In this document: in pieces, positions 1 to 64,000 of the stretch
How positions within the stretch are numbered: the first letter of the stretch is position 1
How the letters are laid out: the number at the start of each line of letters is the position of its first letter
Assembly: GCA_951406725.2 (NCBI GenBank)
Contig: OX597823.1
Span: forward strand, 58,962,001 to 59,026,000
Direction: 5' to 3'
Source: Octopus vulgaris
Lineage: Eukaryota
DNA length: 64,000 bases
Program-made: the position numbers and the translations under genes
The notes under the pieces: model-generated
The model's database searches: none
What the model was told of the DNA's origin: nothing
What the model saw: only the letters and a program-made list of their open reading frames with translations

Positions 1-90
1 ACCTTAAGTATGTGTCTTCTAATATGCCCACGGGCTGGTCGAAACTTTCTGAGTAGATTTGATAGATTGTTAGACGGAAACGGCTTAACA

Positions 91-254
91 AGCGCAGGCG
101 TGACTGTGTGGCAAGAAGCTTGCTTCTTAACCACATGGTTCCGGGTTCAGTCCCACTTCGTGTCACCTTGGGCTAGTGTCTTTAACTATAGCTTCGGGCC
201 GACCAAAAGCCTTGTGACTTGATTTGGCCGACGAAAACTGAAAAGTGGCCCGTC

Positions 255-257
<3 letters not shown>
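91..257 (+). mobile_element. tRNA-derived SINE family A, 5' half (3' half resumes at ~1520-1740)
   Basis: Head agcgcaggcgtgactgtgtggcaag...ggttccgggttcagtccc matches the complete copies at 23392 and 14053. It ends at gcccgtcg+(TA)n, where the internal microsatellite lies in complete copies. Confidence 0.85.
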
Positions 258-300
<43 letters not shown>

Positions 301-386
301 TATTATTATTATTGTTATTATTATTATTATTATTATTACTATTATTATTATTATTATTACTATTATTATTAATAATAATAATAGTA

Positions 387-439
<53 letters not shown>

Positions 440-449
<10 letters not shown>

Positions 450-1489
450 GCGAAAGCGAATGTCAGTGTTCAATTTTACTCCTCCGACCCCCTCTCTCAC
501 TATTCGATCATACTTCTACTATTCCTCTCTCCCTATTCAATGACACTTCTAACTGTTTCAAGTAATTTAACCATAACACTACTCATTCAAAAGTCTTTTT
601 CTTAATCCTAACATTTTGAAAAAAATATTTCTTTAAATATAATAACTATTTCCAAAAGTAATTTCTAAAATAAACATTTTGATAAGATTTTTCTCTAGAT
701 ATTATAACTGTATCATGTAATTTAACTCTTACACGTGCTTCATAACCTTTGGAACTGATATACATATTTAACTCGCTCTCTCATACAATATTACCGTATT
801 ACCTCTCATGCCTCTCTACCAGAAAAATGTTGGAAACTTAGTATTTTTTCAGATATAAATATAATCTGTCGGACCTATTTTCATGCAGTCAGCTGTCGGA
901 GCTATGGAAACTGAGCGCATTCCGACTGCATGAAAATAGATTCCACTAATTTTATCATTACCTTAAAAAATACTAAAAAATACTAAATTTCAAGCATTTT
1001 TCACGCTCAAATCGGTTTAAAGCAATTCCAAGGCATAAAAAATTGCACTTTAAGATAGTGTTTAGCGACAGTTGTAAAATTTGCCTTCAAATTACGAACA
1101 AGAGTTTAGATACGTACCAGCTACTACAAATAATAGTTTGTACGAAAAGTAACTCCCTACGTATATCAAATTGTCTTTAAATTAAGTGGTGGCAGAAGAA
1201 TTATCGTTGAACTTTTTAAAGGTAAGTTTGTCGTTGCCTACGACCAGCTATATGCTGGTTGTTCAAGTGTTCAAGCTATGTGTACTGAGCCTGAATGGGA
1301 AGACAAAAAATGATGTTTATTATGCAGCTTTGCAAGTTCCAAGTCGACAAATTATATCATTGTTTTGATGAAACTTGTTCATTGTTTGAAAAATATTGTT
1401 CAAGTTTAAAAAAATTAAATATGTACTCAATGCATGAAGTATCATTGTTGGGCCCAGAGGAGATAGCTATCGGGCGGCTTTTAAGCTAG
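440..1489 (+). mobile_element. Non-autonomous Helitron-like element inserted in the microsatellite of a SINE A
   Basis: The 3' end has a hairpin (gccc 1452-1455 / gggc 1472-1475 around gatagctatc) followed by CTAG (1486-1489) then T. The 5' start aataaatgcgaaag is approximate. It separates the two halves of one SINE A. Confidence 0.5.
822..1002. repeat. Imperfect long palindrome / fold-back
   Basis: gaaaaatgttggaaacttagtattttt vs aaaaatactaaatttcaagcatttttc; inner ctattttcatgcagtc vs gactgcatgaaaatag. Confidence 0.75.
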
Positions 1490-1519
1490 TATATGTGTGT
1501 GTGTGTGTGTGTATGTACG

Positions 1520-1740
1520 TGTGTATTTATGTGTGCTTGTGTCTGTGTTTGTCCTCCCCGACCATCGCTTCACAACCGTCGTTCTTGTGTTCCACATCTT
1601 AGCGGTTCATCAAAAGAGACTGAAAGAATAAGTACCAGTCTTACAAAAAGTAAGACCTGGGGTCGATTGCTTCAATTAAAAGGTGGTGCTCCAGCATGAC
1701 CCCAATCAAATGACCGAAACATGTTAAAGAATAAAAGAAT
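1520..1740 (+). mobile_element. SINE family A, 3' half
   Basis: gtctgtgtttgtcc...cttagcggttc...ggggtcgatt...ggtgctccagcatg...gaccgaaac...aaagaat, matching other copies. Confidence 0.85.
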
Positions 1741-1798
1741 ATGTATATACAGGGTGGGTAAGATATTTGAGGACAAATTTATGTTTATAGAAAAAAAA

Positions 1799-1835
<37 letters not shown>

Positions 1836-1836
<1 letters not shown>

Positions 1837-2562
1837 TAGCATTAAAGACCCGTCGTTGCCGGGTCATAGTGCTAGTGCATGTATATATGTGTATATATAT
1901 GTGTACATATTACATGTACATCTATATATATACATCTACACATAAAATGCAAAATACAAAGGTATATCTTGATATCGCTAGTGATAACAATACTCAAAAT
2001 ATTTAACAGACTGGAATTGTTAGCTCTTCTTTTTTCTCTACATAGTATACTTTATGGACGATAGTCTTTTCTTTAATTTAATTCTTTTATTATCCATCTG
2101 GACTATTCCATTTCTGCGCGCTAATTATATTTTTAATTTATTCTCATTCATGTGAAATTACTTATTCAAGTTCAAATCATTGATGCAATTTTATACCAAT
2201 TGCTATTTTTTCTTTTATATGTTACGATTATATTATACTTTAGTATGATTTTAATTATTACTTACTACATATCATTCAATTTTTATTATTATTTTTATTG
2301 CTAAAGTGAAAGCATCTGACATAAAATAGAGATATATTTTTGTTTCACTTTTAACACGTAATACTGAAATAGTGGAGAAAATATGATATTGCTATGGGCT
2401 CGCTCTAGGCAAGAAGTTGAACATTTTTTTTGCCCATGAAACTACATGGACACTAAGTAAGGCATGTGTAAAATTTGAATGAAATTGGTTGTGTAGTTCT
2501 CAAGTTTTAGGGAAACACACAGACAGACAGACAGACACACATTCTCAGTTTTATATATATAA
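1836..2562 (-). mobile_element. Non-autonomous Helitron/HINE-like element
   Basis: The minus-strand 3' end reads GACCCG-gcaacga-CGGGTC hairpin, 7 nt, CTAG, then TA. The other end has (CAGA)n and ttttatatatata, typical of Lep1/DINE-like Helitron derivatives. Confidence 0.65.
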
Positions 2563-2644
2563 AGTGCATTGATTTTCGCTGTCCCAACCCTTCTTGTGTC
2601 ACTGATTTTATAGCTGATTGCTTCCTGACAACAAGGCTTCTTGT

Positions 2645-3020
2645 TCAGCTGCAGTGCATAGAAACTTGGGCGTCTTCTATTACAGCTCCGGAGTCAAACA
2701 AAGCCTAGTGAGTGGATTTGAGAGACAGAAACTGAAAGAAGCCCGTTATACACACACGCACACTCACATATACACACAAACATACACACACGTATGAATG
2801 TCTGTATGTGTGTATGTCTATCTATCGTTTTTTTTCTCACCACCACTTGACAACCAGTGCTGTTTTGTTCATGTCCCGTAACTTACCGGTACAAAAAAAA
2901 AAATGAAATTTAAGGAACAGATAAGATACGTAGAAGAATTTTGAAAAATAAGTGCTAAGGTTGATTTGTTCGACTAACTCCTTCAAGTGGTGGCCGCAGT
3001 CCAATGACTGAGACAAATAA
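2645..3020 (+). mobile_element. SINE family A, diverged copy
   Basis: gtgagtggatttg...gaaactgaaagaagcccgt, internal (CA)n, 3' part ggccgcagtccaatgactgagac. Confidence 0.75.
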
Positions 3021-3929
3021 TGAATATATTATTAACAATCAAATATTACGAAATATAAAAATATGAAGAAAATATATTCACCAGTTATTTATCATAATAC
3101 AAATTTTTAAAGAATTAAATTCAATATTTGAAAATGTCTAGTAGATATCGTTTTGGATTGGCTGCAGACTGGGGGTTCCAACCAGATATGATCAGACAAA
3201 TAAACAATAAATTAAATGCGGAAAGGAATTATAAGAAAACTCATATTTACTCAGAGACAGTATACGTTGTAAATATATTTGCATAAATAACTCGTAGTCA
3301 TAAAATAAAACTAATGGCAAAAAACAAAGATCTGATGAAATATATATATCTTCAAACACACACACGCACACACACACACATGCATTTATACTTACAATCA
3401 CGCATATACGCACATATTTCTCTAATTTTATTATTGTTTTTTTTTCTTTGGGCATATATATAGCACATTCCCTAGTTACCATTTACCATTTCCCCTGTCC
3501 AAAAGACGCGTTAGATTTACAATAAATGTAAAGGACAGTGAATTTTTCACGTGCACAAACACCAAAGCTAATACGGACTCACTCAAATACATAATGCACC
3601 CACGTTGACACATAGACACAGTGACCTTCCCTTTTCACATAAATACACATACAAATGAATAAATCATATTCATATTTGGCTTTTTTGTTTTTTTTATTTC
3701 CAATGAAGTAAGCTAGAACAGACAACAGAAAAATGCATCATATAGAGTATTTACAAGCAAAATATTGCAATAATACGATTTATAATCTGTATATGATACA
3801 AATACAAAACAAAGAAAGCAACATACTCATATCGGGAAAAAAAATGAAGTTATATTTTTTGTCTACACTCTATCGTCGTCATTCAAAAAACTTATTGTCT
3901 TATACATATATATATATATATATACATAC

Positions 3930-4017
<88 letters not shown>

Positions 4018-4053
4018 ATATATGCATATAGCTACGCATATATATATATATAT

Positions 4054-4097
<44 letters not shown>

Positions 4098-4955
4098 ATA
4101 TATGCATATAGCTACGCATATATATTTATTTATATATATGTACATATATATGTATATACATACATATATATATGTATACATATATGATATATACATACAT
4201 AAATTTGTATATATATATATATATACATATATATGTGTATATTTAAATATATAATATGCACACATATATACAAATATCATATAGATTTTATATTATGTGT
4301 CACCATACATATTCACGCGCACACGTATATGAATTTATTTGCACGCTGAATGTATAAGTTTTATATATTAAGTAAAGATCATGATGAGAGACGAAGACGT
4401 TACGATGTAATGACCAACATCTTGTAGAAAATATATCGTACATCGTACATTGTCTTGCATCTATGTGTAAAACAGATAAAGCAATAAAAATGGAGGATGA
4501 AAGAGGTGAAAAAACAAATAAAATAGCGCAAGATGTCCAAAACAGAGGGGCGTAAATAATCCTTAAATAATAGGTGAATGAAGAAAGAAAAATAGCAATA
4601 ACAATAGTAATAACTGCAAAAATTATATATAATAACTGCGAATGTATATAGTAAAGACAAAAAGAAAAGCTTATTGATACACATACGTGCATATACACAA
4701 CACCTTTCTCTCTGGAGAAAAAAATAGAAAAATAAACAAAGAAACTAGCAAGAAAACAAAACACGAAGACATTTAATCAAAAAAGAAAGGAGAATAACAC
4801 AAGAAACAATAAAAATATTATTAATAAAAAGTATTTAAAACTGACCGAAAAAATTTATATTGACCATAAATAAGAAAAGAATAAGCAGAAAGAAAAGTAC
4901 AATAAACAAAAAAAAATTTCCTTCCTCCCCCGCTCATCTCTCTCGCTCTATATAG

Positions 4956-5086
4956 AAAAAAATTCCTTCTCACCATTCCACACCGGCGAGAAAGAAAAGA
5001 AACCCCGAAACAACCGTGAACGTATCATTCGTAACATGGACAAGACCCAATTGCCTTTCCTCAGACGACATCAATCACTTGTCTGA
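4956..5086 (+). CDS. Putative alternative terminal exon (phase 1): xKNSFSPFHTGEKEKKPRNNRERIIRNMDKTQLPFLRRHQSLV*
   Basis: Long polypyrimidine tract plus tatag acceptor; open non-repetitive frame ending in S-L-V* (class I PDZ-ligand-like); no homology recognised. Confidence 0.35.
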
Positions 5087-5127
5087 CCTTGCTTTTTAGA
5101 CTTTTCATACATTTCTTTTATAGTTTT

Positions 5128-5204
<77 letters not shown>

Positions 5205-5569
5205 ATAATTTTTCCTCTCCATCTTTTGTTTGTTTTGTAATTTATTTATATTTTTTGGGTCATTTTTCACCTTTTTATCCGATTCTCTCATATATGTGTA
5301 CAGTACACATGCGTACATGTATGTATTTATGTATGTTTCTATTTATGTGCGTATAGGCATATGTATAGATGTGTGTCTGTGTTACATGTATATATGTGTG
5401 TGTGTGTGTTTATATATGAATGTGTGTACGTATATATGCTTTTTTTCTTTCTTTACTTTAGCTTATATTGCGTTACTTTCCGTTTTTCTCACTCTCTATC
5501 TGTCACCCCTCTTTTTTTCTTTCTATCTTTCACTCTTTGCTTCTCCTTCAATCCCCACCCCCACCCCAG

Positions 5570-5598
5570 ATACCAGTTGTCTGTCTTTCATGTGGTAA
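5570..5598 (+). CDS. Putative short alternative terminal exon (phase 1): xTSCLSFMW*
   Basis: Long pyrimidine tract plus ccccag acceptor; very short, so weak evidence. Confidence 0.2.
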
Positions 5599-5627
5599 AT
5601 AAAATAGTAACTGTTTTCTTATCACAG

Positions 5628-5643
5628 AAGAATTATTAGCAAG
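5628..5643 (+). CDS. Putative 16-nt microexon (phase 1 in, phase 2 out): xELLA(R)
   Basis: ttttcttatcacag acceptor and AG|gttaca donor; supplies the phase shift that links a phase-1 donor to the 5774 exon. Confidence 0.25.
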
Positions 5644-5773
5644 GTTACACACACACACAAGAAAACAAAACAAAAACAAAAAAAAAAAAACAAGAAAAAG
5701 AAAGCCGAAGTTAAAAAGAAAGATGAACAAAACAAAACAAAACAAATTTTTCTTTTCAATAATATTTCTTCAG

Positions 5774-5810
5774 ACAAAACTGTTCTTTCGATTATATTGC
5801 CATCAATCAG
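5774..5810 (+). CDS. Putative 37-nt internal exon: (R)QNCSFDYIAINQ
   Basis: atttcttcag acceptor and CAG|gtttgt donor; phase-0 end joins the 12944 exon in frame. Confidence 0.4.
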
Positions 5811-6194
5811 GTTTGTCATTTCCCTAACATTTTTTTTTTCTTATTTATTTATACCATTCTAACACTAACTCATCTCCGAAAAGAAAATTATCGTCACTCA
5901 CTCTATCACTTTCTCTCTCTCACTTACTCTCTCTCTCTCTCACTCTCTCAACTCCCTCTTTCTCTCTCCGTTTTCTTCTGTCTTGTACTCTTATACGCAT
6001 ACAATCACTCATTCATAACGCATACACGCACATATACATATTCGCAAACAACTATATAAATTAACACCGATATAAATTAATGTATATACCATGAATCTAC
6101 ACATACATATATATGCATATATATGTGTGTGTGCGTGTGTATGTACATATATATATATATATAGATAGATAGATACATAGGTATATATATATAA

Positions 6195-6248
<54 letters not shown>

Positions 6249-6524
6249 TTATTCAGGTGTGTACAATTATATTTATCACAGTCGTATACACTTGGACGTG
6301 AAAATAGCCTTCGCTGTGGAAAGTGTCCATGGTGAAAAATTTCCCTATACACATTATGTACGAAGTCCCCGCCCCCCTTCAGGACTATGAATGACATCAT
6401 CAAACCATACAACACTTCCATTTCTACGGAAATACGCTTCCTCAAATACGGACACTGAATTCGTCCTACAGAGCGCCCCTGAACAACCCTCCTTACATTA
6501 AAATATTTAAGAGGTATCGCTTCT

Positions 6525-6872
6525 TTTATCTTTTACTTGTTTGAGTCATTTGACTGCGCTCATGCTGGGGCACTGCCGTGAAGAATTTTTGGTCGAGTAT
6601 ATCGACCCCAGAACTTACTTTTTATTCTATCGGTTCTTTTGCCGAACCGTTATGTTTTGTGGACGTAAACAGACCAGAACCGGTTATCAAGCAGTAGAGG
6701 GGAGACGAACACAGACACAAAGACACTCACATACACACACACGCATCTATATATAGATGTCTTTGATCGGCCCGAGGCTATAGTAGAAGACACTTGCCCA
6801 AGGTACCATGCAGCAGGTCTGAACCCGGGACCATGTGGATCGGAAGCATGCTTCTTACCTCACAGCCATGCC
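6525..6872 (-). mobile_element. SINE family A
   Basis: Reverse complement of the head (cacagccatgcc, gaacccgggaccatgtgg) and of the 3' part (gagtcatttgactgcg...atcgaccccagaactta). Confidence 0.8.
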
Positions 6873-6879
6873 TTGCACA

Positions 6880-6990
6880 TGTGGTGAAGCAAACTTTTGC
6901 TGAACCCTAATTATAATTATACTCATAAATATAAGTTTACCGATAATCGTTCTTTTAACATACCGAACTACTTGGTAAAATTATTAATTA
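6880..6990 (+). repeat. Dispersed non-coding repeat, probable Penelope-like terminal (pLTR) fragment; also at 22914-22990 (-) and 44323-44510
   Basis: tgtggtgaagcaa...gctgaaccctaattataatt shared at three loci; accgataat...ataccgaa...tacttggtaaaa shared with the 44323 locus. Confidence 0.55.
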
Positions 6991-7137
6991 TTAATTAATT
7001 AATTTTACATTATATTATTATTATTATTATTATTATAATATATATATAATAACATATTAATAAATAAAATATATGCATACATGCATACATATATGTACAT
7101 ACCTACGTCTATATGTATATATACGTGCATATATGTG

Positions 7138-7365
7138 TACAGGACACAAAAAAAACGTAGAACACGAGAAACGAAAACATAAAAACGAAAACATGGAAAC
7201 GGACTATTTCAAACAACGAAAAAACAGAGTACAAGACATACAACACAAGGAACATTCCCCTTCTTCAGCTGCCCCTGCTTCGACTACTCCGTGTTTCGAA
7301 GGTAAGGGGAAGACACGTCTTCGTTGAAACAATCCTTCCCGCAATGCAAATTAAATAAAATTTGT
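7138..7365 (-). repeat. Dispersed repeat, probable Penelope-like terminal fragment; second copy 44151-44283
   Basis: acaggacac...cgtagaac...gagaaacgaaaac...cacaagga...ccccttc shared between the two loci. Confidence 0.55.
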
Positions 7366-7399
7366 GATACATACGTACATGCATATATACATTCTTTGA

Positions 7400-7636
7400 G
7401 CAAGACACTCTATTTCAAGTTGACCCAGTTCACTCAGCTGGCAAAAATAGTAGTACCTGTATTTCAAAGTGATAGTGGTGTCACATTCTCTGTCACGCAG
7501 AATCTCCATGAGAACTATGATAAGGGTACGCATGTCTGTGGAGTGTTCAGACACTAGAACGTTAATTTCATGAGCAGGCTCTCCTGTTGATCAGATCAAC
7601 AGGAAACTCCGTGGTCGTAACCGACGCTGTGCCAGT
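7400..7636 (+). mobile_element. Older, 5'-truncated relative of SINE family B
   Basis: gtacctgtatttcaaag...ctctgtcacgcagaat...gtctgtggagtg...gtcgtaaccgacg, similar to 7870-8055. Confidence 0.75.
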
Positions 7637-7676
7637 TATATACATATATATATATATACACCTACACTAACACACA

Positions 7677-8064
7677 CGTGGAGGCGCAATGGCCCAGTGG
7701 TTAGGGCAGCGGACTCGCAGTCATAGGATCGCGGTTTCGATTCCCAGACCGGGCGTTGTGAGTGTTTATTGAGCGAATACACCTAAAGCTCCACGAGGCT
7801 CCAGCAGGGATGGTGGTGATCCCTGCTGTACTCTTTCACCACAACTTTCTCTCACTCTTACTTCCTGTTTCTGTTGTGCCTGTATTTCAAAGGGCCGGCC
7901 TTGTCACTCTCTGTGTCACGCTGAATATCCCCGAGAACTACGTTAAGGGTACACGTGTCTGTGGAGTGCTCAGACACTTACATGTTAATTTCACGAGCAG
8001 GCTGTTCCGTTGATTCGGATCAACCGGAACCCTCGTCGTCGTAACCGACGGAGTGCTTCCATCC
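7677..8064 (+). mobile_element. Young full-length tRNA-derived SINE family B with 13-bp TSD
   Basis: A-box tggcccagtggttagg and B-box ggtttcgattccc; TSD acactaacacaca at 7664-7676 and 8065-8077; near-identical copy at 17858-18245. Confidence 0.92.
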
Positions 8065-8485
8065 ACACTAACACACAAAACTGTGGCCCACACCTGGCCC
8101 ACACACATACAAACACACTCACACACACACTTATACACACATACAAACAGAGAAGTAAAAACAAATACTTTCAATTTTTAATAATTCTTCTCTTCTTCAT
8201 TTTTATTAATAACTCAACCAGGCAAGTACTTCTCAAACACTGTGTTTATAAAATTTGCTGCAGTTTTGATAACCGACTCAAAAAGTAAACAATAACTGAA
8301 AAAGAAACAGAAGCGATAAAAATATTAAAATATTCTAAAATAATATTCACTCTAGAATGATGTCTGATATTTTTTATTTTCCCCGTGTTTTGTAAAAGAT
8401 TATCCGAGAAAGCATGCCGACTAAAAAATATGTAATACGTAAGTATAAGACTAGTGTATGAAGACAGTCAAAAGTTTTCTGCCCT

Positions 8486-8564
<79 letters not shown>

Positions 8565-8884
8565 AGCAATGCTTTAAGATTCGTTGTATTAGGGTGTGCA
8601 CTGTCGTGGGAGTTGTTTTAGAAAGTAATTATTCTCCCCTTGCCAAAAGAGTGTAATCTATACTTGTTCGGCTCGTTATCAAAATACTTCACTTGCGATT
8701 GTTCTCTCAGTAGACCTGTTCTGTAGATTTCTCATGTAGATAACAACAACAACAACAGCAGCAGCAGCAACAACAACAATAATAATATTAATGATAACAA
8801 TATTTTTATTGTTATAAAGATATAAGGAAAATATCAAAATACGATAGTGATTATAGAATGTTTTTGAGCGTATATTTACACACA

Positions 8885-8949
<65 letters not shown>

Positions 8950-9603
8950 TACATAAATATATGCATGTATATATATGTATGTATATGTGTTTGCCTAGCT
9001 AGTCATCAATATATGTATATATATATATCCACTACATATATAACATGTATTTATGTATGTACTTACATACACACAGAAATACACACACACATCATACATA
9101 TACCTTTATATGTGTGTGTGTGTATTGAAATCTTTAAATTGTAGCGCATATTGTTCAAATGTAATATATTTCTTTCATTCAAATTTTTGCCTAAGTGTTG
9201 TTTTATTGTCGGCATTTGAAATATTGAAATGTCTCAAACTTATATATATTGCCTTGATATATTCAAAACCCTGACCTTATTCTCAAGATGATATATGTTA
9301 ACAGTCCAATCCTATGCTAGTGTTTATTGACATTAACCAAATAGATATATACATATAAGAGAATGTTTATTATTTAACGAATTCCATTTTGAATATGACG
9401 AACTTCTCAAGCTTTATGATTGTAAACTGAAGAGTTTTTTTTTTATTAAATGCTTTTCACTATATTATGTCTTGTAGTTTCACGAGTAGCTTCTACGCTG
9501 ATATATAACGATGTAAGTTAGACATCATTGTCAATGTTGCTGTAGTCACGTGTTTGTGAATGCACACAGACACACAAACATGTATTTGTATATGTATATA
9601 TGC

Positions 9604-9642
<39 letters not shown>

Positions 9643-9856
9643 TATATACACATTTATACACATATGCACATATATATGTATGTATATATATATATATATG
9701 TATATATATACATATATATATATGCATGTGTGTATGTATATGTATATATGCGATGTGTATGTACGTATGTGCATATTTGTATATGTGTATATATATGTAT
9801 CTGCATTAACACTTTTATAGAATTGTAGCTTAAATATTCTTGCCTCTATATCTATG

Positions 9857-9944
<88 letters not shown>

Positions 9945-10261
9945 TATATTTGTATAGGAACATATATATCTGTATGCGTTTGAGCGTGTACAGGTGTCTA
10001 TGGATGGGATTTAGAGTGAGCATATATATATATATATATATATGATATCGAAAGTTTACAATCTCTGAGTTTTGCCCCACCTCCCACCCTGTTGAGCAAA
10101 ACACTGATAAGATTGTTAACTTTTGATTCGATTAAGGTATATATATATGCAACCCAACTCTCAGACAATGCTGTCAGAAATCCTCAGCGGGTCATTAACA
10201 CTAAAAACAAGGGAACACTTACCTTGGATGAACAGCAGTTATATCATTGGGAAACATTGAA

Positions 10262-10262
10262 T

Positions 10263-10329
<67 letters not shown>

Positions 10330-10368
10330 GTAATAATAATAATAATAATGATAATAATAATAATAATA

Positions 10369-10405
<37 letters not shown>

Positions 10406-10473
10406 TAATGATAATAATAATAATAATAATAATAACAATAATAATAATCATAATAATAATAGTAGTAGTAGTA

Positions 10474-10524
<51 letters not shown>

Positions 10525-10547
10525 TAGTAGTAGTAGCAGTAGTAGTA

Positions 10548-10580
<33 letters not shown>
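10262..10580. repeat. (AAT)n/(AGT)n microsatellite array
   Basis: Seen directly; flanks a Dong-type LINE fragment. Confidence 0.95.
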
Positions 10581-10581
<1 letters not shown>

Positions 10582-11013
10582 GTCGATATAAACGTATCTG
10601 TCAAGACCTACCAAAAACTGAGCAAATATAAAGATCTTGAAATAGAAATCAGCAAAATGTGGAACCTGAAGACTAAAACAATACCTGTTGTCATAGATGC
10701 CCTGGGAATGATAGCAAAAGGGGCTGATCGCTACCTAACTCAGATACCAGGAAACCCCAAAATGACAGAAATTCAAAAGACAGTGCTCATGGGAACTGCT
10801 CATATCCTGCGCAAAATACTTTCTACGTAATCTCAAGTTTTAAAACAAACATACTTTTTTTTTCTTGACATTCACTAGTACAACACTAAATACCAAACCA
10901 AATATATGGCACACAAGGCATAACAACATCACGAACTTCCAACCTGTTGTCTCTTGAGGTCTCTGGGTGAGACTTGGAGCCAACTTCTACAAATATAAAA
11001 CAAAAGTCAAACA

Positions 11014-11014
<1 letters not shown>
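10581..11014 (+). mobile_element. 5'-truncated R4/Dong-type non-LTR retrotransposon (second subfamily) within (AAT)n
   Basis: 10582-10830 translates VDINVSVKTYQKLSKYKDLEIEISKMWNLKTKTIPVVIDALGMI...IQKTVLMGTAHILRKILST*, homologous to the C-terminus of the 40748 ORF; (AAT)n on both sides. Confidence 0.9.
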
Positions 11015-11085
<71 letters not shown>

Positions 11086-11597
11086 CTAGCTGAGAAATGG
11101 AATAGGATGTAGTTTAAGTACCTACGCGTGTAGGTTATGGAATTAGCACCGACAGAGTGCCACATCATAAACAGTTATCCAAAACTATCTACCTAGGGGC
11201 ATCAATAGTAGCCAAAACATAATAATCCAATGCAATTCGTAAAATGCATAGTTTTCAAGATTGGTTTCAAATTTTGGCACGAAGCCAGCAATTTCGGGGA
11301 TGGGGCTAAGTCGATTATATCAACCTCAGTGCTCAACTGGTATTAATTTTATCGATCCCGAAAGGATGAAACGCAAAGCCGACCTTGGCTTGAAGATTAA
11401 TGCATATGGTCGGAGATTAATCCATATAATGTTAAAATCCTTTTAAAGATAATTTTTTCCGTGTTAAATATAGATGATAGTGGAATCTCGTCAAAGCCTC
11501 TGAAGAATGTAAACACAATAGGGAAACCTAGTAATTTGATACAAGGGGGAGAAAATAAACACAATAATAGAAATTACTTGACTAGCGAATGGTAATA

Positions 11598-11813
11598 CGA
11601 TCCTTTTTACTGTAGGCACAAGGCCTGAATTTTGAGGAAGGGAGCCAGTCGATTACATCGACCCCAGTATGCAACTGATACTTAATTTATCGACCCCGAA
11701 AAGACGAAAGCAAAGTCGATCTCTGTGGAATTTGGACTCAGAACATAAAGACAGACGAAATACCGCTAAGCATTACGCCCGGTGTGCTAACGATTCTGCC
11801 AGCTCGCCGCCTT
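11598..11813 (-). mobile_element. SINE family D with 13-bp TSD
   Basis: Head aaggcggcgagctggcagaatcgttagca on the minus strand; TSD gcgaatggtaata at 11585-11597 and 11814-11826. Confidence 0.88.
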
Positions 11814-12460
11814 GCGAATGGTAATATAATGTGAAAGCGGAAAGATAAACAACTATGGTAAACTAATGAAAAGATGTCTGCTGGTATTACACTCAAATTA
11901 TACACACACACACACATATATATATACTTTATTAAAAAGCAGCAAGTTAGTTGTTACAGCTTGTTTAAGCACTGGCCAAGAGATTTTGTGCGCCTGTGTA
12001 TGTATGCATGCATACATATACATGCATTTGTATATTTATGTCTTGCCTATATATGACTGTATATATATGTAGCCATGTACCTGCGTCTGTATATTTAGTG
12101 TATATACGTATATTATAGATTGTTTGTTATGTGGATATATCGCTAAATGCATTTGTGAACTAGCGTGAAAATTTTTTTTAAACGGATATATCTTTTAATT
12201 TATTAATTTATTGATATTTTACAGCTAATTATTTACTCTGGTATTCAGGCCTTTTTCCTTCTTTATAAGCTATTTTTGTTTTAAGGTTTTCTCCGATTTT
12301 TATAATAATATGAATTTAAACCGCAATTTGTTATTTCATGCAACTGGTTATTGAAAAGACCGTTAGTTGAAAGGACCAATGAAACGAAACTATTTTCAAA
12401 TCTGCATCTATCTAAGTAATTGTATTTCTGCATATAACTTTATCTTACTCCATTCTATAC

Positions 12461-12506
12461 AAAACCGCCCGACGAACGGGAACATGAAACACTGAGTAAC
12501 AGTTTT
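12461..12506 (+). ncRNA. Degenerate minimal type I hammerhead-like motif
   Basis: aaaaccgc-CCGACGA-acg/ggaa/cat-GAAAC-actga-GTA-acagtttt; one core change and several stem mismatches. Confidence 0.4.
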
Positions 12507-12943
12507 TGAGATATTTTTGCTGCTTTTTAATAAAGCATATTACTCTACAACCGGTATTCGAGTGCTCTTATTTTCAATCTCTTTTCGCATTAATGTGCTT
12601 ACTCTAGTATATATATATATATATAAGCATTTGTTTACATGCGCACCCATACGAACATAATACATAATTGCACGAACTACATAAAGGATCATCCATACAT
12701 ACTCATACACCTCATAGAGTAGGCACTTTCTACACAGCCTACATAATTTTAATAGAGACACATACTCGTTCACCTCGTGGGATAAACTCTCTAAACTCAA
12801 CTGCGTATACAAATGAATTCATAAAGAAAGACACAGTCATACAGGCATAAATACATACATACAAGCATACATACATACATACACGTGCTATACAACACTT
12901 GAATGTAGTAGTAATAGTAGTATTATATTCTATTCTAGCACAG

Positions 12944-13024
12944 GTTAAAAAAGTCATTCATTATGGTAAAGCTGTCGTGATAAATGAGCCACAAACCGAT
13001 GGCGTTGAAACACTCGCTGTCTAG
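12944..13024 (+). CDS. Putative terminal coding exon: VKKVIHYGKAVVINEPQTDGVETLAV*
   Basis: tattctattctagcacag acceptor; non-repetitive, protein-like frame ending in TAG; followed by ~800 bp of T-rich UTR-like sequence with no recognisable TE. Confidence 0.45.
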   Translation, partial: VKKVIHYGKAVVINEPQTDGVETLAV

Positions 13025-14003
13025 AAAGATCAACCTCGAGGTAGAGGTGTAAATTTTCCAACAGAAATCCCTACCAAGTCTAATTCTTGGTTCTGAACTG
13101 ATTCATACCATTCTCTCTACACAGCACACAGCGTTCTAAAATATATTTGTTTATTTACTATATTTCGTATTCATTTTTTTTTATCTTTCTATTTAGTTTT
13201 CTTTTTCTTTACTTTTAGGGCAAGACATCAGATTCTGACTTCTTTTCTATCAGACACATCTTTCATTTATTTAGCTATTTCTTTTCTCTTCTTTTTTTTC
13301 TCCCCCCTGTAAACATTCATCTTCCTTTTCTTCTCAATTTTATGGATGTTATTACCGCTGCTGTTACTACTGCTCCTGCTGCTGCTGCCGTTGCTGTTAT
13401 TGCTGCTTTTTACTTGCTGTTATTGGTGTTTACACATTCCAATAGTCACCCACCAAACCCTATATTATTCACATTCACAATGCGTTTGCCATTGCCGATT
13501 CCATTGTGGATACATTCTGCAAGAAATAAAATGCAGACTTGACTAAAAGCTATCAGACCACCTGGAGGTTTCTGCGTTCCTAAATACATATTATGCTTTT
13601 GTAGTACTTAGTGTCTTTCAGATTCAGACATTTTTTTTTTTTCCATTTTTTATGCATAAAACTGTTATCTAAGAATGATCGCCGCCATCATTTTTGCTAT
13701 TATACCATTTTTACCACTTTAACTATTTTAGCAGTTCTTCCATTTTGAAATACAATTAGCCAAAAAGAACGAAGACTTTTACTTTTATTTATTATATTCA
13801 TTTATTTTATTTTATTTTATTATTTTTTTTCTGACAGATATTTTGGGATTCATTCTTCAACAATCTGCTGGAATAATCAGAATGTTTAAAAATTAGGACA
13901 TTGTAATTGTGCAAAATGATTTGGAGATGCAGTTCAGAGTTATGGCGTTGTGGTGTGGCACAGTTTTTCTGAGGGTGGTAGTGTTTTGCTGGCGCTGGAG
14001 TGT

Positions 14004-14051
<48 letters not shown>

Positions 14052-14052
14052 G

Positions 14053-14231
14053 CGTGGCAGTATGGTAAGAAGCTTGCTTCCCAACCACATGGTTCCGGGT
14101 TCAGTCCCACTGCGTGACACCTTGGGCAAATGTCTTCTAGTATAGTCACGGGCCGACCAAAGCTTTGTGAGTGGATTTGTTAGACAGAAATATATATATA
14201 TATATGCATATACACACCGACATACACACAC

Positions 14232-14316
<85 letters not shown>

Positions 14317-14478
14317 CATATGTGTGTGTGTGTGTGTGCTTGTCCCACCCTTCGCTTGACAATCGATCTTGGTGTGTTTACATCCCTGTAACTTAGCGGT
14401 TCGGCAAAAGACCCCGATAGATAAGTCCTGCGCTGCAACAGCATCGTCGTAGTCAGGTGGCTGAAACGAATAAAAAGC
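14053..14478 (+). mobile_element. SINE family A with internal (TA)n(TG)n
   Basis: Head gcgtggcagtatggtaagaagcttgc...ggttccgggttcagtccc and 3' part cttagcggttcggcaaaag. Confidence 0.85.
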
Positions 14479-15007
14479 ATATATATATGTGTGTTAGTGT
14501 GTGATACTGAAACAAATAAAAGAATTTATTTGTTTCACTCATTTGACTGTGGCCAAGCTGGAGCACCGCCTTTAGTCGAACAAATCGACCCCAGGAGAAT
14601 GCGACCGGCTAATTTGTACATTATAAGTGCAATCTGTGAGCGGAACAGTAAAAATATGCAAGACTTTTCTCAAGTTCCAAATGTGAAGTTGTCTGTGTTA
14701 ACTACATCCCAAAGACGGAGCCGTGTAATTTTGTTGGAAACCGGCTCCCTCTCAGTGGAAGATTTAATATAATTAAAAAAGAGAGTCGCACACACTCACA
14801 CACACACACGCACACACGCACACACACACACAATCACACACACTCACACACACATACATATACACATATATGTATGTGTATACATCTATCTATATATATA
14901 TTTATATACATACATATATATATACATATATGTATACAAATATACATACATACATACATACATACATACATACATACATACATACATACATACATACATA
15001 CATACAT

Positions 15008-15078
<71 letters not shown>

Positions 15079-15749
15079 TGTACGTGTATGCATGTATGTG
15101 CAAGATCATGGCTTAGTGGTTAGGGTATGGCACCTGACCGATCGATATGTTGCCTTCTTGCGAAAGACCTTTAATCCCACCTCTGTATTTTTTTGTATGC
15201 ACGTTTGTGTATGTATTTGTCCCTATAGTAGAAAAGACATATAAAAATGTAATGGAAATTACAAAATATAAGACCAAGTCTGTCTAGTGTGCGTATTGGG
15301 ACACTGTACAAACAGACACAGTCATAAATTTATATATTTATGTGTTTTTGCGTATATTTCTTTATATACTGAGAGACAGTGGGGTAATGGAGAAAGACAT
15401 GTAGAAGGACATGAGAGGCACACTGACTGATTTGTAGGTAAACACATGATGCGAACATGGATTTTCTTTGCAGGCATATCATGAATTTGTTTAGATATAT
15501 AATATCGTGAGAACGCAGATCGACTTCTAGTGATTCATGCCACATTATGCATATCAAAAATGTAATTGTATATTTGTGTGTGTACATAAATGACAGTGAG
15601 ATCGTCTGCGTCTGTTTATACGCTTGTATGTGCGTGTGGAAAAAGTGATAGCTATTCAAGGGCGCAAATGATTCTTATCTGGCATCAAGTCTGTAATGAG
15701 TAACTGTAATGAGCACTTTATTCATTGTTTGTGCACACAAAACAAACAA

Positions 15750-15987
15750 GGCGTGGGGAGTGGGGATCAAAGCTCACAAGGCTGATTGCCAGTGTTCTTT
15801 GGCGTAAAATATTCCCCACTGGATGGAACACCAGTCTGTCACTCATTTTTGCCAGCCGAGTGAACTGTAGAATCGTGAACTGATGTGTTTTGCTCAAAGA
15901 CATAACACATTGACCGGGCCAGGAATTGAAACAACAATGTTACGGTCATGAGTGTTATACCCTAACCACGAAGCAACGCGCCTCCAC
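15750..15987 (-). mobile_element. Diverged tRNA-derived SINE (head related to families B/C)
   Basis: Minus strand ggaggcgcg...gtggttaggg...tttcaattcctggcccgg...ttgagcaaaacac. Confidence 0.6.
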
Positions 15988-16276
15988 GTCTGTTCTTACA
16001 CTTATAATGAATGAGAATATGTTGGTGAATCACGATGGTGGTGATGAGGATCATGATCGTGATCACACACACTACATATCCTACATATCCCTACAAACAT
16101 ATTATGTCGATGGGGCTAAAATCCTAGTTGTGTCCTCTTGAAGCACATTTGCTTATTTCACTATTCCAAATCCGTCTGTAGATGTTATGTTTGAATGAGA
16201 TATGCATAAGAGTTGAAAATAACGGAAACTATTTTTTAGGGAGAATATCAAAACAGGAGATTGGAAATTTTTTTAG

Positions 16277-16503
16277 TAGTCACCTTCACATGTGTTTCAT
16301 TTGCAAATAGATGTTGCAAAATTGCACATGTAGAAAAGATATAAGATATCTTTAAATGGAAATCCTTCAGACAGAGAATCAAATAATACATTATTAGTTG
16401 ATACTCTGTCTGAAGAATTTCTAATAGGAAATTTGTTATGTTTAACTTACATGTAGAATTTTGTAACTCCTTTTAGCAAATGAAACTCGTGTAATGGTGA
16501 TTA
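16277..16503. repeat. Fold-back palindrome / MITE-like element
   Basis: cttcagacagagaatcaaataat vs attagttgatactctgtctgaag; outer gtttcatttgc vs gcaaatgaaac and tcacc vs ggtga. Confidence 0.75.
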
Positions 16504-17857
16504 ATAATATTTACCCATATATTCACTTATATTCTGCTTCTCTTCTATACATGTTTTTTCTTCCTGCAGCTATGGACAAACGGATCGTTAATGCCATCAG
16601 TCTCATCGGTTTGGAATAACCTACGAAAAAATCCATGTGCTCAGCCCTCTTCTCTCCTACTGATCCAACAGAAAATATCAAGATGAAGGGATAGTACGCA
16701 AAAAGAGCCTATTGTATGTCTGAATGGATTAGGAAACGTTACTTGAATTGTTGAGGTGTTTATCGTAAAACCGGAAGTACATTGATTTGATGTCGCCATG
16801 ATGAACTACATTACACGATGCTGAATAAGTGGCAGAATTCTTTTTACTATTGACAACTCTATCACGTCTAAGCTCCAACTTCGCATGAGTTGCTATTGGG
16901 GTTTTTTCAAGACCTCCGCTCTTCACTTCATTCTCGGTTACTGAAATTGTTTAATAAAATTGCTAGTGTGAGATACTACGTATAAAGAAGGGCTAGGCTC
17001 ACCTACCATCTCCTCGTTATTAGTAACTCTAAAGCTGGATGCTTTGAATGGTCTTCTGAGTGCCTTTTTGGTGATGCTGTGTAGTTTACCAAGGATGTTA
17101 ATGTATCATTTTGATTGGAGAAATGCAAGTAGCTAATGATAAAACGAAGCTGATTGACGGGGCGAGCTCTTGACTCGAAACACTTAAGTGCACGAGTTAA
17201 TACAGGAGGTAAGTAAAGTTCCCTGTTGTAGGAATACTTTCAGCGATACGAGAGTTAAACATTGAGTGCTTGAAAACTATACGAACGTAAATGATATGTT
17301 GTTGCTGATTATTACCGTAAAAATATGTTGCAAGTCTATTGTATCCACAGCAGGAAAATTCTACTAGGAATTCGAAATATAAAAACTAAACCCAATGCAT
17401 CAGAAACAGAGAGGGAACAATATCGCAAACAACCATAAAATTATGCGTTTACACAGCTAACATGTATGTTAACTGGAAGTCCATTATATAAAATATATAT
17501 GTCTTGTATAAATAAACCAATCCTACTTGAACGGCACAACAAAATCATTCTTGATAAAAGAACAAGCAACCACCTTAAGATATATCGAATGAATATCAAC
17601 AAGTCTACTATACTGATAACAAATAATACTTTTTTCTGAAGTATTTTCTGAAACAAGTTACCACATTCTAACACTAAATCAGGTAAAACATGTTGTGTGG
17701 TACACTAACGTAGCAAAATTGATCTGTAGACACAGGAGCAACTTATTTCAGTTGCGTAACAAAAAGGCTCTAGGATAACCATATGAGCCTCTACATATCT
17801 TTGGAGCTGAAAACGTTAAAATACTTTGGAAATTTAACAGACAGACCATCAAATAAT

Positions 17858-18245
17858 GGATGGAAGCACTCCGTCGGTTACGACGACGAGGGTTCCGGTT
17901 GATCCGAATCAACGGAACAGCCTGCTCGTGAAATTAACGTGTAAGTGGCTGAGCACTCCACAGACACGTGTACCCTTAACGTAGTTCTCGGGGATATTCA
18001 GCGTGACACAGAGAGTGACAAGGCCGGCCCTTTGAAATACAGGTACAACAGAAACAGGAAGTAAGAGTGAGAGAAAGTTGTGGTGAAAGAGTACAGCAGG
18101 GATCACCACCATCCCTGCCGGAGCCTCGTGGAGCTTTAGGTGTTTTCGCTCAATAAACACTCACAACGCCCGGTCTGGGAATCGAAACCGCGATCCTATG
18201 ACCGTGAGTCCGCTGCCCTGACCACTGGGCCATTGCGCCTCCACC
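17858..18245 (-). mobile_element. Young full-length SINE family B with 12-bp TSD
   Basis: Reverse complement of 7677-8064 with about 8 substitutions by eye; TSD ccatcaaataat at 17846-17857 and 18246-18257. Confidence 0.92.
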
Positions 18246-18330
18246 CCATCAAATAATATATATATGTGAAATCATCTGTAACAAAATTGACAATAATTCA
18301 TTTACTATTGGCATAGCGATATTAAACTAT

Positions 18331-18540
18331 AAGGCGGTGTGCTGGCAGAATTGTTAGCACGCTGGGCAAGATACTTAGCGGCATCTCATCCGCCTTTATG
18401 TTCTGAGTTCAAATTACGCCGATTTTGACATTCATTGTGTGGGGGTCGACAAAATAGGTACCAGTTAAGCACTGAGGTCGATGCAATCGACCTACCACTC
18501 CTTGGAAATTGTTGCGCTTGTGCCGGATTTTGAAACCAAA
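18331..18540 (+). mobile_element. SINE family D
   Basis: aaggcggtgtgctggcagaattgttagcacg...gttctgagttcaaatt...ggtcgatgcaatcgac. Confidence 0.8.
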
Positions 18541-18929
18541 ATAAATAACTATAATGTTTTGCAGAAGAAAATGGCAAAGCTAGTGAATTATGCCTACCAA
18601 GCAGTTGAATTATGGCAGTTAAGGAATATGCCTCTTATCCTATTTATAATTAGTAAAACTAAAGTGATACAAAACCGTTTTTGCAAGGAAACAGATATTA
18701 GCAATAGGCATGTTCGAGAAAATAGTATATTAGGATCCGTACAATCATTATAAGATAATTCTCATTATTGTATATCTTCGTTATCAGAGGACAATTATGC
18801 ATTCTATCTGACATCGATCTTTTCCTTGTTTTAAAAAGCGAAATTGAATGATGATAATGACGATTAATATTATTATTATTACTGAGTGAAAGAGCAGCGA
18901 ATGCGACAAAAGTGACACTGGAGTACAAA

Positions 18930-19256
18930 CATACGAAGCTTGGTATTATGGAAAGTGTCAGCTGTCCACAGCCTGTAGACTAAGGTGACATTTGTTTACT
19001 GTTCATGCTTCAAGAAACCCTGCGAATAATATTTGCAGTCCACAGCTCTTCCTTCGTTTAAGCCATCGCAAAAATCGACGATGAAGCATTGCAAGCGAAG
19101 ACATACTACATGGCGATACACCCTCTCCAGACGTCGCCGGTCGGCATTCTGATTCCTGAGGTTTGCATCAAGAGGCTTCTGGCGGTGGAATTCTGAAGTA
19201 CAGCGGGTTTGTCCCACAATGAACATTTCTGGTTACTTTTGTGTACCCCCCCATGT
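18930..19256 (-). mobile_element. Probable mariner 5' end remnant
   Basis: The minus strand starts tacatggggggtacacaaaagtaaccagaa next to (TA)n, resembling mariner TIRs; GC-richer body; no clear transposase motif. Confidence 0.35.
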
Positions 19257-19488
19257 ATATATATATATATATATGGATAAAAATAAAATAAAATAACGAT
19301 TTTATCAAGTGGTCAGCATGGAAAAAATAACCTTCAAAGGTAATAATTATAAATTAGGGTATCTACGAGATACCACCATGCTGAAAATAGCACCTATGAT
19401 CTGACTCTAAAACCACCTTAATTGTCCACATATCAACACGGAGAGAAAGCAAAGAGACAGCATGAAATTAGTAAAACATTACTGGATA

Positions 19489-19547
19489 ATTCTAGATCAC
19501 GGATTTCTGACTTTGCATTTAGTAATGCTTTGCCTCGTTAGGAGAAT
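19489..19547 (-). ncRNA. Hammerhead ribozyme, mutated core (CUAACGA)
   Basis: attctc-CTAACGA-ggc aaa gcatt acta aatgc aaa gtc a-GAAA-tccgtg-ATC-tagaat. Confidence 0.6.
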
Positions 19548-19883
19548 ACACACAGAAGGGAAACATAAATACATATATATATATAAGCACAACATACGAA
19601 TAATTATTACCTTTGAAGGTTATTTTTTTCCATGCTGACCACTTGAAAGAATCGCTATTTTATTTTTAAATTAACGATCTTATTTATTTATATAAATTTT
19701 AATTTATTTCGTCACTGTATTTACTGCGGCGATATTTTGACCATATCTCACATGTAATTAAATGGCGGGCATTTTGAAAAGGCCATGATGAATACGTGCA
19801 TATATATGTATGTATACGGTCGTATATGTAAGTATTCGTATGTTGTGCTTATATATATGTATTTATGTTTCTCTTCTGTGTGT

Positions 19884-19942
19884 ATTCTACTGAGGAAGCG
19901 AAGCATTACTAAATGCAAAGTCAGAAATCCGGCATCTAGAAT
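19884..19942 (+). ncRNA. Type I hammerhead ribozyme (core intact; predicted cleavage after C19936)
   Basis: Perfect stem I ATTCTA/TAGAAT; CTGAGGA; stem II with GCATT-acta-AATGC; GAAA; 2-bp stem III with ccggc loop; AUC triplet. Confidence 0.75.
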
Positions 19943-20089
19943 TATCCAGTAATTTTTTACTAGTTTTATCTTGACTCTTTGTTTTCTCTCCGTGTTGATA
20001 TGTGGACAATTAAGGTGGTTTTAGAGTTAGATCATGGCTGCTATTTTCAGCATGGTGGTATCTTGTAGATACCCTAATTTATAATTTTA

Positions 20090-20124
<35 letters not shown>

Positions 20125-20167
20125 TATTAAAATTATAAATTAGGATATCTACAAGATACCACCATGC

Positions 20168-20206
<39 letters not shown>

Positions 20207-20732
20207 TTGTTATACATATATTTGTGTGTGTATATATGTTTATATTGATATTTATACAGATACATTATATATATATATATATTCAAACAAGTATACATAC
20301 ATGCATGCATACATGCACTCATGAATACATACATACATACATACTTTTAGACTTCTTACAACCATCTATGTTAATTATTCAGATGTTGTCATATTCTTCA
20401 GCTTACTTTCTGTTAAGCTTCTAATTATGTATACACAGGTGAATGAGTTTCATTTTAATTATTGAATGTTCGTATATTTTGTTTTGCTGTTTTTCGTACT
20501 TTTTCTTTCGATATTTTCTCGCTAAAATGTCCGACAGATGGGCATCATATATTATCTTTACTAATGAATAATTTAATAAATAATTTTCACTCACATATGT
20601 TTTCACATAACTTTACTGATAAACAAACTGGTAAGAACTATATGTTTTATACAAACATATAAGTTAGAATGTTTTGGTTCATTTCTACATACACACACAC
20701 ACACACACACACATACGCGCGCGCACACACAC

Positions 20733-20997
20733 ATGATTTAGTGGTTAGTGGACAGTGGTTTCAATCCTAGATTGGATGGTGCGTTGCATTCTTGAGCTAA
20801 AGCACTTCATTTCACGTTGCTTCTGCGATCACCTTGACACCTGACGCGTGGTACACTGTGTACCTGGTCAGTTAACGTTAATTTGATGGAGGGAATGGGC
20901 TAATATGCGGCTCATACATTTGATCAATATAAACTAATCATTTGTGCAGGTTGTTCGGGACCTGAACACTCTTACGTCGTCTCCGACGATAGAGTCT
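20733..20997 (+). mobile_element. SINE family C; second copy ~29350-29640 (-)
   Basis: tRNA-like head, then ctgcgatcac...cacctgacg...gtacctg...tttgatggagggaatg...atcatttgtgc, shared in reverse complement with 29395-29540. Confidence 0.75.
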
Positions 20998-21017
20998 ACC
21001 ATATATTATTATTATTA

Positions 21018-21122
<105 letters not shown>

Positions 21123-21317
21123 CGGGATATATACAGTGGCAGTACAGAACCGTAACATATATTTTTCCAACTAAGTGTGGCGTCCTATACAGGACAGTGC
21201 TACTGATGTTCATAGCTCCAGGAAGTCATCTCCTCCAGCTGGCTAACGACACACATTCTGTGTCCGATGAGTATTTGAGAGGAGAGGTCATCGCTGCCAT
21301 CTCTAGTCTTACGTAGT

Positions 21318-21364
21318 ACACACTGACTCGAGTTTCTGGGTTGTTACCCGTCCTCATCGTGTGT
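21318..21364 (-). ncRNA. Minimal type I hammerhead, first core C mutated
   Basis: acacacg-ATGAGGA-c gggt aaca accc a-GAAA-C tcga GTC-agtgtgt. Confidence 0.7.
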
Positions 21365-21689
21365 TAATCACTAGCTAGTGATGGAAGCACATTCCATTCG
21401 AAATTACTGTATATTTTTCTGGCAACTCACTGTCGCTAATCTCGTCGAAGAGAGAGAATCTTATATTGAATCTCTGAGTGAAATATAAACAGTAGCAACA
21501 ATGTCCTGTATAGGTCACCACGCTTAATTGGCAAATATATATTACGGTTCCGTACTGCTACAGTTTAGATATCGCTCAGAGATTTGATATAACATTCTCT
21601 CTCTTCTACGGGATCAGCAACAGTAAGTCGCGAGAAAAATATATAGTAATTTGCAAGTGGAATGAGGTTCCATCAGTAGCTGGTGATTA

Positions 21690-21736
21690 ACACTCGCTGA
21701 AGACGGGTAACTACCCAGAAATTCGAGTCCATGTGT
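21690..21736 (+). ncRNA. Minimal type I hammerhead ribozyme (core intact; predicted cleavage after C21729)
   Basis: acactcg-CTGAAGA-c gggt aact accc a-GAAA-t tcga GTC-catgtgt; palindromic TCGA loop III. Confidence 0.78.
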
Positions 21737-23052
21737 ATCATGTAAGGCTAGAGATGGGAGCGATGACCTACCCTCGCAAATACTAATCGGATACATAATG
21801 TGTGTCGTAAGCCAGCTGCTGGAGATGTCTTCCTATAAACACCAGTAGCACTGTCCTCTATGGGACGCTACGCTTAGTTGGTAAATATATGTTACGGTAT
21901 ATGTGTGTGTGTGTGTGTGTTTATATATGTATTTACACACACACATATATATATACGTCATATCTATTTCATATATATATTATACATAAATACATCCATC
22001 TGCATACATACACACACACACAAACGCACACACACTCACACACACATATAGCAATATGACAAACTTCTTTCAGTTTCCATCTTCCAAATCCCCCTCACAA
22101 GGTTTTGGTAAGCCCGAGGTTATAGTAGTAGAAGACACTTACCCAAGGTGCCGCGCAGTGGGTTTGAACTGGGAGCCATGCGATAGTGAATACATTTGTA
22201 AGTATGTATGTGCAGATTCGCAGTGCGAATATTCAACATACTTTGGAAAACAACTATCCTGGATAAAAATTGAACAACGAATCCAATGGCATTCTGTATT
22301 TGTGCATTACTGGTTAAATATTTTATCGAATACGCCGCACGTTGTTTTTATTCTGTTATTTCCAAATGTGGTAACGCCGTCATGAATGAACTGACAGATC
22401 TTCTTGTGGATTAATAATTCCTTGTAAAATATTAAACGGTTACTTACAAATGCAACACAGATATTATTATTTGCTATTTTAATCTCAGTGCATTGTCTGT
22501 GGTTACTTCTGTCTCTATCAAGCACCAAGTCTAATCTTTTATCAAATGCAATACAACTGTGCCCATTGTATCCTAATCTCTTTAAAGACTGCTGTGTGTG
22601 ATTTGCAGGGTATTTGACTGTTAATTTTAGCACACCGGCCAATTGAGTTGAGCCTTTCCCATTTGTTGCTGTAATATATATTTGTGAAAACATATTTGTC
22701 CATGTGTATGTATGTGTGCATATGTGTGTGAATGCATATAAATCATTTTTTACATAGATCTTTAAATTTATTCCGTGTAGAAAAAGTATTATATCTTAAA
22801 AAACAAGTACTCACACACATAAATACACACACGCACACACACATATACATACACACACACACATGCACACACACACACATACACACACGCACATGTATAT
22901 ATATATATATATAATTATAATTAGGGTTCAGCAAAATTTGCTTCACCACATACCGAAATTTAGAAATAGCAGTTGGAACTACTATTTCACTACCATAAGA
23001 AAATCTCCCAGACTACAATACTCAACAACTCACAAAGGTAAAGAGAAAAATA

Positions 23053-23339
23053 CATCGCTAGCAGGAGGAGCGAACCCCTACTACCCTCCAGCATCTGACG
23101 GGATCGTGAGACCCTGTCTCACGTCAGTCGCGCATATCTTCAGATTTTATAGCTATTTTGCTTGTTGCAAATCAATGACGGATGCTCATTTTGTTTATCG
23201 CAGGTAAAGCGGAGCTTAGTTACACTCCACTGCGCCGGAGCGCGTGGCTGACGTGCGTCAAATAGATCGAAACTGGCCCATTCTGCGACCCTGTCAGCTA
23301 TTGGAGGGTAGTAGGGGTTCGCTCCCCCTGCTTGCAATG
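23053..23339. mobile_element. MITE with ~55-bp terminal inverted repeats and TA target duplication
   Basis: catcgctagcaggaggagcgaacccctactaccctcca... vs ...tggagggtagtaggggttcgctccccctgcttgcaatg; TA on both sides. Confidence 0.85.
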
Positions 23340-23391
23340 TATTGTACTTAAAGAGTGCAGAGCTTGCACCGAAAATCAGCTATATATATGT

Positions 23392-23769
23392 AGGCGCAGG
23401 AGTGGCTGTGTGGTAAGTAGCTTGCTTGCGAACCACATGGTTCCGAGTTTAGTCCCACTATATGGTACCTTGGGCAAGTGTCTTCTAATATAGCCTCGGA
23501 CCAACCAAAGCCTTGTGAGTGGATTTGGTCGACGGAAACCTAAAGAAGCCCATCCTATATATATGCGTATATATGTCTGTGTTAGTGTGATTTTCTCCCG
23601 CCATCGTTTAACAACCGATGCTGGTGTGTTTACGTTCCCCCGACTTAGCTGTTCGGCTAAGAGACAGATAGAATAAGTAGTAGGATTACAAAGAATAAGT
23701 CCTGGGGTCGATTTGTTCGACTAAAGGCGGTGCTCCGGCATGGTCGCAGTCAAGATGACTGAAACAAAA

Positions 23770-23770
<1 letters not shown>
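23392..23770 (+). mobile_element. Full-length SINE family A
   Basis: aggcgcaggagtggctgtgtggtaag head through gactgaaacaaaag tail. Confidence 0.9.
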
Positions 23771-23809
<39 letters not shown>

Positions 23810-23869
23810 TTTCTTACATACACACATACACATACATACACAGATATATATATATGTAAGTGTATGTGC

Positions 23870-23921
<52 letters not shown>

Positions 23922-24123
23922 GCAACACTCCATTATAAAACTTTAACATCATTTTATAAAATAACTTAGTTATTACTACTGTTTTCCTTATGAATCAACC
24001 TGCAGAATACAGGTTACATTATTTCTGGCGAGTCTAGGACATTCAACTCCCACTCCACCATGGACAATAGCCCTCCAACAATAATTACCCCAAAGGGCAA
24101 CAGATGATTTAAAACTTCTGAAA

Positions 24124-24274
24124 AGGCTGTGTGGTAAGAAGCTTGCGTACCAACAACATGGTTCCTTGGGCAATTGTCTTCTACTATAGCCTCGGGCCGA
24201 GTAAAGCATTGTGAGTGGATTTGGTAGACGGAAACTGAAAGAAGCCAGTCGTATATATATATATACACACACAC

Positions 24275-24360
<86 letters not shown>

Positions 24361-24585
24361 TTGTGTGTCTGTGTTTGTTCTCCCCACATCGCTTGACAAA
24401 CGATGCTGGCGTATTTACATCCCCGTAAATTAGCGGTTCGAGGAAAGAGACCGATAGAGTAAGTACTAGGCTTCCAAAGAATAAGTCCTAGGGTCGATTT
24501 GCTCGACTAAAGGTGGTGCTCTAGCATGGCCACAGTCAAATGACTGAAACAATTAAAAGAGTAAAGGAGTAAAAGAGTAAAGGAG
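24124..24585 (+). mobile_element. SINE family A with expanded internal (TA)n(TG)n and (AAAAGAGT)-type tail
   Basis: Same family sequence as 23392. Confidence 0.88.
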
Positions 24586-25557
24586 AGGGTAATTAACCAA
24601 GGATTGTGATTTTCCTAGTGAGTAGTTGTCGTCGTCGGGAGTTGTCCTATGGGGGTGGGTGTAATTCTCCTAGTGGGGTAATTGTCCTCATACGATTTCT
24701 GGTACTTGCTTTTCTTTCTTTGAAAACGGTGTACATTCAAAGACTGTTGCTTTAACATTTAGTAGTTTGTACATTTAGTGAGGTGAACTGATAACAAGTA
24801 AAATATAAATGTAGAAATGAGCAGTTTTCGAGAAAGAGTTGCTTATAAATATTCCCTGTTCATATATATATTTGAATAAATTGTTCGCAAATTAAGCTAT
24901 CTGGTGTATATGATTTCTCTTCTCTCTGATATCAAACGATGTTCCACCAGAATTTCTTTATGCGCAGAATATGAAGTGGTCTCAGTTTGCGCGTGTTCAT
25001 TCAACAAGAATTAAGTAAAAACTGAACATGACGGACGAGCAACAAAACTGAAGCTTTCTCGATGCTTTGTTGAATCTCAGAATTTCTCTCTCTTTATTTT
25101 TTATTTATTTATTTTTTTTGAGAGAGAATAAAGTAGTATTTTCGATATTTGCCGTAACAAATTCCCGATTACTTTGGCTGCAAGCAAGCAAATTCATTCT
25201 CCTTAAGTGTTTCTGTAAAATAAAGCATATCGCACATCTTACCTCGTAAAACTTAAAAAGGAAAATATAGGTGCTCGTTTTTTGACAAGAAACATTACAT
25301 TAATTTCAAGTAATCTAACTGAAAATGGATAAATATTTCTATTTTACGGTTGAGGAATTACATTTATGTTAATCAAGCAGTGTGTAAAACATAATTGAAC
25401 AATAGTACTGTTCTGAAGAATTTGGAATATATCTAGATATTCTAAACAGCTGCAATACGAATTAACACACCTGACCTGCTAAGTCTCTGTTAAAGTAGTA
25501 AAATAGAATCTATCTGTCATCTGTCTATTTGTCTGTCTGTCTCTCTATGTATATATA

Positions 25558-25640
<83 letters not shown>

Positions 25641-25663
25641 ATATATGTATACATGTATGTATG

Positions 25664-25710
<47 letters not shown>

Positions 25711-26028
25711 GTAAGTATGTATGTATGTACATATGTATATCACAGATAAGACCCAGAGATTCTCCGTATAGAAGGCACTTTGTAGTACTTAAGAGATTCA
25801 ATCTTAGACTCCTAGGTCTTTACAGGGGATCAATTCCACAAGAAAGGTTATAGGAGGGATAAGAGGGACCATGTTGAACTGGTATACAGGCAATTATGCG
25901 GATAAACAATTACATACATTAAATATATTAGATATGTTATATATAATAGTTTGGGTATTAAACACAAAATATGTATATTTGCAAATCGAAATAAAGCAAA
26001 TGGTGGAGATTTGCAAATGAATATTTAA

Positions 26029-27226
<1,198 letters not shown>

Positions 27227-27507
27227 ATAAACACACCAACACCGGTTGCCAGGTGGTGAAGGGGAGACAAACACAGACACAAAGACACTTACACAAACAC
27301 ACACACACACACATACACACAGACACACAGACACACAGACACACACACACACACGCGCACACGCATATACATATATATACGACAAACTTCTTTCAGTTTC
27401 CGTCTACCAAATCAACTCACAAGACTCTGGTTGGCCCGAGGCTATATTAGAAGACATTAGTCTAAGTTGTCACGTAGTTGGGAAGCGACCTCCTTACCAC
27501 ACAGCCA
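27227..27507 (-). mobile_element. SINE family A, 3'-truncated, abutting the Penelope-like fragment
   Basis: ctttcagtttccgtctaccaaatc...ccttaccacacagcc on the plus strand. Confidence 0.8.
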
Positions 27508-28289
27508 AGGTGTTACACAGGCACTCAACTACGAGTCCACTGTGTCTTGTAGCAGGAATAGCTCTAAGCTAATGAAGTTCATCGCTTATTCTTTTGTCAT
27601 CTCATTTTCTTATTAACGCTCTATACACGACTGTTGCAACCTTCTGAATCCTATATATATTGAGTTCTACACAAGGCTATAAATCTCACAATGACTAAGC
27701 AAAATATCAACCCTTTGAGGTAATTCCCGTCGAAGGAGGCCACTCCAAACCTGCTGGTCTCTGCACCCGTCTTAGTCAGCTTAGTACTTACTCTCAAACT
27801 ACTTGGCGCAGGCAAAAAGAACATTCCTGTAGCGTCAGGGATAAGTTTTCATAGCTATTTGAGGACGTTTCGCTCTTATTGATAACCTTCGAACACGAAG
27901 AATCTGCCATCAAATAATTTACCTGAAATCAAGTGCGTCCTTATTAGTCTGCGAAATATCTCCCTGCATATGCTGTGTGTCGGCAGCATTTTGCATCAGG
28001 CATACAAAATCAAGTACATGATTCTCTTCCCATGTGTCATGTCATCTCCAAGTTTACACATAGTCGCTGTAATCCCAATCACTATTGCATATTTGTTTCA
28101 TTGATCGATGGAGCTTTGGACTGACAATCTTCTGTGCTTGGAATGTTGTTCGAATGAAAAGTGGCCACATTCCAAAAATTATTTGTACGGCCAATAAGAG
28201 GAGAGATATCGTGGCGTCCTTTATAATCGATCCATGACATAGCTAAGTTAGTTTTCCTCCTCTTGCAGTCTCAAAGTATAGTTTTATCT

Positions 28290-29312
28290 ACCAGAGAGGT
28301 CAAATTATTGGTGCCTGTACGGCAGGTGCAAACGTAACGAAAGCAGCCGAAATGTTTGGTGTATCAAGAAGTACTGTCTCGAAAGTAATAACAGCCTCTG
28401 AGAAAGAGGGGGAAAACCTCTTCGTTGAAACAAAACTCTGGAAGGAAACCAAAACTTTCAGATAGAGGCTGTCGGACTCTTACACGGATTGTTAGAAAGG
28501 ATCACAAAAGTACAGCTCCCAAAATTCCTGCAGAGCTTAATGACCTCCTCGAGAACCCAGTTTCCACAAAAACTGTTCGCCGAGAGCTGTACAAACCCGG
28601 ATTTCATGGGAGGGCTGCAATCAGAAAACCACTACTTTCAAAAACAAACGTTGCGAAGCGTTTAGAGTGGAGTATAAACCTACAGTATTGGTCTCTAGAG
28701 CAGTGGAAGAATGTTATTTTCTGGGATGTGTCATCCTTTGCCTTATTTCTGACCACCGCCTTCTTCCAACTGTTAAACATGGAGAAGAATCTGTGATGAT
28801 CTGGGAGTGGAGGGATATAAGTTGGAAATCTGCTGGTCCAATAGTTTCCCATCATGGCAGAATTAATAGTCAAGACTATTTAAGCGTTTTATCTGATCAA
28901 ATTCATCCTATGGTTGCGGAACTGTTTCCGGAAGGAAACCCAATCTTTAAGGATGATAATGCACCAATTCACACAGCTAAATTTGTTAATGAATGGCACG
29001 AGAAACATTCTAGTGAAGTTGAACATCTTATCTGGCTACCACAGTCCCCAGATCTCAATATTATTGAACATTCATGGTGCGCTTTAGAAAAACAAGTAAG
29101 GAGTCGATATACTTCACTATCATCACTACAAGAACTGGAGACTGTTTTAGCTGAAGGATGGACAAAAATTCCTTTGGAAACAATTCAAAGTTTGTACGAG
29201 TCCATACATCGTAGAATTGAAGCTGTAATTACTACCAAATGCGGTCCTACTACATATTAAAATATATTTGTTTGACATTTTAAGGTGTTTCCATTATTTT
29301 GTCCAACCCCTG
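28290..29312 (+). mobile_element. Tc1-family DNA transposon remnant, DD36E transposase pseudogene, right TIR retained
   Basis: QRGQIIGA...GVSRSTVSKV (HTH), SGRKPKLS, WKNVIFWD, TVKHG, FKDDNAPIH...QSPDLNIIEH. Two frameshifts. Ends ggtgtttccattattttgtccaacccctg|TA; left TIR not found. Confidence 0.92.
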
Positions 29313-29804
29313 TATATTAATAGGACATATCGAGAGGATGGTTGTTAGTGCCTCATAGTCCGAGAGAAAGGTTTCTGTAACTTCTTGTAAACAACCAGCA
29401 CAAATGATTTGTTTATAGTGGTCAAATGTGTGTGCCGTACATTAGCTCATTCCCTCCATCAAATAAATGTTGCTTCAACAGGTACACGGTGTATCACACG
29501 TCAGGTGCTAAAGTGATCGCAGAGCAACTCGAGATGAAGTGTTTTACTCAAGGGCACAACACAAACACCGTCCTGGAACTGAAGCCCTGATATCGCAATC
29601 GTCAGTGCAATACCCTATGCAGAAGTTCATGCACCCTCGAATTCAAGAACACACGCTATCCTTCATTTTTGGGATCAACAATACTTTATTATCTCCCTTT
29701 CTTTCAACCTCTTCTTTCAAACTTTTTTCTAATCAGTAGCCATGCTTGACCACTAAATCCACAAGTTTTATTTATTCTCTCTCTCTGTGTTTATTTTCTC
29801 TTAT

Positions 29805-29843
29805 TCTTTTCGGTTGAAGAGCGTAGGCTCGAAACGTAAAAGA
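29805..29843 (+). ncRNA. Degenerate minimal hammerhead in a Penelope-type terminal repeat
   Basis: tctttt-CGGTTGA-a-GAGC gtag GCTC-GAAA-C-GTA-aaaga; ACGT palindromic stem III. Confidence 0.55.
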
Positions 29844-29982
29844 CTTTTTCATTTTGCCGGGGGTCAAACTAATACACCTGCTTGTTGTTGATACACCTGT
29901 CTCGAGAGTGTTAAGAAACACCTACAGTGCTAGAAATACGAGCGGTGTTTCTCAACACCCTAGCAACATTTTGTGATATTTA

Positions 29983-30042
<60 letters not shown>

Positions 30043-30043
30043 C

Positions 30044-30077
<34 letters not shown>

Positions 30078-30218
30078 ATATATATTTATATATATATATA
30101 TATATATGAAGGTTTAGAGATGATGTACAGGTATTTTATATTAGAAGAAACGAGGTACTCAGAAATTCGGATGGTTTTATGTTTACAGATATTTATTTGT
30201 ATATTACCTGTTTTTATA

Positions 30219-30266
<48 letters not shown>

Positions 30267-31101
30267 ACGCATGTCATGCACATACATACAGAGGCACGTT
30301 CATTAAATATATTTGTGTATGCTGGTGTTTATGTATACGCATATAAAGCCGCTATGTAAAGAAAGAGAAAGCCCACTGAAAATTTTCCGAAAGAATGAAA
30401 ATAAGCTCCGCATAAATTATTCAAATGAAGCTAATGGAGAACCAAACATCACCATAGCTTAACACACGGCTTCCAAATGTTTACAAGAGTTTCTGTCTGA
30501 ACCAGTAACTACGTGAACAACATCAATAACAAAAATCTTAGCGATAATAGCAATAACAATAAATAGTTTAACAGATGGGTGGGTATTATAGTTTCTGTTA
30601 TGTCATAATACATAGATAAAAGCTGGCAGAAAATGCTATTGTTTAAATAGGGACGGGAAATGGTGGACAACCTGGAGGTTTTTATTTTATAAATTCATCT
30701 ATTACTTAGGTTTCGTGTGTAAGAATTTTAAGAGAATTTAATTCGAAAGGCAAGAAATCTTAATGGGACTGAAATTGAAAGTAAAAGGAAAATAACGGAA
30801 TAAATAAATATATTAATAAAAAAAAAAGCAACAGACACTATTCCTAAAAGTCGCTAAAAGTTGTGATAAATATAAGATATTACACAAAAGAAAAAAGTAT
30901 TTGACGTTCCCTGAAGTGGCGGAAATTTCTGGTAAAATACACAACAAAACAAACATTTATTTCGTCCACATAGCTTTATACACATTACTTTTTTTGATTT
31001 GAAAAATAGTTTTCTAAAATGTATAAGTCTTTTGATAAAAGTTTTCTCTGTATACGTATATGTATATCCATGTATGTATGCGTGTATGCATGATGTACGT
31101 A

Positions 31102-31146
<45 letters not shown>

Positions 31147-31312
31147 GTAATGCATATGTGTGTATGTGTGTGTGTTCATTACATTTATTTATTTATGTGG
31201 ATGAGTTAAGAATCAAATCATTTTTCCTAATACTTTTTGTCAGTTATTGAAAAATATATCTAAATATACTCACAAAGACTTTAGACAACATTTGAAAAGA
31301 AAATACATTTAT

Positions 31313-31426
<114 letters not shown>

Positions 31427-31471
31427 GTTATTATTGTTATTATTGTTATTATTATTATTATTATTATTATA

Positions 31472-31554
<83 letters not shown>

Positions 31555-31793
31555 TTCTCTCTTCCATTCTTTTTTTTTTTTCATCATTTGCAATATCTGT
31601 AATAGTTTCATGGCTTTCAGCAAAATCACTTATCTTTTATTAGTAAAATTAAAATTTGAAAAATGTTCTTAAATCTATGCAGTTTACTAAATCTTTATTT
31701 TAGTATCTTACTGTATATGTACTTTACCTCTGCTATACGTTCTAAGAATATCTGTGGGGGGTTACTTCAAAGATATGCGACTCTACACACACA

Positions 31794-31831
<38 letters not shown>

Positions 31832-32409
31832 TATACGTATGTATGCGTACACACAAAACAGCAGATGAAAGTACCCATATGCGCTTGTGCATCTTTATGT
31901 TTATCTATGTATGCGCACTTATATGTGTGTCGGTTTGTGTATATGTACAGTGCATATATATATATGTACACATATGTGTGTATTTATATCAATGTATGTA
32001 TGTATGTATATATATATATATATATATTATATTATATTATATTATATATGTGTTTGTATGTATATAACCAGACTACATGTATCTGATAGCATTGATGCAT
32101 CTGTATGTTCTCATTTTATTCGAGTTGTTATTTGCCTTGTCTAATTCTCTATATTTGGTTATATATGCATTTCTTATTTTCGTTTGTTTCTTTAGCCAAC
32201 CAATCTAGAGAATCAAGAATGCATTTTGTATTTTAAGATCATTGTCATCAGAGAGAATATCCTCTTATGGTGTATGTTTTATACGATGTTCTCTTGTTGA
32301 AATGCCATGTCTTAGACCAAGCGATCTTGGTCTACATACACACATACACACAGACACATACATAGATACATATATACATAAATAGATTGATAGACAGATA
32401 GATATGGAC

Positions 32410-32912
32410 GTAGTCATGGCTGTGTGGTAAGAACTTCGCGTCTCAAACATACGGTTCCGGGTTCAGTCTCATGCGGGGCATCGTGAGTAAGTGCCTTCTA
32501 CTACAGCTTCAGGCCGACCAAAGCCCTGTGTATGGATTTGTTAGACAGAAAGTGAAAGAAGCCCGTCGCATGCATATGTCTAGATGCGTGTGTCTTGACA
32601 ACTGGTGTTAGTTTATTTACGTCCCCTTAACTAAGCGGTTCTGCACTACAGATCGGCAATGCAATATCAGGGTGTAAAAAATTATTACTGAAGTAGAGTT
32701 GTTTGTCTAAAATCCTTCAAGGAGGTGCTCCACGCTGGAGCACCTACTTGAAGCATATACACAACAGGCTTCTTTCCGTTTCCGTCTACCAAATCCACTC
32801 AAAAGGCTTTGGTCAGCCCGGGGCTATAGTAGTAGACACTTGCCCAAGGTGCTACGGAGTGAGACTGAACCCGGAACCATGTGGTTCGTAAGCAAGCTTC
32901 TTACCACACAAT
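32410..32912. mobile_element. Two SINE family A copies, convergent (32410-32740 +, 32765-32912 -)
   Basis: Family A head on each strand. Confidence 0.8.
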
Positions 32913-32989
32913 TTAGTTTTCATTTTATATTTTTCCTTTTTCTCTTTATCTTTCTTCTTATTTTTCTGTATCACATGACTTTGTAAATG

Positions 32990-33118
32990 AACAATTTGGC
33001 GTGTTTTATTTTAATAGCCTACCAATGTATACAGTGAGTTTCTCTGCCATAAGTGTAAGAAAGACACCCGGCAAGAAATAGAAACAGAATTGAAAGAAGA
33101 TGATAACGGTAATAATAA
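32990..33118 (+). mobile_element. Old 3'-UTR-only fragment of the 40688 Dong-type LINE
   Basis: taatagcctaccaatgtatacagtgagtttctctgcc...agacacccggcaagaaat matches 41785-41870; ends in taataataa. Confidence 0.7.
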
Positions 33119-33124
33119 ACTTGA

Positions 33125-33750
33125 CTACTGTGGGCACGAGGCCTGAAATTTTAAGGGAAGGGGTAAGTAGATAATATGGACCCCAGTACTTGACTGGTAC
33201 TTAATTTATCGACCCCGAAAGGATGAAAGGCAAAGTCGACCTCGGCGGAATTTCAACTCAGAACGCAGCAGTAGACGAAATACTACTAAGTATTTCGTCC
33301 GGCATGTAAAGATTCTGTCACCTCGCTGCCTTAATCATAACAACAACAACAACAACAACAACAACAATAACAACAATAATCCTATGTATTATAGGTATAA
33401 GGCCGTAAAGTTAGAGGAGGGAGGAAGTCGATTACATCGCCCTTAGTATTCAACTGATATCTATTTTATCGAGATCGAAAGGTTGAGAGGCAAAGTCAAC
33501 CGTGGCACAATTTGAGTGCAGAACGTAAAGACGGACGAAATGCTGCTAAGCATTTCGGTCAAAGCTGGTAGAATCGTTAGCTCTCTAAGTACAATGCTTA
33601 GCGTATTTATGTTCTGGGTTCAAATTCCGCCGAGGCCGAATTTCCTTTTCATTCTTTTGGAGTCGATAAAGTATCAGTTGAATAATAGGGTCGATATGAT
33701 CAACTTACCCCACCCCATAAATTGCTGGCCTTGTGTCAAAATTTAGAACC
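33125..33750. mobile_element. Cluster of three SINE family D copies (-, -, +)
   Basis: atcgaccccgaaaggatgaaaggcaaagtcgacctcggcggaatt-type sequence twice, then its reverse complement. Confidence 0.8.
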
Positions 33751-33788
33751 ACCACCACCAACTTCTACTACTACTACTACTACTGCTG

Positions 33789-33866
<78 letters not shown>

Positions 33867-35045
33867 TCATTAATCTGGGACTTTTTGAGCGGCATTTCCC
33901 CCGGATTATCAGCCCTACTATTCTGGATTCTATTAAGCAGTTATTTTTCTAATTACTATTTTCATATCCTTGTGTTATATCCTTATTGTTGTCATGTCTC
34001 CCAACGATAGGTGCAAACCCTACCTGCTTGTGTGTCGCATCTTTTCCTTTAATATCGCCTTCCATGTCTTTTGACCTTGTAGCCAAATGAATAAATCATC
34101 ATTATTGTCATTATTATTATTATATTTAAAACTTCTCATGACCAGACGTCTATAACAATTCTCATAACAATGTTTTGTCTCTAGATTATTCATAGAAAAA
34201 GGAATTTTCTCGATCCTGCTTTTCCTTTGGAATACTAACAAAATGCTTTGAGGTAAATTAAAATCCACTTCATTCTGAGGTGGAAGAAATGTTAGTCCTC
34301 GACACTGTTTACATTTCTGTTTTTTAGTTTGACTAGCAGCCTGTAGCATTGCTATTCGTGCTTAAGCATGGCTACCTCAATGCTTTCAAAAGGAGGTACT
34401 CATCAAAATCTTATAGTGTTAATAGTGAAAAGAATTTTAAACAACCAATGTGTTTTTCATTGCTATTGTTTTCGAAATCCAGTGCAAAACTAAGAACAAA
34501 CGCTATGATTATTGGACAGAGAAGTCAAAACAAGAAATTACAGATACATATCAAAATTATTAATTTAAATGTTAAAACAACATACGCATCAACAAGAACA
34601 ACATCTACTGTAGAGTGATTTTTTACTAAATTGCCGGTTATAGAATTATACAGAATATAAGGGAACCCTCAATCAAGGAGAAAGAGAAACAGTAGACAAG
34701 GTATGTTACAATAATGAATGCATCTAAGAAATAGAAAGGAGGATTTGCAAATGTCAAGGAAGGTTCTTAAATATCTACAAAACAAGATTTAGAAGCATTT
34801 CTTTGGAGCGGGGCTGGACATATCCAAGCTGATGATGTTGATTATTGCAGAAGAGGAGACGAGTAAATACACAAGGCTTAGAGCGCTAAACATCTGGTGC
34901 ACAGTTATATGGACATGAGATACAGCAAAAGTGGTTGCTACAGTTAGAGATGTTGTTGGTACGGTTAACCTTTTCCTAATCACCTTTAATCACGCGGAGA
35001 TACGGGAAGAATTCGAGGGATTTGTGTCCATCATCACGAGAAATG

Positions 35046-35097
<52 letters not shown>

Positions 35098-35308
35098 GAG
35101 AGAGAGAGAGAGAGAGAGAGTGAGAGAGAGAGAGAAGGTTCATGGGGAAAATGAACTAGAAGAGATCAGGAAATAATGAAAAGGAGTCGAAGATGCAAGA
35201 TGTCTCATAAATGCGTGATAGAAGACCCGCAAAAAAGAGTGAAGAGACTCTTGTCAAAACTTTAGACCCAGACTAGATTATTCATGATAACCGTACACAG
35301 TACATACG

Positions 35309-35399
<91 letters not shown>

Positions 35400-35441
35400 A
35401 TGTCTGTCTATGTATCTATCTGTCTATCTCCCTATCTATCC

Positions 35442-35488
<47 letters not shown>

Positions 35489-36095
35489 CGCACATAAACA
35501 GAGAGAGAGAGACAGAGACAGATGGATAAATGAGCAGATAAACGTATGCAGTATATGAATGTATATGTATGTATATATGTATGAATATAGGTATATAGAA
35601 ATATGTGCATGTATGTATGTATGTATGTATGTATGTATGCATGCATGCATGCATGTATGTATGTATGTATGTATGTATGTATGTATGTATGTATGTATGT
35701 ATGTATGTATGTATGTATGTATGTATGTATGTATGTATGTATGTATGTATGTATGTATGTATGTATGTATGTATGTATGTATGCATGCAGGTATGTATGT
35801 CTATGTATTTTCACCTGTAACAGTTGACCTATCAATGTTATCAGCGATTAAGAAGTGTGAAATTGGAAAATGATTATAGCCACATCTGAATCATATCAGA
35901 GCCGGGGGTAAATAATTTGGAAAGTTTTTTTCTCTTTGAACATTCGCCCCAGGAATGTATCAGCTTCACGCTTAAATTCAGTTAGAGAAATGTGTGATAG
36001 ATTGTGTGTATACACACACACACACACACAGAGGAAAATAGAGAGAGAGAGAGAGAGAGAGAAAATATACATATACATACATACGTACATAATAC

Positions 36096-36161
<66 letters not shown>

Positions 36162-36183
36162 ATATATACATACACACACATAC

Positions 36184-36214
<31 letters not shown>

Positions 36215-37059
36215 TATATATAAGCATATAATTAGCTGTATTATTTATACATACACACATAAACTTACAAATACACGCAAAGACAAGACAGACACACATA
36301 TACCTATATTAAAATGTATATGATTATTAAACGTAATTAGACAAAGTGTAGAAAAAATAATTAAACTGTATTTTATGGTGAATTATTTATATGATAAAGA
36401 AATATGCTTTGCAGCCAAGTCACCGCTTCGTAGCAATATCTTATACGAGTAAATTATCTCTTGTTCATCTTAACCTTGGTTGTATACTTTGGTTGATGGA
36501 AACTTTGCAGAAACTCTTTGGATGATTTCTCTCATTAACTCAAATGGTCCAACGTTATCGCATTGTTTCTCGCTGATTCCTCTTAAATTATATTATCCGT
36601 CTGAACGAGTCAAGTAAATGTATCCGCTCAAAATTGTATTACTGTTAACTACGGTAAGTGATTTCCCCCCACTAGTTTTGGAAAGACCTCTTCTTATGCT
36701 GCAAGAAGCAAAAAATACTTCATGTGACCCATTTTACAAAATCAACATTTCTGAAAATGCCACTTTTATTTTATGGTGGATAATTTACGTCATCACGGGC
36801 ATGACAATGAAATTTAACTACGTATCAATTTCGGGATGTACCTTCCAGTCTAACTAGGGGCTACAGTGGAAAATACATACCTATGTTACTGCGGAGTGAA
36901 CTGAACCAAAGATCATATAGTTGGGAAGCAAGATTATTATCACACAGCCATACACGCGCATCTAACAATTTCAGAAGTCAACGATGGTGCTTTATTCGGT
37001 TTCTTCAGATATAGCAACCGAATCGTCTACAAATTGTTATATATATATACATATATAGC

Positions 37060-37136
37060 ACCAGGTGGTGCTATTAAGTTAGACATGGCCTGGGCCAATA
37101 ATGGCCGAAACCTATCAAAATATCAAAGTATCAAAG

Positions 37137-37138
<2 letters not shown>
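37060..37138 (+). mobile_element. Extreme 3' end of a CR1-like LINE (same family as 58164)
   Basis: caggtggtgctattaagttagacatggcctgg identical to 58347-58378; ggcca-ataa-tggcc stem-loop; (atcaaagt)n tail. Confidence 0.75.
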
Positions 37139-37206
<68 letters not shown>

Positions 37207-37277
37207 CATATCTACCTACCTACCTACCTGTCTGTCTGTGTTTATGTATGTATATGTGTGTGTGTTTGTGTGTGTGT

Positions 37278-37850
37278 GTTGGGAAATAAACTTTACTATT
37301 CGGTACTGTTACTGTAGCAGTTGTTTTTCTATTTACGAGATCAGCGATTGTGTGTCACTTAAAAGATATATAGTATTTGCAAGAGAGCCTTCATCACTAG
37401 CCAGTCATATTCTCACACTGATGACGCGTTACTACCCAGAAATCTAGGTGTGTGAGCATTATGTATGACTAGAAATGGGAGCGATGACCTCCCTTGCATT
37501 GACTATACGGGCACATTTCTTATATGTGCCGGTAACCAACTGGAAAAGATATTTCCCTTGGGCTAAATAATCATAACATCGTCCTTGTATAGAACGATGT
37601 TTCTGATTAAAAAGAAAGAATACATTGTTTGCTAAACTTATCCTTGCACGAAACTTATGAAAATACAAGATTTTCATAGCTCGAACAACTTTCGTTATTA
37701 ATTTTACCTAAGGCGGTGAGCTTGTAGAATCGTTTTCACACTGGACGAAATGCTTAGCAGTATTTCGTCCGTCGCTACGTTATGAGTTCAAATTCGACCG
37801 ACTTACTATTCGGTACTATTACTGTATATCACTCGCTCAGAGATTTAAAA
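37278..37850 (+). mobile_element. Diverged third HH1 unit, with a partial restart at ~37803 after a SINE D fragment (37709-37800)
   Basis: acgagatcagc...ctagaaatgggagcgatgacct...gtccttgtatag matches 21530-21865. Confidence 0.75.
37412..37456 (+). ncRNA. Minimal type I hammerhead; core intact, cleavage triplet GUG
   Basis: CTCACA-CTGATGA-c gcgt tact accc a-GAAA-t ctag GTG-TGTGAG; perfect stem I; palindromic CTAG loop III. Confidence 0.72.
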
Positions 37851-38322
37851 CACGTTGTTTTTCACTTTATATATATATATATTGATTTTGAGAAATAGAG
37901 ATATTGCATTTTGTACCACAAGATACACTAAGTCTAAAAGTTTTTAAAATTGAAAGGATGCTAAAATGCTAACGTGTGAAACACTTCTGATCATAGGTTA
38001 GAAAGCCATCACTGGAACTGTAAATATTTGTAAAACTTTCCAGAAGATTATCATTTAAGTATGGACACGTCTAAACATACAACTATATGTATGAGAATAC
38101 ATGCATAAAACAAAACATACAAATCTGAAAATGCACTGACTCCAAATGTATATATATACACACATATATACACATTGATGCAAAAATACCCTGTTGATGT
38201 AGAAATTCCAATGAATTGGATTTAGGTTAGAGACCGCTTCTTTCTCTATTGGCAAGAAATTTTGAAATTACACTGAATAATAACATACATACTTCCAATA
38301 TGCATGCACACACACATATAAA

Positions 38323-38358
<36 letters not shown>

Positions 38359-38499
38359 TATTATATATACATATATATATGCACCGAATATATGAAAATA
38401 TACAACCAGCAATAATTATTCATTATATGTGGGTATAAATATGTATAAATATGCACAGACATATATATATATATAGATATGTATATATACATACATACA

Positions 38500-38807
38500 T
38501 ATATATAAGCATATTATACACCACATATATAATGTAATGTGTACGTATATATACACTCATGAATGTATCGGTGTATGAGTATGCATATATGTACGGAACA
38601 TTTGGAACTTATGTATATTATTACACGTCCCCAATTATCAAAGAGCCACGTGATGATTACACAGTATTTTGTAAATAGGTTTATTCATATTATTTCAATA
38701 TGGCCCCCATTATTTCAGCACAGCAAATGTTTGCTAAGCCTCTCATGAGAATTAGAGTATATTCGCTTCTTGAAATACCGGTGGCCATATTAAAAGTGTG
38801 TTTAGTA

Positions 38808-38853
<46 letters not shown>

Positions 38854-39260
38854 TACACTCGGGCACTCACATGCGCATATATAAGCATATTACTACACAA
38901 ACACACACACACATATAATGTGTACGTATATGCATATACACTCATGAATGCTTATCGGTGTATGAGTGCATATATGTACGGAACATTTGGAACTTAATGT
39001 ATTAAGTTATTTACGTACAATTATCAAAGAGAATGATTACACAGTATGTATGTATGTATGTATTCATATGTATTTCAATATGGCCCCCATTATTTCAGCA
39101 CAGCAAATGTATCATGTATATATGAGAATTATGAGTATATATGTTTGAAATTTACCGGTGGCCATATTAAAAGTGTGTATTATACTCATATACATAAGTA
39201 TGTGTATATACACATGTCTAATGTATGTTTACACTCGGGCACTCACATGCGCATGCGTAC
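38500..39260 (+). repeat. Imperfect ~375-bp tandem duplication
   Basis: tgtacggaacatttggaactta, tatggcccccattatttcagcacagcaaatg, accggtggccatattaaaagtgtg and gtttacactcgggcactcacatgcgca each occur twice. Confidence 0.85.
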
Positions 39261-39420
39261 ACACATACACATACTCACACAAACACACACACACACACAA
39301 ATGTATGCTTATGCATATGCACACTGTGTTTTGCTTATTCCTTTGAAGTTAATACGCAAAAGTTCTGTGAAAATTCCGTCACATTCTGTAATTATTAAGT
39401 TATTTACGTACAGATTATAA

Positions 39421-39451
<31 letters not shown>

Positions 39452-40120
39452 TGTATGTATGTATGTATGTATGTATGTATGTATGCATGCATATATATAT
39501 ATATACATGTATCATGTATATATATATGAGTATATATGTTTATTTATGCGTGTAAATAGTTATGTATGTATAGATATATAGATAGATATATTGACAGACA
39601 GAAAGACGAGACAGACAGAGAAATAGATAGACAGAGAGACAGACAGACTGAAACATATATAGGCAAACAGATAGATGAATTGATGGATAGATAGATAGAT
39701 AAGTAGATGGATGTGTAAAAAGAGAAAGAACGAAACATACTGATAGATATACACACATATATGCGTATTAATGTGAGTGTATCTATGTATATATATATGT
39801 ATAAGTATATCTATATTTATACCTCTATCTATCTATATATCTATCTATCTATCTGTCTATCTATCTATCTATCTATCTATCTATATAATCATACATGCTT
39901 ACACGCATGCATAAAGTAAATTCTTTTGGTGGCAGCATTTGGCTCGTGAATTGCAAACTAAATTAACTTTACTTAATAATGTAAAACCGTAGTGGAGAAA
40001 ATTCTCTGCGGAGAAGCAACTGAGACTGAACACATCACCAAAATATTGTTGAATAGTATACCTCAAGGTAAAAATACCAACTTTGGTCTCTAAAATGAGA
40101 ACGCCAAAGTAAATCAATAA

Positions 40121-40121
<1 letters not shown>

Positions 40122-40181
<60 letters not shown>

Positions 40182-40196
40182 TCAATAATAACAATG

Positions 40197-40266
<70 letters not shown>

Positions 40267-40367
40267 TATTAATAATAATAACAATAATAATAATAATAAT
40301 AATAATATTAATAATATCAATAATAATAATGATAATAATAATAATAACAATAATAATAATAATAATG

Positions 40368-40456
<89 letters not shown>

Positions 40457-40537
40457 AACGATAATGATAACGATAATGATAATGATAATGATAATGATAA
40501 TGACAATGATAATAATAATAATAACAATAACAATAAC

Positions 40538-40581
<44 letters not shown>

Positions 40582-40594
40582 CAACAACAACAAC

Positions 40595-40687
<93 letters not shown>
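40122..40687. repeat. Long compound (AAT)/(GAT)/(AAC) microsatellite
   Basis: Seen directly. Confidence 0.95.
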
Positions 40688-40690
<3 letters not shown>

Positions 40691-41704
40691 GCTTACAAAA
40701 CAACCACAATTGGACTGGCCAAATATCTCGAAATATCGAATTACTGGATGCTAAAGCTCGTGGAAAATCACGAGAGACGAAAGAAGCTTCATTCTATCAT
40801 CAAGGAAAGCAAAAAATTTGCTATTGATCTCGTGCAGGATACCCAAACTGAACAACCCGAGGGAAGTACGGCAACTATTGTTGCAAAGAAGGTGAAAATG
40901 ATGGCAATGAAAAAAGCGCACGAGCAATTGGCTGATAGGTGGGAGGAGAAACCTCTGCACGGCAAATATGTGACCCGCAGCAAACAAGCTGATGTTGACC
41001 AGAAGCAAACCCATCAGTGGCTGCGGAGCTCAGGGCTAAAAGCAGAGAGCGAAGGTTTCATCCTGGCTGCTCAAGACCAAAGCCTATTAACCCGGAACTA
41101 CCAGGCCAATGTGATGAAAAATGGAGCAGACCCAAAATGCCGATTCTGCAACGACATGATTGAAACAGTGGACCACCTAATCTCTGGATGTAAAGTCTTA
41201 GCACCAGTGGAGTATAAATTAAGACATGACAGAGTTGGCCAATATCTCCACTGGCTAATAAGTCGGCATTACAATATCAAAACTGCCGACAAGTGGTATA
41301 ATCACCACCCTGAGGCTGTAACTGAAGGAGAAAATGTAACCATTCTGTGGGACTTTCCAGTACATACAGACCGAACCATCAAGGCCAATAAACCAGATAT
41401 TGTTGTGAAAGACCAAAACAATAAAGTTTGCTTATTGATCGACATGAGCATCCCCTGTGATCATAATATCTCAGCGAAAGAGTTTGACAAGCTCAGAAAA
41501 TATAAAGACCTACTCATTGAAATTGAGAAAATGTGGCATCTCAAGGCGGTTACAATACCAGTGATCGTAGGAGCACTAGGAATGATCAAGAAGGGAACCG
41601 AAAATTATATGAGAATGATCCCTGGCTTACCATCCCTGCAAGAAGTGCAAAAGATTGTCTTAACTGGTACATCACACGTATTGAGAAGAGCATTGTCGAT
41701 GTGA
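40688..41704 (+). CDS. C-terminal part (zinc knuckle + restriction-like endonuclease) of an R4/Dong-clade non-LTR retrotransposon ORF; 5'-truncated, frame uninterrupted
   Basis: W.EKPLHGKY, LKAESEGFILAAQDQ, CRFC...ETVDHLISGC (CCHC), RHD, ILWDFPVHTD...KPDIVV...LIDMSIP...KLRKY. The frame is open from the microsatellite junction, so the track ATG at 40748 is internal. Confidence 0.93.
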
Positions 41705-41881
41705 GAACTGTTGCTGCTCATGTATTTTAATTTAACTTTAAAAAAAAAAAAAAAAAAAAATGAACGAACCACTGAGTTTGGTTTAATGGCCTACCAATAT
41801 ACACTATGAGTTTCTTTGCCCTAGGAGTCGGGAAGACACTCGGCAAGAAATGGAAGAAAATTTGAAAGAAGAAAAAAAAAG
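40688..41881 (+). mobile_element. Dong-type LINE insertion including 3' UTR, embedded in (AAT)n
   Basis: 3' UTR stem-loop tttctttgcc...ggcaagaaa; (AAT)n on both sides. Confidence 0.9.
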
Positions 41882-41907
41882 TAATAATAATAATAATAAT
41901 AATAATA

Positions 41908-41980
<73 letters not shown>

Positions 41981-42005
41981 TAATAATAATAATAATAATA
42001 ATAAT

Positions 42006-42535
42006 CTGATGCCGTACCAGTCACTGGTTCTCATGGTTTCTGATCATAAGTGATTGGAAATATTATCATCTATATGTTTTATCTTGCTATAAAAGATGAG
42101 CTACAGCAAATATTCTGCCCAATACCAAAGATTTGCTTGTCAGTTGTTTGACCCGAACCAGTTGATCATGTCTTTTGGTGGATGATGATATGTGCATATC
42201 TATTCATGAGCAGAAGTAGTCGATATGATGTGGGGGCATCATAGCTATGTGTTAAAGAGAATTCTTTGGGATCTGAGGATTCACCACTGCAAACATGGCT
42301 GTTTCATTCTTCACCCTTAAACAACCCTTATTCAGGATGTGCTACTCGACCTGAAGAAAATTTCAACTGGACTTCACTTGCAAGGTAATATACTGTTTAT
42401 CTTGATATGAGGTCCAACACGTCGCACACATATGGTTATGATGCATGTGCTTAGTGTACTCTTATCAGACGGGTAGTCTTGATGGGCATATTGATATATT
42501 ACTATCTCAGTGTCATTAAGATGGCATGCATTATC
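42006..42535 (+). mobile_element. Non-coding ~530-bp element embedded in (AAT)n; candidate Dong-dependent non-autonomous element or 3'-UTR fragment
   Basis: Complex sequence bounded sharply by (AAT)n arrays on both sides; no long ORF. Confidence 0.55.
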
Positions 42536-42541
42536 AATAAC

Positions 42542-42597
<56 letters not shown>

Positions 42598-42602
42598 CAA
42601 TG

Positions 42603-42675
<73 letters not shown>

Positions 42676-42683
42676 CAATGATA

Positions 42684-42745
<62 letters not shown>

Positions 42746-42746
<1 letters not shown>

Positions 42747-43200
42747 TACCTGGATCCTCAACACTTAACACTATCCAAGAAATAGCCCTGATAGGGACAA
42801 CCAGCATCCAGCGCAGAATACTATCAGTTCAATAATATACAAAAAAAGCTCCAAGACATTCTATTCAGCAATTAACCAGTGAAATAAACTTCCACCGGCA
42901 AGGTAGATAACCAACGCATCACTCACTCAACTTACAACAGAAGCAGTAATACAGCAAAAGACTGCACCACAGCTTGAGAGAACAGGAAAAAATAACACAT
43001 AATACCAGGAAAAGTTTACGCACTCCCAACAACAGATAAGATTACACAGTGCTGTGCACTCCCTAGCCACACAGTAGTTTATCAGTTGATGCAGTAGAAA
43101 TCTGCCTCAAACTACCAAATGCTGAACAATTACATATGGCCATTCACGTCGATTCCGGCGTATGAGTGTTTGATAGAGAGGATTTAAAAACAAAAACAAC
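42746..43200 (+). mobile_element. Third Dong-type subfamily: last 29 codons plus 3' UTR
   Basis: IPGSSTLNTIQEIALIGTTSIQRRILSVQ* aligns with IPGLPSLQEVQKIVLTGTSHVLRRALSM*; starts directly at (AAT)n. The 3' boundary is approximate. Confidence 0.8.
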
Positions 43201-43370
43201 TTTGAAAATAAAAGATGTTGCATTTATTTGCAATGTATAGATGAATATAATTTTAGTCCAGGTATGGATTTTGTTACGAAATCACTACGGGGATACTGAG
43301 GATTTTGATTTTGCTAGGAACTGAGCAAATCTCTCCCTTTCTCTCTCCCTTTTTTCTCTCTCTCTCCCTC

Positions 43371-43450
<80 letters not shown>

Positions 43451-44011
43451 CGCACTATAATTAATAATATCAGGGTAATAAAGATTTTATAAATTTTTAC
43501 TACCTGTGGCCTAGCGTGTAGAAAAATTAGTCAATAGACTATATATTATTTATATAAATACAGTGTACATTTAAACACATAAGAGGTATGTATCATAGGA
43601 TTCTTTTCACGCTAGAAGGAACAGCTAAAGTCCAAACCATTATTAGGGATAAAAACTCGAAGGTAATGAAAAATAAAAACATTTACCATCTGTCTCCTGG
43701 ATCACGGTTTTTGACCTTTTTTTTTATAGCAAATACTCACTGTATATATATGCCCAGGGTTGTCGCTCTTCGATATCACCCAGTGCGGAAGGCTAGTGGG
43801 AGACACGGAGCAAATAATGTTTTTAAAACTTTAATCGTAAGCGAGAATTTTTTCTCGACTGTAATTGCAGTGAATTTACCTTTCAAGCTAAATATGCCAC
43901 AGATATATATTTACTTAACTAAAGTTCGTTTTTCTCGTATCACCGCTTGGCGCTTATATTACTCTGTGTGTGTCTGTGTATACACACGCACATAGACACA
44001 GATATGTAGAA

Positions 44012-44053
<42 letters not shown>

Positions 44054-44322
44054 GTGTAATAAATAAAATATATGCATACATACAAACATATATGTACGTA
44101 CCTACATCTACATGTATATATACATGCATATATAAATATATATACGTGTGTACAGGACACCACAAATAGACGTAGAACTCAACGAGAAACGAAAACGTAA
44201 AAACAGCATGGAACGGACCATTTTTTTAACAACGAAAAAACAGATTACAAGACAACTACACAAGGAAAAATCCCCTTCATCATATATATATATATACATA
44301 TATGTGTGTCTGTGTGTGTGTG

Positions 44323-44397
44323 TGCTTCACCACATACCAAAAATATAGGAATAGCTGTTTTAACAGCTATTCCTAGATTTTGGAATGTGGTGAAGCA
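44323..44397. repeat. Palindromic inversion junction in the 6880/22914 repeat family
   Basis: tgcttcaccacataccaaaaatataggaatagctgtt vs aacagctattcctagattttggaatgtggtgaagca. Confidence 0.85.
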
Positions 44398-44550
44398 ACA
44401 TTTTGCTAAACCCTTAATTATATCTATAATTGTAAAAAAAACATTTTGTATAAGTTTTTACCGATAATGGTTTCTTCCATACCGAAGCTACTTGGTAAAA
44501 TTTATTAATTATTATATATAAATATATATATATATAGAGAGAGAGAGAGA

Positions 44551-44640
<90 letters not shown>

Positions 44641-44922
44641 CTAATCGTGTAGGTTCCCATTTCGTCTTATTTTAGGCTCATCATCACGACAACATACGAA
44701 GTTTTAAAGTGAGGCCATCTAAAGTAATTTAAGTGTTGAAATAAAAGCTGATCGATTTTCTTTTTTCTTAACAGTGAAGAAAAGAAGGGATGAATGATTT
44801 AGATATAAAGAAAAAAATTGTTACATGGTCCTTAAAAATATTCTGCATGCTTGCTATTTGTCAAGCTCTGGTGGGGGGCAAACAGAAAGACACAAGCACA
44901 TACACCCCTGAACACACACACG

Positions 44923-44953
<31 letters not shown>

Positions 44954-45418
44954 TCATGTATGGTATGTTCCCGTTTACCAAATCCAGTGACAAGGCTTTG
45001 TTCGGCCCGGAGGTATAATAGATGACGCCACATAATTCAGTTCTGCGAAGTGGGACTGAACCTGAAACTAGGTGTTTGAGTAAAAATGTTTTTCATCACA
45101 ATGCCTATACATGCATATGTACACTTCCACACTTTTACAAGTGTATGTATACCTGTACGCTAACATATATCACTCTATTATCTCTCATACAGTTAAAACT
45201 TGTGCTCCCTTCAAGACATTGATACACTCCTTTACATCGATGTACACAACTGCCCCGTTTTCTCTTCTGAACTCCCTCTTCGAAAAACATTCCCACTTAG
45301 TCTCAAACCCTTCACACATTTTTTTCTTTCTCACATCCATGCTGCTTCTTTCTTTTCTTCCTTTTATTTTCTATTTTTTCACTTTTCTTTCTTTCCATCC
45401 TTCTTTCTTTCTTTCTTA

Positions 45419-45480
<62 letters not shown>

Positions 45481-45486
45481 GTTGTT

Positions 45487-45522
45487 CCTTCTGATGAAGC
45501 ACTTAAGTCCGACATGATAAGA
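45487..45522 (+). ncRNA. Degenerate hammerhead-like motif related to 29805
   Basis: cctt-CTGATGA-a-gcac ttaa gtcc-GACA-tgat-aaga; downstream gcgttaagctaatac resembles gggtcaaactaatac after 29843. Confidence 0.4.
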
Positions 45523-45702
45523 CACTTTCATTTCCCATTAAAGCGTTAAGCTAATACCTTATTTGTCAAACTTTGTTTCTCCCCGCAGTCTTTATTAATG
45601 TTTATCGTACTCACACTACTTGAATAAGTATAGGTATACATACATACATACATAATTCATATATATGTATATATTCATATACATATATATATATATGCAT
45701 TT

Positions 45703-45763
<61 letters not shown>

Positions 45764-45928
45764 CATATACATATATATATGTATATATATATTTGCATCC
45801 CTATATAAGTATATATCTTTATGTATAAAAATACACACACACACACACGTATATAGATATATATATTTATATTTGTATATATATATGTACATATTTGTAT
45901 ATACATTTGTAGATATATATACATACCT

Positions 45929-46000
<72 letters not shown>

Positions 46001-46776
46001 ACATAAATATATATATTAATATGTATGTATGTATGTATGTATGTATAAAGATTTAAATAAGTTCAAATAAGTTTGAAACATATCTGACTTGTAAAAAGCT
46101 GTTTCAGTGAGATATTGGCAATAGGGATTAAAAACACCAGCACTCATTTCCTGGTACCCTTTTTGGGGTACGATGGATGCATTTCTAGCTACTTGGCTAT
46201 AATGATGAATGCATATATATGATACTCACAAATAGACACGCACAAACATACACACACACTCACAGACATACACACACATTCACAGACACACACAAACGTA
46301 CACAAACACAAATAAATATATATGCATACATACGTATGTACACATATATATCAAGGTACTTTAGCAAGCTATGTCCGAGATTTTCTGCGAAAATGTGAAA
46401 CTGCAATTAAACTGTAATCTCGTTTTCCTTTTTATTAAACATTTCGCTTTTTGCTTCTTGCATTCTTTCCTTTTCTTTCTTTCTTCTTTCCTTTCATCCT
46501 TTCTTTTTTTCTTTCTTTTTTTCTTCTTTCCTTTCTTCCTTTCACTCTTCTTTTATTTAAATTCGAAATTGCAATACAGCACAGGTACCAGTGGCTTCAT
46601 CCCGAAGTGAAAATCTTTGAAATAGATTACACTGTCAGGCTGAAACCGGTGATCATTTTTTGGTATTGAACATTCCATTTTCAACAATAAATAGATAAAT
46701 ATGATATATGATATGATATGGCATAATATGTATGTATATATATATATATATACACGTGTGTAATAAATTTTTTCAT

Positions 46777-46846
<70 letters not shown>

Positions 46847-47094
46847 AAAGTATATTTATATATATAATGAATGAATGTTTTAATTGTTTTTTCTTAAATA
46901 CCCATATCTGAAATAATTATGCGAAATAATCTTGTCTGTGACACCATCAGAATATCTTTTGTTTTCAATTCATCAGAAACCTTACAACTGAAACTAATTA
47001 AATTCTTAATGTTAGGAAACAATATATAAGTATAATTTTTATTTGTTAGTCTTGAATATATGTTGTATATGATGAAAGTGTAAAGTATATGTGC

Positions 47095-47137
<43 letters not shown>

Positions 47138-47286
47138 TGTATGCATGTGTGTATCATAAATGTATGTATATATTTGTGTTTAGATAAATATATATGCATG
47201 TGTATATAGATTTTTCACAACTTAAATATTTTTTATTGTACTAAAAGATGTTTTTTTCTTTTCACACCCCTTAGCTCACTTCTGTC

Positions 47287-47323
<37 letters not shown>

Positions 47324-47838
47324 ATCTCTCTTTCATTTTCTCAATCTTTCGTTCCCCCTCCCTCTCTCCCTCTTTCCCTTAAACTATTTATTTATTCATA
47401 TTTTCCGTTCATTGCTGTTATTGTTGCCATTATTGTTCCTCAAAAAAAAAAAAAGATAAAGAAAATTTAGCTATATTTAAAAGTAAAATTTAAAAATAAG
47501 AAAAACTTACTGAATAATTGTTTATGTTTATTTAATTTTTTTTTCTTTCTAGATATTTTCGACATTGAAGTCTTTCATCATTATATAGTTCATTTAGTTT
47601 TTGTCATAAATCTTATGATTTTTTTTCTTTTGGTGGTAGCTTAATATTGTTTTGAATTGTTTCTTTTCAATTTACTTGACAGTAAATGAAAAAACCGTAG
47701 TCCATTCTTAAAATGAAACATAGATTAATTTGAAGAAGTCCCATTGTTCTGATTGAAATCTCATTTACATGATAAAAAATTCTTGAAAAATAATAAGACG
47801 AAACAAAAAATATGCAAAGACTGAAATGACAAAGAAGA

Positions 47839-47905
<67 letters not shown>

Positions 47906-48153
47906 AGGTATATATGTATATATGTATATATATATATGCTTGTGTGTGTGTGTGTGTTCGTGTATGCGCGCGAGCATGCTGTGTGTGTGCGTGTGTATAT
48001 TTTTGCATGTATATTTTGTGTGCGTGTAGACATACGAAATTGTATGAAAACTGAGGAAAAGTACTCAATACTGAAATTGCAGTGTGAAATCTATATTAGG
48101 CTGAAACATTTGGATCCTGTGAATACATATGCATATATCTATATCTATATCTA

Positions 48154-48272
<119 letters not shown>

Positions 48273-48501
48273 ATATATATATATATATATTTGGTTTTCA
48301 GGTATAGAACTGCAGGTATAGTGGGGAAGTAACGTGCAGTTAAATTACGTATAGATTCACCGATACAACAAATACATCTGCTCATTCGTCTACGTACTAC
48401 TGTGACTGGTTCTGAAGACGACGTATAGAGACAATTTCTGCACGTATCACCATATTTATAAATACATACATACATAAACATATATCGATGTACATATATA
48501 C

Positions 48502-48556
<55 letters not shown>

Positions 48557-48599
48557 CACACACACACACATATATATATATCCATGTATATTCACACAC

Positions 48600-48634
<35 letters not shown>

Positions 48635-51600
48635 TAAGTATATATACACACACATATGTATATATATATATTTGTTTTTGTGACAGAATTTCTCAGAAAT
48701 TAACAAATATATTATGCTGATTGTGTTGCAGACAAAATTATTTCGCACAATTGTATTAGATTTGGATAATTTAAGAAAAAACAGTTTAAACTATCATTTT
48801 TTTAATTTTCTATATATTTTACTAATACATCCCCCACCCAAAAATTGTTTTGATATATATACGTATATAATATTATATATATTAAAACCGATAATTCACA
48901 TTTCTTAACTCTGTCTTCAATATCTTCGTTATTTTCTTCGCATTTTTCTGTCATATGCCTGCATTACTCTATCCTATATATGCCCTCGCCTCTTTGTAGA
49001 AACCTGCGCCCACGTGTCCATATATACATTGGTAGGTGTTGTGTGGACGCCCCCAGACGATGAAGTAGGATAGCCCAATACGTAGATATAGAGCGAGAAG
49101 CCTAGACGTCAGGAGGACAGCAGAGAAGAGTAGAGAAGAGTTGAGTAGTAGAGGCATCCGAACGTGTGTCATAACAGTGGCAACGAGGAAGAGATAGCAC
49201 CTGCCCCTGTGTAATATTGCGACATAACAGTAGGTATATACGTTCGAAAGCATATATCATTATTGATGTCAGTCTAACAGAATATTTTTAAAGTTTGTTG
49301 TCTTTCACACTTGCTTTAATATTTTTATGAGGCATGCAAATGCATAAACCCCCATTCTTTTTCCTCTCCTTTTTCAAATCCATCGTACATTAAAACTATT
49401 TTATGCTTCCGCTTTTACTTCTATGTCTATATTTGTAGGTATAAGAAATACTTATTTTCATAATTACTACGTATTTCGTATAGCTACAAATGATAGACTA
49501 ATGAAAGTTACAAGTATAAAAATAGATTTAGAGTACAATGCATTAGGAAAATTGCGACCAAATATGAAAGATATTGGAATAAGAAATAGCTATGGTATCT
49601 CCCATATTGAATTGCTATTTTTCGTATTTTCCTTAACTTTTTATACTAGTCTACAGTAGCTTGACAAAATAGGATCTTCTAGTCCTGTGTTTCCTATATA
49701 TTCAAAATAAAGGATGTAATGTTGGACTTTGCACATTTACTTCAAAATTGGAGGCATACAGCTCTAAGTCACGAGATGTGATATATTAGCTTTATTGAAT
49801 ATATGACAGTCAAACTTCGTTATCGAGTCATTTTCCTCCTTCTTATCAACACTAATGTGTATCCATGCACACATATACATATATATACAAAATATTTTAC
49901 ATATACGTATACATGTAAGTATATAGATGAGTTTCTCGTGTAGACGTGTAGTGAACTACGACTACCAAAATGAATTCAAATTAAAATAAGCGAAACGGAG
50001 ATAAAAAAAAACGAAGTATCTTTTGATAAGTTACCAGATGAGACACATATGTACCTATGACGTACTACAACTGTTTGTACAGTATATAATCTGCAAGACA
50101 CCAGTGCATGGTGAGTCGAAACGATCGTAGTGAATAGTAAATAGTTCCGCGATTTTCCATTTTACTTCTCTTATATTTTATATATGTACATGAACTGAAC
50201 CAAATTCTCTACAAGTATTTACAACCACTTAACGTCGTGTATTTCAATTTACTTTTAATGCATTATCTATCACTTCATTCAACAATCTTATACGTAAGAT
50301 TATATTTTGTAACAGACGTGAAAAGCAAGCGCACAACATATAATACGCATTATTTAGGTATTTTCATCGAGTTGAGCATGCCGAGGTTGAATATAGACGT
50401 TCGACAGTGCCACTTGGAGCCTTGCAGTGTATCATCTACAGACTGTTTAATTCCAGAGACTAATCAGTACATGAATATCATTCAGCTGCCGTCTACTCAT
50501 TCTTCGACGCCAACTAGGAAATGCCCGACTTGCTTTTACCCTTCCATTTTGTTTTCGAATTATCCCTATATTTGAATCAATGGATCATTCCTATCACACT
50601 TCGATTCCAATTTCAGTAACATGATATCAGTAAAGGGGTACTGGAATAAATAGATATGAAGTGCCAGCTGTCTTAACCATAAATGACTTGTCCCATGGCA
50701 CTGAATGGCGTTCCGAAGAACATCACACCCGTATCTTGGTACGCCATACTAACACAAACAAAGCACATATACATACATACAAAAATCCCCTGTTGATATT
50801 GTTGAAATTCCAATGATGGAGCCTTGGATCTAGGTCAGAAACCGGCTCCTTCTCTTTTGGCAAGAAATCTTGAAATAAAACTGAATCATGACATGCATAC
50901 ATCAACATGGTGTCGAATTTAGATGCGTTGTCTTAGAGGAGTATTTATTGCCCCAGATAATGAATACTATCCCCTATAATATTTGTCATTAATAGATAGA
51001 TACATGTAGATAAAAGAAATAGTTAGTAAAAGAAATAGTTAATTTCTTTGAGAAAATGCAAAGAAACGATCTTCTTTTTTTCAAATGGAAAAATTACTCT
51101 ACATGCACCATGACGACGAGTAGAACCAAGCCCTATAGCAGATCTACAGAAAGATAGGCTGCATGAAGAAAATTTAAAGAATATTGGGGTAAAAAAATAC
51201 GCAACATACTCGAAAATTCAGCAAAACAATTACACCAAAAAGCTATATGTGTTGAAAGGAAATATGTCACCTTGTCAAATAGAAGGACACAGCCAAATTG
51301 CATTAATACATACATACATACATACATACATATGATATAGGATTCGGTGCTTTAGTAGCTACTGTTGATGATTTGTCATTTACGATGAAATGACGTAATA
51401 CAATAGACCCACCTGCCTGTGCTGACCATACAATCAGTGCTATTTAACACCTAATATCTATGGGAGATTTCCCAGGATGGTCATCGCTGTCTACAGAGTT
51501 CTGAACAACACAACCAGTTAAGTTGGATCTGCAAATTCATGTACGTGTGTGTGTGTGTGTGAATTTGTGATAGCACATGGCCTAATGCTTAAGATGCTGA

Positions 51601-51960
51601 ACTCATTATCACGAGATCGTGGTTTAAATTCCTGGCCCTGCTGGTGTGTTGTGCTTTTGAGCAAGACAATTCATCTCAAGCAGCCCTACGAACACTTTCA
51701 CAACTGACCTTTGTTAAACCGTGAGGCTGTTCAGATGACGTCGATTTCATGGAGAGAGTGAGGGAATGTATTGCACAAACATTTCATCACAATAAACAAA
51801 TGATTCTTTTGCAGGTCTTTCATAAAAAATTGAACATTCATAGGTCGTCTTCGATAGGTGATTCTGTCATATTTGTGTATTTGAGCGTATGCGTGTGTGA
51901 GTGTGTGTATGTGTGCGTGGGTGTGCATACATACATACATACATATATACATACATATAC

Positions 51961-52027
<67 letters not shown>

Positions 52028-52210
52028 GGGCATTACTATTAATAAATGCCTCACGCTAGGAGGGACTCTAAAAGTAAAAACTACCATAATAAATGAGCAC
52101 ATTGTACCGAATGCGAGGGAATGCAACTCTCGAAGCGAGCCTTTTAAAAACAGATTCACCTACAGATCACATGATTTCATAATTAGTGCACAAAATGCTC
52201 TTTTTAATCG

Positions 52211-52249
<39 letters not shown>

Positions 52250-52279
52250 TATGTATGTATGTATGTATTTAAGTGGCTG

Positions 52280-52485
52280 TGTTTATCCACCCACCATTGC
52301 TTAACACCGATGTTGGTGAGTTTACGTCCCCGTACGCTAGCGGTTCGGCAAAAGAGACCGAGAGAATAAGTACTAGGCTTACAAAGGTGTAAGTCCTGGA
52401 GGCGTTTTGTTAAAATAAAAGCGGAAGTCCAGCATGGCTGCAGTCAAATCACTGAGACAAGTAAAAATAAGAGAATAAAAGAATA
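52280..52485 (+). mobile_element. SINE family A, 3' half
   Basis: tagcggttcggcaaaagagaccg...ccagcatggctgcagtcaaa. Confidence 0.8.
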
Positions 52486-52984
52486 TATAAAACTACAGCC
52501 GTTATACATATTCAATCGGGTTCGACTTCGTTTCCCCTTATACCGTGGTACACTAATTTCCTTTATATACCCATCTTCTCATGAGTAGGCACAAGCACGC
52601 CGTTAGAACTTCCCTCGGTGACCGAGCGGAATATTCCAAATTCGACAGCTAGGTGGGGGTAGAGTTCTACATTAGTACTAGGCTAGAACGTTATTTATCA
52701 ACCAAAACTGTGGGTGGCGAGGAAAAAGGAAACCCGAAATAAATGCTGCAACCTATTATTTTTGAAGTTGTAACTACTTTTGCAACATCTACTGCCTCTA
52801 TGCTCTATATGTGTCTATATGTATATTCTTGTATTCATGTACGTGTTGATATATATATATCTACATGTATCTACCAATTTACCTATATGTGATCACCGTG
52901 ACCGACCAGGTTATCAGATGCTGCTCCACATCGCTGATCACATTGTTTTAGCCTTCAAATGAAGCCACCCTGCTGGCTGAAGTG

Positions 52985-53140
52985 AGCAGGCCAACAGAAG
53001 AAAGAATGAGAGAAAGCTGTGGCGAAAGAGCACAGCAGGGACCACCACCATCCCCTGCCGTTTTCGCTCAATAAACACTTACAACGCCCGGCCTGGGAAT
53101 CGAAACCGCGATCCTATAATCACGAGTCCGCTGCCCTCCA
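52985..53140 (-). mobile_element. SINE family B-related, internally deleted
   Basis: cgctcaataaacact...cgcccggcctgggaatcgaaaccgcgatcctat...gagtccgctgccct. Confidence 0.75.
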
Positions 53141-53154
53141 CATTTACCTATATG

Positions 53155-53190
<36 letters not shown>

Positions 53191-53201
53191 GAGAGAGAGA
53201 G

Positions 53202-53251
<50 letters not shown>

Positions 53252-53741
53252 GAACAGAATCTATATTAATTAAATACTCACATTGTTAAACTCCCACTAT
53301 TTGTAACATTGCAGTAAATCCAACTGAGAGATACTTGGAGGTATTAACATCATCATTAAACGATCATAAAGATAGAATGCATAAAAGAAGAAAGCATATG
53401 TTTGACATATAATTCCTATGATCAACAGCTGTTTCATAAGGATGTACACCACCAAATGCCTAATTAAATGATTGTGATACATAAGTAATTTAATTTGAAT
53501 TAAAATAAATTAGATTGATTTGAAATGCCTAAATTTTTAAAGTATATTTACGCAAACCATCAGCACTGTTGTGTTACATTAAATAGAACACCATTATTTG
53601 TTTAAATACATCGAGATAGAAACATTATAAAGAAGAGAAAAACAGCACGAAGATATAAGTAAATGTACAAATACAGATATACACATACACACATACATAC
53701 ATACACACATATATACATACACACATACATACATATATACA

Positions 53742-53777
<36 letters not shown>

Positions 53778-54265
53778 TATATAGCTGTAGATATATTCAC
53801 ATGCACGCTTACATATCTATCTATATATCTATCTATCTATCTCTATATGTACATATACATATATAAATACATAGACGCTTACACACGCGCATATGTATAT
53901 GCAGATATGTATGTGCGTGGATATAAATATATGTACACCATGTTACGTCAAAGTTGCGAATATATCATATGCGTAAAACATAGAACATTGAAAAGAAATA
54001 ATTCCTGTCAATTAAACGTGCTTAAAATCAGATTCCGTTGCTTCAGAGAAGCGTTTGAAGTTATGTAATTGCAAAGTTAAATCTTTGAAGAATGATTGCA
54101 TTAACCTAGTCATTTCGAATGTTCATTTTATTTTGTTGAGATCACTAGAAACATTAATATTTCAAAAATATGCTTGTATGTGTTGGCGAGGGAGAAAGCA
54201 GGTTTGACGATAGAGGAGAAAATATTATTGTATTTCAATGTAATGAACACATTTTTTGCAGTAAA

Positions 54266-54342
<77 letters not shown>

Positions 54343-55226
54343 TAATGTAATAGATTTCATTAACGACTGAAATTTCTGGAAAATTTGAATTTAAATTTAA
54401 TCTTAGTACTCACTGAAATTTTCACCAGTTTTATTCGTCAGTGAAAGTCCATTATGCTAATATTTTTGTCCGGCGTGCAAACAACTCTGCCAGCTCGCCA
54501 TCTTTAAAATAATTATATTCAACATTGCCGCTTTTCAACTTAGTCACATATAGCTGAACCTCACTAAATACTGCAAGGCACTGTAGCATTTCTGCCATTC
54601 TATCACCACCCTAAATATATATATTATTGACTGACATTTTAGAGAAATTTGAAATTGTCAAACTTTTGCAATCGTTGCTATCTTAAAGATTATTTGTAAT
54701 AGAATGTTTTCGCTTTTAGGTTATTTTAATAAACGTTTTCTGAATAATTTGAGAAAGATTTTTAAAGAAATACAACAATTTGAAGCTATCTATAATTAAA
54801 AAGTACCTCAATCTTATCGAAACTGTTTCTAAATTCCCTATAGTTTCTGTGTTGTTTCCCTATGAAATTTGTAAGAAATTTGGACTTACTCTGATAATTT
54901 TTCGGGAAAAATAAAGCAGTAAGATTTTAAAATCGCCGGATATATTATGAAGAGATATTTCTTTCCTATCATCTTCAATAAACATTTGATTTCATTTCCA
55001 CCTCATTGCAAACATTCAGGATGGGTTTTGGCTGAAGGTTATAGAAGAAGAAAGCAAAGTAAGCAGAATAAATCGGATTTATGAATTGACACAGGCTAGA
55101 ATCGGTAAAGAATTGGTCGGTGATGTCAGATCTGACAACATTGTGGTCTCACTGATAGGATCACGCGGCAGTAAAATGGTTAGATGGTATGCTGTGTGGC
55201 AAACAACATTTGTCTTATAAAAGCAA

Positions 55227-55281
<55 letters not shown>

Positions 55282-55717
55282 CTGTGGAAAGAGGAGCATG
55301 AGAGGCATTCAAAAGATAATGCTGATAATGATGATGATGGTGACGAGGAGGAAGAGGAGGAATAAGAGGAGGATTGTGGTGACTGTAATGGAATGGTGGT
55401 GGTGGTGATGGTGGTGATGGTGGCAGTGGTGGCAGTGGTGATTTAGGTAGGAGTGATTATGGTTGTGGCGATGATGATGATGATGAGGGCGAAGAGGATT
55501 ATAATGATGTGTAGAGGAAGTGAAGTTAAAGACAAGGAAGATAATGATGTATGACGAAAGATGTGTTTAATGCTTGCCATATCCTAAGAGGGGAAAAACG
55601 CTTTGAACAATGTTGTTTTAGATACGCTACGCCCGAATACAACGTATGTCCAGAATACCTTTCATTGGTTGTTCTACTGAACGTGGACAGAACTGGCACT
55701 AAACAGCAACAGGAATT

Positions 55718-55853
55718 ACTACTACTACAGCTACAATCACGACCACCACGACCACCACCACGACCACCACCACGACCACCAACGACCACCACCAAGACGA
55801 CCGACCACGACCACCACGACCACCACCACTACGACCACGACCACCACCACCAT

Positions 55854-55944
<91 letters not shown>

Positions 55945-55985
55945 ACTACTACTACTGCTGCTGCTGCTGCTACTACTACAGCAAC
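55718..55985. repeat. Compound trinucleotide microsatellite (ACC/ACG/ACT/GCT)
   Basis: Seen directly. Confidence 0.95.
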
Positions 55986-56116
55986 AAATGCCGTTGCAAC
56001 AGCAGCGATTATCACCAAGCACTGACATACTAAATAGATAGCAATTACGTCTCCCTCACACCACAGCGCACCGCCTTGAAGAAACGAATAAAACAGTGGC
56101 GCAAAATTTTTATACT

Positions 56117-56156
<40 letters not shown>

Positions 56157-56535
56157 TATACATATATACTCTGCTGGAAAATATGGAATACGATAGTTAC
56201 GAATGGGACACACTTTATAATGAATGTGCTCGATCAGGGCTGACCCGAGACTAAGTAATAACAATTGCAGATACGACTAACTGATCAACGAGCAAGCAGA
56301 TACTATTTTACGAACCAACTCATGTCTATTCTTCTAACATTTCCACATACCTTTCACGTCAGACATGCCCTTTCCTTGTTCTACTGGATTAATGGACGAG
56401 CTAGAGTGTTTTTTTGACGTGTCATGGAATATTTTCGTAAAAGTACAAAGAATGTAACATTTTGCTCCTTGTTAGTTTATTTTCATCTTTGCAAGAGACT
56501 ATTTTGCCGATATTATAGAAAATTCTTAGACGTCA

Positions 56536-56740
56536 AGCTGGCAGAATCGTTAGCACGCCGGACGAAATGCTAAGCTGTATTTCGTCTGCCTGAATGTTCT
56601 TAGTTCAAATTCCACCGAAGTTGACTTTGCCTTTCAAATTTTCGGGTTCGATGAAATGAATATCAATTGAACACTGGGGTCGATGTAATCGACTTACACC
56701 CACCCCACAAATTTCAGTCCTTGAGCCAAAATTCGAATTT
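56536..56740 (+). mobile_element. SINE family D
   Basis: agctggcagaatcgttagcacgccggacgaaatgc...gactttgcctttc...ggggtcgatgtaatcgac. Confidence 0.8.
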
Positions 56741-57132
56741 GATATTATAGACAATTTTGAGAGAATGAGGAAGAAAGAAACGACAGAGCGAAGGAAGGAA
56801 AACAAATCCTAGTATTTTACTCATTTATCTCGTTAACTTGTTTCAGTCATTGGACTGCGTCCGTGATGGGGCATCGCCTTGAAGCCATTAGTTAAACAAC
56901 TCTACTTCAGTAATAAACTTCTAAGTCTGCTATTTGTTCCATCTGTCTCTTTTGCCAAACCAATAATGTCAGGCACGAAACCACGTGACTGCAAAGCTGG
57001 ACACGAAACCACTTGATTGCAAAGCGACATTCTTAACTACACAGCCATGCCTATTAATTAATACAGTTCATTATTTACACTATTTACATTATTTACATTC
57101 GACGGATATTTGTCCTCATCTTGTTCGTTGTT

Positions 57133-57180
57133 AACACAACGTCTCGGCTGATATATCCTTTAGCCGTCTTCAGATGTCTT
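57133..57180 (-). ncRNA. Minimal hammerhead-like motif (GAAA>GAGA) in a Penelope-type terminal repeat (~57065-57235)
   Basis: gacat-CTGAAGA-c-GGCT aaaggatatatc AGCC-GAGA-C-GTT-gtgtt; ACGT palindrome. Confidence 0.6.
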
Positions 57181-57359
57181 GGGGAAATTTCGAACCTGGG
57201 TTCTCATTCCTAAGTTATTTTTCAATGTTATTATCATTATTATTATTATTATTGTTCAGGTCACTGCTTGGAATCAAACTCTGAATCTTGGGGTTAGTAG
57301 CCCTCACTCTTAACCACTACGCCATATGCCTATTAATTGTTACTTTTTTTGTTCTTGCA

Positions 57360-57750
57360 TTTATTGGCCCAAAAAGAATAAAAGCCAAATTTTATCATGA
57401 GAGAATTTGAGCTCAGAGAACAGAAAATCAGAACAAATAGAGCAAGTATCTAAAGTTACTAAAAAGTAAAGCCAATTTGCTGCACTATTAAGTATCTACG
57501 CCTCATTATAAAATATTATTTTCAAATTTTGATACGAGACCAGCAATTTTGGGCAAGGTTGCTTATCAACTACATCGACCGCAGTGCTCAACTGATACTT
57601 ATTTTATCAGCCCCGAAGAATAAAAGGCACAGCCGACCTCGGTAGAATTTGAACTCGGAGCACTGAAAACCAGAACAAAGATGGCAAGTTAACTAAAAAG
57701 TACACGCAAATTGCTTCACTATTAAGTGTCTACGTTTCATTATGAAATAT
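57360..57750. repeat. Diverged ~240-bp tandem duplication of a SINE D fragment plus flank
   Basis: agaatttga.ctc...cagaacaaa...actaaaaagta...cactattaagt.tctacg...cattat occurs twice. Confidence 0.7.
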
Positions 57751-58163
57751 AAAAATAGCATCTGGTTTTCTTCTTTGCAATTTTCTGTTCAATAAACTGA
57801 CAGACAGTATGATGTGTGACACAGAGCAATATCTCATGTCATATGGTGACATCAGTTTACAAGCAGTGGGAATGAAAGCACAGATTTATTAAGATATATA
57901 TATATATATAGCTTTAGTGTTATGTTCTCCGGTGTTTAAAGAAGAAGAAATGTATAAAGATCACAGACATACCGAAAATAGAATAAAGTTTATGTTGGAA
58001 CATGCTCGTGAGACCTACTAATGACAGTCAAAATGCAAGAAATATATTTGCAGTTTCTTTTCAATATGGTATATTTCTGTATACGGACATACAGACCTAT
58101 ATACCATCCTCCATTCATTCATGTATCTATCTATACATACATGCACCTATATGATATATATAT

Positions 58164-58418
58164 GCCCTATTTAACATTGTCCCGAGGGAGATCAAAGAGG
58201 AAAAGGATCCCATCAACTTTAAACAGAGTCTGGATAGATTCCTTCAAAGAATACCAGATAAGCCACCCATAATTGGATACAACTCACCCAACAAGAACTC
58301 ACTACTTGAACAAAACTTGACTTAAACAGGATTCGAATAATCCTATCAGGTGGTGCTATTAAGTTAGACATGGCCTGGACCAATCTCTGGTCGAAACATA
58401 TCTAAGTTTTATCTAAGA
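58164..58418 (+). mobile_element. CR1-group LINE 3' fragment
   Basis: ALFNIVPREIKEEKDPINFKQSLDRFLQRIPDKPPIIGYNSPNKNSLLEQNLT* (LFN..P...FK..LD.FL..IPD.P C-terminal motif) plus a 3' UTR shared with 37060. Confidence 0.8.
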
Positions 58419-58596
58419 TTTATATATATATATATACATATACATACATATATATATATATATCATATAGATACATACATGCTTAAAACAATCAGTCATT
58501 CTATTATCTATATATTTATTTAGATATCGATGTAAATGTATGTATATACATATATGTATTTGGATGTATATAAATACATAGATACAGACAGACATA

Positions 58597-58637
<41 letters not shown>

Positions 58638-59135
58638 CACACATATATATATTATATACATATACATACATACATATATATGTACATGAAGAGAGATAGA
58701 AAGTGCAGTTAAAGCGAAACTCCAACGTTGCTTTTTAAAATAAAAATATAGTAAAAAACAAACGGACTTTTCTCCTCGGTAAGAAAATGATGTACGGCGG
58801 GCGGAATAAATGAAGTCTATTTTATTAGTTACTATAGTCAATACAAAACTAGTTTCACGATTAATGTACAAACTAAATAAATCAATTTTTTAAAAAATTA
58901 ATTTTATTTAGAAGCACATTTACCGATCTTCGGTTGTATATACGATATTTGAAGAAAAAATATAATTAACTATAAAATATATTTACCTTCATTTATCCAC
59001 GTCAGTTTTTAACCCAAGGTATTCTATATATTGAAAAAAGGAAGAAAAGGAGAAGAAGCATTCTTCTTCATCCACACTGAAACACACTTTATAATCTGTC
59101 ACTGGGCCGATAGCGGTAAATTATGTGTATGTATA

Positions 59136-59219
<84 letters not shown>

Positions 59220-59264
59220 CACAATTTAGAGGACTGACCACTAAAAATGGACAGCCTGTATGCT

Positions 59265-59412
59265 AGATATAGACCTCAAAATCGCCATTTTCCACGAAGA
59301 ATGTGTTCTCAATGGCGATTTTGACGTCTATATCTCCTTAATGTAAGAGGTTTGAGGCAACACACCTCTTACAAAAAAGCACATTAAGGAGGCAATAGAC
59401 CTCTTACATTAA
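59265..59412. repeat. Two adjacent hairpins
   Basis: agatatagacctcaaaatcgccatt / aatggcgattttgacgtctatatct; ttaatgtaagaggt / acctcttacattaa. Confidence 0.8.
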
Positions 59413-60347
59413 CGACATTCAAAAGCCATTTTGAGGCAATAAACTTCATACACACGTTCTTTTAGGAATCAAAACTACAATCTTCTTGCCCGACCAGACT
59501 TCTTGCCTCAGCAAAACACCTGGACGGCTCCAAGTCGGGCCAATTTAACATATATCTGTATGTATCCTTGGGGAAGGAGTCCATTATCCTGAACAGGTCG
59601 TTCTCACTCATGGCCTTCTTAGCCACCTGCAAAGGCCAGTCAGGGTCCTCCCTTCGGCCCTTCGTTTTCAGCTTTCCAACAAAGCGCTCCACTGTCCCTC
59701 CCTTATGTCTCTTAATTACCAAACTTTTGAAAAATAAGTCAAGCCCGAAGCGTCAAAATCAATTCTGCTTTCTTAATCTCATAATAATAATTGTATATAC
59801 TATCTTTTAATTTTGATCTCTTTATAGTTAATCTTATTAAATTTTGACGCATGTATACGCATATGTGTGCGCGCGCGCGCTTGTTTACGTGTGTATCATC
59901 AAACTTCAAAGAGGCTGGTGTTTGGCTGCGTCGTATTATTTAGTAAAATTAGTAAAAAGCGTTCGGTGGACGCACCGTGAGGCGTTGAAAATCTGGCGTT
60001 ACGAACACAAATCTGCAGAGAAGAGTTAAGAGAAAAAGGGCAGCAGATTTTTACATCCTGTCAAATAAGAAAATATACACATACACGCACACTCACACGC
60101 ACAGAGGCACACGTGCGCACACACATACACATAGTCAATTCAAATAAACAAACTGTTCAAATAAACGAATAAAAATAAATGGATAACAACGGACAACATA
60201 AGGACGTGCATAAGAAATGTATTAGTTTGACGCTGGGTTTGATGAGAGAGTTTGACGTTTCGAGTATAATTCTTCGTCGGAAACGAGAAAGTGAAAAGTC
60301 CAAATAAAAGAAATCGCCAACGGCACACGTCTAGTTACTTTGTTGAA

Positions 60348-60410
<63 letters not shown>

Positions 60411-60731
60411 AGGAATGATGCATTTGGTTGCCAAGTTAAAATTTGTTCAATATATGCAGAGGAAGCACTAGCAATGAAGATAATGATTGTATTTAACGTA
60501 TTCCTAAAAAGCGGAAACCAGATGGCATTCTTCGCAGGATTTTTATACTGGGTTACGAATTTCTGTCTAAAGATTTTTGGTACACAATCTCATGAAATAT
60601 GAAACTACGTCAGCACGCTACAGAATAGTGTCGCGGTGTGGTTTCGCCTCCTCAGTAACAGACACCTTTCTGTTTCTACTTACCCACAAATAACAAGTGC
60701 ATTAAAACTTAAGCAAATAATATATATATAC

Positions 60732-60784
<53 letters not shown>

Positions 60785-62228
60785 ATAAAGATGGAAATTT
60801 ACTCACGTAGCACAACGCCTTGTTACATGTGTTTATATATATGTGTGTGTGCGTGTGTGTAAAACGGACACAACAATAAATAGCTACAACAATAACAACA
60901 ACAATAACGGTTGCAATGAGTAAGGTGGAATGAACTGTAGCGCGTTAAGTATCTTGGCTACACGACAAGATACGATTTATCGACACTAAATAGAAGTGTT
61001 TCAAACTCTAAGATGATGATAACAACGACGATGAAATTTATTATTATTTGTTTTTAATACTCCGGGGAGAAGCGGTAATACCCATGATGCTTGTCATCAC
61101 TGACACCCTGTTCATATGTATTAAGATCGAAAGTCAATTTAATGTATTAATTTACGTACTTGGACAAAGAAAAATCTCTAATAAAATTCGAATAAAATTA
61201 AAATATCATGAAAATAAGTACCTATTTATTTTGTAAAACAGAAAATTACACACACTAGACGCACACATATGAAGACTAACATGTACACACGTATGCATAC
61301 AAACACTCATATGTGTGCCTTTGGTGTATATGTGTTCATAAGTATATATACATATATATATGTATGCATGTATGCGTGTATATATATATATATATGCACA
61401 CGCACACACACATGTTTGTGTATACAGGCGTTCATACATCTATGCATGCATACATACATGCACATATATTTAAAGTACACAATACCACTCAAATACAAAC
61501 AAAAATAACCAGAACAATTAAAATACCCTGGTGGTGCTTATGCAAAAACATTAATCTACCTTAGTTGGGTATATTTATTTGATTTCATTGTCAAAGTTAT
61601 TGCATTACAAATTTATAGTATAGAATAATGGCTTCGCGAGACAAAATAATATATAATTTAGTGTTGTATATAATTGATTAAGAAAGAAGACACAAGAAAA
61701 TACTTAAAAGGAATAGAATGATAAACAATTGTACAGCAACATTGAGTTAGAGAAATTAATCGGACTGGGCAATGGGCTTGGTTTCAAGTATCTTCCGAAA
61801 TGTTCGGGTTAGAAAATAAAACTATGGAAACAATGAAAATAAAACGGAAGATATGATAGAGATTATCCTGAAAGTATGTATAGTTTAGTTTCATGTCAGC
61901 TAATAACCGTATGAAATGACTAAATGATTAGGTAATTAATTATCTAATTAAAATGTGTGTGTATGTGTGTGTTGTATTTTATGTCTTAGTACAGTTGCTT
62001 CACGGTTTGACTTAAAACTGCATTCATTAGTGGGATCCTGGTTCGTGGCTTCCAGGGTTTTGATGAGTGTGAAACCAACTCTTAGCCACTATTGTTCCCA
62101 GGTCTAAACTGATCCGGCGTAGTACCACCTATTAGAATACCGGCTATGGGTTATGTAGTATGTAACTCGCCAATTCAGAGAACGATGAAATCACGAAATG
62201 CAACATGGTGGATGTCAACTATTTCAGT

Positions 62229-63300
62229 TCGAGTGACGGCTGAAAAGTTCATAGGCTAACCAATATACTTTTATGGAATGTAACCAAATGAGGTTCATTT
62301 TTCAGCATAGTCTTCTTTGCAATTCGTATATTTCTTCCATTAGAGTTGCAGTGCCTGGATCCCATTGGTGTAGAAACTTTCATCCTGTTGGTCAAAATAT
62401 TCATCAACAGCACATATGACGCTATCGTCACTGCGATACTGGTTCCAAGCTAAGTGATTTTTTTCTTGTTAGGTAACACATGATAGTAGTCGGCTGGGGC
62501 CAAAAAGGAGAGTAGGGAGTGTGATCAATCAGTTCAAAGGCACAGTTACGTAGAGCAGCTATTGAAACCAAGAACTTGTGTGCAGTTTCCTGATGAAACA
62601 AAACCCCTTTCATCAGTTTACCTGGGCATTTGGTCTTGATAGCCTTTCGCAACTATCTCCGTATGTTGGCGTAATACTCTTCATTGATGGTGTGGCCCTT
62701 TTGAAGATAGTAAATAAATACAATACCTTTTGCATCCCTCCAAACTGTCCCTTCTCTGCAGATGAAACGATCATGGCCTCTTTTGGAACAGGTGAGGAGG
62801 GGTGTTTCTCTTGCACGGATTGTCTCTTTGTCTCTGTCTCAAAGTGATGAAACCAACACTCATCCTGTCATAGGAAACGTTGAAGATAGCCAGCTGAATC
62901 TACCTCAAACAATGTCAGATTTTCCCGTGATGTGATTAACCTGTTCAGGTGTCAGAAACCTTCGTCATGTCAAGTTCATTGTACAGAATATTCTCAACTC
63001 TTACATAGGATATGTTAATAACATTGGCATTTTTGTTAATAGTGAATCACCTGTCATCCATCAGCATGCAGTGAATACTATCAATATTTTCTTCGGTGGT
63101 GGCAGTTGCAAAGGAACCAAACCTGGGTCATCTTCAAAACTATCCCTTTCGTTCTTTCGCCTAATGTAGCAGCCATGTTAGCATGAATGTCCTTGGTGAT
63201 CGGTAAAACTCCTGAGTCAGTGGTGAATATCACGAGATGCTAAGCAGTTTACCAGACAACAAGCTGTCAACGACTAGTATCAAATAGTTCAGTTAGTGAA
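62229..63300 (-). mobile_element. Decayed mariner transposon (transposase pseudogene)
   Basis: Fragments across frames: SFEDDP...TATTEENIDSIHCMLMDDR; KHPSSPVPK...SAEK; PGKLMKGVLFHQ...FELIDHTPYSP; TIR-like cgagtgacggctgaaaagttc at 62229. Confidence 0.82.
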
Positions 63301-64000
63301 TTACTGTTATCATTTGTAGTTTTGGAGTGCACAGACGAGATATTTCAGCTAGGAAAAAAACCTATGTGACAAAAACCCAAGCCAGACGTTCATGCTGCAT
63401 TGTTCAGTCGGGGCATCTGATGTGGAAGACTTTGATTGGTCGGGAAAAGTCACGACATGGATGGATGGATGGATGGATGGTTGATTTGATGCCCTTAAAA
63501 TTGTGAACATGGAATTATCTGAACAATTTTTGATACGCACAGACTATCTTTGGATTAGTTTAACGGAAGGCAACATTGGAATATTGAATGTAAAGGGAAG
63601 TTTTCTTGTTACTTCTGTCTGAAAAGTAATGTCATTTGGAAATAATATTAAAGAACAAATTTACGTCCCAAAAATATTCCTTTTTCATCTGAAATTATAG
63701 ATTAGTGTAGTAACATGTAGTTCAATCTGTCTTTATATGCATTGCGTTTATATAATATATCTGTGAGTTTCTGCATGTGTGTGTGTGACTGTATGTATGT
63801 ATGTATGTATGTATATGGAAAAGGTGCAGGTATGTTTATTTTCCTACTGTCTCTGTGATTAAGCAAAAACAAGGTATTTTGCTTGGTGTGATCGACCAAA
63901 TATTTCAAGGTGATCCAAATGTTTCAAATATTGCTCCAGCGTGGCTGCAGTCGATTAAATGGAATCCCTCATCTTTATCAATCAAATGATCATTATCGCG

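Follow-up and report, generated by a model that had tools for sequence, protein, structure and literature searches.

A decayed, inverted hammerhead element of retrozyme size in Octopus vulgaris, probably moved by Penelope-like proteins

Introduction

Non-LTR retrozymes are short tandem units that carry type I hammerheads and are expressed as circles (Cervera and de la Pena 2020, PMC7229834). They are argued to be non-autonomous derivatives of Penelope-like elements (PLEs), and one of nine tested dimers was found to cleave (Li et al., bioRxiv 10.64898/2026.07.22.740005). PLE insertions are described as having an inverted, 5′-truncated copy at their 5′ end, a tail at one end and a bias towards (TA)n (PMC8557442). 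Their head-to-head junction shows an overlap and a palindrome, and the inversion may also come about by self-priming (PMC3846280). Hammerhead pairs on opposite strands, 100-700 bp apart, and the idea of a circular template are given by Cervera and de la Pena (2014, PMC4209133). The PLE protein of the anole cuts AT-rich DNA and extends both strands; two internal RT starts define the tail, and insertion in vitro is independent of hammerhead cleavage (PMC11167929).

The window analysed here is a stretch of 64,000 nucleotides of Octopus vulgaris (GCA_951406725.2, contig OX597823.1, positions 58,962,001 to 59,026,000, forward strand); all coordinates count from its first letter. It consists of microsatellite-dense, AT-rich DNA with transposon fragments. 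It includes a locus, HH2, whose unit resembles metazoan non-LTR retrozymes (PMC7229834; bioRxiv 10.64898/2026.07.22.740005): it is short, non-coding and low in GC (<50%), has one type I hammerhead and head-to-tail joints, and co-occurs with a PLE. Its 490 bp stand against 150-450 for the retrozymes of PMC7229834 and 51-972 for those of bioRxiv 10.64898/2026.07.22.740005. Unlike the arrays formed by retrozymes, HH2 is an inverted monomer plus a stump, and an extra A precedes its GAAA. Features shared with EN+ PLE insertions (PMC3846280; PMC8557442; PMC11167929) are the head-to-head inverted 5′-truncated copy, the palindrome or overlap at the junction, the tail at one end, the AT-microsatellite target and the hammerhead near the 3′ end. 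HH2 differs from these insertions in having no RT-EN ORF and a tail of ~67 nt, the usual PLE tail being shorter (30-40 nt).

The hammerhead itself, with its 6-bp stem I and its stem III, is nearer to the canonical form than minimal PLE hammerheads are. It is like the PLE hammerhead variants of PMC4209133 in its long stem II, its palindromic loop III, the G10.1-C11.1 pair of its family and its occurrence in opposite-strand pairs a few hundred bp apart. The consensus in that paper has its additional base 5′ of stem II, where HH2 lacks one; in HH2 a single A is added 3′ of stem II instead.

HH2 probably arose by one old insertion of a non-autonomous element of ~490 bp and of the non-LTR retrozyme type, which a Penelope-like RT/GIY-YIG protein would have moved in trans. 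Judged from the sequence, the locus would work like a PLE-mobilised retrozyme, its strict membership in that class being incomplete. It adds one animal family to the retrozyme/PLE class, with a retrozyme-sized unit inserted with an inverted copy, a palindrome, a tail and (TA)n.

Anatomy of the locus

BLAST within the window found three related arms at the locus and no further copies in the window. An inverted left arm (B-A) lies head-to-head with a right arm (A-C-B), which is followed by a 44-bp inverted stub. The features are as follows.

19255..19276, no strand: (TA)n tract at the left outer end; likely target site.
19279..19350, minus: segment A of the left arm (BLAST), or 'tail'; it holds the first ~67 nt of the following unit and leads into (TA)n.
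19345..19606, minus: segment B of the left arm (BLAST); 5′-truncated inverted copy that starts at unit position 19829.
19489..19547, minus: second hammerhead copy, core broken.
19599..19608, no strand: perfect 10-bp AT palindrome at the head-to-head inversion junction.
19600..20089, plus: right arm; one complete ~490-bp unit, A-C-B.
19600..19690, plus: segment A.
19691..19828, plus: segment C, present once in the window.
19884..19942, plus: type I hammerhead, predicted to be cut after C19936.
20046..20089, plus: end of B; stem strand, 7-bp hairpin (20057-20073) and AU-rich end running into (TA)n.
20090..20127, no strand: (TA)n tract separating the right arm from the third arm.
20128..20171, minus: third arm; inverted copy, 44 nt long, of the B end, which meets the right arm tail-to-tail across (TA)n.

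The left arm at 19345-19606 (minus) matches 19829-20086 at 238 of 262 columns (91%), and 19285-19350 (minus) matches 19600-19666 at 94% over 67 columns. These BLAST matches bear out the segment order given by an earlier sequence-only reading of this DNA, which had the left arm as B-A and the right arm as A-C-B. The third arm is the reverse complement of the B end at 43 of 44 positions. All three arms terminate in (TA)n.

The unit is non-coding, with 31% GC. Its length was taken from the joint in other copies, where 20087 and 19601 are separated by 3 letters. As had been proposed, the right arm (19600-20089) amounts to one unit, whose length, ~490 bp, is slightly above the ~480 bp first given for it. 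No ORF of 100 aa or more was found in the unit region, and an RT + GIY-YIG ORF between pLTRs is absent at the locus.

Segment A of the left arm differs from that of the right arm at 3 of 66 positions, and segment B at 20 of 258 aligned positions. The insertion is considered old because of the latter difference. An assembly artefact, in which one copy would have been folded back on itself, is hardly conceivable: assemblies are known to have difficulty with inverted PLEs (PMC8557442), but the arms show these 20 differences, many of which match family letters in independent runs.

A TATATATA run is found at 19851-19860, ~30 bp upstream of the hammerhead, and is unequal in length between the arms. 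TATA-like boxes have been noted in pLTRs (PMC3846280); the run may be a mere microsatellite.

The hammerhead and its decay

The right-arm hammerhead was found at 19884-19942, where it had first been read. Stem I has 6 of 6 Watson-Crick pairs (19884-89/19937-42), and the core consists of CUGAGGA (19890-96), GAAA (19924-27) and AUC, with C at 19936. The core positions C3-U4-G5-A6-N7-G8-A9, G12-A13-A14, A15.1-U16.1 and H17 are intact. The extended stem II with an A-rich internal loop, also part of the first reading, is made of 3 bp, an AAA/AAA-type internal loop and 5 bp. A strict type I pattern gives one match in the window (both strands) and none in 150 dinucleotide shuffles.

Damage to both copies had been overlooked. 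Pair 10.1-11.1 of the right arm, usually G-C, is an A-C mismatch (19897/19922); its stem III has a C-C mismatch (19929/19933) and retains 2 bp. An extra A (A19923) is inserted between C11.1 and G12, directly before GAAA, in both arms. The left-arm copy is broken: its core reads CUAACGA (G5 to A), outside the core pattern, and the stem I pair adjacent to the core is a C-U mismatch. It retains G10.1-C11.1 and a 3-bp stem III. The changes private to the right-arm hammerhead are at 19897, 19900 and 19933. Hits without a paired 10.1-11.1 were rejected as cryptic mutants in PMC3088659. The ribozyme of the right-arm copy is probably weak or dead.

The extra A is not part of the consensus core, and cleavage may be impaired by it throughout the family. 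AGAAA is found in one of the ~56 rows of the supplementary alignment of PMC4209133 (Fig. S3). With Rfam, no hammerhead reached the gathering score anywhere in the window, and none was obtained in 17000-25000 at E<=10; the Rfam matches in the window are hairpin and microsatellite noise only. Taken alone, the motif has no better fold than its shuffles (z +0.25), and the full hammerhead was not obtained in minimum-energy folds of the motif, the linear unit or the circular unit. A self-duplex of the right-arm motif, with its short stem III and palindromic loop, has a predicted energy of -5.9 kcal/mol. Dimers of PLE hammerheads are reportedly treated by Lunse et al.

The repeat family in other sequencing runs

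Parts of the unit were found in 20 of the 24 listed runs (4 coded organisms, 11 studies), none of which contains half of the words of the unit. Contigs were aligned to the unit for 4 of the 24 runs. Three of these, from organisms A, C and D, have 2627, 2134 and 872 contigs on the unit, mostly 90-99% alike, which indicates a large, diverged repeat family; one of the three runs is marked DNA (guessed), and two have no recorded kind. A literature search gave no published description of this family; supplements and subscription papers may hold one. The part of PMC3088659 that was available gives other insertions, not the HH2 locus.

Majority letters are depth-weighted contig shares, for which 40 of 108 substitution rows and 12 of 20 indel rows are listed. 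Contig depth is strongly uneven along the unit and is not equal to copy number; it was therefore not taken as evidence for 5′ truncation or for ends at the cleavage site. The sequence-only reading presupposed a consensus with a catalytic core, and the family majority has one: CUGAYGA, with G10.1-C11.1, a 3-bp stem III that has a C-G pair, and a near-palindromic loop. Position 19897 is G in 99% of contig depth. The stem I pair 19888/19938 occurs as U-A, U.G and C-G. No change at 19923, the extra A, is among the rows listed. Exact motif scans gave no match in metagenome contigs or viral contigs.

The head-to-tail joint 20090-to-19601 was found in 8, 8 and 10 contigs of three runs. Its best side is 46 letters in X3 and 37 in X4; in X1, sides of at least 31 letters are found only at neighbouring joints (46, 37). 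Run X10 (RNA status guessed) has 18 contigs, 43% of which continue into unlike sequence; one contig crosses the joint, with a short side of only 26 letters, and is not counted as bridging; this run was given no weight on expression or circularity. Evidence for tandem units consists of the head-to-tail joint, which the left arm and contigs from 3 organisms both show. Loci with two or more consecutive units were not seen among these contigs, which are short, none of those listed spanning the unit. Since the left arm already carries this joint in genomic DNA, its presence in contigs does not demonstrate circular RNA.

Overlapping contigs cover segment C in all 4 runs aligned. This bears on the possibility that only pLTRs of an autonomous PLE are present, C being an internal deletion or a captured spacer in a few copies and not part of a non-autonomous family. 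A B-A joint would be expected inside any pLTR, one 798-nt contig has ~600 other bases upstream of B, and captured spacers between pLTRs have been described (PMC3846280). Against this, A-C, C and C-B contigs that overlap one another are found in the runs of three organisms, with consistent majority letters, and the region is free of ORFs of 100 aa or more; this origin is very unlikely.

At least 7 opposite-strand joints were found (15 of 27 listed), scattered and each in one contig per run. Loose ends into (TA)n after 19683 were found in 16 contigs of X1 and 10 of X4 (24 of 596 listed); they may mark a fixed 3′/tail end or an internal TA expansion. Loose ends at 19835-19844 are probably internal TA expansions.

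Origin and age of the two arms

The arms were compared with the family at 19 of the 40 listed substitution rows, namely those inside the shared stretches, rows mainly from X10 being left out. A minority letter is common to both arms at 5 positions (19847, 19848, 19908, 19938, 20002); the one at 20002 has a share of 3% or less in the runs. Both arms have the majority letter at 4 positions. At 10 positions the right arm alone deviates from a letter held by at least 83% of depth and the left arm keeps that letter; 19897 (G10.1) and 19933 (third pair of stem III) are among these. The minority letters shared by the arms indicate one template and one event. The two long arms are of common origin, and the HH2 copy is decayed.

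Junctions and the structured B/A joint

The palindrome at 19599-19608 is native to the B/A joint, and 7 of 8 of its letters are those of the left-arm start (unit 19829-19836). The right arm starts and ends at the B/A joint; the third arm ends there too. The ends of the unit thus fall at one AU-rich joint and are not scattered. The unit had been called circularly permuted; if this is taken to mean entry at random, three ends at the same joint lend it no support.

A 9-bp stem (20047-20055/19630-19638) spans the head-to-tail joint and closes two hairpins, giving a predicted three-way junction. The only variant listed in this stem, G at 19638, retains a G.U pair. The joint folds better than most shuffles (z -2.66; 3 of 200 as good), and so does the whole unit (z -2.76; 0 of 100). 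The structured joint, as modelled, may be a signal recognised by the RT. The equivalent joint regions of HH1, an element described below, and of a PLE 3′ end fold no better than shuffles.

The left arm has a tail of ~67 nt, and the right arm has none. The outer ends map to different unit positions (tail end and B end), with no matching terminal inverted repeats. A search for a TSD gave TA-rich low-complexity candidates only, and a TSD would be indistinguishable from the microsatellite. The fixed termini with TIRs or TSDs of a DNA transposon, against which the first reading had set its own, are accordingly not seen at this locus.

A DNA-level fold-back or MITE-like element with an incidental hammerhead-like motif is highly improbable. 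The locus is a long inverted repeat in TA-rich DNA, as such an element would be, but its outer ends are not mirror images, no TSD is discernible and the head-to-tail joint recurs in other copies. Nor does the motif look incidental, given its absence from the 150 shuffles and the compatible pair changes in stem I.

Template and proposed mechanism

The full PLE signature on a retrozyme-sized unit supports PLE proteins as the mobilisers of such units. Head-to-tail copies would be transcribed into an RNA that is uncut or re-ligated at the hammerhead; that the template was in one of these states follows from both long arms, which span the cleavage site intact. A PLE endonuclease would nick the (TA)n tract. 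Primed at nicks in this tract, reverse transcription would start at internal sites within the structured B/A joint or shortly beyond it; counted from the cleavage site, the start for the B end would lie ~150 nt downstream and that for the tail end ~220 nt downstream. Two oppositely oriented cDNAs, one of 328 nt and one of a full unit, would then be joined head-to-head through microhomology at the AT palindrome. The 44-nt stub may be a 3′-end fold-back or stem from another, very small insertion. Within the family, multimers are probably cut to monomers by the ribozyme, which would work best as a dimer formed through the near-palindromic loop III.

HH2 had first been taken for a retro-copy of a circular or multimeric self-cleaving RNA. 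The retro-copy stands; its template would be a circle or a multimer left uncut, and the data do not call for a circle. That reading was made without reference to PLEs or retrozymes, which account for the whole layout, including the B-A 'tail'. That the template was a circle, and not a linear multimer, is somewhat less likely than not.

A more specific proposal is a free circular RNA entered by cDNA synthesis at an arbitrary point, with a stop after exactly one turn. The right arm matches one unit in length to a few bases; if a long multimer were truncated at random, this would be expected in ~2% of cases by a rough estimate. Of the four long arms of HH1 and HH2, three measure 1.0-1.2 units, and none is longer. 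Retrozyme circles have been shown in coral, mussel and axolotl (PMC7229834), and the folding of the whole unit given above also fits a free circle. On the other side, the right arm starts and ends at the AU-rich palindromic joint, where the third arm ends too and which supplies the microhomology at the inversion junction. Since the ends share this joint, a sequence hot spot can explain the one-unit coincidence. A linear transcript of a partial tandem would likewise limit the length to about one unit plus tail, and anole PLE insertion in vitro proceeds without hammerhead cleavage (PMC11167929). Arbitrary entry into a free circle is considered unlikely.

A wider possibility combines two parts: a circular retrozyme RNA that was target-primed and stopped after one turn, and an active extra-A hammerhead present in at least two unrelated families of this lineage. 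This combination is rather doubtful. If true, it would allow the circle-template model of PLE and retrozyme mobilisation to be tested on genomic data, and would reveal an under-described core variant (A between C11.1 and G12) that is missed by standard searches. Hammerhead counts in such genomes would be underestimated if the AGAAA variant cleaves, since Rfam misses it. HH2 would bear on whether circular RNA is the real template if its copies piled up sharply at exactly one unit length or if RNA circles existed. The residual interest lies in the one-turn length and in the AGAAA variant common to HH1 and HH2.

A PLE fragment as helper candidate

A PLE remnant lies ~7 kb from HH2, outside the insertion.

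26780..27228, minus: broken 3′ fragment of a PLE ORF; Cys-linker + GIY-YIG, in two frames (context).

Its GIY-YIG match has an E value of 0.0011, which does not reach the Pfam cut-off. The fragment shares 68% identity over 108 aa with P0001, a protein that has RT + GIY-YIG matches; no locus was found for P0001 in viral contigs. Its Cys linker suggests a Neptune or Nematis type (PMC8557442). Together with its 3′ region of ~600 bp, which ends in a long (TA)n, the fragment occupies 26140-27228 (minus). Compared with this region, the HH2 unit gives a weak, AT-rich match (score 48) that is reached by 8 of 200 shuffles. No autonomous partner for the HH2 unit was identified, this being the one PLE 3′ region compared. 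The fragment shows that such machinery existed in the genome, not that this PLE moved HH2. A hammerhead-like half is present at ~26300-26340: GAAA, then a 6-bp palindrome, the 5′ core being unrecognisable.

HH1 and other repeats in the window

HH1 (21127-21898) lies 1 kb from HH2 and has the same head-to-head inverted build, with tails and microsatellite ends. Its unit is 350 bp, its arms are 371 and 415 nt and its junction overlap is 14 bp. A relationship between the two units was considered and rejected: their local score of 28 is reached by 46 of 200 block shuffles, in keeping with the earlier view of two distinct families. A third copy of HH1 (37334-37596) is ~70% identical, with a decayed core. 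An A precedes GAAA in all three HH1 copies, as in the unrelated HH2.

An inverted repeat at 16273-16507 has 116-nt arms that are 74% complementary and 3 nt apart, with CTGAAGA at 16410; it is possibly an older element of similar build. A two-frame transposase remnant is found at 28392-29260 (Pfam DDE_3, E 4.8e-10) and is presumably of the Tc1/mariner type. The 3′ end of a non-LTR retrotransposon-like ORF (40802-41704; zf-RVT, E 0.00043, not reaching the cut-off) adjoins a long (AAT)n, and a short tail similar to it is found at ~42750-42835. Dispersed repeat pairs at 23454-23753 and 24150-24539, 78-87% alike and spaced by 700-790 bp, are probably SINE-like.

What the first reader, a model, noticed from the sequence alone, without database searches (positions are those of the whole stretch)
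21126..21898. ~350-bp hammerhead-ribozyme unit (HH1): candidate cephalopod non-LTR retrozyme / circRNA element
Seen: a non-coding 350-356-bp unit present twice in divergent orientation. Each arm overruns one monomer, so the unit restarts. Each carries stem I-CUGAnGA-stem II-GAAA-2-bp stem III-GUC, and the plus copy (21690-21736) has an intact core. Known: minimal type I hammerheads with palindromic loop III in tandem monomers of a few hundred nt define newt satellite 2, Schistosoma SM-alpha and metazoan non-LTR retrozymes, which self-cleave as dimers, yield circular RNAs and are thought to be mobilised by Penelope-like elements. Inference: this is such a family; I cannot tell whether it has been described in this lineage.
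Basis: partly seen in the sequence, partly recalled or inferred. Interest (0 to 1): 0.9.

Follow-up and report, generated by a model that had tools for sequence, protein, structure and literature searches.

The report
Hammerhead retrozyme family with Penelope footprints
This is a decayed, inverted pair of copies of a 356-base non-coding repeat that is scattered through the genome, whose consensus carries a hammerhead-ribozyme motif and which was likely spread by Penelope-type retrotransposons; it is a new family of a known kind, and some copies elsewhere carry a protein-coding passenger element just upstream of the ribozyme.

Summary
The repeat is real: two head-to-head arms (21123-21497 minus, 21484-21898 plus), 80% alike, each 1.05-1.2 units of a circularly permuted 356-nt monomer. 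The family is dispersed genome-wide; scored copies are 79-97% (median 88%) identical to consensus. The consensus has a full type I hammerhead with a palindromic loop III and folds as a strongly paired circle (z -5.7); sister families show compensatory changes. Copies do not end at the ribozyme cut (1 of 77) but at two fixed sites (65 of 77), mostly in TA-type microsatellites; 11 of 16 inverted pairs have one end of each kind. That is the Penelope-like (PLE) insertion footprint. No RT-GIY-YIG partner sharing the sequence was found. Verdict: a non-autonomous PLE-mobilised non-LTR retrozyme family, dead at this locus; cleavage and circles untested. Unexpected extra: ORF1-only LINE derivatives sit with target duplications about 20-40 nt upstream of the hammerhead in this and about six other hammerhead families (20 of 30 position-ordered 3' ends of one such element).

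The parts
21123..21497 (-). Minus arm: consensus positions 183-356 then 1-201 (numbering from the ribozyme cut); 91-92% to consensus; carries the tail-class 3' end
21484..21898 (+). Plus arm: consensus positions 111-356 then 1-175; 89-90% to consensus; carries the commonest 3' end
21484..21497 (.). Inversion junction: 14 nt readable as either arm (an inverted microhomology between consensus 111-127 and 183-196)
21690..21736 (+). Damaged type I hammerhead: stem I 21690-96/21730-36 with two mismatches, CUGAAGA 21697-703, C.A-closed stem II 21704-17, GAAA 21718-21, C15.2>T at 21722, predicted cut after C21729
21318..21364 (-). Damaged type I hammerhead: C3>A at 21357, C>A at 21324; loop III palindrome intact; predicted cut after C21325
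21123..21148 (-). 26-nt tail running past consensus position 175, present on this arm only
21004..21122 (.). (TAT)n microsatellite and short TA run at the minus arm's 3' end
21899..21960 (.). TA/TG microsatellite at the plus arm's 3' end
37334..37596 (+). Older, more decayed relative of the unit (72-75% to consensus), with a further 46-nt piece at 37803-37848

Best explanation
The locus is one old, mutated insertion of a dispersed 356-nt non-coding hammerhead repeat (family A), likely a non-LTR retrozyme that borrowed the reverse transcriptase and endonuclease of a Penelope-like element. Shown: circular permutation, hammerhead consensus, fixed 3' ends away from the cut site, microsatellite targets, inverted pairs with a tail on one arm. 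Inferred life cycle: a tandem master copy was transcribed; two hammerheads paired through the 8-nt palindrome at stem III and cut out monomers, which likely circularised; PLE RT primed at a TA-rich target near position 167-175, copied through the ribozyme site and often past one unit; a template switch made the inverted second arm ending in the tail. At this locus both ribozymes are likely dead, and a read-through RNA would fold into a long hairpin rather than release a circle.
For: Consensus hammerhead with 7 of 7 stem I pairs and a self-complementary 15.1-16.1 segment (self-duplex -10.7 kcal/mol). Stem I sequence differs between families A/B, C and D yet pairs at the inner 6 positions in each, and the stem III segment is a different palindrome in each. 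Consensus circle z -5.7 for A (60 shuffles) and -7.7 for B (50 shuffles); of 110 predicted pairs in A, B keeps 81 unchanged, 6 by one change, 8 by changes on both sides, breaks 12, 3 gapped. 3' ends of 77 segments: 40 at 158-175, 25 at 200-250, 1 within 10 nt of the cut; 33 of 40 and 16 of 25 run into microsatellite; 11 of 16 head-to-head pairs have one end in each class, none both in one class. PMC8557442 describes inverted 5'-truncated copies, a 30-40 bp tail at one end only and microsatellite bias as PLE traits. Autonomous RT+GIY-YIG PLEs with open 781- and 775-aa frames exist in this genome, and four copies of the 775-aa family also show two 3' ends. Window plus copy folds no better than shuffles (z 0.15); read-through RNA has 306 predicted pairs joining the arms.
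Against: No autonomous PLE sharing any of the unit was found: 30 GIY-YIG loci, 10 longer and 4 short PLE stretches gave only separate neighbouring insertions; only 150 of 6136 candidates were scored. The consensus hammerhead is atypical: a C.A mismatch sits where the G10.1-C11.1 pair is usually directly followed by GAAA, and the lowest-energy circle pairs CUGAG with the loop III segment instead of forming the active fold. Only 5 of 32 copies chosen by DNA likeness keep core, stem I and the 15.2-16.2 pair. Longest run is 820 nt (2.3 units), unlike long retrozyme arrays. In the 2026 preprint 8 of 9 predicted retrozyme dimers did not cleave in vitro. L159 has a long unit followed by a short unit in one insertion, which a single circle cannot template. 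Rfam does not recognise the motif.
Confidence: 0.8

Rival explanations
1. Same element and same PLE helper, but the template was uncleaved linear tandem RNA; the hammerhead is a passenger inherited from a pseudo-LTR and no circle is needed.
For: Only 1 of 77 5' ends and 1 of 77 3' ends lie near the cut site, which fits an uncut template as well as a circle. L159 joins a long and a short unit. PLE hammerheads cleave poorly in vitro (PMC4209133). Atypical stem II closure.
Against: Different palindromes at stem III and compensated stem I across families and compensated long-range pairs point to selection on ribozyme and fold. No long arrays of family A that could give long linear templates were seen among the loci fetched.
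Confidence: 0.3
2. The arms are only pseudo-LTR fragments of an autonomous PLE that was not retrieved.
For: All insertion traits are PLE traits; the PLE search was far from complete (150 of 6136 and 150 of 16965 candidates scored).
Against: Copies run from position 175 straight on into 176 and round the same 356-nt unit, up to 2.3 times. Of 101 unit-bearing loci (with duplicates) only L045 has PLE RT sequence, separated from the unit by about 450 nt including a microsatellite. Where upstream sequence does leave the unit, it enters an ORF1-only element, not an RT.
Confidence: 0.1
3. A DNA-level element (MITE-like inverted repeat or satellite) with a chance hammerhead-like motif.
For: The locus looks like a large inverted repeat; Rfam gives no hammerhead hit.
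Against: Arms start at variable internal positions and most copies are single arms; the motif is kept with compensation in four families.
Confidence: 0.03
4. This particular inverted pair was co-opted by the host as a hairpin RNA or regulatory element.
Against: Each arm is about 10% from consensus like other copies and the arms differ by 20%, so pairing has not been maintained; Pfam shows only transposon remains in 115 of 124 window frames scanned, apart from one sub-threshold ERM_C hit.
Confidence: 0.03

Closest known systems
Metazoan non-LTR retrozymes (Cervera and de la Pena 2020, PMC7229834), especially the mussel 350-390-bp repeats and axolotl Rtz_353
   Same: Type I hammerhead in a non-coding 350-360-nt unit, GC under 50% (45.8%), 2-bp stem III with a tetraloop, strongly self-paired circle; Rtz_353 also has a mismatch at the base of stem II (U.U there).
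   Different: Dispersed, decayed fragments up to 2.3 units instead of arrays; C.A closure of stem II; fixed PLE-type ends and inverted arms; long variants with an ORF1 passenger; no cleavage or circle data. The paper's main text does not mention octopus, squid or cephalopods.
Non-autonomous PLE derivatives (bioRxiv 10.64898/2026.07.22.740005; Chlamys non-autonomous elements in PMC8557442)
   Same: Non-coding units that behave like pseudo-LTRs; tandem and inverted insertions; microsatellite targets; one-sided tail.
   Different: There the link rests on homology to pLTRs and co-occurrence; here no homologous autonomous partner was found and the link rests on insertion ends. The preprint's 35 species include no mollusc.
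PLE pseudo-LTR hammerheads (Cervera and de la Pena 2014, PMC4209133)
   Same: Extra nucleotide after A9, palindromic 15.2-16.2/loop III, opposite-strand pairs 100-700 bp apart.
   Different: Longer stem I (7 bp), short stem II (4 bp), an extra A before GAAA, and no RT frame. The young 781-aa PLE here has its own U3-A8 hammerhead with no DNA likeness to the unit.
ORF1-only L1/Tx1 derivatives (HAL1-like) and target-specific Tx1 elements (both labels recalled, not from a call)
   Same: The passenger has one RRM-like plus CCHC-knuckle frame, its own AATAAA end, 12-17-bp target duplications and piles up in tandem at one site.
   Different: The shared site is just upstream of a hammerhead; searches listed no paper on such a target.

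Membership tests
Non-LTR retrozyme | Type I hammerhead with conserved core | tested here: met
   Consensus CUGAGGA/GAAA/GUC, 7-bp stem I; atypical C.A at stem II base; not recognised by Rfam; window copies damaged
Non-LTR retrozyme | Monomer of 150-450 bp, GC under 50% | tested here: met
   356 nt, GC 0.458
Non-LTR retrozyme | Head-to-tail tandem repeats | tested here: met
   Units continue head to tail, 38 of 77 segments exceed one unit, maximum 820 nt (sample biased to long copies). No long arrays seen; the window locus has no two same-sense hammerheads
Non-LTR retrozyme | No protein-coding region | tested here: met
   Met for the 356-nt unit. Long variants carry an inserted ORF1 frame; 5 of 46 hammerhead-pattern loci have its 3' end upstream (two of the 46 are duplicates)
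Non-LTR retrozyme | Highly self-paired predicted circle | tested here: met
   z -5.7 (A), -7.7 (B), 8 double-sided changes between them; prediction only
Non-LTR retrozyme | Self-cleavage in vitro | not testable with these tools
   needs bench assay
Non-LTR retrozyme | Expressed as circular RNA | tested here: inconclusive
   Only assembled contigs of runs guessed to be RNA were available; wrap-around joints also arise from genomic tandems
Non-autonomous PLE derivative | Fixed 3' end, variable 5' truncation, inverted 5' arm, one-sided tail, microsatellite target | tested here: met
Non-autonomous PLE derivative | Sequence shared with the pLTR of an autonomous PLE | tested here: inconclusive
   None in 44 PLE stretches examined; search far from exhaustive
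Autonomous PLE (pLTR only) | Unit attached to an RT-GIY-YIG frame | tested here: not met

The most novel reading that the evidence does not exclude
ORF1-only LINE derivatives in this genome home on hammerhead retrozymes: unrelated sublineages insert, with target duplications and in pile-ups, 20-40 nt upstream of the catalytic core of about seven hammerhead families, and the resulting 2-kb protein-coding composite is then re-mobilised whole by PLE machinery. That would be a three-layer parasite chain (PLE helper, retrozyme, ORF1 passenger) and a natural ribozyme-delimited, possibly circular, RNA that encodes an RNA-binding protein.
Probability: 0.55. Interest if true: 0.7.

Novelty: new member of a known kind. 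Interest (0 to 1): 0.48.

Why it matters
The helper of animal non-LTR retrozymes is argued from co-occurrence and pLTR homology; this family adds a direct insertion footprint (two fixed 3' ends, one per arm, in TA repeats) and shows that integration starts about 175 nt from the cut, not at it. It extends the class to a lineage for which my searches found no report, and yields several sister families, one young with tandem hammerheads (L212), on which cleavage and circle formation can be tested. The ORF1 passenger at a fixed place before the ribozyme is the surprising part. The locus itself is an ordinary dead repeat.

Tried and rejected
Rfam scans gave no hammerhead hit. Expression: no RNA holder listed for the window stretch; contigs of 4 of 4 runs guessed to be RNA hold family-like pieces and two show joints going back 355-356 nt, but contigs give no strand, level or ends and genomic tandems or read-through give the same picture, so I use this neither way. 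Several pieces begin at L002 1684, next to the cut (1682); rejected, because L002 has private changes at 1672 and 1681 that stop alignments there. Autonomous partner: two young PLE families share no DNA with the unit; L045 and L108 neighbours are separated by microsatellites; L215 (ORF1 piece beside PLE RT) is a jumble of fragments. Junction microhomology is not general: 6 nt or more in 5 of 16 pairs. MAFFT alignment A1 misaligned stem III, so pairs were counted by anchored motifs instead. Automatic 5'-extent and target-duplication calls were noisy and are not used, only its tree; could not place the 5' end of one ORF1 subfamily missing from my library. Six of the young ORF1 arrays (L208/254, L210/255, L214/256, L216/257, L217/258, L219) showed no hammerhead at their ends. 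The scan's earlier notes held nothing. Lunse et al. 2017 on PLE hammerhead variants was not held, so whether the C.A closure is already described is open; Repbase and Dfam could not be searched.

Full report
Observation. The stretch 21123-21898 is an inverted pair whose arms are 80% identical. A search of the own genome (2.8 Gb, 227 contigs) gave 1999 first-look candidates, 40 scored, 85 matches on many contigs. A consensus of 32 near-full rows has a period of 356 nt. Numbering from the predicted cut, the minus arm covers 183-356 and 1-201, the plus arm 111-356 and 1-175; they overlap by 14 nt that read as either arm. Both outer ends run into microsatellites.

The ribozyme. The consensus has a 7-bp stem I, CUGAGGA, a 4-bp stem II closed by a C.A mismatch, GAAA, a 2-bp stem III and GUC; the 8 nt from 15.1 to 16.1 are a perfect palindrome (self-duplex -10.7 kcal/mol), the arrangement PMC4209133 links to cleavage as dimers. 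A 35-letter core pattern matches 16 places exactly and a looser one 207, with 0 for reversed controls. The looser pattern revealed family B, a 355-nt unit 74% identical to A (265 of 356), with 34 of 40 identities over the ribozyme. Families C (11 copies) and D (5 copies) have other stem I sequences that still pair and other palindromes at stem III. A and B consensuses fold as circles far better than shuffles (z -5.7, 60 shuffles; z -7.7, 50 shuffles), and of 110 predicted pairs in A, B keeps 81 unchanged, 6 by one change and 8 by double changes, breaks 12 and gaps 3. Against: Rfam does not see the motif, and the lowest-energy fold is not the active hammerhead. The window copies are damaged: minus has C3>A; plus has two adjacent stem I mismatches and a broken palindrome, and its unit folds no better than shuffles (z 0.15). 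Of 32 copies picked by DNA likeness, 17 keep the core letters and 5 also keep stem I and the 15.2-16.2 pair. The two window hammerheads face opposite ways, so no transcript holds two in the same sense; a read-through RNA is predicted to be a long hairpin (306 inter-arm pairs).

How it moved. In 77 segments of at least 90 nt and 79% identity from 72 loci (a few are family B passing the cut-off; the sample is biased to long, well-kept copies), 40 3' ends fall at 158-175, 25 at 200-250, 12 elsewhere, 1 of these near the cut; 5' ends are scattered, 1 near the cut; 33 of 40 and 16 of 25 ends enter microsatellite; 11 of 16 head-to-head pairs have one end in each class and none has both in one class. 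The window locus is such a pair (201 and 175). PMC8557442 gives inverted 5'-truncated copies, a one-sided 30-40-bp tail and microsatellite bias as PLE features (passages). The genome has young autonomous PLEs with RT and GIY-YIG (781 aa; 775 aa), and four copies of the latter also show two 3' ends. Neither shares DNA with the unit, and of 101 unit-bearing loci only L045 has PLE RT sequence nearby, across a microsatellite. So the unit is non-autonomous and its helper is unidentified. cDNAs passed through the cut site and up to 2.3 units, which needs a circle or an uncut tandem RNA; DNA alone cannot tell these apart. Median identity to consensus is 88%; on the octopus calibration quoted in PMC13282606 (distance 0.12 = 33 million years; passages) that would be roughly 30 million years if host and rate match (inference). 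Copy number is not measured; about 2000 first-look candidates recurred in two searches, likely a cap.

The passenger. Following family B upstream led to a 1.7-kb element with one frame (393 aa open in L143) that has a weak CCHC knuckle match (E 0.003, below cut-off) and look-alikes with RRM-type and CCHC domains, ending in AATAAA plus a short A/G run. In full-length cases it sits inside the unit with a 13-17-nt duplication (L155, L161 in family A; L148 in B). Of the first 30 of 46 exact matches to its 3' end, taken in genome order, 20 abut the site about 20 nt upstream of the CUGA of families A, B or C, and 8 of the 10 others have their own target duplication (my reading of the printed junctions, the motif flag alone marked 13). 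Conversely 5 of 46 hammerhead-pattern loci have its 3' end upstream. A tree of 33 3' ends mixes A, B, C and free copies; one clade at 100/99 holds B, C and a copy first labelled free. That copy (L143) proved to abut a U3-A8 hammerhead, and more distant ORF1-only families end 32-40 nt before further hammerheads in L197, L211, L212, L213 and L218, with two or three elements piled at one site in L211, L212 and L213. L212 holds a 363-nt unit related to C and D, in tandem at 98% identity, with a CCGAUGA core. Against generality: six young ORF1 arrays show no hammerhead. Several 5'-truncated composites lack upstream unit sequence and duplication (L222, L224, L244), and L231 joins an inverted unit arm directly to the truncated ORF1 UTR, which suggests the composite moved whole by the PLE route; part of the 20 of 30 may therefore be re-amplification, not fresh targeting. 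The HAL1 and Tx1 labels are recalled.

Literature seen. PMC7229834: passages and section 14. PMC4209133: parts 1-2 of 4. PMC8557442, PMC13282606 (0 mentions of ribozyme or hammerhead in the main text), PMC7761336: passages; their supplements were not opened and may list such repeats. Searches listed no paper on cephalopod hammerheads or retrozymes; 53, 54 and 74 none on LINE derivatives targeting hammerheads. Subscription papers, Repbase and Dfam were out of reach.

Verdict. New member of a known kind, with a clear PLE insertion footprint and an unexpected ORF1 passenger. Interest 0.48; novel case probability 0.55, interest 0.7 if true.

Noticed in passing
L212:2123-6450, L213, L218: Young 363-nt hammerhead unit (family F, related to C and D) in tandem at 98% identity, with a CCGAUGA core in every copy seen; best candidate for cleavage and circle tests.
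   Followed up: partly
L102-L107 (e.g. L103:467-5440): Young autonomous PLE, copies 96-99% alike, with an upstream 480-aa frame, a 781-aa RT+GIY-YIG frame and a U3-A8 hammerhead about 70 nt from its 3' end.
   Followed up: partly
L250-L253: Second young PLE family (775-aa frame) with no canonical hammerhead in its 3' 1.1 kb and two alternative 3' ends about 35 nt apart.
   Followed up: partly
L208, L210, L214, L216, L217: Near-identical 1.8-kb ORF1-only elements (457-aa open frame) in head-to-tail arrays of up to five or more, no RT and no hammerhead found.
   Followed up: partly
L065, L143, L197, L211: Further hammerhead families (U3-A8 type with palindromic loop III; another CUGAAGA type) not characterised.
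   Followed up: no
window 26780-27228 (-): Truncated GIY-YIG end of a PLE, 45-60% identical to the 781-aa protein.
   Followed up: partly
window 28247-29257 (+): Fragmented Tc1-type transposase (HTH_Tnp_Tc3_2, DDE_3).
   Followed up: no
window 19345-20086 and 20131-20175: Another inverted repeat, 237-nt arms 92% complementary, 268 nt apart, with a further 45-nt copy; possibly a MITE.
   Followed up: no
window 23404-23753 and 24125-24539: Two copies of a common dispersed repeat, 78-88% alike, SINE-like in size.
   Followed up: no
family A consensus 298-313: A near-perfect 16-nt palindrome just upstream of stem I contains the ORF1 insertion site; 14 of 77 5' ends fall at 299-317, some being family B alignment limits.
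   Followed up: partly

What the first reader, a model, noticed from the sequence alone, without database searches (positions are those of the whole stretch)
37412..37456. Covariation between HH1 copies supports a selected, dimer-type hammerhead fold
Seen: the diverged third copy changes stem I to CTCACA/TGTGAG (vs ACACAC/GTGTGT) and loop III to CTAG (vs TCGA). Pairing and self-complementarity are both preserved, while CUGAnGA-C...A-GAAA is kept. Inference: the structure, including the palindrome needed for intermolecular stem III, was under selection in distinct source subfamilies. This copy's GUG triplet is probably inactivating.
Basis: partly seen in the sequence, partly recalled or inferred. 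Interest (0 to 1): 0.75.

Follow-up and report, generated by a model that had tools for sequence, protein, structure and literature searches.

The report
Dimer-type hammerhead in decayed retrozyme
This is a worn-out copy of a small jumping repeat whose predicted self-cutting RNA motif keeps a self-complementary loop through several complete sequence changes, which likely means it cuts only as a pair of matching molecules; elements of this kind are already known.

Summary
37412-37456 is a type I hammerhead motif in a decayed copy of a ~355-bp non-coding repeat; the core pattern has 1,317 exact matches genome-wide, control 0. Copies run longer than one unit, end at two fixed points and often form head-to-head pairs: an animal non-LTR retrozyme with Penelope-type insertion marks. 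The CTAG loop and CTCACA/TGTGAG stem belong to a real source subfamily. Subfamily loops are CTAG, CATG, TCGA, TGCA, CCGG, ATGCAT and one non-strict palindrome, TCGG, which pairs by G-U wobble (155 copies versus 20 of its mismatched mirror). The two central bases take all four self-complementary forms, which only pairing between two ribozymes explains. Corrections: the stem I comparison was one base out of register; only two of six pairs change on both sides. This copy has four private lesions and is likely dead. Palindromic loop III and dimer cleavage are in print (PMC3088659, PMC4209133, PMC7229834), and this scan found retrozymes before on other DNA of this genome. Possibly new: a fixed C10.1-A11.1 mismatch and the wobble bridge. 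Cleavage is untested.

The parts
37412..37456 (+). Type I hammerhead motif, copy C (CTAG subfamily), likely inactive
37412..37417 (+). Stem I 5' strand (2.6-2.1), CTCACA
37418..37424 (+). Core C3-A9, CTGATGA
37425..37438 (+). Stem-loop II: C10.1, three pairs (one broken here by a private G>C at 37427), 6-nt loop ending in A, A11.1
37439..37450 (+). G12-A15.1, stem III with palindromic loop CTAG (37444-37447), triplet GTG; private C15.2>T (37443) and C17>G (37450)
37451..37457 (+). Stem I 3' strand TGTGAG; position 1.7 (37457) is C here, T in the subfamily
37277..37595 (+). Main body of retrozyme copy C, 12% (33 of 266 columns) from its subfamily majority
37805..37867 (+). 3' end piece of copy C, separated from the main body by about 210 bp of other sequence; repeats the copy's own 5' start (longer than one unit)
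21123..21498 (-). Retrozyme copy A (TCGA subfamily); hammerhead 21319-21363 with C3>A
21484..21898 (+). Retrozyme copy B (TCGA subfamily), head-to-head with A, 350-bp terminal redundancy; hammerhead 21691-21735

Best explanation
The motif is a decayed, likely inactive copy of the hammerhead of a ~355-bp non-coding retrozyme, and in the source elements two tandem ribozymes likely paired through their self-complementary loop III to cut the RNA. Shown: the repeat unit, the subfamilies, the covariation, the insertion pattern and this copy's private lesions. Inferred: a multi-unit transcript folds into a double hammerhead (stem III and stem I formed between neighbouring ribozymes), cuts after GUC, monomers are circularised, and a Penelope-type RT/endonuclease copies the circle or uncut multimer from two fixed start points into new sites. 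Selection acted on the RNA of source elements; inserted copies then decayed.
For: Loop III: subfamily loops CTAG, CATG, TCGA, TGCA, CCGG, ATGCAT, TCGG from clusters built without loop III or stem I (245 of 246 copies kept). In 133 distinct copies picked by a loop-blind pattern, 84 are strict and 111 wobble-tolerant palindromes, against 30 and 50 (max 47 and 71) in 5,000 half-loop shuffles; loop II control 1 of 133. Central dinucleotides CG, GC, TA, AT are adjacent bases and cannot pair within one hairpin. 72 of 92 six-nt loops are ATGCAT (counted by eye). Monomer stem III hairpin costs +2.0 to +2.9 kcal/mol; the double hammerhead is computed 14.7-20.7 kcal/mol below two monomers in 9 of 9 subfamilies. 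Stem I: 54 of 54 cells pair, 5 of 6 positions vary; 33 real copies 91.4% paired, 59 double-change cells versus 21.9 shuffled. In copies found with a query outside the ribozyme, core changes 13 of 288 and 4 of 312 against 74 of 722 and 49 of 535 in the upstream flank. Unit: 44 of 88 self-matches from 243 copies have period 351-360; 15 of 60 copies exceed one unit, 58 of 60 end at about +173 or +220, 22 of 60 have an inverted 5' partner.
Against: No cleavage data. 5' ends do not gather at the cut site (1 of 60 within 5 nt). 10.1-11.1 is C-A, not the usual G-C, and Rfam finds no hammerhead in the window or in 8 loci with intact cores at E<=5. Copies are not independent: the loop evidence is about five or six historical changes, and the subfamily tree is unresolved (0 of 6 inner branches well supported). 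Flank-only clustering separates CTAG from CATG only partly and one TCGA cluster mixes CCGG/TCGG/TCGA. Core invariance in 18 of 18 columns is partly circular, since fixed most core letters. No autonomous partner was tied to the family. In the 2026 preprint only 1 of 9 frog retrozyme dimers cleaved in vitro.
Confidence: 0.8

Rival explanations
1. The ribozyme cuts as a monomer; the palindrome is kept for another reason, such as kissing between circles or recognition during copying.
For: Stem III has two pairs plus a tetraloop and the U1.7 / last-A-of-loop-II contact is kept (U 124 of 133, A 127 of 133). Coral and mussel retrozyme ribozymes cleave as single motifs, and axolotl HHR_Amex2 with a two-pair helix III cleaves 22% as a monomer (PMC7229834).
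Against: Monomer helix III is unfavourable here; stem II starts with a mismatch as in HHR_Amex2, which cleaves much better as a dimer. No other function needs symmetry centred exactly on loop III.
Confidence: 0.1
2. The palindromes come from mutation at the DNA level (template switching in a quasi-palindrome, CpG decay), not from selection on RNA.
For: The 2.1-1.1 change G-C to A-U could arise from two CpG decays; A-T at that pair occurs in 13 of 133 copies picked without regard to stem I.
Against: CTAG/CATG and TCGA/TGCA differ by paired transversions. Decay after insertion breaks symmetry evenly: CTGG 47 versus CCAG 38, and the substitution spectrum is strand-symmetric. The symmetry spans only the 8-10 nt that would form helix III.
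Confidence: 0.04
3. The repeat is the terminal repeat (pLTR) left by truncated autonomous Penelope-like elements, not a separate retrozyme.
For: Head-to-head pairs (21 of 34 neighbour pairs) and the two ends about 45 nt apart match PLE insertions (PMC8557442 passages); frog retrozymes are related to pLTRs.
Against: Shared sequence stops within 680 bp upstream in 191 copies with a match; sequence upstream of the unit is the unit's own 3' part; longest stop-free frame 65-98 aa in 6 monomers, and three PLE-like protein pieces hit only 4 of 315 sequences with no fixed position to the ribozyme.
Confidence: 0.06

Closest known systems
Animal non-LTR retrozymes (Cervera and de la Pena 2020, PMC7229834; read parts 2-4 of 6 and passages; supplement not readable)
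   Same: Non-coding 350-390 bp class of unit, GC below 50% (39-46%), one type I hammerhead per unit, tandem or longer-than-unit copies; axolotl HHR_Amex2 has a two-pair helix III with tetraloop, a mismatch at the base of helix II, and cleaves best as a dimer.
   Different: Mismatch is C-A, not U-U; copies are mostly dispersed one- to 1.5-unit insertions with inverted partners, not long arrays; circular RNA and cleavage not shown here; no cephalopod is mentioned in the main text.
Repeat-type type I hammerheads with palindromic stem/loop III (Perreault et al. 2011, PMC3088659; passages, section 8, Fig. S8 legend and garbled text)
   Same: Fig. [quoted passage not shown]
   Different: Section 8 names U10.1-U11.1 as the natural exception at that pair, not C-A; no subfamily series or wobble intermediate in what I read.
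Hammerheads of Penelope-like elements (Cervera and de la Pena 2014, PMC4209133, parts 1-2 of 4; Lunse et al. 2017 seen only as a title in a reference list)
   Same: Families full of covariation within one genome, palindromic 15.2-16.2 and loop 3, proposed dimers.
   Different: Those have minimal helix III, long helix II, an extra nucleotide after A9 and a conserved G10.1-C11.1; here helix I is long, U1.7 is kept, 10.1-11.1 is C-A and no ORF is attached.
Vertebrate retrozymes as non-autonomous PLE derivatives (Li, Clavereau, Pollet 2026, bioRxiv 10.64898/2026.07.22.740005; abstract, results part 1 of 2, passages)
   Same: Argues PLE origin and mobilisation of retrozymes, as the insertion marks here suggest.
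   Different: No mollusc sampled in what I read; 'palindrom', 'loop' and 'helix III' do not occur in its text.

Membership tests
Type I hammerhead ribozyme | Core C3 U4 G5 A6 N7 G8 A9, G12 A13 A14 A15.1, U16.1 H17 | tested here: met
   Subfamily majorities; intact in 15 of 24 and 23 of 26 copies found without the ribozyme as query. This copy itself fails at position 17 (G).
Type I hammerhead ribozyme | Three helices, open at helix I, with covariation | tested here: met
   stem II first pair G-C 99, A-T 20 of 133
Type I hammerhead ribozyme | Standard pair at 10.1-11.1 (usually G-C) | tested here: not met
   C-A in 9 of 9 majorities; exact G-C version of the pattern has 0 genome matches. A natural U-U exception is in print, so this makes it a variant. 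The numbering rests on the recalled 14-nt spacing of the schistosome ribozyme; two single-base insertions is an alternative reading.
Type I hammerhead ribozyme | Loop 1 / loop 2 tertiary contact (unpaired U1.7 with last A of loop II) | tested here: inconclusive
   Both letters conserved; the contact is described in PMC11875169 passages; the contact itself cannot be seen from sequence
Type I hammerhead ribozyme | Match to an Rfam hammerhead model | tested here: not met
   0 hits in the window at gathering score; no hammerhead family among 56 matches on 8 loci at E<=5
Type I hammerhead ribozyme | Self-cleavage | not testable with these tools
   No genomic footprint of the cut site
Animal non-LTR retrozyme | Non-coding unit of 150-450 bp, GC below 50%, one type I hammerhead per unit | tested here: met
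Animal non-LTR retrozyme | Tandem or longer-than-unit genomic copies | tested here: met
   15 of 60 copies exceed one unit; two-ribozyme tandems at 354-360 bp in L007, L034, L040, L186
Animal non-LTR retrozyme | Highly self-paired circle | tested here: inconclusive
   Circular fold z -3.1 to -5.1 in 4 of 6 monomers, -0.3 in the 2 from older subfamilies, 40 shuffles each
Animal non-LTR retrozyme | Expressed as linear and circular RNA | tested here: inconclusive
   Only contigs of runs guessed to be RNA were available
Autonomous Penelope-like element | RT and GIY-YIG ORF between terminal repeats | tested here: not met
   (flanks of 0.5-1.5 kb for most loci; not a whole-genome exclusion)

The most novel reading that the evidence does not exclude
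These are obligate homodimer hammerheads with an undescribed C10.1-A11.1 core, and loop III plus stem I act as a self-recognition code: subfamilies cannot activate each other (computed penalty 6-25 kcal/mol for most cross pairs), new codes arise through wobble intermediates that pair with both parent and descendant (TCGA to TCGG to CCGG, no computed penalty), and the genome preserves this as a fossil series of compensatory evolution in an intermolecular helix.
Probability: 0.25. Interest if true: 0.55.

Novelty: new variant of a known kind. Interest (0 to 1): 0.33.

Why it matters
The dimer model for animal repeat hammerheads rests mostly on a few in vitro assays and on lists of palindromic loops. 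This family gives a within-genome evolutionary test: seven loop states, all self-pairing, with a built-in mirror control, and it supplies ready natural constructs for swap-and-rescue assays. A working C-A at the pair called the second most conserved of the fold would widen hammerhead search descriptors; Rfam models miss the family altogether. The class, the mechanism and the palindrome itself are known, so the gain is incremental.

Tried and rejected
Rfam: no hammerhead hit. Penelope terminal-repeat reading: my first guess, dropped when the ~355-bp period appeared. RNA editing as the source of TCGG: rejected, A>G 328 of 12,144 versus T>C 272 of 10,915 in flanks. A second wobble bridge CTGG between CCGG and CTAG: suggested by small samples (5 vs 1; 6 vs 1) but not borne out genome-wide, 47 versus 38. 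Copies starting at the cut site: not found (one search failed for the TGCA set and was redone). Copy-level tree and majority-sequence tree: too weakly resolved to order the loop changes. First hierarchical clustering and K=10 clustering mixed CTAG and CATG and gave a chimeric loop; K=12 was used, leaving out one 5'-truncated CCGG cluster and one two-copy cluster. Expression: no RNA holder listed; contigs of four runs guessed to be RNA cover the unit and hardly its flanks, which cannot be told from summed DNA or read-through of a many-copy family. Single-strand folds: copy C z -1.74, not in the hammerhead fold; 1 of 5 sequences reached z below -3. Lunse et al. 2017 and one further review were not held; the PMC7229834 supplement could not be read; either may already show C-A variants. 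Literature searches for the 10.1-11.1 mismatch, for octopus or cephalopod retrozymes and for wobble covariation listed no paper on this family, judged from titles and abstract starts.

Full report
Observation. The sequence at 37412-37456 is as described. It has two homologues in the window, copy A on the minus strand and copy B on the plus strand near 21.1-21.9 kb, both with loop TCGA. Copy A has lost C3 and copy B has stem I mismatches, so the window alone gave thin support.

The family. The window lies in a 2.8-Gb genome of 227 contigs; I take it to be an octopus-like animal from recall and from earlier scan notes, untested. A pattern fixing only the core and the C and A flanking stem II has 1,317 exact matches, control 0; a tighter one has 679, and 60 carry this copy's 5' stem I strand. 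I fetched 314 loci in all; 246 copies covering the ribozyme came from the first 254 loci and the window. The unit is non-coding and about 355 bp: 44 of 88 self-matches from 243 copies have a period of 351-360. Of 60 copies found with a query lying 3' of the ribozyme, 15 are longer than one unit, 58 end at about 173 or 220 nt past the cut site, 5' ends are scattered, and 22 have an inverted partner at the 5' end, 18 of these with one short and one long end. Copies A and B are such a pair. This fits animal non-LTR retrozymes (PMC7229834, parts 2-4 of 6 read) with the inverted copy and tail described for Penelope-like insertions (PMC8557442 passages). No attached ORF was found.

Subfamilies and loop III. 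Mixture clustering on flanks, N7 and loop II, blind to loop III and stem I, kept 245 of 246 copies and gave majority loops CTAG (two clusters, one holding this copy), CATG, TCGA (two, one holding A and B), TGCA, CCGG, TCGG and ATGCAT. Separation of CTAG from CATG is imperfect and depends on K. In 133 distinct loop-blind copies, 84 loops are strict palindromes and 111 pair if G-U is allowed; shuffling loop halves gives 30 and 50; the loop II control gives 1. These copies are related, so the real weight is the handful of source changes. What matters is their form: the two central bases occur as CG, GC, TA and AT. Adjacent bases cannot pair in one hairpin, so this covariation points to pairing between two ribozymes. 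Six-base loops are ATGCAT in 72 of 92 matches, with a small group CAGCTG, CGGCCG, CGGCTG (counted by eye).

The exception. TCGG is not a strict palindrome, yet it has 155 genome matches against 20 for its mirror CCGA. Decay of TCGA or CCGG should give both equally, since substitutions in the copies are strand-symmetric and the control pair CTGG/CCAG is 47 to 38. So a TCGG source amplified. It self-pairs with two U-G wobbles (-8.9 kcal/mol against -1.3 for CCGA) and pairs with TCGA and CCGG without computed penalty. This is one clear amplification, perhaps two (8 of the first 100 TCGG listed share a second background), so it shows tolerance, not a measured preference; the order TCGA, TCGG, CCGG is inferred, as the trees are unresolved.

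Rest of the fold. Across nine majority sequences stem I pairs in 54 of 54 cells with five of six positions varying, and a distal helix in 44 of 45. On 33 real copies (this copy, 28 chosen by flank similarity, 4 TGCA copies added by hand) 91.4% of cells pair and 59 show double changes against 21.9 in shuffles. All 18 core and contact columns are invariant against 91 of 220 flank columns, partly by construction of the search patterns; the ribozyme-blind sets show fewer core than flank changes as well, with the caveat that the flank figure includes source diversity and CpG sites. U1.7 and the last A of loop II are conserved, as for the known tertiary contact (PMC11875169 passages). Position 10.1-11.1 is C-A in all nine, and an exact G-C version has no match. 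PMC3088659 section 8 and PMC7229834 report U-U there; I did not find C-A, but could not see Lunse et al. 2017 or the PMC7229834 supplement. Rfam misses the family.

This copy. It is 12% from its subfamily and has private changes at G10.3, C15.2, C17 and U1.7. In 34 BLAST-derived copies of the CTAG/CATG group core positions change at 5.9% and flanks at 8.4%, and 21 of 34 cores are intact: inserted copies decay. The copy's 3' end piece lies at 37805-37867 beyond an inserted stretch.

Mechanism. Shown: unit, subfamilies, covariation, insertion pattern. Inferred: transcripts of tandem copies fold as double hammerheads, computed 15-21 kcal/mol below two monomers, cut after GUC, circularise, and are copied by Penelope-type enzymes. 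Copies read through the cut site and only 1 of 60 starts within 5 nt of it, so the template is a circle or an uncut multimer, and there is no genomic proof of cutting. Expression data were uninformative.

Novelty. Palindromic loop III and dimer cleavage are stated in PMC3088659 Fig. S8 legend, PMC4209133, PMC6765202 passages, PMC6155905 passages and PMC7229834; the PLE link is argued in a 2026 preprint. Earlier notes of this scan describe retrozymes with two fixed ends on other DNA of this genome; a sequence look-up found no note on this stretch and a word search none on the loop series. The C-A core and the wobble bridge make it a variant worth a bench test. Interest 0.33.

Noticed in passing
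window 26743-27288 (-): 181-aa stop-free frame with Cys motifs and a YVGQT motif that looks like a Penelope-type GIY-YIG endonuclease remnant (recalled motif; no Pfam hit).
   Followed up: partly
window 28544-29260 (+): DDE_3 transposase remnant (PF13358, E 5e-10).
   Followed up: partly
window 40121-41704 (+): 3' part of a non-LTR retrotransposon ORF (weak zf-RVT, E 5e-4) directly behind a 570-bp TAA repeat.
   Followed up: partly
window 37710-37758; also 11765-11813, 18330-18379, 56536-56575: Short interspersed repeat motif, 78-84% alike; one copy lies in the stretch that splits retrozyme copy C.
   Followed up: no
L127, L144, L183, L196, L199, L210, L211 (each about position 1500): A separate, older repeat family with the same C-A flanked stem II and loops ACGT, ATGT (2), ACAT, GCAT, ACAC, ACTT, compatible with a decayed ACGT palindrome; no BLAST match to the main family.
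   Followed up: partly
L214 about 1011 and L023 about 135: Relatives of the ATGCAT subfamily that appear to have a one-pair stem III (A-CATG-T in L214), as in newt-type hammerheads.
   Followed up: no
G000 C6:128894889, C18:11892877, C8:87389563, C5:76115431: Small group with six-base loops CAGCTG (2), CGGCTG, CGGCCG: a possible second wobble series.
   Followed up: no
L091 about 1000-7000: An L1/Tx1-like LINE (endonuclease and RT frames) lies between retrozyme copies; earlier scan notes describe LINEs targeting retrozymes in this genome.
   Followed up: no
L117 3900-4500: Three-copy tandem with a shortened 249-bp period instead of ~355.
   Followed up: no
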